Under the pieces are notes generated by a model. That model was not told the DNA's origin, ran no database searches, and saw only the letters and a list, made by a program, of their open reading frames with translations. A stretch of DNA of 63,555 nucleotides, the filler included, from Folioceros fuciformis (Eukaryota), in assembly GCA_049999805.1 (NCBI GenBank). It is 5 parts of 4 records of this genome, joined end to end, with 100 filler letters (N's around TTAATTAATTAA, not from the genome) between each part and the next. Parts side by side here need not be neighbours in the genome. Positions count along the whole stretch, not along the records: positions 52,078 to 61,853 come from JBNGIO010005981.1; 4 more parts are not named here. One strand, written 5' to 3'. A program made the position numbers and the translations under genes. Positions 1 through 63,555 of the stretch are shown piece by piece. Each line of letters opens with the position of its first letter. Positions within the stretch are counted from its first letter, which is position 1.

Positions 1-480
1 TTCCACAATGATCACAAAACTTATGTAACCTTTTGCTCCACAATGAACACAAAACCTATGTCATTTATGTTTTCTAAATTTGAACTCTTCTTAAAAAATG
101 AACCATCTTACAAAATTATATGAACAATTAACTACATTAATGATATTAGTTATTGCTACTATATTAATATTACTATTACTATTGTGAGACAATTTTACTA
201 TTATAAGATATCTTTTTCATGAAAAGAATCATCTCGTTATAGTAACAATTATTATAGTACCTCTTATCAAAATAGCAAGTGTTTGGCTATAAAATCGAGG
301 CCCATCTCAATTATTTACATGGTTGACAAGAGTAGCATTTTAGTTCATGAAATCAAATTCTCTCATCACTCTTGTCCTCTTGATTATTGCATAAGTGTCC
401 TTTTGATTCTCCTTTGTGATAGTTTTATATTTGTGGTTGGATTGGTGGGACTAGCTCAAGACTAGTTGAAGAGTATTGAA

Positions 481-1578
481 ATGGATCACTACGAGGGTGG
501 AAAATTGAACTTATTATTTTTGTTTCTGGTAATGGTTTTGCAATGTATTCGAGCAAACCAAGCTTCTCCATCAGTACCTGCACTCTATGTTTTTGGTGAT
601 TCTACAGCAGATGGAGGTAACAATAACTTTTTGAATAATCATGCTAAAGTAAATTATACACCTTATGGAATCGATTTTCCAAACCACCAAGCAACAGGTA
701 GATTTTCTAATGGCAAAATCGATGTGGATTTCATTGCGGAGTACCTTGGATTGCGTCACCGTCCACCTGTGATGCAACCTAACTCGTTCCAAAATTTCAC
801 TAGCCCTGGATTAAATTATGCCTCCGGTGGTGCTGGAGTTCTAAATCAAACTGGAAGTGAATTTGGACAACTCCTTTCACTTGGACACCAACTAGATTTG
901 TTTATACAAGACATTTCTAGGTTACAAGAGAATTTTTCATATTCTCTCATTGCACTAGAAAATCATTTTAAGTCATCCATATTTTATGTGGCGATGGGAT
1001 CCAATGATCTTTCTGAACTTTTTCGTAGAGTAACAAATCAAATTGAGATGACAGAGGGTATCAATATGATCATTCAAAACTTTCAATATTATATTAAGCT
1101 ATTGCATTCCCATGGAGCTCGGAAATTCATTGTTCCACAAATCGCAGCACTTGGTTGTGCTCCTGGTGTTATGGAAGGACTAATCCCCTCGCTAACTACA
1201 AGAAATGGTTGTGCAGTTGAAGTTAATCAAATGATGTTTCAATACAATCAAGTTCTTGATAATATGCTTTATAACCTATTTGAAAACAACTCATCCAACA
1301 ACATATTGCAAGATGGCAAGATTCTACATCCCTTGTTTTTTCGTAGGAGTCTTGGAATCTTTCAACATCCCACACGCCATGGCTTTACAAGCATCGGACC
1401 ATGTATGAGAAGCCCTTTGTTATATTGTTCTAATAGAGATGACATGGTGTTTTGGGATGGCTATCACTTCACCGAAAGTATGCAGCACGCGATGGCAAAC
1501 CTCATGATACGAGGCAAAATGTACAACAATGATAAACCATATCGAGCAAAAAATATCACAGAACTTTTAAACAATTAA
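481..1578 (+). CDS. GDSL esterase/lipase (plant SGNH family), intronless, with signal peptide
   Basis: First ATG at 481 in ORF 466..1578. Hydrophobic N-terminus, block I FGDSTADGGNN, PYGIDF...TGRFSNGK, block II GLNYASGGAG, block III MGSND, block V FWDGYHFTE. AT-rich. Confidence 0.92.
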   Translation: MDHYEGGKLNLLFLFLVMVLQCIRANQASPSVPALYVFGDSTADGGNNNFLNNHAKVNYTPYGIDFPNHQATGRFSNGKIDVDFIAEYLGLRHRPPVMQPNSFQNFTSPGLNYASGGAGVLNQTGSEFGQLLSLGHQLDLFIQDISRLQENFSYSLIALENHFKSSIFYVAMGSNDLSELFRRVTNQIEMTEGINMIIQNFQYYIKLLHSHGARKFIVPQIAALGCAPGVMEGLIPSLTTRNGCAVEVNQMMFQYNQVLDNMLYNLFENNSSNNILQDGKILHPLFFRRSLGIFQHPTRHGFTSIGPCMRSPLLYCSNRDDMVFWDGYHFTESMQHAMANLMIRGKMYNNDKPYRAKNITELLNN

Positions 1579-1789
1579 TCGTAGCAAAATGATACTTTCT
1601 CCTTTTTACTTTAAATAAACAAAAACCATAAAACGAGTTGTGCGTATGTAGGGAAATTATTTTTTGGAATAAAAGTAATATAATCTTTGCTTTCTTTAGA
1701 ACTTGTGGAAAGAGATACAAAGATCTAACCATGGTTTGGTTTTATGCTTTATCATGTGCGACTTTGGTACGTTTGCTTACTTTTGAAAT

Positions 1790-3200
1790 AATCTCCTTCA
1801 TTTGAGAAGAACAAGATGGGGAAACCCATCTCTACCCCAAAAGAGGTGAGACAAACCACAAAAGGTGACCGAGCCCTTGGGGGCTAGCCCTTGAAGTCGT
1901 TGAGTCTAAAGACTACGAATAGCACCTATCTTGACTTCGAAAGTCGGTTAGAGTTTTGCATCCATGTGACCTTGCTGTGCAAATTGGTAGTTAACCAAGT
2001 TAACCACTCATGGCAAATAATTACATAGTGAGGATACATTCATTGCGTTTTGGCTAAAGAGGCACTTAAATGGATGAAAAGTTGTCACAAGGATGGTTAT
2101 TTTGGTCGTTAACTTTGTGTACAGTTCATTCCAGTGAGGAATGTTCACCCAAGTAGTTCGTAACGGAATGTAGCAAGTACATAAGGGTCGGGAAAGAATG
2201 GATGAGGCATTCTTTTGATACAGAGTCAGTAGACAATGAACACATCTTGACAGCACAGTCTGATCATGAAGCTTGTAGCGAACTGAACAACTGAAATCTG
2301 AGCTTTTGTGTTACGAATTTGCATTTTCATGTGCCATTATACGTGAGAAGGTTGCAATGACATGATACAGGAGGTAGTCGGATTGACGTCATGAAACTTG
2401 TCACTATCAAACGAATAGGCACTTGTGTGGATTCAAGAGAGGAAGTATATAAATATATATGTACCTTGGGTCTGAAGGTTCTTGGAATCTTTTGGAAGCT
2501 TTGTAGTGATGCCCATAAATGTTAGTTCCAAGGTGGAGTTTGATAATAAATGTGTTAATTTACCTTAAGCCAAACAGCGGAGAGGTGGCTACCAATCTGT
2601 TTTAGAGAGAACTTGAGAGGGATTGTTGAAGTGCTAGATACAAACCTTTAGAAAGACAACTAACGAGGGGAGAAGGTTGATAGAGGAATTGATGGGGGCA
2701 TTTTGCTTTTTTGTNNNNNNNNNNGGGAGAAGGTTGATAGAGGAATTGATGGGGGCATTTTGCTTTTTTGTCGCAAAGTTATTTTGGAGAGGGACTTGAG
2801 ATGAAGTGATACTTAAGCATAGAAGACTATGAGTGAAAATTCTGTTGCAAAGATGAAGAAGGTAATAAAAGCTTGGTGCAAAGGAAGTTGAGTTGTGGGC
2901 TTGTTAAGAGAATCACATTGAAATCTACAAAGTTTTGAGAGGTGGAGATAACTAGGATTCAGTGATGAATTGGCATTTCAAGGAAAAAAAAAACGATTAA
3001 GAGTGGAAACAACTTTGGCAAGGAAAGGTTTTGGAAACGTAGGAGAACAAGGGAGGGAGGCAACGACTTTGACTCACAAGTTTTGCTCCATTTGCAATGT
3101 CAAGGGAATGGGACTTATCCTATAAGTTGATGTAGATAAGATGACGAGATTAACCCCCATAATTCTCCTATTGCTGTGAGGAAGATTGGTTTAAGATTGG
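1790..3200 (-). mobile_element. Highly decayed LINE (L1-like) remnant
   Basis: Minus-strand fragment DIANGAKLVSQKS (~3060-3100) resembles the SGAK[LI]N..KS motif after LINE RT. Many stops; boundaries approximate. Confidence 0.3.
2668..2771. other. 47-bp sequence repeated on both sides of a 10-N gap (assembly overlap)
   Basis: gggagaaggttgatagaggaattgatgggggcattttgcttttttgt at 2668-2714 and 2725-2771, identical, flanking N 2715-2724. Confidence 0.85.
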
Positions 3201-3662
3201 TTTTTAAGTTTTATGGAATCATCGTATTTCATCATTAGTGCTTAAAATTTATATAATGTGTACTATCATACAATATACAATATTTCAATAGAATTACGGA
3301 TCAGTCCTAATCTTCCCACCACCTACCCCACGAACCAATGGTACGTCGTGGGCAAACATTGGTCGCAGATCGGCCTCTCTCCTTTGAGTGTTGGAGACCC
3401 CGTTCCTCGCGACGAATCTCGAAAAGAAGACGGTGACGCAGCAGCTACAGAAGCTTCCCTTCCTGCAAGCAGCCACACCTTCTACACTTTAGGTTGGTGG
3501 CACCTTCTAGCAGTAGGGGCCAGAACAGCGGCCCTAAAGCTGCACGAATTACTCCCGCCTCCATTGCGTCGGAAGCGACTGAGCCGGAGGCAAAGTAGCT
3601 GGCTGAGGCGAAGGGAAAGGAATAGCGACCAGCGAAAGCCCAAGGACAGAGAAGAGAGGGCC

Positions 3663-5090
3663 ATGGCGAAGGTGGGGCGGGTGAAGCTGGGCTCGCAGGG
3701 CCTGGAGGTGTCGACGCAGGGTCTGGGATGCATGGGGATGTCGGCCTTCTACGGGCCGCCCAAGCCGGAAGCGGAAATGGTCGAGCTTATCCATCACGCG
3801 GTGGAGTCCGGCGTCACGTTCCTGGACACGTCTGACGTCTACGGGCCGCACACCAACGAGGTGCTAGTGGGCAAGGTGAGGGGCTGGCGCACTCGCACTC
3901 CAGCTTTTCTTGAACGTACGCTGTCCTGAATTCCTAGGATGAGCGCGGCTCATGCGGGGTTGGGAAATGAGCATTGAGTACAGGCCGTCAAGGGCATCCG
4001 GGACAAGGTGCAGCTGGCCACCAAGTTCGGCATCACCCTGGATCCTGCCACGCAAAAGCGGGGGATACGTGGGGAGCCCGAGTACGTGCGGGCGGCGCTT
4101 GAGGCGAGCTTGAAGCGGCTGGATGTGGAATACGTCGATCTGTACTACCAGCACCGCGTCGACACCACCGTGCCCATCGAAGCCACGGTGAGACTTCCTA
4201 GCTGGGGAAGGAAGTCTTCTTTAACGCAACTCGAGGGAGGAGGCTTGATGGGCAACGTTGCAATGGGTTAATATGGATTTGCGTGTGGTTGTAGGTAGGA
4301 GAGATGAAGAAGCTGGTGGAGGAGGGAAAGGTGAAGTACATAGGGCTGTCGGAGGCGTCGGCCGACACCATCCGCCGGGCGCATGCGGTGCACCCCATCA
4401 CTGCCATACAGCTGGAGTGGTCTCTCTGGTCTCGGGATGTGGAAGAGGAGATCATTCCTCTCTGCAGGTGTGATTTGGTGAACTTCTCCTGGCTGCCCTT
4501 TGTGTTTATGGCATCCTCTTCATCCCGACTCTCGCCTAACTGTTTATCCGGCCTTGGGCAGAGAGCTCGGCATCGGCATCGTGGCTTACAGTCCTCTGGG
4601 CAGAGGCTTCTTCTCCGGGTTGAAGGCAGGCAGCCTCACAGACTCCGATGTCCGCAAGGTTTGAGTGCTTCCGAAGAGACTTGTGCTGTCTGCAGGGCTA
4701 CGTTCTTCTACGTCGTGCTTAATTGGATTTCTGGTTCTCTTGTTGCAGACGCATCCCCGGTTTTCGGAGAAGAATTCCCTGCGCAATGGGGCACTCTACA
4801 ACGTTTTGGTGGAGATCGCTGCCAGGAAGGGGAAAACACCTGGCCAGTTGGCGCTTGCGTGGGTTCACAGCAGGGGAGATGATGTGGTTCCCATTCCAGG
4901 AACAACCAAGTTGCAAAATTTTGAGGAGAACGTTGGCGCGCTGTACATCAAGCTTTCCACAGAGGAGATCGAGGAAATAGAGCAAGCCGTTCCACACGAA
5001 GCCGTTCATGGAGACCGATACAGTGACAGAAAATTCACCTTTCACCATGCTACTACTCCTCCGTTGTCCACTCAAAAGTCAGCATCGTAG
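3663..5090 (+). CDS. Aldo-keto reductase (plant auxin-induced/AKR13-like), 5 exons: 3663-3875, 3984-4187, 4295-4467, 4562-4658, 4749-5090
   Basis: [83 protein letters not shown]. All introns GT-AG and phase-compatible. Confidence 0.95.
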
Positions 5091-5837
5091 TCATGAGCAG
5101 GTTGGCAATGCGCATCCACAGTTTGAACTAAAAAAATGCGATTAGTGCTGGTAGTTGCTTCTGCTTGTCCAGGCGAAAATGACGAAAACAAATGTCTCCA
5201 GCAAAATTCTAGTTCGTTTATGCTGCAACCTGCAGCAGAGAACTGGCACTGTAAACTTTACATCACCTCCCGCTGCATTCTACGGCTGCAGTGCGTGGGC
5301 GCAACCATTCCTCCAGTTTCGACCCACATTAAATCGCCAGCTGCAAGTAGCCAACCAAGCCGTCCACCATTACCATCAGACAAACCCCATCGCTTCCAAA
5401 CGTTTGTCCAAGTCCTAAGGGGTCCACCAGCAACAATGATGAAGACCAGAGATGCCCGACAATAGTCAATGCCCTTGCTTCCAAGGCTTGCAAAATAAGG
5501 TAAAAGAGGACCTCTGTGTGATCAACCCCAAACGGCGGACACTCAACGACCAAACTTGTGCCGGACAAATTGTATGGTGCAGTGAAGGCACGTTTTAAGC
5601 GTAGGCATAGAGTCAAAGTAGAGAACCGACCAGTATAGGATCAAGCTTGCCACGATTGAATTGGGAGCACCACAGATACTTGGATATGCTTGTATGAACC
5701 CAATAACAGATGTTGTACTGCCAGCCCACAGCCACGATCAGTCCACGTCACTCTAAGGACTACAACAAACCAACGTACGAGAAACTTCAAGATGGTCGGA
5801 ACCTGCACCAGATATTCGAAAAACCATGGGATCCACC

Positions 5838-8800
5838 CTAGCCAGATTGGCAGCGGAAAAACGCCTGCAAGTCTCCCACCAGCCTCTCCTTCAGAGCTCT
5901 GGGGACTGTCCCCATCATCTTCTCCTGAACATCATCGACTATTTGCTTCCTGCAAAACGCCAACACAAAAATTAGAGTGAGATAGGCATTTCTGTCTACT
6001 CACTAAGCTATTGGACAAGATGCTTACTTATGCGACTTGACCAAGAATTCTGTGGGGATGATGACGAGTCTCTTTGACCAACACTACCCAGCAACCACAC
6101 TGAATTTGACTGAACCCGTATCTGGAGCAACCCAGTAAGCCAAGTGAGATGTAAGCGAGCGACTACCACAAATCAAAAGCTGCTCTGATCCCGGCCCTCA
6201 CCTCATCCTCAGCTTCTCCTCCGCCGTTCTACAGCATTGGCCCGCTAGGCGATGCCTCTTAGCTGCCCTCAAATTGCTCCTCAAAGCTTCCACCCAATCT
6301 GATTGGATCAGATTTTGTCGACCCTCATCTTCAAGCCTGCAAATTTATTCAAATGTGAACACCCGTGCAGAGAGTTTCTCACATCTCCTGCACAAACCTT
6401 CCCATAAATTTCATACATACCTGCGTTTCAGCCCATCAAGACCTGTTGCTTCCCTCTCGTTCTCTCCATTCGATCCTTTGTTAACATCTGTCAAAGTCGA
6501 AACAGTGCCAGTCGCCTCTAACCCTGTACCCTGGGGTTGCACATTGCCGTCAAACCTGGAACCCTTTGTAAGACTTTGGAGAGCTTCACAACCAGTCACA
6601 TGCACACTGCGCTTCTGTTTCACTCTCCAGTCAACTCTGATTTTGTTTTCACCACTACTGGAGCGAGAGCATGCGGATGCAGGATTTCCAGTGATCAGAG
6701 ATTGAGTAGATGAGGAAGATGATGTGTTCATAGACGGTGAAGCAACAATTGATGACAGGTCAAACAGACCATTTGCTATGCTTCTGGAAGGAATGTCATG
6801 GGGCGTGCCAACGGTGACAGCAGAGGATTCCACACCATCTATCTCTGTACTCAGAGAACCATTGGGAGCAGACTTCATGGCCCCACTGTCAAAATTAGCC
6901 CCGCCTCCCTTTCCAGCCTGGCTGTCCATCATAATTGGTGACAAATCCTTTCCACATGACTCTCTTCCTTCCACCTTATCTGACCCTGAAGGCTCAACCT
7001 GGGGCTTTCGCACAGATGAGATCATGCTATCACCCCCCGTGTTCACAGAAACCTTAGGTTTCACAGCCGGCATCCCCTGCTTCATCCGATTGTCTGACTG
7101 AGAAACATGTATATCTTGCACAGGAGGTGGTGAAGATAGAACAGCACCACAGGATGGTGCGACAGCTGGGACTTTCTTGACCCCAGCATTCGTCCTCGCA
7201 TAGAAGAGCACATAAGCCCTCTCCGACAGCACATTTTGGATACTCGTGGTTGTGACACTCGAATCATCACAACAATACCACTTTCCTCCTACATCCTGGA
7301 CTATCAGAACGAATCAAAATTATTGAGAGATTGAAAGCTCACGGCATACAGACAGAAGCAGCCATCACATGCCAACAAACTTCACACATAGAACCACACT
7401 AGGGGAAGAGAGGAGACCACCTTCACATAGGCATAGTAATGACCAGAATCCTGAGTGCCTCCGGAATGCACGATGACCCCGTAGAGTGAGTACTCCGGTC
7501 GGGCATCCTGGAAAAACTCATCGTCATCTGATATTACATGAATTGATAACAAGGCCTCATTCTCAACATCCTTCAGACTCCTCTCATTCTGTCTACAAAC
7601 AACAGATACGAGCAATCCATAGAAAACAGATGTCTTTAAGGTACCTTGCTGGCCTTACACATGTGACCTGCCAAGCCAAGCCGTTCATCAAACTGTATGT
7701 GCCGATCAATTTTTCCTCCCAAGAAATTTTCGAACCTCTGCATGGACGAAAGAATTCAGTAAAGGCCGCGGGATGCAGATCACTCGTCTGGCACCTGCGC
7801 GGTAGTGAGACTCAAACCTTGAACTGGATGACAAGCACGTTCGGAGCTTTAAAGACAGACATCTGCTTCCGGGCAGCCGAAAGGCTTTTGCAACTGCAAG
7901 CAGAAGAGCAATATGCTGTGAGAAGCGGAAGGTAAGAAATCAAAGAAAGGAAGAGCGGATTTGTGGCATCTGCAAGGAACCAGGACGTGCCCCTTACTTG
8001 GAGCAGCGGTACTTGTTGTCTGCATCAAGCACTTCAGGCTGGAAAAAGCTACAAAGAGCTTCTTTGAGTGAGCTCAAACGGCCAAGATCCAAGCTCAGAT
8101 CCATGATCTCATCTCTCTTGTTCGACTCCGCCTCACAAGACAAGCACTTGACTTGACTCTGAAGCACACCTCCAAAAATCTCCTTTACAACCGTGTGAGG
8201 CTCCTCCTTAGCTCCGCCGCCGTCTCGTTGCTTGGTCACAATTCTACCAGGAGCCAGGGACAGAACTTTCTTCAAGACCTGGATGCAAGAATTATTGCAA
8301 GCCTCAATCGCGCAGCGCAGAAACTCGTGCGCATCCTCTTGCCGCCCACTCCTAAATTGGGTAGCAAACAAGCGCAGCCGGTTGCTGATCTTCACCGGCG
8401 CATCCACGCTCAACTCATGCGTGAGGGAGCGGGCAATCCTTTTCTCCAAGTAGCAGAAGGGGCATTGATTCTGCACCTCCTGCGGATTGACCGTCGCACC
8501 TGGGCACCCACGCACAACCAATGATCACCACCCGCGCTCTCCCTCAAACCTAGCATGGGAGCCGGCATAAGAGAGCACGCGACAGCCACTCACAAAGACT
8601 AGAATGGGAGCTGAGAAGGCAGTAGTTGGCCAGTGGAGGTGTGTAGGTGAGACACTGCAGTACGCTGTTGAGGTAGCAAGTGTTGCCTAGATTCTTAAGC
8701 CCCTGCGGCGGGGAGCCTCGGCGCCAGCGCAGTCCCGGAGGCGGGGCCGAGACGTCTTCTTGCCACTGCAGGTGCACCTGCGGGACGTCAGAGGCATCGA

Positions 8801-8843
8801 GCCCTAGGGCTTGCCCCCCCGCTATTGCCACATTGCCTACCAT
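5838..8843 (-). CDS. Ubiquitin-specific protease (UBP25/USP36-42-like), 8 exons: 8843-8594, 8499-7998, 7893-7818, 7737-7645, 7507-7421, 7295-6421, 6336-6202, 5949-5838
   Basis: Cys box GLKNLGNTCYLNSVLQCL, QEDAHEFL, His box GVIVHSGGTQDSGHYYAYVK, KWYCCDDS, AYVLFY. Ser-rich linker; last exon ends ...FRCQSG* (TAG at 5840-5838). Start ATG 8843 is the best guess. Confidence 0.9.
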
Positions 8844-10183
8844 CGCCAAGGGGTGGCTTTCCTGCTTGCAGCTACCAGGCGTGAGTTCCGAGAGGCTCCC
8901 AGTGCTGATGTCGCAGGGGGCCACCGAGACGGCTGGAGCCGGAGCAGCAGCAGCAACAGCGGCAGGGCTGGCGCGCCGGCCCCACGGCGCCCATCGACGC
9001 TGGGTGGGAGTGAAGCTCCCGCCTGCGGCTCTTCCCCGCTCCCCTGCAACAGCATAACAATTCCTAAACTCTTTTGGCGCCTCGCGCTTACGTCAGTTCA
9101 CATTGTTCTTCCATTCTCTCAAACATGTACTGTACATCGTACATATTTTCAAACTCCCCGGTTTTCCACTCCATCTAGAGACTGGGTACTGTACTTGTAC
9201 TCCCGCTTGCCAAGTACCCAACCATTTATTTCACGCAAATTATCAATAATAACTTTGTATTTCATTTTGTCCTTGCTGTTTGGTGCTTGGAATGTAGATA
9301 ATTTGGCGTCCTTGTGCTCCGCTTAGTTAGGGTTGAAGGTCTTCAATACGCTTCCAGTTTCTTGCTGCATTTATATGCTCTTTGAAACCATTAGGAATTA
9401 TGTTTTCTTTGTACACCTCGGCATATGTCATGGTCTACACGCCATGGTGTACATGTTAGTATGGTCTATGCTAGTTAGGTGCACAAGTGTGCGCCACTCT
9501 TTGACAGAAGTCATTTGCAAAGAGAAACATACAATGTGATCAAACGTTAGCTAAAATTTGGTGATGTCCTCATGGTTCAAATGTATGGGGTATTCTTGCT
9601 CGACTACTACAAATGTGGAACGCAATCATAAATAGAACGTGATTTGGATTATATATTGAAGTGTTTTGCTTTTGTTATCTATGTCTTCATCCCACTCACA
9701 CTAAGTTCTCCTTGCACTACTTTCTCTAAAGTAGACCTCATAATACGATCCCCTGCTTCTTCCTACGGCATGCCCTAGAAAACTCTTCATGTAGTCACAT
9801 GCATAGGTTTTATAATCAAGGTATGGTCGCACCGCTTGCTTGGCATCTACATTCGTTCTCCTAGTTTTCCCTTGTTTACTTGCCTTCTTCTAGTTTCCTT
9901 GCTAGGAAGTTCTCTTCTTTCCTAAAGGTAAAAAACCTCGTCCACCAATTTCCCAAACATTCACTGGTACACTTGCTATATAGAGAACAACTGTCTTTTA
10001 GTTGACGAGGCATTGCTTCTCATCTCTATCACTTGCATCCCCAATGAGCCCTATCATTGTATACAAGTCATACTTCTTCCTCANNNNNNNNNNNNNNNNN
10101 NNNNNNNNNNNNNNNNNNNNNNNNNNNNNNNNNNNNNNNNNNNNNNNNNNNNNNNNNNNNNNNNNNNNNNNNNNNNNNNNNNN

Positions 10184-10907
10184 GCATAGATGTGTGCCTT
10201 CATGTAGTGATAGTGAGAGTACTATGGGTCCGTGTGCCTTCATGTATTGATAGTGGGAGTACTATGGGTCCTCCGCATATAGTCGCTAAAATGTGTAGAA
10301 GCTATGGTTACCTCTAAGGACACCATCGTGTATTTCTACTGACACCGTATTTCCTTCTTGGTGAGGCCTGCATAGATGTGCGCCTTCATGTAGTGATAGT
10401 GGGAGTAAAATGTGTAGAAGCTATGGTTACCTCTAAGGAAACCCATCGTGTATTTCTACTAACACCGTATTTCCTCCTCAGTGAGGCCTGCATAGATGTG
10501 CGCCTTCATGTAGTGATAGTGGGAGTACTATGGGTCCATGTGCCTTCATGTATTGATAGTGGGAGTACTATGGGTCCTCCGAGTATAGTAGCTAAAATGT
10601 GTAGAAGCTATGGTTACCACAGAGGGCACCCATCTTGTATTTCTACTTCTTTAGTTTCTCTCGGTGAAAAGTAACAACTAACATACACTCTTTTGGATCA
10701 ATCATACACAACAATGGCAAGATGCCTTCATGTACTGATAGTGGGAGTACTATGGGTCCTCCGCGTAAAGTAGCTAAAATGTGAAGAAGCTATGGTTACC
10801 ACCGAGGACACCCAATGTGTATTTCTACTTCTTTTGTTTCTCTCGGTCAAAAGTAACAAGTGTCAGACACTCTTTTGGATCAATCATACACAACAATGGC
10901 AAGATGC
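10184..10907. repeat. Complex tandem array (4 units of ~120-235 bp with an internal ~40-bp subrepeat)
   Basis: Recurring gccttcatgta[g/t]tgatagtgggagtactatgggtcc and aaaatgtgtagaagctatggttacc blocks; units begin ~10184, 10370, 10490, 10724. Abuts a 100-N gap. Confidence 0.9.
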
Positions 10908-11362
10908 AACAACGCGGGTCTTCGGCTTTAGACTCATACACTTCCTCATCCTCTCCATGCTCACCACTGTTGGCATCGTCTGAAAGATCTTTCTCTTCCA
11001 TTGGCACATATCTCTATGTCTCGATTTGCATCGAGGCCCCTTGATTAGCATCTTCTACACCCGTCGTTGAAGACAACTCCTTTGAAGTACTATCGAACTA
11101 ACTACAACGTACCTTAGCAATAGCATCTAGTAGGTATCCTTCCACCGAAGCTTCATCTACTATTTTGGTCATCACAAGGCCAACAACGATTTCTTTACGA
11201 ATGAAGGATAGCATCGTGTTGAATGTCTACATGGACAATGGAACAAGAGATGAGATGGTTTCACTAGGCTTACCAGCGATGTAACCTCGACAACACGACG
11301 TATGACGCACCCTTGGGCACAGCATGTCACTAGCTCGCCTACTGGCGCACTAGGAGCCTCTA

Positions 11363-11439
11363 GAGGGTCCTTGCAGGCCCAAGTGCAAACCCTTGCCTCT
11401 TGAGGCTTTGGGTGCACACTTGGGCCCACAAGGACCCTC
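11363..11439. repeat. 77-nt imperfect palindrome/hairpin
   Basis: Arm gagggtccttgcaggcccaagtgcaaaccc pairs with gggtgcacacttgggcccacaaggaccctc; inner gcctc/gaggc stem. Confidence 0.85.
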
Positions 11440-11649
11440 ATGTGCGTGCCAAAGTTTGGCGTGGTGCGCACATGGGCACACACACGAGTGCTTTGGCTCA
11501 CATATGGGCAGGCCATGTAGTTTGCACTTGCCGACTGATGGGTGCGCGCTCTTGGGCATGCCCTTTGAGGGCTGCGTTCGCCTAGACAGAGACCGCTGTC
11601 AAGTTCTAATGATATCGATGCCTTTTGTCCATATCTATAGCTCCTTGAG

Positions 11650-13137
11650 GGGAAGCTACAAGTGCACCAGAAGCATATCAAGAAAGAGCAAGCTAAGATT
11701 AGAAAGCATCGACTTAAATATCAAGGTCAACCAAGTCAGCACATTGGGATGGCAATTGTTGGAATGGACCAAAGCAAGATTGAATTGCCTCATTTTATAA
11801 GTCCCCCCAAGGATTTTGCAGAGGGGCTCATCTGCATCCATGTTGTTGGTTGTCTCGTATACAATACAGAGATGCAGATGAAGGTATATTTAAACTTTAC
11901 CAATATTTGAAATGATGCAAACTTGATTCTCTATCTGACTTTTTACCTGCAACTAGACAACACTGCCCGCGAGAACAAGAATATATTGTTGTTTGCATAT
12001 CTTTGTATGTTGATTGAAAAACGTATCTTCGAAAAAGTGAAGATTGGGTTTCTTTTGTTTGGCCATACGGATGATGCTATTGATCAAATGTTCTCTTATT
12101 TCTCCAAGGTTCCAAAGCATAAGAAGGCTCTTTTGTTAGAGACAATGTTAAAGCTAATAACTCAAGTGTTCACTCCCAATTCGGACGTGAAAATCATGAC
12201 AAAAGTGGCTAATTTTATACGTTTTGTGTGGCCCAATGGTATGGGCAAGCATGGCTGCAATGCTGCAATTGTTAGCAACCTACACAATCATAGCTACCAA
12301 CATCAGTTGAAAATTACAAGGGTTGAGCATTGTGGTGGGGCGATAATGATTGTCCTACGTAAAAAGCATCTTTCAACGTCTTGCCAGTGGAAACCACCAA
12401 AGGGTATAGAATTTCTATGTTGGATACCAACAACTCCAATCACTAGAGCACCCCTATGTCTGCTTCGGATTCATGAGAAGCAACATGATTCAAATCCATT
12501 ACATAATTTGGTGCCTATCCAAAAAGTACTCGAACAACCAATGGATAAATATCTAAGCGATAAGGACAAAGAGTGGTGGCAAGCTTTCTGGATGGCGAAA
12601 GAGATTATTGCACACAAAATCATCTGTAGAGAGCACCGTCAACTACAAGATCCATGGGTGTGGTACAATAGAAAAGGTAACACATCTTATATGTTGCTAG
12701 ACGATAATTGTGAAGTTCAAGAGGAACAAGTGACGGTACAGAGGCAAACTGAGCCAAGATAAATATATCTTGGATACTATAGACCCATTAGAACTGCAGA
12801 AGTGGAAGCAAGGAGGCTTCATGGCAATGTAGCTAAAATCAAACAAGGCGACATGATTGTTGTGGCTTGCGAGAGTGACGACCAAAACTGCCCATTTTGG
12901 ATTGTCGAGGTTGAAGAGGTCAATTCAATGTTAGCGAAGCCATCCCTTATGATACAGTGGTGGGTAATGGAAAATGTTAATGCATTTGAGGGGAGATATC
13001 TTCTCGAGGAAATAGGTCCATCAAAGTATACGAGGAGGAGCAGGAAACAGCAACACAACTGCCAACCACCAAGATTAGACTGGACTTATTATTTTAGAGA
13101 TATTCATACCATCACATGGATTTTCTTTGAGCCGTGA
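11650..13137 (+). mobile_element. Pseudogenised DUF7869-type (Sola-like, RNase H-fold) transposase
   Basis: ORF fragments 11662-11910, 11923-12762 and 12802-13137 carry GMDQSK.ELPHF, YLQLDNTARENKN and FLLFGHTDDAIDQMFS. Interrupted by stops and frameshifts. Confidence 0.65.
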
Positions 13138-14031
13138 TAGCATGTTACAATTGTAGACACAAAAGTTGATGAAAACTAAATTGTATGAGCTTTAACACCT
13201 ACCTTTGACTATAAACAGTGATGAGGGAGACCTCAGGTTTAACCAATGGGTCAATGCCCAACGTTGACCCCTCCACACGTCAACATGGCTCGAGTGAAAT
13301 CCAATGTGTTGTCTAGGGCATCGGAGGCGCAGATATAACAAAGAATCGTAGCCGTGAAAGATCTACTTCTTGTCCAATCGCAAAGCGAATGCGTGCAAGG
13401 GCTATTAGATGGGAAAACCGTGAGGGCCTTTTCTTTTACCTGTTTGACGAAAGCCCAAAGCGAATGTTAAAGAAGAAGAGGAAGACGAGAGTGCCTGGAT
13501 AGCAGCCTTTTTGAACTTATGGGATTTATTTAGTGTCTACTTCGGTGAGATACGAGTTAGGCTCAATTGCCTACAGATGGGAAAGCAGTTCTACCCACCT
13601 CCATCATCCCTGTTGTAACCTTAGCTACAAATGAAGAAGACCATATTGGATTTTCCCATGGTGTCCGTGGTACAGCATGTACTTATGCACGACATCCCTT
13701 CAGCTAGGCGTGCACAAGACTTAGTGTGCTCCCATGCCTCATGTAGGGCTTAAAGTGACATAAACAATGCATATCCAATGTAAATAAAACATTCTAAAAA
13801 CTTGGCTATTGGACAAGTAAAACGGATGAAGGGACATGTAGAAAGTTGTATGTTATCATGTTGTACGTGTTGAAAGGTACAAACACCCTAGCTGGACGGA
13901 TTATCGTGTCCCAAGCATTTGTTTTTAAACTAATCAGACCTATACAAATAGGCAAAAACCCAATCCATTGCCTAAAATGGACTAAACACGTTTTGATAGA
14001 CTTGATTTATTTTAAATGTTGATTCTTCTCA

Positions 14032-14380
14032 TTTGACACAATGACAGAAGTAACTCTCGTTCTTCTGTTCCGCTGCGACATCTATCGTCCTTCTCATTTT
14101 CTCATGCGATGACATAATGTTCTTCTCTTCTCCTTTGACATAATGACAGAAGCAATTCTTGTTCTTCTTTTCCATAGTAGCATTTATTGTATTTCTCATC
14201 TTTTTCGACGATGACACAATGTTCTTCTCTTCTCGTTTGATACAATGACAAAAGCAACTTTTCTTCTTTTCTATTGTAGCAGCATCTAACATCATTTTCA
14301 TCTTCTCCTATGATGACACGATGTTCTTCTCTTCTTCTTTGACACAATGACAAAAGCAACTCTTGTTCTTCTCTTGTGCA
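14032..14380. repeat. 102-bp tandem repeat, ~3.4 diverged copies, truncated by contig end
   Basis: tttga[c/t]a[c/t]aatgaca[g/a]aag at 14032, 14134, 14236, 14338 (exact 102-bp period). Confidence 0.9.
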
Positions 14381-14480
14381 NNNNNNNNNNNNNNNNNNNN
14401 NNNNNNNNNNNNNNNNNNNNNNNNTTAATTAATTAANNNNNNNNNNNNNNNNNNNNNNNNNNNNNNNNNNNNNNNNNNNN
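14381..14480. other. Artificial contig-joining linker (N44-TTAATTAATTAA-N44)
   Basis: 100-nt spacer with a six-frame-stop core at 14425-14436; same design occurs four times. Confidence 0.97.
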
Positions 14481-16524
14481 TGGTTGCTAGTGCTGGAGTG
14501 AGTGAAGTGAGTGAGGAAAGTTGCAGATCTGAGAGGTTAGTGTCGTTGTAGTGACTGGAGTGAGTTTGTGGGCACCGAGAGAGGTGCAGTTTACCGCTGG
14601 ACAGCAAGGACTGTCCCATAGTTGATCAGAGCTGGAGGGGAGCCCTCGAATCCGTCATCGGGTCAATTGAGTCCGACCCTCCATCCATAGCAGCTAGAAA
14701 CCCCATTGCTCCTTCGTGGGAACGAAACCCAATGTCTCAACGAAAGTGGGATAAGTGTGACCACTAAAGGTTGAACCCGTCGGCAAACAGTGCCCGAGGT
14801 TCTGCCACCACACCAGCCGTTGCCACTCTTTGGTTGGTCTAGCCGTGATTGTGGCTTGGCATTAGAGATAACCAGCTACAGCTACTTGGAAACAAGAGCA
14901 AACACTAAAATCCACATTCTGAAGAAAACTACACTAATGACATGAAGTAAGAGAGGGCTTGATTGAAGCTCATAATATGTAGTGGCATCATTAGCAAGCA
15001 TCCTGCAATGCATGCTCCACCTCTAGCAATAAACTTTAAAGTTGCTTCTATAATGTTAGTCATGTTTATAGCAATCACTCTCATGTTTATAGCAGTCATT
15101 GTATCCATTTTGGACGCGATGACAGCAAAGGATATTACCATGCAGCACTTGGAGTCAAGTTCCTTGACAACCATGGGTAAAATATAGGCTCATTATTCCC
15201 ATCTATCACACAGAACCACGATGTACTTACAGGAAGTATGCGGCATCAAATTGCTTTACCTTCGAGCTTTTCTCAGATGAAATGATTACAAATCCACATG
15301 CTTACTCCTCATATGAAATGTTGGATTCTGAGCAAGATGAATAGTACTCTAGTTATCACTGAAGATAAAGAGCAGGTTCAGCGTGTTGATGATGAATATT
15401 TTTAAACAAGTGTACAACCACAATGCTTCCCTAGTGGTTACAATGGCGCTAAGTACTTGACTTCCATCAATGACAATGTCCTTTACTTTGGAGAGAAATT
15501 GCACCATCATCATACTTGAACATTAAAATACCCATTGAACATTAAAATACCCATAGTTGATCGTCATTTATTAGGGTTTCCACACCACCATTATATTTGA
15601 GCAAATACCTAGTGGTTGATCGTCTTATACCAAGATCTCTACCCCAAACCTGAAACAAATCGGATCTATCCTCAAACCCTTCTTTTGCAGTTGTCTCCAG
15701 TCATGTAGCATCGCACCACCCCCCCAAAAATGTAGGTTGCAAAAATGTAGGTTGAGGGTTTGAGAAGGCCAATGGTTATTTCTATGCGAATATACACACT
15801 TTCTGTTTTCTATTGAAAGTGAACATTGATATAAGGTGCACTTGAAACATGATTTCCAAATCAGTTGTTTTTCTAGTAAACTACAATATGAAGGTGCGCA
15901 CAAGTGTATGCCCGCCTACTTACAAACATGCAGCCTATCTAGCGAAAGGTCTTATCCGTCAAATTGCATAGATTTTGGCATTTCAGTTGTGGGAACAAAA
16001 ATGTAGGGTTGTCTCCAGTTGGATTGCCATCGGATTTGGCTCTTTGGGTTCGTCTATGGGGTTCTTTAGGTTCGTCTGTTAGCGAAGCGCGTTGGAGAAT
16101 GTTAATAAACAACGTTTGTTGTAAAAGGCGTTTAAACATCCAAGGATACAAAACAAAAAGAGTTAAAAATGATTAACGTAGATATTTTATACATATCAAT
16201 ATTAAAAGAATATTTCAAATAGATTAAAAATCTCTATAAAACCTTGAAGCCATGGTGTGCCCAAGTGCGCATTAGTGACTAAAAAATGGGATCTTTTTGG
16301 ATTTTGTTTGTTATTTTTCAAGGTTTATTTTACCATTATGCACTTAAAATGTGTGCTAGCTATTTTATGGAGTGCACTTGTGCGCGCTAGGTTGGTCATG
16401 ACACACACCATAGTTACCTAGTACATCCATAGTTACCCAATACATAAAATTTGTCGAAGTGCAGTACTAGTATGGTACCACAAATTTTATGCGTATATTT
16501 TTTCTCAGTACGTTATTATACTTA

Positions 16525-16697
16525 AAACCCTACAGCGGATCATAAAATATAGAATAAATAAATATAAAATATATATTATGAAGAGATAATACTCAAAACT
16601 TAAGTCTCAAACCCTATAACGGATCATAAAATACAGAATAAATAAATACTAAATATATATTATGAAGAGATAATACTCAAACCTTAAGTCTCAAACC
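16525..16697. repeat. 84-bp AT-rich tandem duplication
   Basis: aaacccta..cggatcataaaata.agaataaataaata...gaagagataatactcaaa.cttaagtctc at 16525 and 16609. Confidence 0.88.
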
Positions 16698-16859
16698 ACA
16701 ACAAGGCATTACGATGAGAAGCCTTGAGCATCATTTTTAGCGATCAAGTTCTTTCTCCGCATGCTCTTCTTCATGTCCTTGAAGGCAATCTTCAACAAGA
16801 GATTGTGACATTGCCTCCACCTTTGCTAGTTGTCTCTTAATCTTCTTGTTCATTGAAGT

Positions 16860-18200
16860 TTCAAGGATATACATGTGTTGCTTTTTTAATGCACAACCAT
16901 CACATACCTCTAGATCCTCAATACACATTAGATTCAACCCTTTTACTATGTCAAGCCTCATTATCAACTTCAAGTTGTCAAGACCTAACTGTCCTAAGCC
17001 CTCATGCCAAAGCTTAGATTGTTCAATATTTTTTAGATACTCTAGTTGTATAGTTGTTATTCAATTCATTTCTTGGCAATGATTTCTCTTTTTGGGACTT
17101 CACCACACAAGTTCCCTTATCAAAAACTATCTTTAAGCCTTAACAAGCATCTTGCACAGAGATACTAAATTAACAACCAAACTAGGAATATATTGTAAGC
17201 CCTTGATATACTTAATATCTTTATTATCCAAGTGAATGATTATTTTCTATTATTGAAAAAGAGATGGAAAGTCCCATCTACTCTAAAGATTTGAGGAACA
17301 ACCTAAGCAGAGCCAAAGCCAAAAAGGCCAATAGCCAAGAGCATGTTCCTTTACCTGAGTAAGAATGCGAGCCCAAGAAGCCAAAGCCAAAAGGCCAATA
17401 GCCAAGAGCATGTTCCTTTACCTGAATAAGAATGCGAGCCTAAGAAGACAAAGGGACGAGACGAATACTAAAGAAGGGCTCTTAGTGCTTGGCCATATTG
17501 CTTTTCTAAGAGGGAGGGAGGCGAAGAGACCCCTCAATCCTTCTCTTGAAAAAGACCCCTCAATCCTTCTCTTGAAAAAGAGGTGAAAGGAGGTAGAGCC
17601 TTGCGAGCCCAAAAGGTGAATACACCCTCCATTGCTTAAGAGATCCTTCTCTTGAAAAAGAGGTGAAAGGAGGTAGAGCCTTGCGAGCCCAAAAGGTGAA
17701 TACACCCTCCATTGCTTAAGAGATACCTGTGCAAGTGAATTAACAAACCAAACTAGAAATGAATACACCCTCCATTGTTTAAGAGATACCTGTGCAAGTG
17801 AATTAACAAACCAAACTAGATATACATTGGACGTCCTTGAGATATTTAACATCTTCATTATCAAGTTGATTTGAATGTTCCTTCTCCCTTAATCACAAAG
17901 CTTTTATGATCTCCAAGATACACCTTGTGATCCTCATTAAGATATCCCTATATATATATATATATGTTAGAACCATGATTTGTACAGGTCATATGTAAAG
18001 ATACTTGAGAGTATGTATGTAGAGAATGATGTGATCCACTTTGTACCTAATGAAGAAAATAAAAAGTCCTTCCAACCTCGTAATGCCTTTTCATCCACAT
18101 GATGAGCATGGTTGTGGTCTCTCCATAGAATGTTGTGGCCTCTTTGCTCATTAGAATTCCTCATGTTTTCAACTTTCTTCCAACATTTTCTCACTATATG
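16860..18200 (-). mobile_element. Decayed Ty1/Copia gag-protease/GAG-pre-integrase fragments
   Basis: KLWHEGLGQLGLDNLKLIMRLDIVKGLN...VCDGCALKKQH (GAG-pre-integrase pattern). Protease-region remnants near 17170-17215 (LQYIPSLVVNLVSL) and ~17900 (VYLGDH). Confidence 0.7.
17310..17820. repeat. Cluster of four consecutive short tandem duplications
   Basis: Duplicated blocks: agccaaagccaaaaggccaatagccaagagcatgttcc (x2), agacccctcaatccttctcttgaaaa (x2), atccttctcttgaaaaagaggtgaaaggagg...cttaagag (x2), tgaatacaccctccattg...aaaccaaactaga (x2). Confidence 0.85.
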
Positions 18201-19106
18201 CTTAGATTTTCTATCAACAGTATATTTGTATATTCACTATGAGATTTACTGTATGAAGACTTGTCACTAGATCCACTCTTTGATCATGATTGCCTTTAGT
18301 TAACTTTAGATAGTCATGATCGTGATCCTTGGCCAAGTTGACCTCTTCCTTTCCTCTTGAGTAGAAATATAACATCTTTACAAAACAAAACCTCCATCTA
18401 CGTTGTCATCCATTTGCATTGTCATCATCCTTCTATCTTTCCACCATCTACCTTGTCATCCACCTATATTGAAGTGGAACCTTCCCAGCTCAAATGAGTT
18501 GGAATCAAGTGATTAGTAATTCTCTCAGCTGAAATATAACCGTCTACCTTCTTGCATCTTCTATAGATGTGTGGCAGTAAATTCTATGGATTTCTAACGT
18601 GAGGTACACCGGCTCCTCCTGCTTTTCAAACCCAAGCGGCACCGGCCAGCACAAGTGCTCGAGCCAGCGTGCTCTGGCCCGTTCTCATGGAATATTTTGG
18701 CATTCCGTCCTCTTCCAGCCCACCCAACCCCGCTAGCATCATCCACGAGTGTGCTGCGACTGCCAATCGGGCGTACGACTTTCAGCCCAGTTGATCGCCA
18801 ACAGCGTTGACAACTGCTATTTCATTGCATATTAGAGTCCTGGACTGTACAAAGCACGAAAGCATTTTTCTGCCCGTTTGGCTGAAGTCTGAGCATGTCT
18901 GCCCGTTTGGCTGAAGTGAGCAGGGCTGCGCTTCGGCCGCGTTGATTGTCTCTCCGTAAAGCGTTTGGATCTGACTAGCCTCAATAATGTCGCGGGCTGG
19001 CTTAAAGCTCTTGGATCTTACTAGCCTCAATCATGACGCGGGCTGAGGTTCCCCACGCCTGCCCGACTCTCTGAGGCTCTGTGACTCGTGTCTGAGGCTG
19101 GAAACC

Positions 19107-20276
19107 ATGAGGATGGTGTCGTTCCTCTCCACTCTGGTCGCCTGCTGCATTTTCACAGTTGGGGGGGCATGGTGCAGGAAACTCTCGCTGGTAGCTGGCC
19201 TGGACGACGTAGTGTTCCGACCGACATTCGAGAAAATTCCGGGCAAGACTTACGCAATCTGGCAGATTCCTCCGTTCCCTGTGGCCGTCATGTTTGTGGG
19301 GCACGGGGCAAACCATCGGTCGGAAGAGTTCTGGGACTCCAGCCCCAGCTGCACCATATGCTCGGCGCTGCCGGAAGAGCGATCCATCATCAAGGCTGCA
19401 CTGGCCCGGGGCTATGCTGTCATCACTGTCCAGGCCGTCACAAAATGGAACCTCAGCTGCGACCTCGACACAAACTCTGATTTTCTCTTTGTTTCGGGCT
19501 TTCTGCAGACGTGGAGGAAGGAGCACGGTTTGGACAGCCTTCCATTCACTATCTTTGGGCTGTCTAGGGGAGGAGACTTTGCCACCGTGCTGGCATTAGG
19601 TGTGAAAACCATTGGCATCGTGCTGATGGTGAGCCGGGGAGGAGATGATGCTATTCGGACGGCTGCTCTCGGAGGGGGCTTGTTCCCTTACCCCCAATTG
19701 CTCTTCATTCATGTGAGTACTCTTGCTCCCAACAAGCCCCCTGGCCCTTCATCCGGGCTTACAAGCTTCCGTAATATTGTTTCTTGGGCAAGAGCCCATT
19801 CTGACTCTTTGACCTCGTCGCTCCAGATGCCCAAGGATACCTTCTCAGATGAGCTTATACTGGAGCGCTTAGCGTTGCTGTCCAGCAGAGGGATGGTCGC
19901 TGGTGACATAAAATGTTACCCTTTCCCTATCTACGAATCCTACTTCACAGAGAGGATTCCTGGCTTGACCTTCAACGTTTCATCCCACATCTTCAGGACA
20001 CTGGCAGCAAACGGTCTCCTCAGTCCAGAAGGGTTTCTTAATCAGCCAGACCCAGTGGACTGGAATACGTGGGGAACTTGGGACTGGGTACACGTCTTGC
20101 GATCTGTGGGGGTGCTGGACGCGGGAGGTGCGGAGTGGGTTTTGAACGCAGTTGCCGAGGAAGTTAACCTGAGTTTTGGGTTTCACTGCTGCACCAGCTT
20201 GAAGTCTTCGCAGATGCTGGATTGGCTGGACTCAATTCATGATCAGCAATCTGGGGCTTCTGCACAGGTTTTGTAG
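19107..20276 (+). CDS. Uncharacterised alpha/beta-hydrolase-fold protein, paralog 1 (exons 19107-19712, 19827-20276)
   Basis: Signal peptide/anchor, WQIP..PVAVMFVGHG, FWD.SPSC..C..LPEE, nucleophile elbow GLSRG, H|MPKD, FHCCTSL. GT-AG intron at the same position as in paralog 2. Confidence 0.85.
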   Translation: MRMVSFLSTLVACCIFTVGGAWCRKLSLVAGLDDVVFRPTFEKIPGKTYAIWQIPPFPVAVMFVGHGANHRSEEFWDSSPSCTICSALPEERSIIKAALARGYAVITVQAVTKWNLSCDLDTNSDFLFVSGFLQTWRKEHGLDSLPFTIFGLSRGGDFATVLALGVKTIGIVLMVSRGGDDAIRTAALGGGLFPYPQLLFIHVSTLAPNKPPGPSSGLTSFRNIVSWARAHSDSLTSSLQMPKDTFSDELILERLALLSSRGMVAGDIKCYPFPIYESYFTERIPGLTFNVSSHIFRTLAANGLLSPEGFLNQPDPVDWNTWGTWDWVHVLRSVGVLDAGGAEWVLNAVAEEVNLSFGFHCCTSLKSSQMLDWLDSIHDQQSGASAQVL

Positions 20277-20419
20277 TTCTGCATCTGATTCATATCTATG
20301 GGTTGCCATTTTGGCGATCAGGAAAAACGGCTGCTTCCCGTTGCTTCGTGCCCCGGTCACGTCTCCTCCGTATCGGGAGCAGCTACCGGGTGCGCTAGCG
20401 GTAGCGGTAGGGGCTTGCG

Positions 20420-21935
20420 GGTCATTGCTGTGCCACTGCGAACGTCCGTTCCTCCGCACGCGCTGTGCGCATTTGTTCCTTGAGCAGAAGCTTTCCACAC
20501 CAACGGATAGAAAGCCTTCCCCACGCATGTTGATGGAGCAGACCCGGTTCCGAGACTGACGTGCAAAGAATTTAAACCGTAATTCCTTACAACCTGCAGG
20601 TGTGTTTAGAAGCATGCCATTTTCACGCCACTATGAAGCTTCGTTTCCCCACTCAAAGTCACTGTCAGCTCTTTCTGTGTTTTCCTCGTCCTCGACAGAC
20701 TGCCATTGACACAGAGTCGCTGTTACCTCTTTGTGGGTGTTTCCTGTACACACTAAGTGGCTGCCATTGATTCTGAGTCACTGCCATTGGCGCTAAGTCA
20801 CTGTTCTTCCTACCTCCAGCCACTCTGTGTAGTTTCTCCCTCCTTCACGCACGTCAGGAATTGTCCCTCCTTTGTCCACATGTTGAGTCCCTATCACTCG
20901 TTGTGTATACTACCATACCTAGTAAGCACGGTTTGCCTAATCCTACGACTTAAAACTCACATACGTCGTCTCCTGCGCTACTGGAAAGCACTTGAACGCA
21001 TTTGAACTCACATCTGTATCCTGTGTGCTGTATACATTGACTGAACTTGAACGGACTTGAGCTCACAGATGTCTCCTATGCTGTAGGACTGAACTCGAAC
21101 TTACATCTCTCTTTGATACAGGACTGAGTGTGTGAGTTCAATTGAGTTCTGTCCTACAGCAAGGAGACAGACTGAGTTCAAGTCCGTTCGAGTTCAGTCC
21201 TGTACCACAGGAATCAAATGTGAGTTCGAGTTCAGTCCCATAGCAAGGAGTCAAATGTGAGTTCGAGTTTAGTTCTATAGCAGAGGTAACAGAGGTGAGT
21301 TCAAGTCCTTCGAATTTGTAGCACAGAAGAGAGAAATTGTAGTCTAACGGCGTTCAAGTTTAATCCACACATGTACGTTCAAATGCGTTCAAGTTTAGTC
21401 CTCGAGCGCAGCAGACAGCAGGTGTGAGTTTAAGTTGCAGGATTAGACAAACCGTGCTTGGAAGGTCTGGTAGAAGAGTTGGCAGTGTGTCGTTGTGTGG
21501 ACAAAGAGTGGCAGTGACCCTGGTGGGTGAAGGAGCGGCAACAAAAGAAAACACAAACAGTGGCAGTGATCCGAGTGGGTGAAGGAGTGCAACAAAAGAA
21601 AACACAAATAGTGGCAGTGACTCAGTGTGTCGAGGCAAACGCACAACCAATGGCAGTGACTCAGTGTCCGGAGGAAACCACACAAAGAATGACGGCAATT
21701 TAGTGTGTGGAGAAACGAAGGTTCAGAGTGCCGGAGAAAAGGCCATGCTTCTACAGACAGCAGAAGGTAAGAAAATAGGGTTTAAAATATTTGCACGCTA
21801 GTCTCAGAACCGGGCCTGCAACATGAACATCACCGGTTGGTGTAGAAAGCGCTTGCTCACCTAACAATACACAAAGAGTCAGAGTGATTCAATGCGTGGA
21901 GGAATGGCGGTTCGCAGTGGCATGGCAGTGGCCAT
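20420..21935. repeat. ~1.5 kb imperfect foldback inverted repeat with modular internal subrepeats (centre ~21125)
   Basis: gccactgcgaac (20432) pairs with gttcgcagtggc (21910). 20481-20650 matches the reverse complement of ~21700-21859. aagcacggtttg.ctaatcct (20924) pairs with aggattagacaaaccgtgctt (21439). Inner gaactc/gagttc modules switch orientation at the centre. Confidence 0.88.
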
Positions 21936-22449
21936 GCTCGGGCACAGTGATTTCAGCTACTCGGTCTTCCTACTGCGAGGTCTACGGCGTGAGCTCACCA
22001 ATAGAGTGGATTGCGTTAGACGCAGCCCAGCACCTGGTTAGCGAAGCAGCTATCTGTTATTACTGCTATCCTTCGGTGTGACTACAACTGCTATTCACAT
22101 TCACTGTCGCCCTTTCGATGTTGCCTGCTTGTCCATACATATCTTTTTCATTGGCAGTGACCTCAGTTATGAGCTCGATCTGGGAAATCCAGAATTGTTA
22201 GTGGAAAGCACTCATCCTACAGATCGAAATCAGGAATCTCTGGGAGCCGGGCGTCTTTTTCCTTGCACGGGAGTGTCTGTCCTTCAAGCTGTGCCGACCC
22301 ACATGTGCGGGCGGCCTTCGGACAGGAGGAGGCATGTGTAGCGAGTGTGTGGAAGTCAGACGCGTCTTAGTAAATGTCCCAGGCTGACGTCTCCAACGTA
22401 AGGTTGGCCCAACTCTGGGACCTCAGTTGAGTTTCTCAGACTAGAGGCT

Positions 22450-23649
22450 ATGGGGCCTGTGTGGGTTCTCTCGACTCTACTGGCCTGCTGCATCTTCACG
22501 GCTGGGGCAGCGTGGGGCAAGGAACCGGTTTCGGCAGGTGGCACGGAGGATGTGATGCTGACACCGACGCTTGAGAGAATTCCAGGCCAGACTTACGCAA
22601 TTTGGCAGATTCCGCAGTCCCCTGTGGCTGTTCTGTTTGTGGCGCATGGGGCAAACCACGGGTCGGAACTGTTCTGGGATCGAAGTCCGAGCTGCACCAT
22701 ATGCTCGCCGCTGCCGGAAGAGCGGGCCATCATCATGGCTGCTCTGGCCCGGGGCTATGCCGTCATCACTATCCAGGCCCTCACAGAATGGAACCTGACC
22801 TCCAACCTGCACAAAAACCCCGATTTTGTCACGGTCTCGGGCTTCCTGCAGGCTTGGAGGAAGAACCACAGGTTGGACAGCCTCCCATTGACCGTCTTGG
22901 GGGTTTCTAGAGGGGGAGGTTTTGGCACCGTGCTGGCCTTGGGTGTGGAAACCAGTGGCGTCGTGGTGATGATCTCCCGGGGAGGAGACGATGCTTTAAA
23001 GGCGGCTTCTCGCGGCCGGGGCCAGTTCCCTTACCCCAAGCTGCTCTTCGTTCATGTCAGTGCTCGAGTCCTAAAGCGCTTTTCTTCTTTTCTTTTTATC
23101 TGTGCCTGCGGGCTCCTCAGGATCGTTTTTTGAGCTCAACTGGGAGCCGATTCTAACTTCATGACCTGTTCTACGCAGATGCCCAAGGATGCCTCTCTAG
23201 AGAAAGCTGTCCAGGAGCGCATACAGGCGCTGTCCAGGCACGGGATAGTCGCTGATGACATAAAATGCCAGCCTTTCCCCATCTACGAATCCTACTTCAC
23301 AGAGAGGGTTCATGGCGTCAGCTTCAACTTTTCATCCTACATTTTCCAGGCACTCCGAGCGTACGGCTTTCTCACTCCAGAGGGCTTCCTTAACCAACCA
23401 GCTAGTCCAGTGGACTGGGACGTGTATGGACGATGGGACTGGGTCCGCGTATTGCAATCTCTGCAGGTTCTGGACAGGGGAACTGGGGAGCGGCTTATGA
23501 ACGCAGTTGCCGAGGAGCTCGACCTGAGTTTTGGCTTTCACTGCTGCACTAGCTTGAAGTCTTCGGAAATGCTGGATTGGCTTGACTCAACATGGAAAAA
23601 CAAGCATTCCTCTCTTCAAGGACTGACATCCAACCATCACTTCCAATGA
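22450..23649 (+). CDS. Uncharacterised alpha/beta-hydrolase-fold protein, paralog 2 (exons 22450-23055, 23179-23649)
   Basis: Colinear with paralog 1: WQIPQSPVAVLFVAHG, GVSRG elbow, H|MPKD, FHCCTSLKSS. Intron gtcagt...cgcag. Confidence 0.85.
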
Positions 23650-23991
23650 ACTGCACACTCTTGAAGTATTCTTTGGACGCATATGTGCTTACGTCGGGTG
23701 CGGGCTATGCCCACGTATATTACATCATGCCCAGTTGCAGCACCCTATCCCCCAGCTGTGAACACCATGCCAACGCCCAGTTGCCCATGTCAAATTCCGA
23801 AGTGGGATTTTGTTGTACACTTCGAAATATGTGTAGAGCAATATTAAATGAAATAAGCATTCCTCTGCATTGAGGATTTGGGAGTTTGCAAATACTTTAC
23901 GTGTTCCTCCTTGGTACAGCTTTTCCATGGTATTAAAACCCCACGCATTGTTGTGTGACATCCCCCATCCCCGAATTGGACTCCTGACGCT

Positions 23992-24337
23992 TTGAGCTGC
24001 GTTGGAAGCTCAGTCGATGCAGGTGGTAAAGGAACAACAAGACGACGAAGAAGTCTGTTTCAGCCAATTTGGATAGAATGTCTCTTCGTGAGACTTTTAC
24101 TCTGAAGTACCGAATGTCAGTGCGGATTGTGTCAAGTTTGGTACACATTTCGCTCCGAACTCTATTGAGCTGCGTTGGAAGCTCAGTCGATGCAGGTGGT
24201 AAAGGAACAACAAGACGACGACGAAGTCTGTTTCAGCCAATTTGGATAGAATGTCTCTTCGTGAGACCTTTACTCTTAAGTACCGCATGTCAGTGCGGAT
24301 TGTATCAAGTTTGGTACACATTGCGCTCCGAACTCTA
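23992..24337. repeat. 173-bp near-identical tandem duplication
   Basis: ttgagctgcgttggaagctcagtcgatgcagg...cgctccgaactcta at 23992-24164 and 24165-24337. Confidence 0.93.
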
Positions 24338-24770
24338 TGCCTGCGTGCTCTGGTTGGGGTCGTATTTCATCCTTTAATCTGAACCCTTGGAAATAAAAAA
24401 GGTTCAGATTTGGACTGACTCCGCCCCTCCTTCCTTGCTTCATACACAGGCAAAGCTAGTCAAGAGCAGAACGGGGCTTTGCAGCTCCGAAGCTCCCAGT
24501 TGTAGTAGCTTACTCTTCCGGATACGTGTGAAAGATCGATCTGATTGCTGACATCAAAGTGGCAATTCGCCACCACAAATCTGAACATGAAATTTGCAAT
24601 CGAATCAGCCATTGATTTGCAGCAACAGCATCTGTGCAGTGAGCCAAAGCTGGGAAAGAAAATCCGGACGAAGCAGCACGCTTGACGTACCCAGTACTAG
24701 GTCACGAGAAGACGTTCCACAAAAGCCACGAAAGAAAGCCTTCACCTCCAACCCCCCGTGGTGGCGGGAC

Positions 24771-27700
24771 TCATAGCAGCTGCTGCAAGTAACTGGCATT
24801 TGCGGTTCCAGTGCTGCGGACCAATGCTGCGAACTTACTGTCCCTTGTCAGAAGCTGGTGCGGGGTGTCAAACTCGACGAGTTGGCCATTGTCCAGTACG
24901 AGAATCCGATCACTGTCTATGATGGTGTTGAGTCTGTGGGCAATGATGAGCATGGTGCAGGACCTGAACTCATCTCTGATGGTTTTCTGGATCAGAGCAT
25001 CCGTTGCCACATCCACTGCTGCAGTAGCCTCGTCAAGCACCAGGATCTTGGATTTCCGAAGTAGTGCTCTTGCGAGACTGAGAAGCTGCCTCTGGCCAAC
25101 GCTGAAATTCTCACCCCCTTCCGACACCTGCATGTCCAAACCTGCGGCGTTCTTTCGCACAACGTCCTTGAGATGGGACCTTTCAAGAGCTTCCCACAGA
25201 TCAGAATCAGCGTGTTGGGCGAAGGGATCGAGATTGAATCGGACGGTCCCTGAGAAGGTCACGGGTGACTGTGGGATGATCCCTAAGTTTCTCCTCAGGT
25301 CAGCCAAGCCGATCTTGGAGGTATCAATGCTGTCGATCAAAATCTGCCCGCTCTCGGACTCTACTATGCGGAAGAGGGCATTCATCATGCTGGACTTGCC
25401 AGCCCCCGTCCGCCCCACGATGCCAATCTTCTCAGTGGGCCTCACAGAGAAGGACAAGCCCCTCAGGACAGGGGGCAGGTGCGGCCTGTATCTCATCACC
25501 ACATGTTTAAACTGGATGGCTCCTGCTTCCGGCCAGGAAGACGGTGGGCGGCTGTCCTGGATAACGAGAGGCGCTTCCGCGAGCACATCGATATAGGTGC
25601 CCACTCTTTCCACAGCATTGAAGCTGTTTTCAGCCGCACTGGCACACCTCAAGACTGCCGTCATGTAGTTGGTGATGTTCAAGGCATAGCTGAGCAGCAG
25701 ACCCATCTGCGCAGCGAAGGCTGCCCGGTTAGAGGAGCGGGCATTTCCCAGCACAGCTAGGATCGCTGTCATGAAGATCATAAGCCCACCGAGGAACTCC
25801 AGGCGGATAGACAGCCACCTGTTGGAGCTCATGTTGATCAAGGTGAAGCGCACATTGTTGTCCATGGCAAGACCGTTTGCCTGCGCCACTCTGTCATGGG
25901 CCCTGAAGGCTCGGATAGTGGACAGCCCGTTGAGAGCCTCACTGAACTGCGCATACACGGGCGACCTGGACACGGAATCCAGCCGCTTCACCTCCCTTGC
26001 GGTGCTCTGGAAGTAGACGTAGGCCGCATAGAAGGCGAGGAGCAGAGGCAGCACAGCCCAAAGGGACAGCAAGCTCACGATCCCGATGAGCACGAAGGTG
26101 GATATGAGCTGGAAGAGGAAGGTGAGAAAGAGGCTGGTAATGACGACCACATTACGGTCGATGTCACCGGTGTCCCTAGCAAATCTGTTGATGATCCTAC
26201 CTAAGGGGTTGGAGTGGAAGAAGGACATGGGCGCCCTTAGGATGGACCCAAGCATGCTGTCGTGCAGGCGTCTGGCAGCAGCAAGACTGGAGAGCACTAG
26301 CCAGAAGGAGGTTCCGAACATGACCAACACCTGTATGAGGCAGAGCAGTGCATATATCCCGTTGTAGTAGTTGGTGGAATGCGTGTGCGGCTTGGTCTCG
26401 TCCGTCCAGATGCTGAGCCAGGTGCTGCTGCAAAGCCTAACTACCTCTGTGGCAACGAAGAGCGCGAAGAGTACCGTCACCACCCAGATCCCTCCCATGG
26501 CGGTGCTGTATCTGCGCAGCACCTGGAGGCTGATCACCCCGGTCTCCCTCTCCTCGGTGGTGACAAGCGTGGCCTTGGCCTTGGCTTTGCCGTCGGCTAG
26601 CGCTGCTGACTGCTCCTCCTCTTCACCATGATGGGTAGCGGCTTCCTTGGGGACGCTTCCTTTCCTGGAGAGGGACGGCGGACTGGTGAGCACCGCGTGG
26701 CCAGAGCCAGCTGCATCATCATCCTGGCCATGGTCATGGTGAGCAGCATCCACAGCATCTTCTGAGGCCCCGTCCTCCACACTCCCGCTCCCACTGCCCG
26801 CCGCGGCCGCATTCTCCATGAGCTGCCTGAAGAGAGGCCCGGTGCGCAGCAGCTCCTCGAACGAGCCCTGCTCCGCCACCTCCCCTTGGTGCACCACAAA
26901 CACCTTGTCCACATGAGCCAGAAAGTGCAGCTGGTTGGTGGCGAAGACGATTGTCTTCCCCTTGAGCGCCTCCTTCATGCAGCCGTCAAAGACGAGCTTG
27001 GCGACGTGCGCGTCGAGCGCGCTGAGGGGATCGTCAAACAGGTAGACATCCGCATCGGAATACAGGGCCCGCGCTATGGACACCCGCTGCTTCTGCCCCC
27101 CGCTGATGTTCACCCCGCGCTCTCCGATCTCGGTGAGGTCCCCCGCGGGAAACATTTGCAAATCATGCTCCAGCGCGCTCACACGGATGGCCCGCTCGTA
27201 GCGTGCGGGATCCATGGCGGCCCCGAACAGCACGTTCTCCCGCACCGTGGCATTGAAGATCCACGACACCTGCGGGACGTAGGCAACGCGGCCTCTCACC
27301 ACAGCGTCCGCACCCGCCACGGTGGGGATGTCCCCGAGGATGGCGCTCAGGATGGAGGTTTTGCCCTGGCCGGTGCCGCCCACCACGGCCACGAGGCTCC
27401 CGGCCTGCACCTCCAGGCTGATGCCCGCCAGCGTGGGCGGGGGCGCGGTCNNNNNNNNNNNNNNNNNNNNNNNNNNNNNNNNNNNNNNNNNNNNNNNNNN
27501 NNNNNNNNNNNNNNNNNNNNNNNNNNNNNNNNNNNNNNNNNNNNNNNNNNCCAAGTTGGGGAAGTTGTAGAGCGGGAAGCGTAGGACCGAGAAGAGGGAG
27601 AGCGAGGTGAAGGCCTTGGCGGGCGTGAGCTCCCCGCCCAGAAAGGCGTACAGGCCGAAGGCGATCACGGACACGAGAACGGGAACGCTGTTGAGCAGGA

Positions 27701-29312
27701 AGTTGTTGACGGCAGTCAGGGACAGTGCCTTGCGGAACCACGACATCTCGTGGGCGCGAACCTGGCCCACCTTGTCCCGGAAGCTCTCCTCCCACACGTA
27801 GCATTTCACAACGTCCATGGCGGCCAGTATCTCGTTCATGAGCCCGATGCGGCGATCCGTGCACAGCAGGCCCTCCTTGGTGAGGCGCTGCATCCGCTTC
27901 ACCACCAGCGTCTGAACGGGGAACATGAGCAGCAGCAGCAAAGAGCCTACCAGGCACGCCACCCCGAGCTGTTGGTACAGCAGATAGAGTGACAGACCGA
28001 TACGCAGCGGCGCCGACCACAGTCCGTGCAGCTGGTTGCACATCTGCTGCACCGCATCGGCGTCGGCCGTCATGAGGTTGTTGATCTTCCCGGCCGTGAA
28101 TCCCTTGACGGTGCGGCCTCGGTGGGTGAGGCGCAGGGATTTCCGGAACACGGCCGCCACGATGGCGGATCGCGCGCGGAACCCCACCCGCATCACGTTC
28201 TGGAAGTACTGAGCCTCGGAGAGCACCCCAAGCACCTGCCCCACGAAGATGCAGCCGGCGTACACGCAGCCCCGCCACGCAGGCTCCCCATTCTGCATAC
28301 TCTGCAGCAGCATGCTGAGGAACACCGGGCCGACGAACTGGGCCGCGTCGTTGCCGATCTTGCACAGCCCGCCCAGCACGAAGCGCGCCCCAAGCGCCCT
28401 GGCAAGAGCGCGCACAAGCCTCGGCCTGGGCCTGGCCAACTCCTCCTGCCACCTCCTCTCCAAGCGCGCGTGCAGCGCCTCTGTGCGGTCCCAGCTCTCC
28501 AGCCGCCACACATCTCCTTCCTGGATGGGACGCCGGAACCCCAGCGAAATGAGCGGCGTCATCCAGCTGAAAAGGAGCCATGACACGAAGCCGGCCTTCC
28601 GCTCCGGGAACTCCCCGGGGCCCGCCTCCTTATCCTTCCTCGCACCATGGTCCTCCGCTGCGAGCGCCGCGTATCCCGCCTCCTCTTCCTCCGCCTGCTC
28701 CAATCCCGGGAAGTAGGTGAGCAGCAGCAGCGCCAGCAGCAGCTGAGCGCCCAGCTGCGCAGCCTCCAGGGTCGCGATGCTGGCCGGGAAGAAGGCGCGG
28801 AGCTGGAACAAGTACTGCAGCCGCGTCGCCTGGGCCAGCAGCACGTAGCACACACCGAAGCGCAAGTACCAGCTCGCGTCCCGCACGTACGCGCGGGTCT
28901 CGGCGGCCAGGACCGACGCCACCGATGCCCAGGCCAGGGATCCCAGCGCCAGACCCAGCACCTCTGCCGGAGGGAGAGGCGCGCCTGCTTGCGGATCCAC
29001 GCTGCTCCATCCCAGGCCCAGCTGCGATGCCGGGATGGCAGCGCACACAAGTGCCAACAGGAGGAGCACACAATGCTGGACGCCCACGCGGCGCAAGCGA
29101 AAGCGCTGCAAGCCCAGGCTCAGGCTCAGGCCCGGCGCCGCGCCTGCAGACAGCAGCAGACGCAGTCGCCATACCGCCACGCCCAATAGCACCAACTGGG
29201 AGAGGCCCAACACCACCGCGTAAAGCAGACATGGCGTCAGGGCGCCGAACCCGTCTGCCAGCTGCGTCTCCCACACTCCTCCACTCACGGGGCGGCAAAA
29301 AGACCCACCCAT
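24771..29312 (-). CDS. ABC transporter C family (MRP; ABCC1/ABCC2-like), apparently intronless, with an internal 100-N gap
   Basis: ATG 29312 gives [14 protein letters not shown]...FGALTPC (TMD0 like plant ABCC1/2). NBD1 [25 protein letters not shown]2 [24 protein letters not shown]. Gap 27451-27550 hides part of the TMD1-NBD1 linker. Confidence 0.93.
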
Positions 29313-29798
29313 ATTGCTCCTGCCACTGCTCCCTCCTCCTTCTGCCGTTTTAAAGGCGCAGAAGCAGTAGCTGGAGCTGGCACTGCCCCACTGCCTCTGC
29401 ACCTGCCCCGAGACTCTGTAACTTTATACTTGCACACTACCTACAGTACTTTGAGAAAGGACTGAGGAAGGGACGATGTCGCATGCCTAGAAAGTCATGA
29501 GGAACCAAGCACTGCCGGACCTGCGAGGCAGCAGGCCTAGAAACTTCCTGGTTGACCCCTGGATTCCATTCCCAGGGCATTGCAACAGTGAGCATAAATA
29601 CATCCGGTAGAGTAAACTGTGTGTACCGCCCACCTCTCATCACTACACACCGTACAACAAACGCACCCACCCGGACCCGCCTGCCCCTACACACCTTACC
29701 ACACATGGAGGTACTGTACATACATACATATGTAGTGTATGTACATCCATCCATACCGAGACCCAGGGTGACAACGCAGCATTGGCATGCACGTCAAC

Positions 29799-30793
29799 TT
29801 ACCGCGGTAGCAGGGAGTTGAGGTTAGCCACCGTGTAAGCAAAGACGGCCATTGTCGCTGAGCAATGCTGCAGTTGCTCAGGAGAGAGCTTGTCGATGGT
29901 GTCCGCAGCTGTGTGGTGGTACCTGCACATGCCATGGCCAACCAAAACCGACAACTCATCAGACCTGCGTATGTACGCCCACACAGCAACACAAACAACT
30001 TTACGCCACGACAGACACATACCAGAAGTAGGCGTTATCCTGGAATTTGGGTGGGGCGTAGGGAGGATTATCGAACCCTGCGCACGGGTTGTTGGAATGG
30101 TTACCCACTCGCGGGTCTAGGACCATGAGACTGCTGCCGGGCACTCCTTGCTCCGTCTGCAACCCCGTCGGAGTCAGTGCCCATCTGGCTGGATACAGGT
30201 CAGTCCCTCGCCAAACCCTACCTACCTTGAAGTTACGAGTGGTACCCAACCCCCAGGCGATGAATGAATGGCACACACCAGGTAAAAGATGTCCTCGCCC
30301 ACGTCGTCTCCCGAGACATTCCCAGATCCAATTCCAGACAGTAGCGTCTCTCCTATCTGCTTTGCACCACATCCAACCGTGTCCCACCACCAAGTCAGAG
30401 ACGGACCAGACATAATCTAACAATACGACAAAGGCTAGATATGCTCCCGGCCCCACTTACATCCTTCAATATACCACGTGCCGCTTTCGAGCCTTGGAAT
30501 GACACCCCGTAAGGGGTGAACGTACCCCCGTCCGACTCCAATGACCAGCTAGTCCTGTTCAGTTCAAAAATGGCGGCCATGAAATAAAGGACATCAAACC
30601 ACCCCAATCCGCACCCACTATACCCCCAACCGGTGGCTGGCCTGGATTGGGTAATAACTTACAAATTCGCTTCGTGTTGATGGTTGTGCGCGTACTGGAT
30701 CGCGCCTTTACTCCCGTTCTCCTCGTTCACGAACAGCACTGCACGCAGAGTTCGCTTCGGCTTGAGGCCCAACGAGCGAATCACACGGAGCAC
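29799..30793 (-). CDS. Carboxypeptidase Q-like M28 metallopeptidase, last five exons only (5' part cut by contig end)
   Basis: Spliced product LGLKPKRTLRAVLFVNEENGSKG / LESDGGTFTPYG / VGEDI / QGVPG / YFWYHHTAADTIDKL...LLPR*. M28 motifs EE, ESD, HHT..D; GT-AG introns in phase. Confidence 0.82.
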
Positions 30794-30872
30794 CTGCAGC
30801 CACATATTCCAACATTTCACCACACAAGCGACAAACAAACACATGAGGCACCGTACCCGCACGAGGTACGTT

Positions 30873-30972
30873 NNNNNNNNNNNNNNNNNNNNNNNNNNNN
30901 NNNNNNNNNNNNNNNNTTAATTAATTAANNNNNNNNNNNNNNNNNNNNNNNNNNNNNNNNNNNNNNNNNNNN
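30873..30972. other. Artificial contig-joining linker
   Basis: N44-TTAATTAATTAA-N44. Confidence 0.97.
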
Positions 30973-31380
30973 TGAACAGCTCTTAGGGCTGCTCTCATTT
31001 CCAGTGCGCAGTCGACTTTAGGTTAGGCTAGCATCATTCGAAACTGACGTAACCTGTACAATCAACCCGTTCTCACTCGCACAGTCTTCTGTAGACCAAT
31101 GTGTGAAATTTTGATACTGCAACGGTAATATCCTGGGGCAAAACTCGCATCCTAAGGTAGATTGCATTCCGCACTGTCTATCCTGCATCTGCTAGGATGT
31201 GCATCTCTAATTCACTTCCGCTCTGCGAGATGGCACTTGGGCGAGGGTCATGAGGAAGGGCAGTGATGTAAAACTTTGGCTCGTCAGAACGGCACATACT
31301 TTGCAATATCCCATGTTTGAGCTCATCTCAGACAAGCGTACATCAGTCGTTTCTTCGACTCGAGTGGCAGCCTAGGCTGC

Positions 31381-31703
31381 TCACGTCCGACCCCCTGCTT
31401 CTGCTGACTCTTTCCTCTTGCGCACCATTTCCCTGATCTCTTCCGGAGGAGGAGGCCTTGGTCCTTCGGGCGGATACACCACGTACGGCCGCTGCGTGCA
31501 AATACCAGGGTTAGTCCAGCAGTCGCCGCACCAAGCTGCATCTGATGTGCAAATCACGAAGACCTTTTGCAGTGCAGGGATGTGTAGCTCACTCGTTTAA
31601 TCAGCTTCTCAAGATTCTCTGGATTGGCCACCACTATCATCATGGTGACCGGTATGGCAACGTACAACCCGAATTTGAACATCTCTAAAAGGCCTTTGGC
31701 CAT
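31381..31703 (-). CDS. PET100: PET100-like cytochrome c oxidase assembly factor, 73 aa, exons 31703-31593 and 31491-31381
   Basis: Hand translation: MAKGLLEMFKFGLYVAIPVTMMIVVANPENLEKLIKR|RPYVVYPPEGPRPPPPEEIREMVRKRKESAEAGGRT*. Matches the plant PET100 pattern (KG.LE..KF..YV.IP, YVVYP.E.PRPP.PEE.RE). Not in the ORF track. Confidence 0.88.
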
Positions 31704-32088
31704 CTCCGCACCGTTCGTCCGCTCAAGCTGGCGCAGCTAGTTCACGTACAATGTGTCTGCCTTCCTTCACAATAGTAACCTAATTCAAGGTTGTGGACCA
31801 AGGGGTACGTTCCTTCGTCGGGACCGATCTGCCTCTGTCGGTGTGCAGTCCTGAGTATCATGTATTTCTGCTGGGACCGAACAAGTCGCTGCAGCTTCTG
31901 ATTTAAGCATCCCAGCCATGACAGAATTCCAACACACTTTTGCGTTTCCTCCCAGCTAATAATTTCTCCCGTGTATGATGGATTTCATTCCAGGTGTCGT
32001 TATGATACCTGTTCTCTACTGACGTTCGAAGCTCCGAACACCATGTTGGCTCTGTGACAAGGGACTCCGGACCTTACAGATTCCGCAA

Positions 32089-34486
<2,398 letters not shown>

Positions 34487-35621
34487 AGGCACCATGGAGG
34501 GAACATTGATGAATTTGACAATACTTTCTGGTTCCAACCTCGGATTCCTCAGGTGCGAGCGCTGTAGCCGGAGTAAAGCGTGCGGAGGCAGGTAACTCAT
34601 ACCTCCTGAGTGTGGTTATGCTGCTTTGGAAGTGCAGGCTTGTTCTCATGTGTGGTCGTGGGACAGTTTCGGACAAGCGAATCAGTTGTCTGAAGTTGTG
34701 GCACAGATGTCGTGCTCCTTGTCCTGGCAGCGGGAGATTGCTGTCATGGGTTTCAATGTCGCCTTGGACAGCGGGGCGTGCGCTTTGAATGCTAAGGTGA
34801 CCTGCCTTATCTCCCGACCCCGCCTTGGTCTCCGGGTGAACAAGATACGTATGTAATCCGTCCTCCTGTATCAACAGGGTAACAGCACTCCTGTTCGACA
34901 AATGCGTGATGCACAGCGCGCAGAGCCAGATGGGTCGCCTTCTAGTGTTTCATTCCTTCATCATCGTGTATTAAACAGTTCTTATTATTTATACTTTACT
35001 GCGGAACGTAATTGGCCTTCCTGGGTCGCGCTGCCGATTCGCCCGTGGCCCGGTCACGTGCAGATCAACCTTTCCCTCCGTTGGGAACCTTTTGAAGAGC
35101 CGTCTTGGATTGTTCGGCCTCGTTATTTTGCCCTCCCTGTAGTTCAATAAATGCTGCACTTATATTACTTAAATCGGGATAGGGTTTTTAGTTAACTCTA
35201 CACCCGGCTTGTATGTATGTGTACATGACTCTTTGGTATGACATAGGCAAAGGTAAGCCCAACGCCAGCGTCGCAACCTGGGGAGAAAAACGTATGAGCT
35301 GTAGAGATATACATATATACGAGATTGCACGTCCACCACGCACTTGGTGGCTTTTTACTCAATTGGAAAATTAAAATGAACATGAGGGGAAAGCAGCCGG
35401 CGATACTCAGCTGGAATGCCTGCCGCGCAAGTCGAAGTCCGGCAGATCTTACTGCTCCCCGCGGACATGCGTTGCGCTGGGCCTCGCTTCACTCTGTTGC
35501 CGGTCCATGAGCAGGTGAAGGGGGTGGGAGGCTGTGCCTGTCTCCGCAGCACTTGCTCAGGGTTTCAATTCACACGGGAAGAACTTCGGCGGGGCCAATT
35601 TGGAAGAGGTTAGGATCATCC

Positions 35622-37143
35622 ATGGCCATGGCTGTGGCCAGGGCGGGGCCTGCTGCAGCTCCTGCCTTTGCCAACTCCGCTTCGGTAAGATTGCATGTCG
35701 ACTGTCCGAGACCGCAGCGAATCCGGGCCTATTCTTGCCACCTTGCGGCAGGCTCCTCCGTAAGAGGTGGGAGGACGGGGCCTGGCTGGAGAGTTGCGTG
35801 CGAGGCCACTAACAACGGGGATTACAATAGCTTAAGTAAACTTGCGGAGGAGGCCAAGAGGAAGGCGGCAGACGCTGCCAAGGCGTTCACGTCTAAAGCT
35901 GAGGAGGTGCTCAATGATGCCAAGCGCAAAGCTATGGAGTTCCAGGACAACAACGACTTGAAGGGGAAAGCAGCTAAAGCTGCGAGGCAAGCCAATCAGA
36001 GGCTGGAAGAACTCGGGTACGATGTCAGGAAGCAGGCTGTTAGATGGGATCGGGAATACGGTCTTTCGGAAAAAGCTCAGAGGGCAAGGGAGTTCGCGCA
36101 TGAGCAGGCGCGGAATGTCGACAAGGACTTGAACCTTCGTCAAAGATTGCGCAACTTCCGATCTGAATTTCAATTGAAGTGGCCAAGGGTACGTAATTTG
36201 TCCCTGAAATTTGCACTGTGTGAATGGTTGGGCAGCTCGTGTGTGCACTCCGCATTTAGGTTTTTGGAGAGTGGTACGTGTTTGGAGTTGCTTGCTCACC
36301 TGGCAAATAGGTCGTCACGGGCTAGGCAGGATGCTACGATTGCCATCATGGTATTGTTTCTGCTAGGATTGAGGCTGAGGTGTTCGTTGGAGAAGGGAGC
36401 AGATTCCAGTTGTTTTCCAAAGATGTCGATGAGCTTCAGGCTGAAGCTCGCGTGCGGAGTGTCGATGTTTCTCTGTTCCCTCCACGCTCAAAGCTTTTTT
36501 GTGAACGTTGTTATTCACACCCTTGTCTTCATTGAATGCTGTTGAGGGATCATGGCAGTTTCTGGGCTTTTTTCAGTTGCTGAGGTGAAACGCTGACTTT
36601 TGCAGTACAGAAGGCAGATTAACAATTTCTTGGACACATCTGTCGGTAAGGCAGTTGTTGTGAGTAATTCAACCGACACCCTCGTCTTTCGTCAAGTTGT
36701 TCACAGTGCTTCTGGGACGTTGAACAATAACCCAACTTCTTTCTTCCATTGCAGACGTTGTTCTTTGCGTGGTTTGTTTTCTCTGGCTGGTTCTTTAGGC
36801 TCTTTTTCTACTCCGTCTGGCTTCTCCCACTTGCAGCTCCACTGCTAATCGGATCCCTCTCGAGAAATCTAATCGTGGAGGTTCGGAACTTACATCCTTT
36901 CGTTGTCTTTTAGATTCCAGTCCTGGACACGAAATAAGCCAACACCCCTCCATAAGCTTGCTAACAATTTTCCTTTTCCGGCAGGGATCTTGCCCCGCTT
37001 GCGGTACGAGGTACGTTGGCGGTCGAAATCAGGTGGTTGTGTGCCAACGTTGCCGAGGGATTGTTTGGCAACCACGGCAGGATTTCTCCAAGGACAAAAG
37101 CGCCGACCCAACAATCATCGACATCGACGTGGACCAAAAATAA
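35622..37143 (+). CDS. Conserved plant protein of unknown function: putative transit peptide, helical region, TM segment, C-terminal Zn ribbon (exons 35622-36188, 36606-36659, 36755-36880, 36985-37143)
   Basis: Ala/Arg/Ser-rich N-terminus, WPR|YRRQINNFLDT, hydrophobic exon 3, CPAC...CQRC.GIVWQP, IIDID tail. Canonical splice sites in phase 0. Confidence 0.8.
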
Positions 37144-37307
37144 AGCTCTTCGTTAGACTATACTTCCAGTTGTGTATCATTATCATTTTCCTATGAGTTT
37201 GATGGTTCTGGTCATGTTGGGAGAATTGAACGTCGCACACCTCACCTAATAATGATCGGCACTATTGCGGCTCACCGGCTCTGTCAAGCAGGCAAGTCGT
37301 AAAGCTC

Positions 37308-38618
37308 TCAGCCTGTCAAGTAGGCCTTCGTCTGATCGTTGGGGGTGCAACCATTTTGTTGCATCTCTCTCACCAAGTCCTTCGCCCTGGCTAGCCGCCC
37401 TTCTTTGCAGTAGAGTTTCACTAGGACGTTATAGATATCAAGGGTTGGTGAAAACCCATCTGCCCTCAGTTTCTTAAACATGTTGGAGACCTTGGGCAAA
37501 TCCTCTAACTCCCCTAACACGTTAATGATAACCTGATAGCCCATGAGGTCCAGAGAACAATTTGCCTGCTCCATCTCCCACACCACAGCAGCAGCCTCTC
37601 TATGCCTTCCAGCCCTGGCGCGAGCAGAGATGAGACAAGTGTACATAATCACGTTCGGCTTCCTGCCTCTCGCCTTGTAGTTATCGAAAAGGCTCTCTGC
37701 TTCTTGTAGCAAGCCAACCTTGCTGCAGGCCGCCATGGCGGCAGAGCATTCCTCCAGCTTCAAATCCACACTCTTCTCCTTCATCCTGCCCAGCAGATCC
37801 TCCACCAGACTTCGAGACTTTAACCTGCTGGCCTCCGCAATCAGCTTTCCGTACACAAGAGCAATATCGGAAGCCGTACCAACCAATTCAAGCCTGTTCA
37901 AGGCCTTGATAGCACTCTCCACCATGCCAGCTTCCGCCAAAGCAATGGCCAGCGACTGAGACACCAGTGCAGGACTCTGCTGCGCAGACTGCGCGAGCTT
38001 GCAAGCTTTCTTCACATCACCAGCCTGTACCATCACCTGGATCACAGCCCGCAAAGCTGTGTCATTCGGGACAAGCAGCGAATTTTCTTGAAACCACTCA
38101 AACACCTCGCAAGCCCGGCTTGCCAGGCTCATCTTCTGACCCAGCTCACGAATAAGCCGAGCCTGTTCGAACAATCTCAGCCGGTGCAGGTTCCTGCACA
38201 TCAGCTCTCCCACGCCCACTCCATCTGGCAAATCTCGGATGCGGCCCGCTATAGCAGCTACATGATCCTCCGGTTCACCAGCGTCCGGGTCAGCTTTAAC
38301 CTGAGGCCGCTGCCGCCGCCGTTGCTTGGGGCGTGGCAGCGCCTCCGGCCTCTTGAGATTATGCGGCATAGTTGCAGGCAATTTTCGATCATCCTCAGGC
38401 TTGGGAACAGACGCAACGGATTCAAAGAAACCCACACCACCTCGCCCTTCGCGGTTAGCTTCCGAAGCCTCGTTCGACGGAGCTTGCCTGGCTGCGAGTT
38501 TGGCCTGCCCCTGCGCCAGGCTGCGGGGACAACGAACCCCTTCTTGCTTGTTGCCTCCTACACTGCTGGCAACGGAAACCGACAGACTGGCCCAGTGCCA
38601 GTTCTTCGCTGTACTCAT
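37308..38618 (-). CDS. P-class pentatricopeptide repeat protein
   Basis: 436-aa ORF with 35-aa repeats (KPNVIMYTCLISARARAG, DLMGYQVIINVLG, PTLDIYNVLVKLYCKEG) after a transit-peptide-like N-terminus. Confidence 0.88.
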   Translation of the reverse strand: MSTAKNWHWASLSVSVASSVGGNKQEGVRCPRSLAQGQAKLAARQAPSNEASEANREGRGGVGFFESVASVPKPEDDRKLPATMPHNLKRPEALPRPKQRRRQRPQVKADPDAGEPEDHVAAIAGRIRDLPDGVGVGELMCRNLHRLRLFEQARLIRELGQKMSLASRACEVFEWFQENSLLVPNDTALRAVIQVMVQAGDVKKACKLAQSAQQSPALVSQSLAIALAEAGMVESAIKALNRLELVGTASDIALVYGKLIAEASRLKSRSLVEDLLGRMKEKSVDLKLEECSAAMAACSKVGLLQEAESLFDNYKARGRKPNVIMYTCLISARARAGRHREAAAVVWEMEQANCSLDLMGYQVIINVLGELEDLPKVSNMFKKLRADGFSPTLDIYNVLVKLYCKEGRLARAKDLVREMQQNGCTPNDQTKAYLTG

Positions 38619-38768
38619 CCTTGGACCAACCTGGTGAAGAAATGGAAGACGGTTCTGTATTGTCGAAGAATATCACAGAATATGACATCAAATCTTGAAC
38701 AACATCTGCTCATTGGTTTATCCAATCAGTGCAATTATGCAGCAAACGCCGAAAACAAAAGCCCTAGG

Positions 38769-41700
38769 CTACAAACTCTTCTTCCTTAGCTCCCCGTGTA
38801 TCTCTCTCAGGATTGCGCACAGTTGAGGCTGTTTTCGGTCTTCCACCATGAATGCATGCACCTCATCGTCATGCTCAATCCAACTCTGTCCAGGCTTCTT
38901 CAATGCTCCTGCCCTCTGCCACATGTCATCGATTTCCTTTGCACGGTCCCACTGGCCAGCATGGGCGTACAAGTTTGACATGAGCACGTAGGGAGAGGCT
39001 TGTTCTGGCTCTAAAGCCACAGCGCAGTGAAAAGCACGTCTTCCTAGAACTACATTACCATGCTTCCGGCAGGCACTCAGCAGGCATAACCACAAAGCCC
39101 AGTTGGGCTGCATAGGCATTTTTTTGAGCAGATTCTCTGCTTCGCTGAAGAGACCAGCACGGCCAAGAAGATCAATAATGCAGACGTAGTGCTCCACCTC
39201 TGGACTGATGCCATGGTCTCTGGCCATGTTTTGGAAGAACTCCACGCCCTTGTCAACCATGCCACCATGACTGCAAGCGGATAGGAGTGCCAGAAGTGTG
39301 ACTTTGTTTGGTTTCGTGCCTGCCGTGCACATCCTTTCGAAACAGCGAATGCTCCTGTCACCAGCTCCCTGGCGGGCATACCCGGCGATCAGAGCAGTCC
39401 AGGAAACCACGTCTGGCTCAGGCAGTGAGTCGAACACGTTCTGGGCATCCATCATGCTTGCACATTTGCCGTATGCATGAATCAGACTGGTGGCCACTGG
39501 GAGACTGCATTCTAAGTTTCTCTCGACAATGCTCCGATGGATATGCCTGCAACTATTTAACGCTCCAGTATTGCCACATGCTTCCAGTACACAAAGAAAT
39601 GAAGCCTCGTCCAGGTTCAATCCATGCTCTTGCGCTTGTTTGTACAGTTCCAGAGCATTCCCCCATTGGCCCTGTTGGGAGTATGCTGAAATCATGGCAT
39701 TCCACGACACCACATCTCGACGCGGTAATGCATCAAATACTTTTCGAGCATCCATGATGCTCCCACACCTACCATACATGGAGACCAAACCGTTCCCAAC
39801 ATACACATCTGCCGCAAAACCTCTGGCTTCAGCTGCAGCATGTACCTCCCTACCTTTTGTTAAGGCGTTCACTTTCACAGTCTGTCCCTGAAAAAGTGCA
39901 ATCGGCTCCTTTTCAGCAATGCTGCCACATGCTTGCAGCGTGCTGACGAAAGTCCGGGCATCAGGACAGATCCCTCTCGCTAGCATTTGCTGATAAACCT
40001 CCAAGGCACTTGCTCCCTGATCGTGCTGAGCATACGCTGCGATCATGGCATTCCATGACGAAACATCTTGACATGACAAACCTTGAAACGCATCCTGTGC
40101 TTCCCTGATGCTTCCACACTTGGTATATGTGCCAATCAAAGTACTGAGGACATGCATGTCCACTTCTCTTCCTCCTGCATCAGCATGTATTTCCCTCGTC
40201 CATAGTAATGAATCCACTTTAACAAGATGCCCATGGACAAGTACACCTTCCTCCCTTTCTGCAAGGGTGCCACATGCTTGAAGAGCACTGACGAAGGTCC
40301 AAACATCTGGCCTGACTCCTTCCTGTTGCAGTTGTCTGTAAACGCGCAAAGCAGCGTCTCCATGACCCTGCTTAGTGTATGCTGCAATCATAGATGTCCA
40401 GGACACTACATCTCTGTGACCACATCTGTTAAACACCTCTTGCACATCCTTGATGCTCTGGCACTTTGCATACATGCGAATCAAGGCCCTAGAAACAAAG
40501 ATGTCTGACTCAAACCCCGTAGCAGCAGCTTCTGCATGAATTATATGTCCCTTGTGTAGCGACTCTGCTTTAAGATTGTGCCCATCCAGAGCTGTATCTG
40601 GCTCCTTTTCAGCAAGTATGCAACATGCCTGGAGAGCGCTGACAATCGTTTGTGCATTTGGTGTGACACCTTCATCATGGACCTGCCAATACATCTTCAA
40701 CGCCTGTTCTCCCTGCTCCTGCTGAACACATGCTGCAATTATGGCATTGAAGGACACTATGTCTCGGTGAAACATGGAGTCAAACACCTGTTGCGCATCC
40801 CTGATGCTCCCACACTTAGCATACATGCTGACCAAAGTGTTGGCAATAAATACATCAGAGTCAAAGCGTCTGGAAGCAGCTTCAGCATGTATTTCCTTCC
40901 CCTTCTGTAGAGACTTTATTTTGATATGCTGCCCATCCACAAATGCTTTTTCTTCCTGTTCTGAAAGGCTGCCACATGCTTGAAGGGCACTGACATAGGT
41001 CCGAGCATCTGGTCTGATTCCTTCCTGGTGCATTTGCCTAAATATCTTCAAGGCCAGGACCCCTTGACTCTGCTGAGCATATGCTGCAAGAAGTGCAGTC
41101 CATGACACTACGTCACGGTTGGACAATTTGTCAAACACTTGCTGTGCATCCATTACGCTTCCACACTTGGCATACAGACTAACCAAGGAGTTACCAACAT
41201 AAATGTCTGATACAAAACCCCTGGCAGCAGCTTCCTGGTGTAGCTGCTTGCCTCTTTGAAGCAACCAGTCCATGACCTTCCGCCCCTGGTCAGTCGCAGT
41301 TTCCTGCGTTTCAGCAAGGATGCCACATGCTTGTAGTGCACTGACAAAGGTACGAGCATTGGGCCTCACGCCCTCCGCCTGCATTCTGGCATACATCTGC
41401 AAGGCCATTTCCCCTCGGTCCTGCTGAGCATATGCTGCCATCATGGAATTCCATGACACTACATCGCGATTAGATAGAGAGTCAAACACCCGTTGCGCAT
41501 CAAGTATGCTCCCACACTTCGCGTACATGCTCACCAAACTGCTGCCAATAAATACATCTGACTCATACCCGTGTTTTAGGATAGCTGCATGGATCTGCTT
41601 GCCCCTCTCCAAATCCTCCGACCTGCGGCATGCTTTCAGTAGGCCGACAAATGTGTATGTGTTTGGATGCACTCCCTCCTTCTCCATCTGTTCAAGGCAT

Positions 41701-42308
41701 GACATGGCATCCTGACATTTTCCAGCGTTAACATACCCCGAAATTATGCACGTCCAAGAAAAGACCGTTCGGTGTGCCATCCTTTGAAATACATGAAGCC
41801 CATCCTCGAAACCTCCACAGCTAATCAAGGTGCTGACCACAAAGTCCAGCAGAAAGCTGTCCGACTCCAATCCATGTTTTGCCAAATGCAAATGCACCCT
41901 CTTGGCCTCCGCAAGAGCCTTTGTCCTCGTGCACGCCTGCAAGAGATTTTTGTAAGTCCGGACTGAAGGGACATTCCCCTCGTTGTCCATGCGACGAAGG
42001 ACCTCCAGTGCCTTGTGAAGCTGGCCATCCTTACACAGACTCGCTTGTTCACAATCGTCCCTGCGAATCCATGGACCCCACAAAAGAGTTTGCGCCCCAA
42101 CAGGCATCAGTATGTCAAGCATCAGCTACCAGTAACCTGAACTAAACACATACCGTCGGTAAGTCCCAGCCGTTGTAGCCGCATCAGGCAGCCTCTCCCC
42201 AACTTCCAGCTGAGAAGTGCGCAACTCCGCTACCTGGGAACTTACAACAGGCCTCTGTCGCCTAAAGCCAGGGTTGGCAGGCGCCAATCTGTGCAGAATA
42301 CAGCACAT
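38769..42308 (-). CDS. PLS-class PPR protein with E domains and PG box, no complete DYW (E+); exon 1 42308-42154, exon 2 42060-38769
   Basis: Repeated MYAKCGS..DA..VFD / DVVSWN.MI.AY.Q.G motifs; E-domain LLSACRKHGN and YVLMSNLYA; KKPGQSWIE then stop ~35 aa later. The 93-nt intron 42153-42061 (gtatgt...cgcag) is phase-compatible and adds a transit-peptide-like leader. Confidence 0.92.
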
Positions 42309-43058
42309 TGCCACACCGAGATTCCAAAAAGAGACTCATTTCTATCCGACATACTTCGTGGCAAAATTGCGTGCGTTGATCATTAGACGGAGTTTGAAGT
42401 GAAATGCAGGAAGCTGCAAACGCGACCTGCGCAGCTTAGCCTCACCGTCCCACCAAACTGGGGAACGGTTCCGCCATGGGCCCTCCTGTTGGTCTTCCTT
42501 CATAGCCACTGAACCTGCTGAACATGTGTGGTTTCCTTGGAAAGAAAAACTTCCGACAAGCTCTTCGGTGCAGGAATAACAAGCAAACAGTATTGACTAA
42601 CAAGCAAGCAGGCCAGCAATGACAGTATTACTTCACGTGCAGCCCGATAATCGGATTCAACGGGCCCCTCTGGCATCCAGCACAGAATCGAGGCAACCAT
42701 ACACAAAACGCCATCCTGCAATGAATCTAGCCGCTTGGTGGGTGACAGGCTGGGAATGGGCAGGTAACGATAGTCAGTGGCGATGATTTCTATGTCGGAC
42801 CCCGATCTGAGGTGTTTGACTGTCCGTCAGCCTTTCTTTGATGCGGTGTTCAGAAGCGCAGCCGTTCGGGGACCTCCTTGAGCACAGCGTAAGGCCCACC
42901 TTCCAGTGGTGAAAATGCTTGGCGGTGAAGGAGGCCACAGGAGGGTGGCAGATGTTCTCAAGCAGTCATGCGGTTCAGTATACTTCTGATCAGTGTTGAA
43001 TGTGATGCAGGCGATGGCTGTGTGGGCGATGAAGACGAGTTGAGGAACAAGCATCATC

Positions 43059-44264
43059 ATGGCTCTGCCACTTGAAGACTGCTGGGATGCACTGTGCATT
43101 CTGCCAGGGCTCCCCAATTCCGTGGCGTTGCACTGCCTTGCCAGGGTGCCGCGCAGCCTGTACCCGGAGCTCAAGGCCGTGTCTCGCATCTGGCGGCGAG
43201 CGCTTTCCTGTAGAGACATCTATGGCGTCCGCAGCGAGCTGGGTTGCACAGAGGCCTGGATCTACCTATCCTTCGCTCCTCGCACAGGCTTGCCCGCTAG
43301 AAACTGGTTCGAGGCCTACGATCCTGCCACGAAAATGTGGAAGTTCATCTGTAGGATGCCTGGGTTGGAGGACGCTGAGACTCTCAAGGATTTTGCCTGC
43401 GTCGGCGTGCAAGGAAGGCTGTATGTAATTGGAGGGCGTGTCAGCGTCCAATTCCCATCCCCTTCCGGGGGCAGCAGGACTCGGATTAGGAGTGACGTGT
43501 ACATGTACGACTGCATATGCGGCTCATGGACCAAATGCTCCAGCATGTCAGCTGCTCGCGTCGATTTTGCCTGCAGCGTGTGCAACGGCTTGATCTATGT
43601 TGCAGGCGGACGAAGCCAACTCGGGCATGAGAAGGGAGTGGCCAGTGCAGAGGTGTACGACCCAGACAAAGACTGCTGGACCGCACTCCCCAAAATGAGC
43701 ACTGGGAGGTATAAATGTGTTGGAGTGACACTCAACAGCAAGTTCTATGTCATCGGAGGTTTCACCTCCTCAGGTAACACCGAAGGCCACGAGACTGTGG
43801 ATGTGTTTTCCTGGAACCGAAGTTCTGTGGAGATATATGAACCACGCTTAAAGCAATGGGTGTTTGTCAAGGGAATGTGGCAGCTCGATATCCCTCCTTA
43901 TCAGGTGGTGAACCTGGATGGTGAGCTCTATAGCTCAGGAGACCTGTTGAACTCGTGGAAAGGCTGCGTTGAGCTGTACGACGAGATTTCGAACATGTGG
44001 AAAGCCGTGGGAGGATCTCGACGACGGCTGCGTGAAGATCTGGAATATCAGAATCCCCGAAGGTATGTCACCATGGCGGCTATTGGGAAGCAGCTGTACT
44101 TCCTTGGAGGTTATTGCAATTGCGACCATGAACCATATTGTCTGGACACCGTAAGCATTTTTAGCACCACTTCGGGGGAGGTGGCAGGTAATTGGCAGTC
44201 TCTTCCACCTGTGCATAAACCGTGCAGGGAGTTGTGTAGCCCTTGCTGCGTAGTTGATGCTTGA
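43059..44264 (+). CDS. F-box/kelch-repeat protein, intronless CDS
   Basis: F-box ILPGLPNSVALHCLARVP...VSRIWR; kelch repeats LYVIGG, IYVAGG, FYVIGG with AEVYDP..W. Confidence 0.92.
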   Translation: MALPLEDCWDALCILPGLPNSVALHCLARVPRSLYPELKAVSRIWRRALSCRDIYGVRSELGCTEAWIYLSFAPRTGLPARNWFEAYDPATKMWKFICRMPGLEDAETLKDFACVGVQGRLYVIGGRVSVQFPSPSGGSRTRIRSDVYMYDCICGSWTKCSSMSAARVDFACSVCNGLIYVAGGRSQLGHEKGVASAEVYDPDKDCWTALPKMSTGRYKCVGVTLNSKFYVIGGFTSSGNTEGHETVDVFSWNRSSVEIYEPRLKQWVFVKGMWQLDIPPYQVVNLDGELYSSGDLLNSWKGCVELYDEISNMWKAVGGSRRRLREDLEYQNPRRYVTMAAIGKQLYFLGGYCNCDHEPYCLDTVSIFSTTSGEVAGNWQSLPPVHKPCRELCSPCCVVDA

Positions 44265-44699
44265 AAAGCCTGGCCCATGTGCGTTTGTTTGCACCTCCAG
44301 TTAGGCAAGTAGAGACATGATACTGTACATGTTATGTAAATAAGGAACAAAATACAGACTTTGTAGAAGTGAAGAGTTTAGAGAAAGCCGTTCCAGCCGA
44401 TGGAAAAGGACCCACAAAGGGCTCTCTCCCCAGGCCACGGAGACATGCATCTAACAAGAGGATTCAGGAAAACCTACCGCGTTCCTCCTTTTAGCAGGCC
44501 TCCTATCACAAAAGAGAGAGGAAACCTGATTCATTCTTGGGTTGTCGTTGCTTTTACCGAAAACAAGTGGGATAAATCCTTTCCTTTTCCATAACCACAG
44601 GTCATGGGGTAAGGTATATACATATGAAAACATTTTGCGCGGCGAGGGATCTCCTGCGATCTATATTGTGTTGTAAGCTAGCAAAGCTAGTTGCTTTGG

Positions 44700-45800
44700 A
44701 GAAGCCCACTTTTGGGTGGTGCGTTCTGGAGCCGTCGTTTTAGCACCTCACCCAATGTAATATCACGATTCAATTTGAAGAGTAATTCTATGCACTTACC
44801 ATTTTGGGATTACCCAAACCCTATATTACTCCAAGCGATTGTGAGTCCGCCACCTTTAGTGTCCAAGCTGTCCTCAAGTCACACCTATACAAGGTAGCCT
44901 TGCATTAGGTGGACATTGAGAATGCTTTTAATACATTTCTAAGGCTGTCATTTTCTCAAAACTCACGAATATTGTAGGGTAACTAGTTGCTCCCATTCAC
45001 TTTGATTGCTCCTTCTTCTCCATCCAAGCTCTACTATCTACATGGTCTAACCACGGAAAGTATCTTATCACCTTGGTAACAAACACTAGGTAGGGAGATC
45101 TACTAGAGGATGCTCTTTTCAACATGGTGCATTGTAGGTGTTCTTCTTTGTAGCCTTCACCTTCCTAGAATGTCATTTTCCCATCTATGGCCTGAACTTT
45201 AAGTGAAGCTGGCCCAATGTAGGGTTTGGTCCCCCTAGGCAATACGTCACCTCTTTGGTATTTTGGATGATATATCACTCCTTCATATGGGTTGTGGATT
45301 TTGGGAGTTTGAGTGAGACTTTATTCAAGGGTTTGTTAACATAGCCTTAAAAAAAAACTTGGTTCACACTGAAAAACTCGCACAAATTGAGAACCCTTAG
45401 ATAACAATTGGCATTCTCTTTTTGTGATTTATGCAAAACACATATCATCTTACTGCCACAATTGCTCCTTCTTCGACTTTCTTATTAAGCCTAAGGAATT
45501 TTGATAGTTGCATTATACATGCTCTTGGGGACATCATAAGCTGTAGCACTTTTGAGTGTACCGCCATAGATTTGGCAAGGAAACTAGCAACTTTGCCCAT
45601 CATCTTTGTAGGGTTTGGTTTTCTAAGCATGAACGCCTCAACTAGGCTACCTTCTTAAGTAGCTAGGCCCCCTCTGCTCTAATTATGGTTTCTCAATTTT
45701 AAATCCAGCATTCCCCCTCGTTGGGACTAAAGAGCTTGGAGGTTAAAGAGGGGGGATTCTCATTAGAATTTTCTCTTAGGCAAGCTAGGGATTCCTAACC
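44700..45800 (-). mobile_element. Possible decayed Ty3/gypsy gag-like remnant
   Basis: Short minus-strand fragments (e.g. DITLGEVLK near 44740-44765), no intact ORF. Weak support. Confidence 0.25.
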
Positions 45801-47059
45801 TTGAGATGCATGGAGAGGTAGGCCTCGTTTCATCTCCTTGAAGGAGGCGTAGAATGGATGTGTGCCTTTTGGGGCCTCTCTTTTGGAAAAGAAGTGTGCG
45901 CAGGTGTGCTAATTGTCTTCATGGACTCATTCATTCCCAAGCCCTCTCATTTCCATATTGGTTCATTTCAAAGAAGGGAGCAAGATCTTTGCTTTTAGCT
46001 TGGCCTTGCACTCAACACTAACATCTTTTGCCACTACGATGAGATTCTACCTGCCATCGTGGCTCATCCCTTGGCTTTTTCTCTCTTCACATGTGGATGT
46101 GGGGTTGTTATTGACAAATATAGATTATATTTGGCATCTACCTGCCATCGTGGCTCATCCCTTGGCTTTTTCTCTCNNNNNNNNNNNNNNNNNNNNNNNN
46201 NNNNNNNNNNNNNNNNNNNNNNNNNNNNNNNNNNNNNNNNNNNNNNNNNNNNNNNNNNNNNNNNNNNNNNNNNNNNTTTGCAGGGCAATGCATTGTCATG
46301 CATGATACTATTTATGATATCATGTTCTTAATGATAAGAAAGTGCAGGTCTTTTTTAATAGAAAGTGTCTTTACATATTGCATAATGAAGTTTCCCTCAA
46401 GCCTAACCTTTTTTTCACCCTGATAAAACATTTTTGTATCACAAACGTGGTCGTCATATATCTCATTAAGGACTCTATCTATAAGCACATCATTATCAAC
46501 CCTCTACATTGGGCAGCTGAGATGTGCGACAAGTAACATCCATAAATATTCTTAGACTCTATTTATGTCAAGCATGATCGAGAGTGTTATCACTTAGATG
46601 CATGTAAATAATAATTAGTTAATAATTAAGTGATTCTAATAATTATAATTAGTGATAATTAATCATTATTTAGTTAAGATGATTAAAAATGAAAATGAAA
46701 AAATCAACTAGATAGATACACGGCTACATGTGTGGATGTGGTTGCAGCAGGTCTTAAGTAGAAGGCATAAAAGCCTAGCTTAGTGGTATATGCTGTAGTA
46801 GTAAGCTGGTATTCACTTGTTTTCTATGGAATAGGCTTTGTTATGAAGGAGCATTCTCTTGATCTTCAATGCATTATTTAGGAAATGCATTATCATATTA
46901 GAAATCCAATTGAAGTGTGTGTGCAGTGTGTAAGATCACGTGACCTAATTCAGGATTTGAGAAGCCAAGCTACACCTCTGAGAAGTGTGGATGCCAGTGC
47001 AGGAGATTTTGTACCTCGTTTGGCCTAGTCACCTTTGATAGTTTGTCCCACCTCTTTGG

Positions 47060-47225
47060 AGATAGATGAATTTCTTCATCTTATTTTTATTCTTAATAAT
47101 AATTACAAAAATAATCCAAAGTAGACAAAATTTCCTATCTTATTTTTCTAAATATTAAATTATTTTAATAATCCAGAGTAGATAAATTTCCAATCTTCTG
47201 TTCCTTAATATTAAAGTAATTCTAG
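47060..47225. repeat. AT-rich ~57-bp degenerate tandem repeat (~3 copies)
   Basis: Recurring taga[t/c]..atttc..atctt.t.tt...aatatt/aataat blocks at ~47062, 47121, 47178. Confidence 0.6.
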
Positions 47226-48172
47226 GAGCCCTCCACGTAAATTGTACGCCTCCGTGCGTGACCAAAGAAATGCTTTTTGGGATGCCGTCGAGAGTGCCCG
47301 CTCCCCCGCCAGAGCCCCATACCCAATTCTCGTAGATACCCCGCCTTCCGAGAGTTTAACGTGGTTTAAAGAGTTGGTATGGAATACCTTTATCCATCAT
47401 TGATAAGAAAAAATTGGGATGGGATACCATTATACATCATTGATACACAGCGTGAAAAGAAGATATCGGATGAAACTATAAAAATTATCAAGGGCACAAA
47501 CAGCTTTCCAATAAGCTAACCCGTGTCCAGCTGAGATCTCCTGCTGAGGCCACTAGAACGAGAACCTTTAGGGTGATTCCTGGACCTGCCAGATCCACTC
47601 TTTCGTCGTGCACGCCACCCCTTCCGTGAGGCACAATGTGCACGAAAACACCTTCCCTCCATGGCGGAGGAAGGAGTTTGCATCATGACACCTAAACAAT
47701 ACAAAGGTATATACAGAGGTTTTGAATGAACACTACAGTCAGTGGTCAAGGAGACTGATCAGAAAAGAAAAATTCGGGCTTGCACGAGGCCATGGAGAGA
47801 GGAGCTAGCTAGCTTCTGTCATCCCGGGCTCCATGAGCTCGGCATCATCGACAGCCCTGCTCCTGGTCCTCAAAACTCATACCTGTGTCCTCGCTGTCTA
47901 CGCTGGACCAGAAGCTAACCCTGACAAGCATGAGTGATAGATGACGGCTTGAACTGGTCAGGTCTGGCCAAAACCTTCCACAGAGTCTCGTCTTGCAGCC
48001 TTGATTCACATAATCCACTGATGCATGAATAGATCACCAGACGACTTGGGGCTTCAGAGACTCCATGGAGCTGAGCTTCCAGGAACAACTTTGGACCTTC
48101 TGTGGTCCAATATGGAGGGACCAACTTTGACCAGTGTTAATGTACAAGAGCAGGAAGAGACAGGAAAATCCA

Positions 48173-51100
48173 TTACGCCTCTTGAGTCATGCGAGTAAAA
48201 GAGCTTCTGGGTGGCATGGACTTCCGTCGTGCATCCCTTCCTGAAGAATCTTGGGTGACAGGAACAACAACCTTCCTCGGCTGCCCAGCTGCATTAATAA
48301 TCCTTTGAACCATTGCAGGCGAGCTATTGCTCGTGGAGCTTGCAGTTGCACGGCCTGAACTTGGTGCTGGCCCACCACCACTTCCTGCACCACCTGCTGC
48401 CCCACCCCCAGGTGATTCTGTGCCATTGCCTGCACCGCCTGAACTCGAGCCCGTTCCTGGGCCAGCAACACGCACTTTTGCCACAGTACTACTGCTAGAT
48501 GCATTCCTCATTCCTGGACTGTCGACAATAAGACCACCATTATCTGCTGGTTGATGAGCCCTCCTTGACGGTATAGAAGCGACAGGAGGTGCACTTAACG
48601 AAGTAGGTCTGCCCTTTCTTATGTGAAGCATGAAGGAACATGCAGGAGGTCCTGCACTCACAGATAGCCCTCCTACAGTGGTCTCAATGTTCAGACCTCT
48701 AGAAAGACTGCCGCGTGATGACCTCTGTGAGACACTGCACCGCGGTTGCGCTGCGCGAGCACCATCCTGCATCACCTCAGTCCTTGCCATTGAGATATAC
48801 AGTGACAAGGTTTACAACACAAGTAACGGACTGTAAAGATCAGGACATTGGGAACCCTGAATTCAACTTTATTTCGAACTTACCTTTTGCCCATTTAAGA
48901 TAGGCTGCACACCGATGGGAGACTTTGACCCACTTCCATTTCCCCAAATTGAAGTGTCATTCAGGGGGATACTGTCCTCTTTCTGGGGCTGAGATGATGT
49001 CTGACAGGCTCCATTGTTCACAGGTGATGATATTCTCTTTACCCTTGGCCCAGATGGTGGCTCCCACATGGACTGGCGACATTGATTGATCCTATTCAAC
49101 CCTGACTTGACATTGCTAGAGCTCCAATCCTGCAGAGGGAAAGGTAAGTAACAATAACCAGAACATGGGCAGAGAAACTGATCCACCTGAAAACGCTTGC
49201 AACTTACAGCAGACATGCTTGTCGGAGCCACTCGATCAACAGGTCTGTTTGGACTCATTCTTCGGATGACAGGGTTCATGCTGTACGTCCTGTTACTTAG
49301 AATCCTGTTCTTCGTTTGACCCCATGCGGCTGGTCCAGCAGGACCCGCAGTGAATGGAGAAATGAATGAAGTAGCCAGAGTGTCAGAGACAGATGGAGAT
49401 TCATCGGCACAAGGCTTGAAGAGTGGTCTGCTGTTGCTATTCACTTGTTCCTGCTGTAGTCGCATAAGGTCACCCTACAAGTAGCACACGTAGACATCCA
49501 ACATAAGTCTTGCGAAGAGTTCACCTAAAGCCCAGAACCAACATAAATCGGGATAAAAGGACATAAGCCACGCTCTTACGGCTTTCCACATTCGAGATTG
49601 CATCTCTCGTAAAAAGTGTTGCTGGGGACCAATAACACTACCTGGCCTGAGAATGCGCAGGTAGCCCAGTGCCTACATAACCACCTCATTGAATTGTCAC
49701 TCAATAACAACAGTACCAAAGCTTTTCACTGGAACGTGATGATCACTCGAGAACAACCTGAATGTCCCTATGTGTACCTCATTTGCTGTGAATCGATAAT
49801 GCTTCATGAGGTAGCAACCAATCAATACACCAGTGCGACCTAAGCCAGCCTACATACATTTAGGATACCGAACTCAGAGAAACAATACGTTGTACATACT
49901 TGCTTTGCTTATATTATCGTCAAAAATTCTTACTCCACGCACAATAGTCAGTATTCCCAAACAACCAAGCATTTGAAACATGCAGAACAAAAGGATCGAA
50001 GGCAGAGAAACCAAAGCAGGGTACGCAGAAACACACTTTGCAGTGGACAGCTAAGGCCCCAGGAGTCTCCTCCACAATTTCCAAAAACCTCTGAACGATT
50101 CTATCAGAAGGGCAGCTGGATTCAAGACCAGCACCAATTACCAAATTAGCAATCGTATAGCATATCCAACAAGACAGTATTTCACGTCAGATGTGTACGC
50201 AATTGTCCGGAGGAAATACTACCTTCCATCTGCGAAGTAGAGATCAAAATGGTTGATGCCATTTTCCAAGAACCGACGTCTGTCATAGACTCTCTTGTTC
50301 AGGCGTATCACAGTAGTTACTCCAGTCTGATGCATTGTTAACGAAGTTGAGCAAAGAGGCGTGCTGCATTGACAACCCAAGGGTCCTCGCTACACTACAA
50401 AAGTCTACAACACTTGCACCTAAGAAAGATGAGCAGAAAGACTGGTCTACAACACAAACACGCGCAGTGCACACCCGATGGAAGTAATCAACATAATCTT
50501 CAGGAACCAGAGTCCTGTAACCATAAATCTGCAGACGGGCAACGAGAAACACTGTGAGAGGAATTCCATTTATTGAGCTGTCCTAACAGCATGCTACTTT
50601 ACCGACCCCACTTGGTTGTTGGAAGTCATGGATGTTTGAACCGCACCTCTGCACGTCTGGCTGCCGGGCCACTAAAAGCAACAAGCTTGTTGGGAACTAT
50701 CCAGTTGAGGTCTCCATTTTCTACCTGCAACGGCAATCAAATTCTGATGGACACACATCGGCGAGAACAGTTGCTAGCTTGGGCAGCATGTAGAACGGAG
50801 AGGCCGCACCTGCTCAAAAAACTCATAATCTTCTAGGTTAAAGTTGTCAAAGTCAATCCACCCAATCTTGTGCCCTTTCACAATTGCCTGGAGCACAACA
50901 AAAGGAAGCGAGAGTCACGTTGTGCCTAAAATTCCCAGCCTTAGGACTCGGCAAGCCAGATTCAGACCTAATCTTACCCGTATGCAGTCGAGCACGGAGA
51001 GGGGATACGTCGAGACGCCACAAGTCGGATCTCTAAAAGGCAGGTAGGGCTCAAATGCAGCTATCCGAGAGTAAGCGGCATCTGCCTCGTCACCGACAAA

Positions 51101-51774
51101 GAGCACCAGGTATGCTCCTAGCTGCAACAGAGACCCTGAGAGTGAGCATTGCCTTTTCCTTCTCTCAGACAAAGTACAGTGCAGGCATACGCCACAGCGG
51201 CATACCAGAACCGCAGCATTGGATTTCTTTTTGGGTTCGGCACTGCAGCAGAGGCAGACGCAGTTCCCCTGCTCCTCTGCTTCCTGAGGCAACGATGAGG
51301 AAGGAGCTTAGGCGAAACCCTCGAGCAAAACAGCCGTTTTCACAAAAGCAGGGCTGGCATGCACGGCAACCCGCATTCCCCCGCCCACAAGAACGGAAGC
51401 ATGTACAAGAAAACAATTCCTGGGAGCGGCGGCGGCAACGGGCGCAGGTGATCTCACCTTGAGAAGGCCGTCCAATTTCCAGCAAAACCTGTATGTGCAG
51501 GCGAGGTTCAAGGGCCCGAAATCCGCAAAGAAAGGCTCGTACACCTGCCACAAGGCGGTTGTCACAATCGGGGTCTAGGCCAGCATACACATGTACATGC
51601 ATCAGTTCCAAGTCCGGGAGGAGGACTATTACGCACCAGCTCATTGTCCACGCTGAAACATGTGACAGGAGCCGGGAAGGAGGAGGATTTGACCTCCTCG
51701 TCGTTGCGGACGGGAGCGAAGTAGAGTTTGCCTTTCAAAACCTCACGTGCGTCGTGGTCTCTCAGACCCATCAT
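48173..51774 (-). CDS. CDC14: CDC14 dual-specificity protein phosphatase, multi-exon
   Basis: [51 protein letters not shown], catalytic [20 protein letters not shown]. Long Ser/Gly-rich tail; exact last exon uncertain. Confidence 0.93.
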
Positions 51775-51977
51775 GCAGACAGAATCAGGGGAATTGGCGC
51801 TGGCGCAGTGTGGTGAGCCGGCGCGCCCGGGCCGAGGCTTTAGCCGCAGCCATGCACCCTGGGGCGGCCAATCGGGTCAGATCCAGCCCCAATTCCCGCA
51901 GCAGCGCTGCCCAATGCGCGGCGCCACAGCCCGCAGACGAAGAAGAAAATGCGGGGCAAGGAGCCCCGGGGTGCGGC

Positions 51978-52077
51978 NNNNNNNNNNNNNNNNNNNNNNN
52001 NNNNNNNNNNNNNNNNNNNNNTTAATTAATTAANNNNNNNNNNNNNNNNNNNNNNNNNNNNNNNNNNNNNNNNNNNN
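51978..52077. other. Artificial contig-joining linker
   Basis: N44-TTAATTAATTAA-N44. Confidence 0.97.
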
Positions 52078-52150
52078 ATCAAATCTTTAATTAGGTACTT
52101 GTAACAACACAGTATCATGAATACTCTGTAGGTTTCTTGCGTGCTCACAC

Positions 52151-53120
52151 TCAATATCGCCTCCTGAGGGGACTTCGTGACCTGTGACCACCACCCTGCC
52201 TCGGAGACCTGCAACCACCTCTCCAGTTCAATCCAATCCCAAAAGGGACATGCAATAGCATTCACCCACACAGAAATAGACAGATACCCGTACCTCCTCC
52301 TAGCACTGCGACGATTCAAAGGTCCCTGACTGAACGCCCAATTAACAAAGATGTTTTGCCCAAGAAGAGCCTGCCCATTTAAACTATCAATTGCGGTCTG
52401 TGCTTCTTTCCTCGATTCATACTCTATGAGGGCATACCCCTGAAATCCCACAAACACACATCACATCAGAAACCCTGAAGGACATCTACCAAACCAACCG
52501 TACAAGACACGGACATCAGCTTTAAAACGATGCACTCACCTTCACAAACCCAGTCCTTCGATCTAGATTCAAATGCAGGTTCTTGATCTCCCCATACTCC
52601 GCGAACAGCTCATGCAGATCATCCTCCTGAGCCTCCTCATGAACTCCAGTCACCAGAATTATCCAGCCTTCCACAGCTGCATCCACAGTTCAAGCAAATC
52701 TTCAGCCCCGAAGCGCATCAGACAGTGCCCTACCAAGAAACCCTAACACAAGTCTCAGTCCTCTGCAACGGGATCAAACAACGTAAAGCCGCGTAGGTCT
52801 CAGAATCCTTGCCAAAGCTCCTAGGTCATACAAAGCAAGACACACATACACTTCATTGGCCCGGGACCCCCCCCGGGCTCCACGGAATCGAACTCCCTCG
52901 AGCCATATCGGAGAGAGGTGTCAATCTGTTCACGGAAACCACGGCCCTTGGTCCTTCGATTGGATCGCTCAGACGCTCCGGTTCCAAAGTCTCCTCCGCC
53001 TCCAGTAATGGTAGACCTCAGCTTAGGCGCCGGGTACGCTTCTTCCATAGGTTCGTCTTCCTCCATCATGTCCTCGTCCTCGGGCTCCAGATCCACCGCA
53101 TCCGTCATAGGGTTCGCCAT
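52151..53120 (-). CDS. Y14: RNA-binding protein Y14/RBM8A (exon junction complex), 4 exons
   Basis: [64 protein letters not shown]-rich tail [10 protein letters not shown]. Confidence 0.95.
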
Positions 53121-54168
53121 GACGTCGCTGCCGCTGGAGGAGGAGGGACCTCTACCGTGTAGAGTTTCGCGCTGGTGTAGTTTGAGTTTTGTCAGATAGG
53201 GTAACGAGTCATCTGGAACACTAGGTCTAAGGTGTGACTCTGTGCACTCCGAGGGTGCACGAAGGCCAGGTGATCACAACCCCTCAACACGACATTGCCT
53301 AGCGTATCGGCGGCGGAGGAACTTCGTTGCCCACCGCCAACAGAGCAATCGAACGATGTTTCACATGGACTAAGACAACTTCTTCAGGAATCCAAGCTTG
53401 AGTAGGGTACTGGTACGGCCAGGTTTCTTTAACGTTTCGGGAGTGGCAAGGAATCCCGGGCGTCTATTACAGGATATGAGTGCAGCCCAGAGTCTGGGAG
53501 GCAGTGGCATGTGAAGGGATTCCTCGACTATTCTAAAACGTGATATCTTGAAGCTCAATGGCAATCCACACAGGACCATGCCTAGACTCTGCTTTGCTAG
53601 ACCCTTCTCTTGGCCGTTGTAAACTGCAGCTCGATGTATGTATGGAATAGCCCATGGAGGAAGACATCCAACCATCTGCCGTCACTCACTTTGTCAACAG
53701 CCGTATTCGTATTCCATCTGTAGGATGTGCACTGCGTGTAGATGAGCACAAGCTTACGAACTGGTATTGAAAGTTGATTGGAGGCTTCTGTAGTGCGTTC
53801 CTGTAGCAGGAAGATCGTTGGTGATTCCTTCTCGGGTCCTGGAGTAGAGGTCCCGACGAGCATCACATATTGGTGATGTACACGCCCACCACAGATGTTG
53901 GCATTTCAAAACACTCGAACGCGATGTCAATAGCCGAATGCATTTTCATGGATTGGACCTCCGCTTGCGCACGTTGACTAGGTAATCCAATTACACCTGA
54001 CCACGCAAAGCGAGCGAGAACAGCTATGTCCCTGCGTATCCAACTCCTTGTGCAGCACCTCCTTGTGCAGTCTGGTGGCTGCTCCCTCTGTGAGAACAGC
54101 TAACTGGGCTGCCAGCTCAGTCATGCTCCTTTGGAAGGCTATGTTCTCCACTTCCCTAGCAGCTACCT

Positions 54169-54405
54169 CCCGGAACGAATGACCGGGCTAAACCCTCAGG
54201 TACAGAGGTCACGATGACTTGTGCGGCCTACGTCATCCCTTTTGAGAGAGATCCGTAGTAGAATAGATAATTGAGAGACAACTAGGCCCCCGGAACGAAT
54301 GACCGGGCTAAACCCTCAGCTACAGAGGTCACTATGCCTTGTGTGGTCTACGTCATACCTTGTGAGCTAGATCCTAGAATAGATAATTGAGAAGCAACTG
54401 GGCCC
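54169..54405. repeat. 120-bp tandem duplication
   Basis: cccggaacgaatgaccgggctaaaccctcag.tacagaggtcac at 54169 and 54289. Confidence 0.9.
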
Positions 54406-54425
54406 GACCAAAGGATGTCCAAATG

Positions 54426-57400
54426 GGCTAGCCGTAAAAATCAGGTGGCCAGGTCTGGGCCCCACTGACACTCTTCTTACACGAGTGTGCTTGCAAAGGT
54501 TGCCACATAACATGTGACCATATACATACACCATATACCTATACGCTTCACCGGCTATCGGTTGTGTTTACCACTAGGTTAAATTAAACCATAGTTACTA
54601 AAATCCTAATTTCAAATCGTGATTTGCTTACACCTCGGTGCACGAAATTGGCACCAAAGTTGCGCTCTTGGATGGACAGCACTGATTCTAGCTGACCTCG
54701 CTTACCACCAAATGATGCACCCTGTACTGCTTACTATCAAAGAGTGATACCTGTCATATATTTTGACTTGCCAACGGATTGTCTATTCTCGTTATAAGTA
54801 CCACGTCTTGGCTCATTTCGAGAATGTCATCTCACGTGGCAAAAGTTGTTGTACAAGCATTCTTCAGCTCCAAGACAAATAAAGGAGGCTAGAATCGCCC
54901 ACATTCCTTGGGAAAGAGTGCAAGATTTTGTGGCGGGAATGGATAGCCAGCATGAAGCACCGACAAATTTTGCTCGTCTTTGGACAAAAGGGCCCAGCCA
55001 ATTACCACAACCAAGTCAGCCCAAAGCAAATTCTCGTATCTCAATAGTCAGGTACATTGGTTTGAGATTGCTTCTTTCAATTCGTTTCCAAATGTCACAT
55101 GATGCCTTCACAACCTCACTTTCATAGTGGTAGAGTTTGCTCCACTACACTCTATTCTTATCAAATCACATACCAAACTATTTGCCTTAGTGAGCCGAAT
55201 CTAACCGTATGCTATGTGTCCAATGTTGAGCACATTTGAGCAGGATGCTGCAAGAAAAGGTTTTTCTCACATCCTAACTTTTGGGTGTTCATTTCTTTTC
55301 TCCAGTCTTCACTGATTGTTGCATGCTATATATCATTTTGTTTTCCTCAGCAACACAAACAGAATGATGTGTTTTGTGTGCGTTTTGGACCACAATTGAG
55401 CAGGATGCTGCAAGAAAAAGTTTTTCTCACATCCTGACTTTGGGTGTCCATTTCTTTCTCCAGTCTTCACTGATTGTTTCATGTTATATATCATTCTGTT
55501 TTCCTTAGCAACACAAACACAATGATGTGTTTTGTGTGCGTTTTAAAGCACATTTGAGCAGGATGCTGCAAGAAACGTTTTTCTTCACGTCCTTACTTTG
55601 GGTGTTCAGTTCTTTCTCCAATCTTTACTAATTGTTGCATGCTGTATACCATTCTGTTTCATTTAGCAAGGCAAACATAATGATGTGTTTTGTGTGCGTT
55701 TTGGAGCACATTTGATCAAGATGCTGCAATGCAAAGGTTTTTTCACATCCTCACTTTGGGTGTTCAGTTCTTTCTCCAGTCTTCACTAATTATTGCATGC
55801 TATATACCATTCTGTTTTCCTTAGAAAGGCAAACAGAATGATGTGTTTTTTGTGCGATTTGGAGTACATTTGTTTAGGATGCTGCAATGCAAAGGTTTTT
55901 TCACATCCTGACTTTGGGTGTTCATTTCTTTCTCCAGTCTTCACTAATTGTTGCACGCCATATACCATTCTGTTTCCCTTACCAAGGAAAACAGAATGAT
56001 GTATTTTTTGTGCGCTTTGGAGTACATTTGGTTAGGATGCTGCAATGCAAAGGTTTTTTCACATCCTGACTTTGGGTGTTCATTGCTTTCTCCAGTCTTC
56101 ACTAATTGTTGCATGCTATATACCATTTTGTTTGGCTCAGCAAGTCAATCAATTTGGTGTATAGTTTGTTTGGTTTTAATATGTTTTGACGAGGATGCTA
56201 ATAAAAAAGCATGCTTTATATTCTAGCTTCTAGTTGCTCTTACATAATCATGGACTCCACAAATTGGTTGCCTTCTCACTTCTCGTGGATTGTCCAGGTA
56301 TTGGTGTGCCTACGGGCCTGAAGATTATCGATTGACCACAGCAACTGGTGCTCAGGATTTGCCTACGCATTCTCCACAAACTAAGAGGCGGTCACGATTG
56401 AAAGCTGGAGAAAGCATCAAACATGGGTGTCAAGCTAGCTTCATTGTGAAAAGGTTGTTCTTGTGGCCATCTGTTGCTCAGATTTTGCTATTTGAGAGTA
56501 GACATATCGATGTCAAGGGTCAAGTGTGTCACGACCCTAGTTATGCAGGCATAGTAAGAGATATAAGAGCGTCACATTTGTCAACCGAGAAGAGAGCTTG
56601 GGTGAGGCATTGTCTATATTGCAATGTATCAGTTGATGAGATTTTGCGTTGTCATCAGCAGGCTGATATAGCTAAGTGTTGTCCGTCTACTTTATCAAAT
56701 CATGAAGTTCCCTATGTGAAGGTAAGAGATGACTTCCTTTCACGGGACGATGTCTATAATATAGCCAAGGAGGTGGACATGATACAATGGAGGTATCATG
56801 ACAATGATAACCTTAGTGTGGGAATGTGGATGAATTTACATGCAGGGTATGTGTTCCATACATCTAGTGAAGGAGAATCTTTTTGCCTCGGCTTACAAAC
56901 TTCTTTCATGTTGGAAACTTGTGTCTGACATGGGCACAATAGTTTGCTTGCAATGGACTCCACTTTTGGGGTAAACAGGTACAAGTATCAATTATTTACT
57001 GTCATGGTATTTGACCAACACTAGAATGGGATTCCTGTTGCCTGGGCTCTCACACAGGAGGCAACTACAAGAGCATTAGTTCCATGGCTTACGGCATTTT
57101 GCACAAGAGTTCTACAAGTAGCTCCAGATTGGTTGCCTAGTACCTTCTTGGTTGATGATTGTGCTGCTAAAATAGGTGCTTTACGAGAAGTTTGGTCGCG
57201 TGATATGCCAGTCTATTTATGTTTGTGGCACGTTTGCCGTGCTTGGCTACGCTGCTCAAGAAGGTGAAGAAAGTGCAGGATACGCAAGCTATGTGGGCTG
57301 AGTTAGGGCAAATTATGTATGTTCAAGGGGGCCAATTGTGGATTACATTCAGCACACTTGGGAAGGCCAGCTAGGTGAGTGTGTTTTGTAAGCTTTCAGC

Positions 57401-59533
57401 AAAAAGTGTACAACATGGTGATTGTGAACAACATCAAATGTGCTCATTTCAAATGATTTGCCTTGTTTCCATATATGTTCATGAAGGCAGCTCGCACCAT
57501 GCTTCATGCTAGACAGGATTGTGCCTCCTCTATTGAAGCTTGGCATAGATTCTTGAAGGAGAGGTTAGCTAACTCAAAAGTTGGCATTCATGCTTGTTAA
57601 GTTGATTGGTTGTTGCATCAATTGTGTTTCGTAGTTGCTCCTCATTTCTGGTACCAAAATCATTGTAAGGAGGGGGGTTACATTGTGAATACTAAGCAAG
57701 AACAGTTGCACAAACATGCAGAAGCTAGTGCAAATGATATTCTTGATGATATGGTGACCCTTTCTATGGTGCCTTACGGTGTGCCTAAGTGTATGTCTAG
57801 AGCAAATCCTTGGAAGCCAGGAGGCTCCTTCGCCCAAGCGCCGGAGTACCCGCCCTGCTACCATGGCAATGAACAGATCCCACTGCGGAGCGCCCCATCC
57901 CCTATCAATCCGAAGCCAAAGGATTTGCCGGTACTAGCTACGGGCTGCTAGGTCGCTCCTAGGACCCGAGAGGAAGCAGACCGAATGGAGTTGGTCCAGT
58001 TGGTAGCTCAATTAGATTACAATGAGAAGCATGGCATAAAGCCGTTTGGGGTGAAGTGACTTCTATTGCCACATGGTGGGACGAAGGGGAGGGGACTTCG
58101 TTCACCCGGTCTACCACCAGCCACGGTAATACCCCACCGGCGTCGAGACGTCGTGCTAATCGGAATCACTAATCCGAAAACCATGCAAAGGGTCATTTGG
58201 ATGGCTAGCCGTAAAAATCAGGTGGGCAGGTCTGGGCCCCACCGATCCACTCGTGCAGCCGTGCCATGCTTCATGTATGACATCCCATGGCTTGTGCATA
58301 AGGATACGGTTAGCAGATCTACGTATGGTTTTGCAGGGCACCGGCAACCGGTGAAATAAAGCGGCACTTGCAAGCAGTGGGTTATCGCCGCGAAAAATGG
58401 GCTGGCAATGCAGATCATGAGCGAACTACTGTCCTTGTTCAACAGCACACACTATTACACTACACACAATATACGTATACGAATACGCGTATATCTTCAA
58501 TAAAACATTGACTTGCACCTGGCTGGAACCAAGTCCCGCTTCTTCTTCTTCCACGAACAGAACCAAGTCTCGCCTCTCATCTTCCACGGGCAGAGACAAG
58601 CAAGTGTGTGTATGCGTTCGTGAGCATACAAGGTTTGCCATGGATTTGCCATTGCACTCCGGAGCCCCATGGGTTTGAAATTGCAAGAGGTTTTTCTCAC
58701 ATGGATTTATAGGTTGTAGGAGCTTGAGCTCCATGGATATGAAGGCTGCAAGTAAAAAGGTCATGGAGGCAACAAAGCACTATAGTGAATGGAAACTAAA
58801 TTCACAAAGCAACAAAAACATGGAAGCCAAGGTACTCGTTCAGAGAGAAAAACCAGGGCGTGCAACCCTGCCGTTGTCCTGGAAAACAAGGCATGTAATT
58901 ATCTATCGTTGGCCTCTATGCATTCTCTTTGCCACCTCCTACATTCCAAGTGATTTTCTTCCTTTTCCCCTTGGGAGGGGAAAAGGAAGGTCTCAACCTA
59001 GTTGCAATGCTTGGTCCTTCAATTGGTGTAAAAGGTTGTAATAACCTGCATTCTGGCTGTCCGCCAGTCTCTTGCATTTGGGCTATGAGCTGCTTCACAG
59101 CCAACAAAGTATTCTGCACAAGGACATCAACCTCAAACACAATACCATCGTGCATGTACACACAATCCCAAATGTCTTTGCACCCTTGTTCCACACTCAC
59201 TAGCTTCTTTTCCTTCAATTCTTGATATCTAGGCTTATGACATTCTATTGGAGGTAGTACACTTGGGGTAGAATACTAATCCAATGAAGTTGGGAAGGTA
59301 GTCTCATCATCTTGTGTACAATGAAGCCAATTTAACCATAATGTTGTGTCCACTTCCTCCCCTTCCTTTTCGTTACTAGCTGCAAACTTGCGACTAAGGG
59401 CTGACGTATGAGTAAACACCCCAAGCATCTGCTGAACTTTCACAACGTGCTTACATAAAAAACCTTGTTGTCCTTGTGGACAGCTGCAAGTTGCCCACAT
59501 GGACATTGGATCGGTGACCACATAAGCGAATTC
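54426..59533 (+). mobile_element. Mutator-like (MULE) DNA transposon, ~4.7 kb when restored; 3' part (58203-59533) inverted
   Basis: 40-bp terminal repeats 54426-54465 and 58203-58242 (39/40). TSD gtccaaatg (54417-54425) vs revcomp of 58194-58202 = atccaaatg. Transposase motifs IPWERVQDF, YWCAYGPEDY, GCQASFIVKRL, LAMDSTFGVNRYKYQLFTVMVFD, VDD, YLCLWHV; SWIM CSC...CKH on minus strand at ~59440-59500. In-frame stops at 56926 and 57022. Confidence 0.9.
55225..56135. repeat. 158-bp tandem array (~5.8 copies) inside the MULE transposase intron
   Basis: Unit anchors at 55231, 55391, 55549, 55707, 55865, 56023, between donor gtacat (55052) and acceptor tccag (56297). Confidence 0.93.
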
Positions 59534-59539
59534 CTTCCA

Positions 59540-60620
59540 TTTCCTCGCCAGAGGAGGGCTGGCAAGGGAGCTGGGGACATAAGGTGGTGCCATTGAACGG
59601 GACTCCGGCTCAGTCGGCCGGCTAGCCTCCGAGCTGTCAGATATGGGGAGGGGTATTTGGGCAGTCAGCAGTGCCTTAGGCTAGGTTGCGGGGATAGCAG
59701 CCTTCTTCTTAGGAATTGTGGCCATAATAGTGACGGGAGGGTGTGCCGAAATAGGAGTAAACCTAGCGATGATTGCTAGTTCCATGTCTATCAAGACCCT
59801 ATGGTGCCCCCAAATATGGAATAGGAAGGGCAATAATCCTGAGGTGGATAGCTTGTCTTGCCTAAGCTTTCTAACATTAGATTGGATTCGATGTGCCACC
59901 ACCTTGCCCGTGTCCACCGAGGATCCTTGGGCCAACCCATAGAGGAGCATCAATACTTTGTCAGCCACATGGTTTGTCTTCATAACTAGTAGCAGCCAAT
60001 TCATGATGAGGCGGACCACTCCTCAAATCCTCAAGTCTTCAATGTCATGGATTAATCACCCAATGGCAGTTTTGAAGGTTCCGTCAATCAAGAGCGCCTT
60101 GGCGGCCTCCTTTACCAAGGCTTTGTTCCGCTGGGAATTCAAATACAAGCCTCCCCGCTCCAATTCCACCTACTGATACACTCCCTCATCATTTGGATAG
60201 TCCAAAGGAGGGGGTTGTCCCGTATCTTAAAGGACTCCTACTTCCCTCGAGCGCAACACTAGAGTATCCAGGCAAATTCTTGAATTGCCGATGTGGATTG
60301 GATGGCCCAAGGGAACTGAAAGATGCCCAACTCCCACTGCTCCATTAGGTTGCCGGCGGCTGCTATCCAAGGGGTGAAGTTTGGGTACACCCGTGTTTGT
60401 ATCTGGTCTTCGCTGATCTGCCAGACACTGCCAGCCTCAAGGAACTACCTAGGTGCCATTCGGAAAGGTGGCGGTGTAGAGGGAGGGACAGCAAAGATGA
60501 TGCAAAGCACTAAACCTTGCACCGTGCGTCATAGATGCATGAGAGGAGTAAGTGCATGCAAAGATGGCGAGAAGGCAGAGGAGGAGGACAACCTCAAAAT
60601 GGCATTGCGTCGGGAAAGGC
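59540..60620 (-). pseudogene. Decayed ORF, probably an accessory ORF of a host retroelement into which the MULE inserted
   Basis: Fragments such as VDTGKVVAHRIQ...LLPFLFHIW plus a Pro-rich tract; multiple stops. Continues into 57817-58193 once the inversion is undone. Identity inferred. Confidence 0.35.
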
Positions 60621-61188
60621 AAAGGGAGGTAGGAGATGCCAAGAGCATAATCACTAGCGTACGCCAACATAAGATCGTACGTTGCAACTGTTGGCACAAC
60701 TGCAATTGTCCGGAGGTGATTACAATCGCTCAACTTTATGATGACAAGTACACCAAACCTGGAGCCAATCGTGACCTGTGTCAGTCAGTCTGCCATGTGG
60801 CTCTTGTAGGTACGCCATGGGGCAACTCCGAAAATTTGTGCTTACTAAAAAGAAACATTAATACCTGAAAAAGTAAACAACAAATAGCCACCGGACCCAA
60901 CTCAGATGGATTATTAGAGTGCTCCTTCGATATATTATTTTTGGTCTTACAAGATGCAAAATCCTTTGATTAGAATGCCTCCCTTGTTCACAACTCAACT
61001 TGTTTGGATAAGATGCTGACCAAAACACATTAAATGGAAGTCGATGAAGAGGCTTCAATCTACCTAACAGAAACTAACCCCTACAAATATTGTAAACAAG
61101 CCAAGGGAAGTATGAAATATTCATTTAATCCTCCAAGTATTGTCAAATTTTGTTCAAAGCTTCACAAGCACTAGCCATGTATGCTTTG

Positions 61189-61312
61189 TTGCCTTTGCCA
61201 ACCTTGGCCATGCACCGTTATGCCAACGTTGCCTTTGCCAACATTGGCCATGCACCGTTATGCCAACATTGCCTTTGCCAACATTGGCCATGCACCTTAC
61301 GTCAACATTGGC
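61189..61312. repeat. 40-bp minisatellite, ~3 copies
   Basis: ttgcctttgccaac[c/a]ttggccatgcacc at 61189, 61229, 61269. Confidence 0.9.
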
Positions 61313-61853
61313 TCTGCACCATAGTGGACATAAGACCAAAGTACAATAATGTACATTGGTCTAGCATTATGATAAGTGTGTAAGCTATCAGCTTTGTGCC
61401 TGCTACCATTCAATTCGCTTTCGCCCCTTGGCCTAAGAGATCACAAGAGGCTAGGGGCTTGTTTGTACGTGATTGTGATTGTGGCCCAAGGGGCATAGGC
61501 CTTATAGCCTCAATGCCCTCCAATTGCAATCACAAGACACCATGAGAGGCCTATTTATACATGGTTTTGATTGTGGATTGAGAGGCTTAGGCATCGCCTT
61601 CCTCATCTTCACATTTGCCTTGGACTTGTTAGGAAATGATCTCACTTGATGGATTGACCCTTCAATCGGAGAACCCAAGGCGTTGCGCCATCTCAACTCG
61701 TCCTACAACAAGTTCTCAAGCCTAAGCCCAGCATTATTTGTAGGGCTGGGCCAGGCTGACTTAGAGGTTTGTCACCTATCCAATAACTTGCCAACACAAT
61801 CTCCAAATCTTAATGCTTTGGACCCGTCCAAGAAGATGGTAAAAGGTTCTATA

Positions 61854-61953
61854 NNNNNNNNNNNNNNNNNNNNNNNNNNNNNNNNNNNNNNNNNNNNTTA
61901 ATTAATTAANNNNNNNNNNNNNNNNNNNNNNNNNNNNNNNNNNNNNNNNNNNN
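61854..61953. other. Artificial contig-joining linker
   Basis: N44-TTAATTAATTAA-N44. Confidence 0.97.
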
Positions 61954-63419
61954 CCATAACCTCCACAGTTTTGGCACGGAAGTGGGCGCATGGCACCTTG
62001 CCCCAATCCTTTGTGAGGACAAGCACTCGCATAATGTCCCGGTTCTCCACAGTTGTAACAGATCACCTCCTGTCGATCCGGATAACCAGGGGAACGCATG
62101 GGTTGTGGCATCACCACTCCTTGACTTGGTCCGGGAAGAAAATTCCGGTTCAACACATTGGGACGGATTGGTACTGCGACTCCTCTTCCTCTCCCATAGG
62201 TCGGTTGAACTTGGTAAACTTCTTCCTCTTCCTCGTCCGCCATGGCATAGTAAACGTCTTCCTCTGGGTATACAAAGTGAACCTGCTTCTGAGGTGGTCT
62301 CTGGCACTCACTCGGATAGTGCCCTTGCTCTCCACATCTTCCGCACCAAACATTAGCTCGGGCTGTCGGAACGATTCGTCGTGGCTTCCGGTTTTCGGCG
62401 AGATTTACCTTGATCGCCTCCAGAGACTCTTGGATACTCTTCATCATCTTCCTGGAATCCGTATTCTCTGTCTTCACCTTCACGACAGTTTTCCCTTTCA
62501 CTCCCTTCATCTTAGAGGAACGTCGGATTGGGGAAAGACTCCGGTCTTCCTCCGAGCTGGATGAACTTGATTCGGAATCTTCCGAACCAGACTCTTCTGA
62601 GCTGTCATCCGAATCCGTGTCCTTCCTTCGATGCTTCGACTTCCGGTCGACTCTCTTTCCATTCGACCTTTCTCTTTCCTTGCTTCTTTTCATCGACTTC
62701 CGGAGTGACTGCGCTGAGTTCTCGTAATTGGCTGCAGCGTCCATGGCTTCCCTCAGCGTCTTCGGTCGTGTTTGGCGGATCAGGAACCCCATGGACTCGG
62801 GTAATCCGGCAACGTACCATTCCACCTGGAGACTAGGAGCGATCTCAGTCGTCAGCTTCTGGATGAGTGCTTTCACCCTCTGCCCATACCTTCGAACGGA
62901 TTCGGATGGCTTCATCGTGAGCGCACTCAGTCGTCCTAAAGCTCTGGACTCTCCTCCTACCTCCCGGAAAGCCTGCAAGAAGCTATTCCGTAATTCTTCC
63001 CAATTATTCCGGGTCGAGTCCGGAATATCTTGGTACCACCTCAACGCCTCTCCTTTCAGAAGCCCTTGGAAGATCCTTTGGTGAGCCGACTCGCTTTCTT
63101 GATTAGCGAGTGCGGTTGATTCAAACTCACACAGCCAGTCGTCTGCATCCTGGCTTCCGTCTCCCTTGAAGCGGTTGTACTTCAACCGGGTCATGGCGCT
63201 CTCCTGTTCTTCGACCGGGTTCCTCTGAACAAGATCCGGTTCTGGAACAGTAGTCCTAGCAGGACGTCCAGTTCCCCGATTACTATCTTCTCCGGTAACA
63301 AGCACCTGAAGAACTTCCGTTCCACGAATGTTTGTTTCACCGGAGTCCGGTCCAGCCGACTCTCTTCGACTGACCCTCAATCGTTCTGACTTCCGGTTAG
63401 ACCGGGTTCCTTCTCGCAT
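61954..63419 (-). mobile_element. Ty3/gypsy (Athila/Tat-like) LTR retrotransposon gag ORF, 3' truncated by contig end
   Basis: Retrotrans-gag core (FKGDGSQDADDWL, LKGEALRWY, WEELRNSFL, ESVRRY). Zinc knuckles CGRCGEQGHYPSEC and CYNCGEPGHYASAC, plus the start of a third (CQNC). No stops over ~490 codons. Confidence 0.9.
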
Positions 63420-63504
63420 GAGTCAGAGCTCCCGTCAATTTGCCGGAACGTCTGACAGTGTTCTATTTACTGGTTTACTTACAGTAAGCCTAGAAGCTTT
63501 GGAA

Positions 63505-63522
63505 TCCCCGGCAGCGGCGCCA
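63505..63522 (-). promoter_or_regulatory. Primer-binding site complementary to the tRNA-Asp 3' end; probable 5' LTR end at ~63529
   Basis: Minus strand reads ...tgaaca aaaatc TGGCGCCGCTGCCGGGGA, one mismatch from the TGGCGCCGTTGCCGGGGA tRNA-Asp PBS typical of Athila-type elements; ~85 nt upstream of the gag ATG. Confidence 0.82.
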
Positions 63523-63555
63523 GATTTTTGTTCATGTCGCAGTACAAGGAACGTA

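Follow-up and report, generated by a model that had tools for sequence, protein, structure and literature searches.

A Mutator-like transposon of Folioceros fuciformis, probably rearranged by a small inversion after it had inserted

Within the window, by which we mean the whole 63,555-nt stretch of Folioceros fuciformis DNA analysed here, the region around 54417–59539 holds two parts of a transposase on opposite strands, a pair of terminal repeats and a short target-site duplication. The transposase was mapped by translation, tblastn and a profile built from 16 full-length plant homologues. On the + strand, a first coding block lies at 54804–55055 (profile positions 18–94; hmmsearch with the 16-homologue profile, i-E 1.9e-07), and the tblastn matches of two homologues (P0006 and P0031) to this block fall at 54783–55001. 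The interval between this block and the main body is occupied by about six tandem units of 158 bp (55170–56230; repeat families D1 and D2, spacing 158 nt, 67–88% identity), an array that is probably intronic. The main body follows at 56293–57816 on the + strand, where frame translation, tblastn and the profile place profile positions 92–565 and the next 15 residues, and it runs, as a preliminary description of this DNA had claimed, in frame to ...ANPWK, encoded at its end by TGGAAG at 57811–57816.

The MULE transposase domain (PF10551) lies within the main body at 56947–57237 on the + strand (46.5 bits against a cut-off of 27.6, E 5.1e-12), a score obtained over residues 234–330 of the translation of 56248–57267 with two stops read as X; a stop splits the domain, and its fragments score 19.4 and 20.2 bits without that substitution. 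Of the 52 conserved transposase columns covered, 44 are kept; D374, E487 and H490 are among the conserved columns that remain, and the conserved N-terminal C/H columns 134 and 135 are lost. The + half carries three in-frame stops (56929–56931, 57022–57024 and 57598–57600), a frameshift near 57249–57252 and a stretch (57330–57474) that has no match to the homologue profile.

On the − strand, the 3′ part of the element, comprising the SWIM finger and the C-terminal region of the transposase, extends over 58246–59533 (translation, tblastn and profile). Its reading frame was expected to begin WK-EFAYVVTDP from CTTCCA at 59534–59539 and to contain a SWIM domain, and both were found: the SWIM zinc finger (PF04434) lies at 59435–59494 on the − strand with its CxC...CxH pattern kept (25.5 bits against a cut-off of 19.6), and the conserved residues C594, C596, C605 and H607 are all present. 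A stop follows the finger at 59273–59275. The transposase gene is thus inactivated, in addition to being divided between strands, by four in-frame stops (three on the + half and one on the − half) and a frameshift. The element had been called a complete transposon, which holds for its structure and fails for its gene, given the stops, the frameshift and the unmatched stretch; an intact, potentially autonomous transposase gene is absent, a result that bears on autonomy and not on membership of the MULEs.

The ends of the element are marked by a repeat (GGCTAGCCGTAAAAATCAGGTGG...) whose two copies, at 54426–54468 (left; repeat family D4) and 58203–58245 (right), are both on the + strand, as had been claimed for a 40-bp repeat at 54426 and 58203. 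The copies are 43 nt long and 95% alike (92% over 50 nt by blastn), and they account for the only two matches in the whole window at three or fewer mismatches, where 0 were expected from 100 shuffles. An exact-match scan of metagenome contigs for the terminal repeat gave 0 matches, as did one for the 20-mer beside the breakpoint described below. Directly outside the left repeat stands gtccaaatg (54417–54425, + strand), and directly outside the right repeat stands catttggat (58194–58202), which on the − strand, as its reverse complement, reads atccaaatg. These are the two copies of the proposed 9-bp target-site duplication: they match at eight of nine positions and differ at one, and may just as well represent a perfect 8-bp duplication, which lies within the 8–11 bp range for MULEs. 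By our own arithmetic, assuming equal base frequencies, such a match at fixed positions arises by chance with a probability of about 1e-4. The target site is moreover symmetric, with CAAAGG 2 nt outside either copy (54409–54414 and 58186–58191). As the assembly stands, the two repeats are direct; when 57817–59533 is reverse-complemented they become terminal inverted repeats, and neither the ends nor the two copies of the target-site duplication form a pair until this segment is turned back.

The same operation joins the two halves of the protein. Profile positions 18–565 map to 54804–57771 on the + strand, and positions 579–620 then map to the − strand, starting exactly at 59533 and descending to 59408. 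All 21 full-length homologues match the + part by tblastn, and 11 of the 21 also match the − part (E ≤ 1e-3), always with later residues; in P0005, for instance, residue 523 lies at 57810 and residue 526 at 59527, and in P0146 residue 573 lies at 57813 and residue 576 at 59524. When 57817–59533 is inverted in silico and re-translated, the frames fuse as predicted, and the restored junction peptide aligns across the join without a break in all 12 homologues compared, with a score close to the sum of its halves (68.9 bits in P0005 against 41.6 and 37.0). Between profile positions 565 and 579 the window supplies 15 residues for 13 profile positions, so that essentially nothing was lost on the transposon side. 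Among six homologues scanned, the MULE domain precedes the SWIM finger in one chain in each of the three in which both domains were detected (P0005, P0004 and P0031), and in the window the SWIM finger lies downstream of the MULE domain, as in these three, only after the inversion has been undone. The related proteins show, as independent evidence, that the + and − halves are consecutive, colinear parts of one transposase, broken at 57816.

The same arrangement could in principle be produced by two truncated copies, distinct members of one family, lying tail to tail, one on the + strand to 57816 and the other on the − strand to 59533, with unrelated DNA between them. The family is indeed multi-copy in other plants, where one conifer cluster at 90% identity has 18 members on several chromosomes, but in this case the two copies would need truncation points that agree to the base in the protein, both copies would have to share the same 6-mer at their truncated ends, and their outer flanks would have to match at eight of nine bases with a symmetric CAAAGG beside each. 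Apart from the + and − parts, the homologue profile detected no further fragment of the transposon family in the 63.5-kb window. We therefore regard two separate copies as highly improbable.

It is very probable, in our judgement, that a single MULE copy inserted with a 9-bp target-site duplication and was later broken by an inversion of 57817–59533. In this model the insertion would have generated the target-site duplication, and a balanced inversion of 1,717 bp would have followed, flipping the last 1,331 bp of the element, where the SWIM finger, the C-terminus and the right terminal repeat are located, and with them 386 bp of adjoining flank that includes the right target-site copy. The restored element is 4,722 bp long. 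One breakpoint lies within the transposase gene (57816/57817) and the other in the flank (59533/59534), and excision of the element as a unit is no longer possible with its ends now in direct orientation. The event is an ordinary post-insertion rearrangement of a decayed element.

Transposon-driven inversions are well known, and an inversion that involves a DNA transposon recalls the alternative or reversed-ends transposition of the Ac/Ds type, in which the element's own transposase would have caused the rearrangement. In such a reaction, however, one breakpoint would coincide with an element end and a fresh target-site duplication would arise, whereas here the breakpoints lie 1,331 bp inside and 386 bp outside the element, the repeat at the junctions is 6 bp long and inverted, and no new duplication of transposon size is seen. 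Because neither breakpoint falls at an element end, the inversion was not made by the element's own transposase; the breakpoint positions contradict aberrant transposition, and we give it a negligible chance.

The inversion would also have moved DNA from outside the element into it. Under the inversion model, 57817–58193 is the former right flank, now inverted inside the element (− strand; GC 0.557); it has no protein-family match. The preliminary description held that undoing the inversion rejoins two similar GC- and proline-rich flank pieces, and the likeness in GC was borne out: GC stands at 0.63 immediately after the first breakpoint (57800–57899) and at 0.62 immediately beyond the second (59600–59699), against 0.38–0.46 in the transposon interior. 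On composition, the two pieces may once have been contiguous. Comparison of the left flank with each flank piece in both orientations gave nothing significant, the observed scores being reached by 50, 136, 143 and 192 of 300 shuffles. We also considered whether a 120-bp tandem unit of the left flank runs on into the restored right flank, and found this unsupported (best local score 22, where shuffles reached up to 25). At the restored flank junction the eye can pick out an imperfect CCTCCTGG / CCAGAGGAGG pair, and a hairpin there was rejected as a fragile site since its folding energy (−16.5 kcal/mol) is no stronger than that of shuffled sequences (−17.5 ± 2.5; z 0.41). Nine flank frames of the twelve scanned against Pfam (three overlap the transposon ends) matched no family. 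Separately, the only Pfam matches recorded among the twelve frames were to a neighbouring RRM gene and a retrotransposon gag.

An inversion seen in an assembly may have been made by the assembler, with the organism itself colinear and a 1.7-kb piece flipped. The window is a scaffold with runs of N elsewhere, which speaks for this reading, but 52078–61853 is free of N, and the inverted piece is thus clear of any scaffold gap. The two reciprocal junctions can both be seen, with no sequence missing on the transposon side; a chimeric read would produce one junction and not two balanced ones. The junctions share 6 bp of inverted homology and no more, by our reasoning far below any k-mer or read overlap. 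An assembly artefact is accordingly unlikely, if less remote than the two alternatives above, and the arrangement would appear to be real in the organism and not a product of the assembly alone.

The 6-mer itself can be read in two ways. TGGAAG at 57811–57816 is an inverted copy of CTTCCA at 59534–59539, which adjoins the second breakpoint (59533/59534), and the match ends at 6 bp with no extension. The earlier claim of a 6-bp microhomology stands in so far as an inverted 6-mer is found at both junctions; whether the 6-mer preceded the break is less secure, as it may instead be a duplication made by it. If the match was already present, two breaks may have been repaired, or a replication template may have been switched, under its guidance; alternatively, a staggered break may have been filled in. 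The recognized mechanisms of this kind are microhomology-mediated end joining, replication template switching and staggered-break inverted duplication. The locus resembles small inversions with short inverted matches at their breakpoints in being balanced and in carrying the same 6-mer in opposite orientation at its two junctions. Any repair mechanism proposed for it is a matter of inference, and from a single locus it cannot be assigned. No case combining a MULE, an inversion and microhomology was found in those portions of the literature that were available to us.

If the break in the flank was staggered, the same inversion would have occurred with 6-nt overhangs that were filled in, so that CTTCCA came to stand at both junctions in opposite orientation; the transposon would originally have lacked TGGAAG, and the 6-mer would be an inverted duplication and not a pre-existing microhomology. 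Inverted duplications from staggered breaks are known at inversion breakpoints in Drosophila. The window copy is two residues over the profile between positions 565 and 579, and of 60 sliding two-residue deletions none gains as much as the removal of exactly WK (+7.8 bits, from 78.6 to 86.4). Pairwise, WK removal raises the score in 18 of 21 homologues, leaves it unchanged in three and lowers it in none, and in 10 of the 21 the optimal deletion is either WK or PW, which overlaps it. Against this, another deletion does equally well or better in the other 11, homologues differ in the length of this loop (P0125 needs no gap in its alignment, and P0004 and P0031 have a longer loop here than the window copy does), identity to the homologues is only about 30%, and tryptophan scores poorly against most columns, so that deleting a W helps almost anywhere. 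We consider the staggered break a plausible reading, though the less favoured one. Somewhat more tentatively still, a staggered double-strand break that was filled in may account for the 6-mer as a 6-bp inverted duplication, in which case the transposon would provide an internal ruler for a base-perfect plant micro-inversion of the staggered-break type; inversions by staggered breaks have so far been described mainly as large inversions in flies.

By its features the element belongs to the Mutator superfamily. Like MuDR, Jittery and other MULEs, it combines a MULE transposase domain of the DDE (RNase H-like) type with a SWIM zinc finger that lies C-terminal to the catalytic domain in the restored protein, and it has terminal inverted repeats, once these are restored, and a 9-bp target-site duplication, the usual size for MULEs. 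Its repeats are short (43–50 nt) in comparison with the 100–200 nt of classical Mu elements, and it differs from characterized members of the superfamily in being dead, rearranged and distant in sequence, the nearest proteins among 1.84 billion representatives searched being only 38–43% identical. A full HMMER search returned 164 relatives, and a word-indexed protein search with a 226-aa N-terminal piece found nothing among longer proteins at E ≤ 0.001. Full-length relatives occur widely among land plants, including a liverwort, ferns, conifers and angiosperms. The order of the MULE and SWIM domains is also that of the transposase-derived plant genes FHY3/FAR1/FRS and MUSTANG, as far as the portions of the sources available to us describe them, but the terminal repeats and target-site duplication mark the window copy as a transposon and not a host gene of that kind; a FAR1 DNA-binding domain was not detected in the window copy or in six homologues.

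The locus leaves existing knowledge of transposons and inversions unchanged. It illustrates how a structurally whole DNA transposon can escape finders that pair inverted ends when a small later inversion makes those ends direct, and how annotation would then treat its two halves, on opposite strands, as fragments with no relation to each other. Since the protein acts as a ruler, the junctions of the inversion are defined to the base, and the locus thereby offers a neat single case for the study of repair scars. A copy of this MULE/SWIM lineage also gains defined ends, the 43-nt repeat that opens with GGCTAGCC, along with a 9-bp target site. In public protein sets, the relatives of this lineage are for the most part unnamed proteins labelled 'SWIM-type domain', and some angiosperm homologues bear the plain annotation 'SWIM zinc finger family protein' or 'uncharacterized protein LOC...'.

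The transposase of this Mutator-like (MULE) element is divided between the two strands, as the preliminary description held: the + frame reads through ...ANPWK, where homology ends at TGGAAG (57811-57816), and the - frame reads WK-EFAYVVTDP... starting from CTTCCA (59534-59539). Pfam assigns a SWIM finger to the - piece at 25.5 bits, above the 19.6-bit cut-off. The MULE transposase domain of the + piece is broken by an in-frame stop into Pfam fragments of 19.4 and 20.2 bits; with X substituted for the two stops, it clears its 27.6-bit cut-off at 46.5 bits. Carrying out the inversion proposed earlier, with a script that reverse-complements 57817-59533, joined the two frames without a stop. The original observation was confirmed and its interpretation is supported; the reconstruction is neat and the event ordinary, namely a dead MULE copy rearranged through a small balanced inversion.

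The key test of the two halves was outside evidence from homologous proteins. A full HMMER search of the 226-aa N-terminal piece against 1.84 billion representative proteins returned 164 relatives at E≤0.001, and the best 150 of these included 21 full-length proteins (at least 580 aa), those named coming from a liverwort, ferns, conifers and angiosperms. Both domains were detected in three of six homologues scanned, with MULE preceding SWIM in a single chain in each. When the full-length homologues were compared to the window by tblastn, all 21 matched the + strand at 56278-57834 and 11 also matched the - strand at 59644-59372 (E≤1e-3), always by later residues; for example, residues 523 and 526 of the homologue P0005 fall at 57810 and 59527, and residues 573 and 576 of the homologue P0146 at 57813 and 59524. 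Sixteen of the 21 homologues (five were left out) also went into a profile, 827 positions long, which was searched against all six-frame pieces of the whole window. Positions 18-94 were placed at 54804-55055 (+), positions 92-297, 299-329, 331-404, 405-431, 467-505 and 509-565 within 56293-57771 (+), and positions 579-620 on the - strand starting exactly at 59533, with no further match at E<1 among these pieces. Lastly, each of the 12 homologues supplied (P0006 and the 11 that matched the - strand) aligned to the restored 158-aa junction peptide in a single stretch across the join, scoring about the sum of its halves. Because the tblastn, profile and junction peptide results agree, the two halves are, as judged by homology, consecutive parts of one transposase with essentially nothing lost at the break, and the claim that undoing the inversion fuses the transposase in frame is upheld.

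The element ends are consistent with the same arrangement. The + strand carries both copies of the terminal repeat (GGCTAGCCGTAAAAATCAGGTGG...), at 54426-54468 and at 58203-58245, in direct orientation; their identity is 95% across 43 nt and 92% across 50 nt. They are the only matches in the window with ≤3 mismatches, and 100 shuffles gave none. Two exact-match scans of metagenome contigs, using the terminal repeat and a 20-mer beside the breakpoint, returned no matches. The left end is immediately bordered by gtccaaatg (54417-54425), and the other copy by catttggat (58194-58202; reverse complement atccaaatg), so the proposed 9-bp target-site duplication stands in position but at eight of nine bases, a match with a chance of about 1e-4 at fixed positions by our own arithmetic. 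Had two separate truncated copies been present instead of a single element, both would have to break off at one and the same residue and to have the junction 6-mer and the target-site sequence in common. The restored element measures 4,722 bp (3,391 + 1,331). CAAAGG stands beyond each target-site copy at a distance of exactly two bases (54409-54414 and 58186-58191; chance at a fixed offset 1 in 4096, again by our arithmetic), making the site symmetric; in the restored order the two form an inverted pair flanking the insertion, and the sequence predicted for the empty site is CAAAGG-AT-(g/a)TCCAAATG-AC-CCTTTG. The symmetry may stem from a transposase dimer that recognises its target symmetrically, or it may be due to chance.

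The flipped piece (1,717 bp) comprises 386 bp of flank, including the right target-site copy, and 1,331 bp of element. One breakpoint (57816/57817) lies inside the gene and the other (59533/59534) in the flank, and since neither is at an element end, this is evidence against a rearrangement made by the transposase. It is unlikely that an assembly error flipped the piece: the two reciprocal junctions both occur, without gaps, all N runs lie outside 52078-61853 so that the element region is uninterrupted, and 6 bp is too short to mislead an assembler. GC content in the 100-bp bins beside the breakpoints is 0.63 (57800-57899) and 0.62 (59600-59699), compared to 0.38-0.46 in the element interior, which fits two pieces of one former flank; the earlier claim that undoing the inversion rejoins similar GC-rich pieces thus holds for composition, but nothing stronger was found. 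The left flank had no significant similarity to the flank pieces, and the restored flank junction had no unusual hairpin on folding (z 0.41). A 120-bp unit occurs twice in tandem in the left flank (54169-54405, copies about 87-90% alike); the pair ends ~12 bp short of the target site, with no continuation across the insertion site.

Inverted homology at the junctions is limited to the 6-mer, which had been described as a microhomology. The 6-mer does occur at both junctions, in opposite orientation, but TGGAAG may be foreign to the transposon: filling in a staggered break could have copied it from CTTCCA in the flank. Between profile positions 565 and 579 the window copy has 15 residues versus 13 profile positions; among 60 sliding two-residue deletions, exact removal of WK was best (+7.8 bits versus the profile), and it improved 18 of 21 pairwise alignments and worsened none. 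Because the junction loop differs in length among homologues, we hold this origin as a tentative minority reading.

The copy is dead even apart from the inversion. In-frame stops occur on the + part at 56929, 57022 and 57598, with a frameshift near 57250 and a stretch without profile match (57330-57474) that may partly be intron; another stop (59273) lies past the SWIM region. The aligned pieces cover 52 of the 66 columns that ≥14 of 16 homologues conserve, and 44 of the 52 are retained, among them D374, E487, H490 and the C, C, C and H of the SWIM finger; two N-terminal columns of conserved C/H are lost. About six 158-bp tandem units (55170-56230, 67-88% alike), each containing a short internal inverted repeat, separate the first coding block from the main transposase body and are probably located in an intron.

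The window DNA is eukaryotic and plant-like. At a distance of 1.1 kb from the element, the - strand carries an RRM-domain host gene whose N-terminal exon is acidic (52026-53273; PF00076 match 52078-52460); it may resemble the exon-junction-complex protein Y14/RBM8A. A Ty3-type retrotransposon gag with a long open frame and zinc knuckle (61954-63422, -; PF03732, PF00098) stops at two paired 44-N runs, and the same strand showed no pol downstream. Besides 100-N gaps, the window holds five such pairs (for example, 51978-52077 and 61854-61953), their members separated by 12 bases; this odd, regular pattern is more suggestive of masking than of scaffold gaps. In the set P0036 and P0175-P0188, one relative forms a cluster of 18 proteins at 90% identity, distributed over several conifer chromosomes, which suggests recent mobility of this MULE/SWIM lineage there. 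The relatives in angiosperms are one or a few genes, labelled 'SWIM zinc finger family' or 'uncharacterized LOC', and are possibly domesticated.
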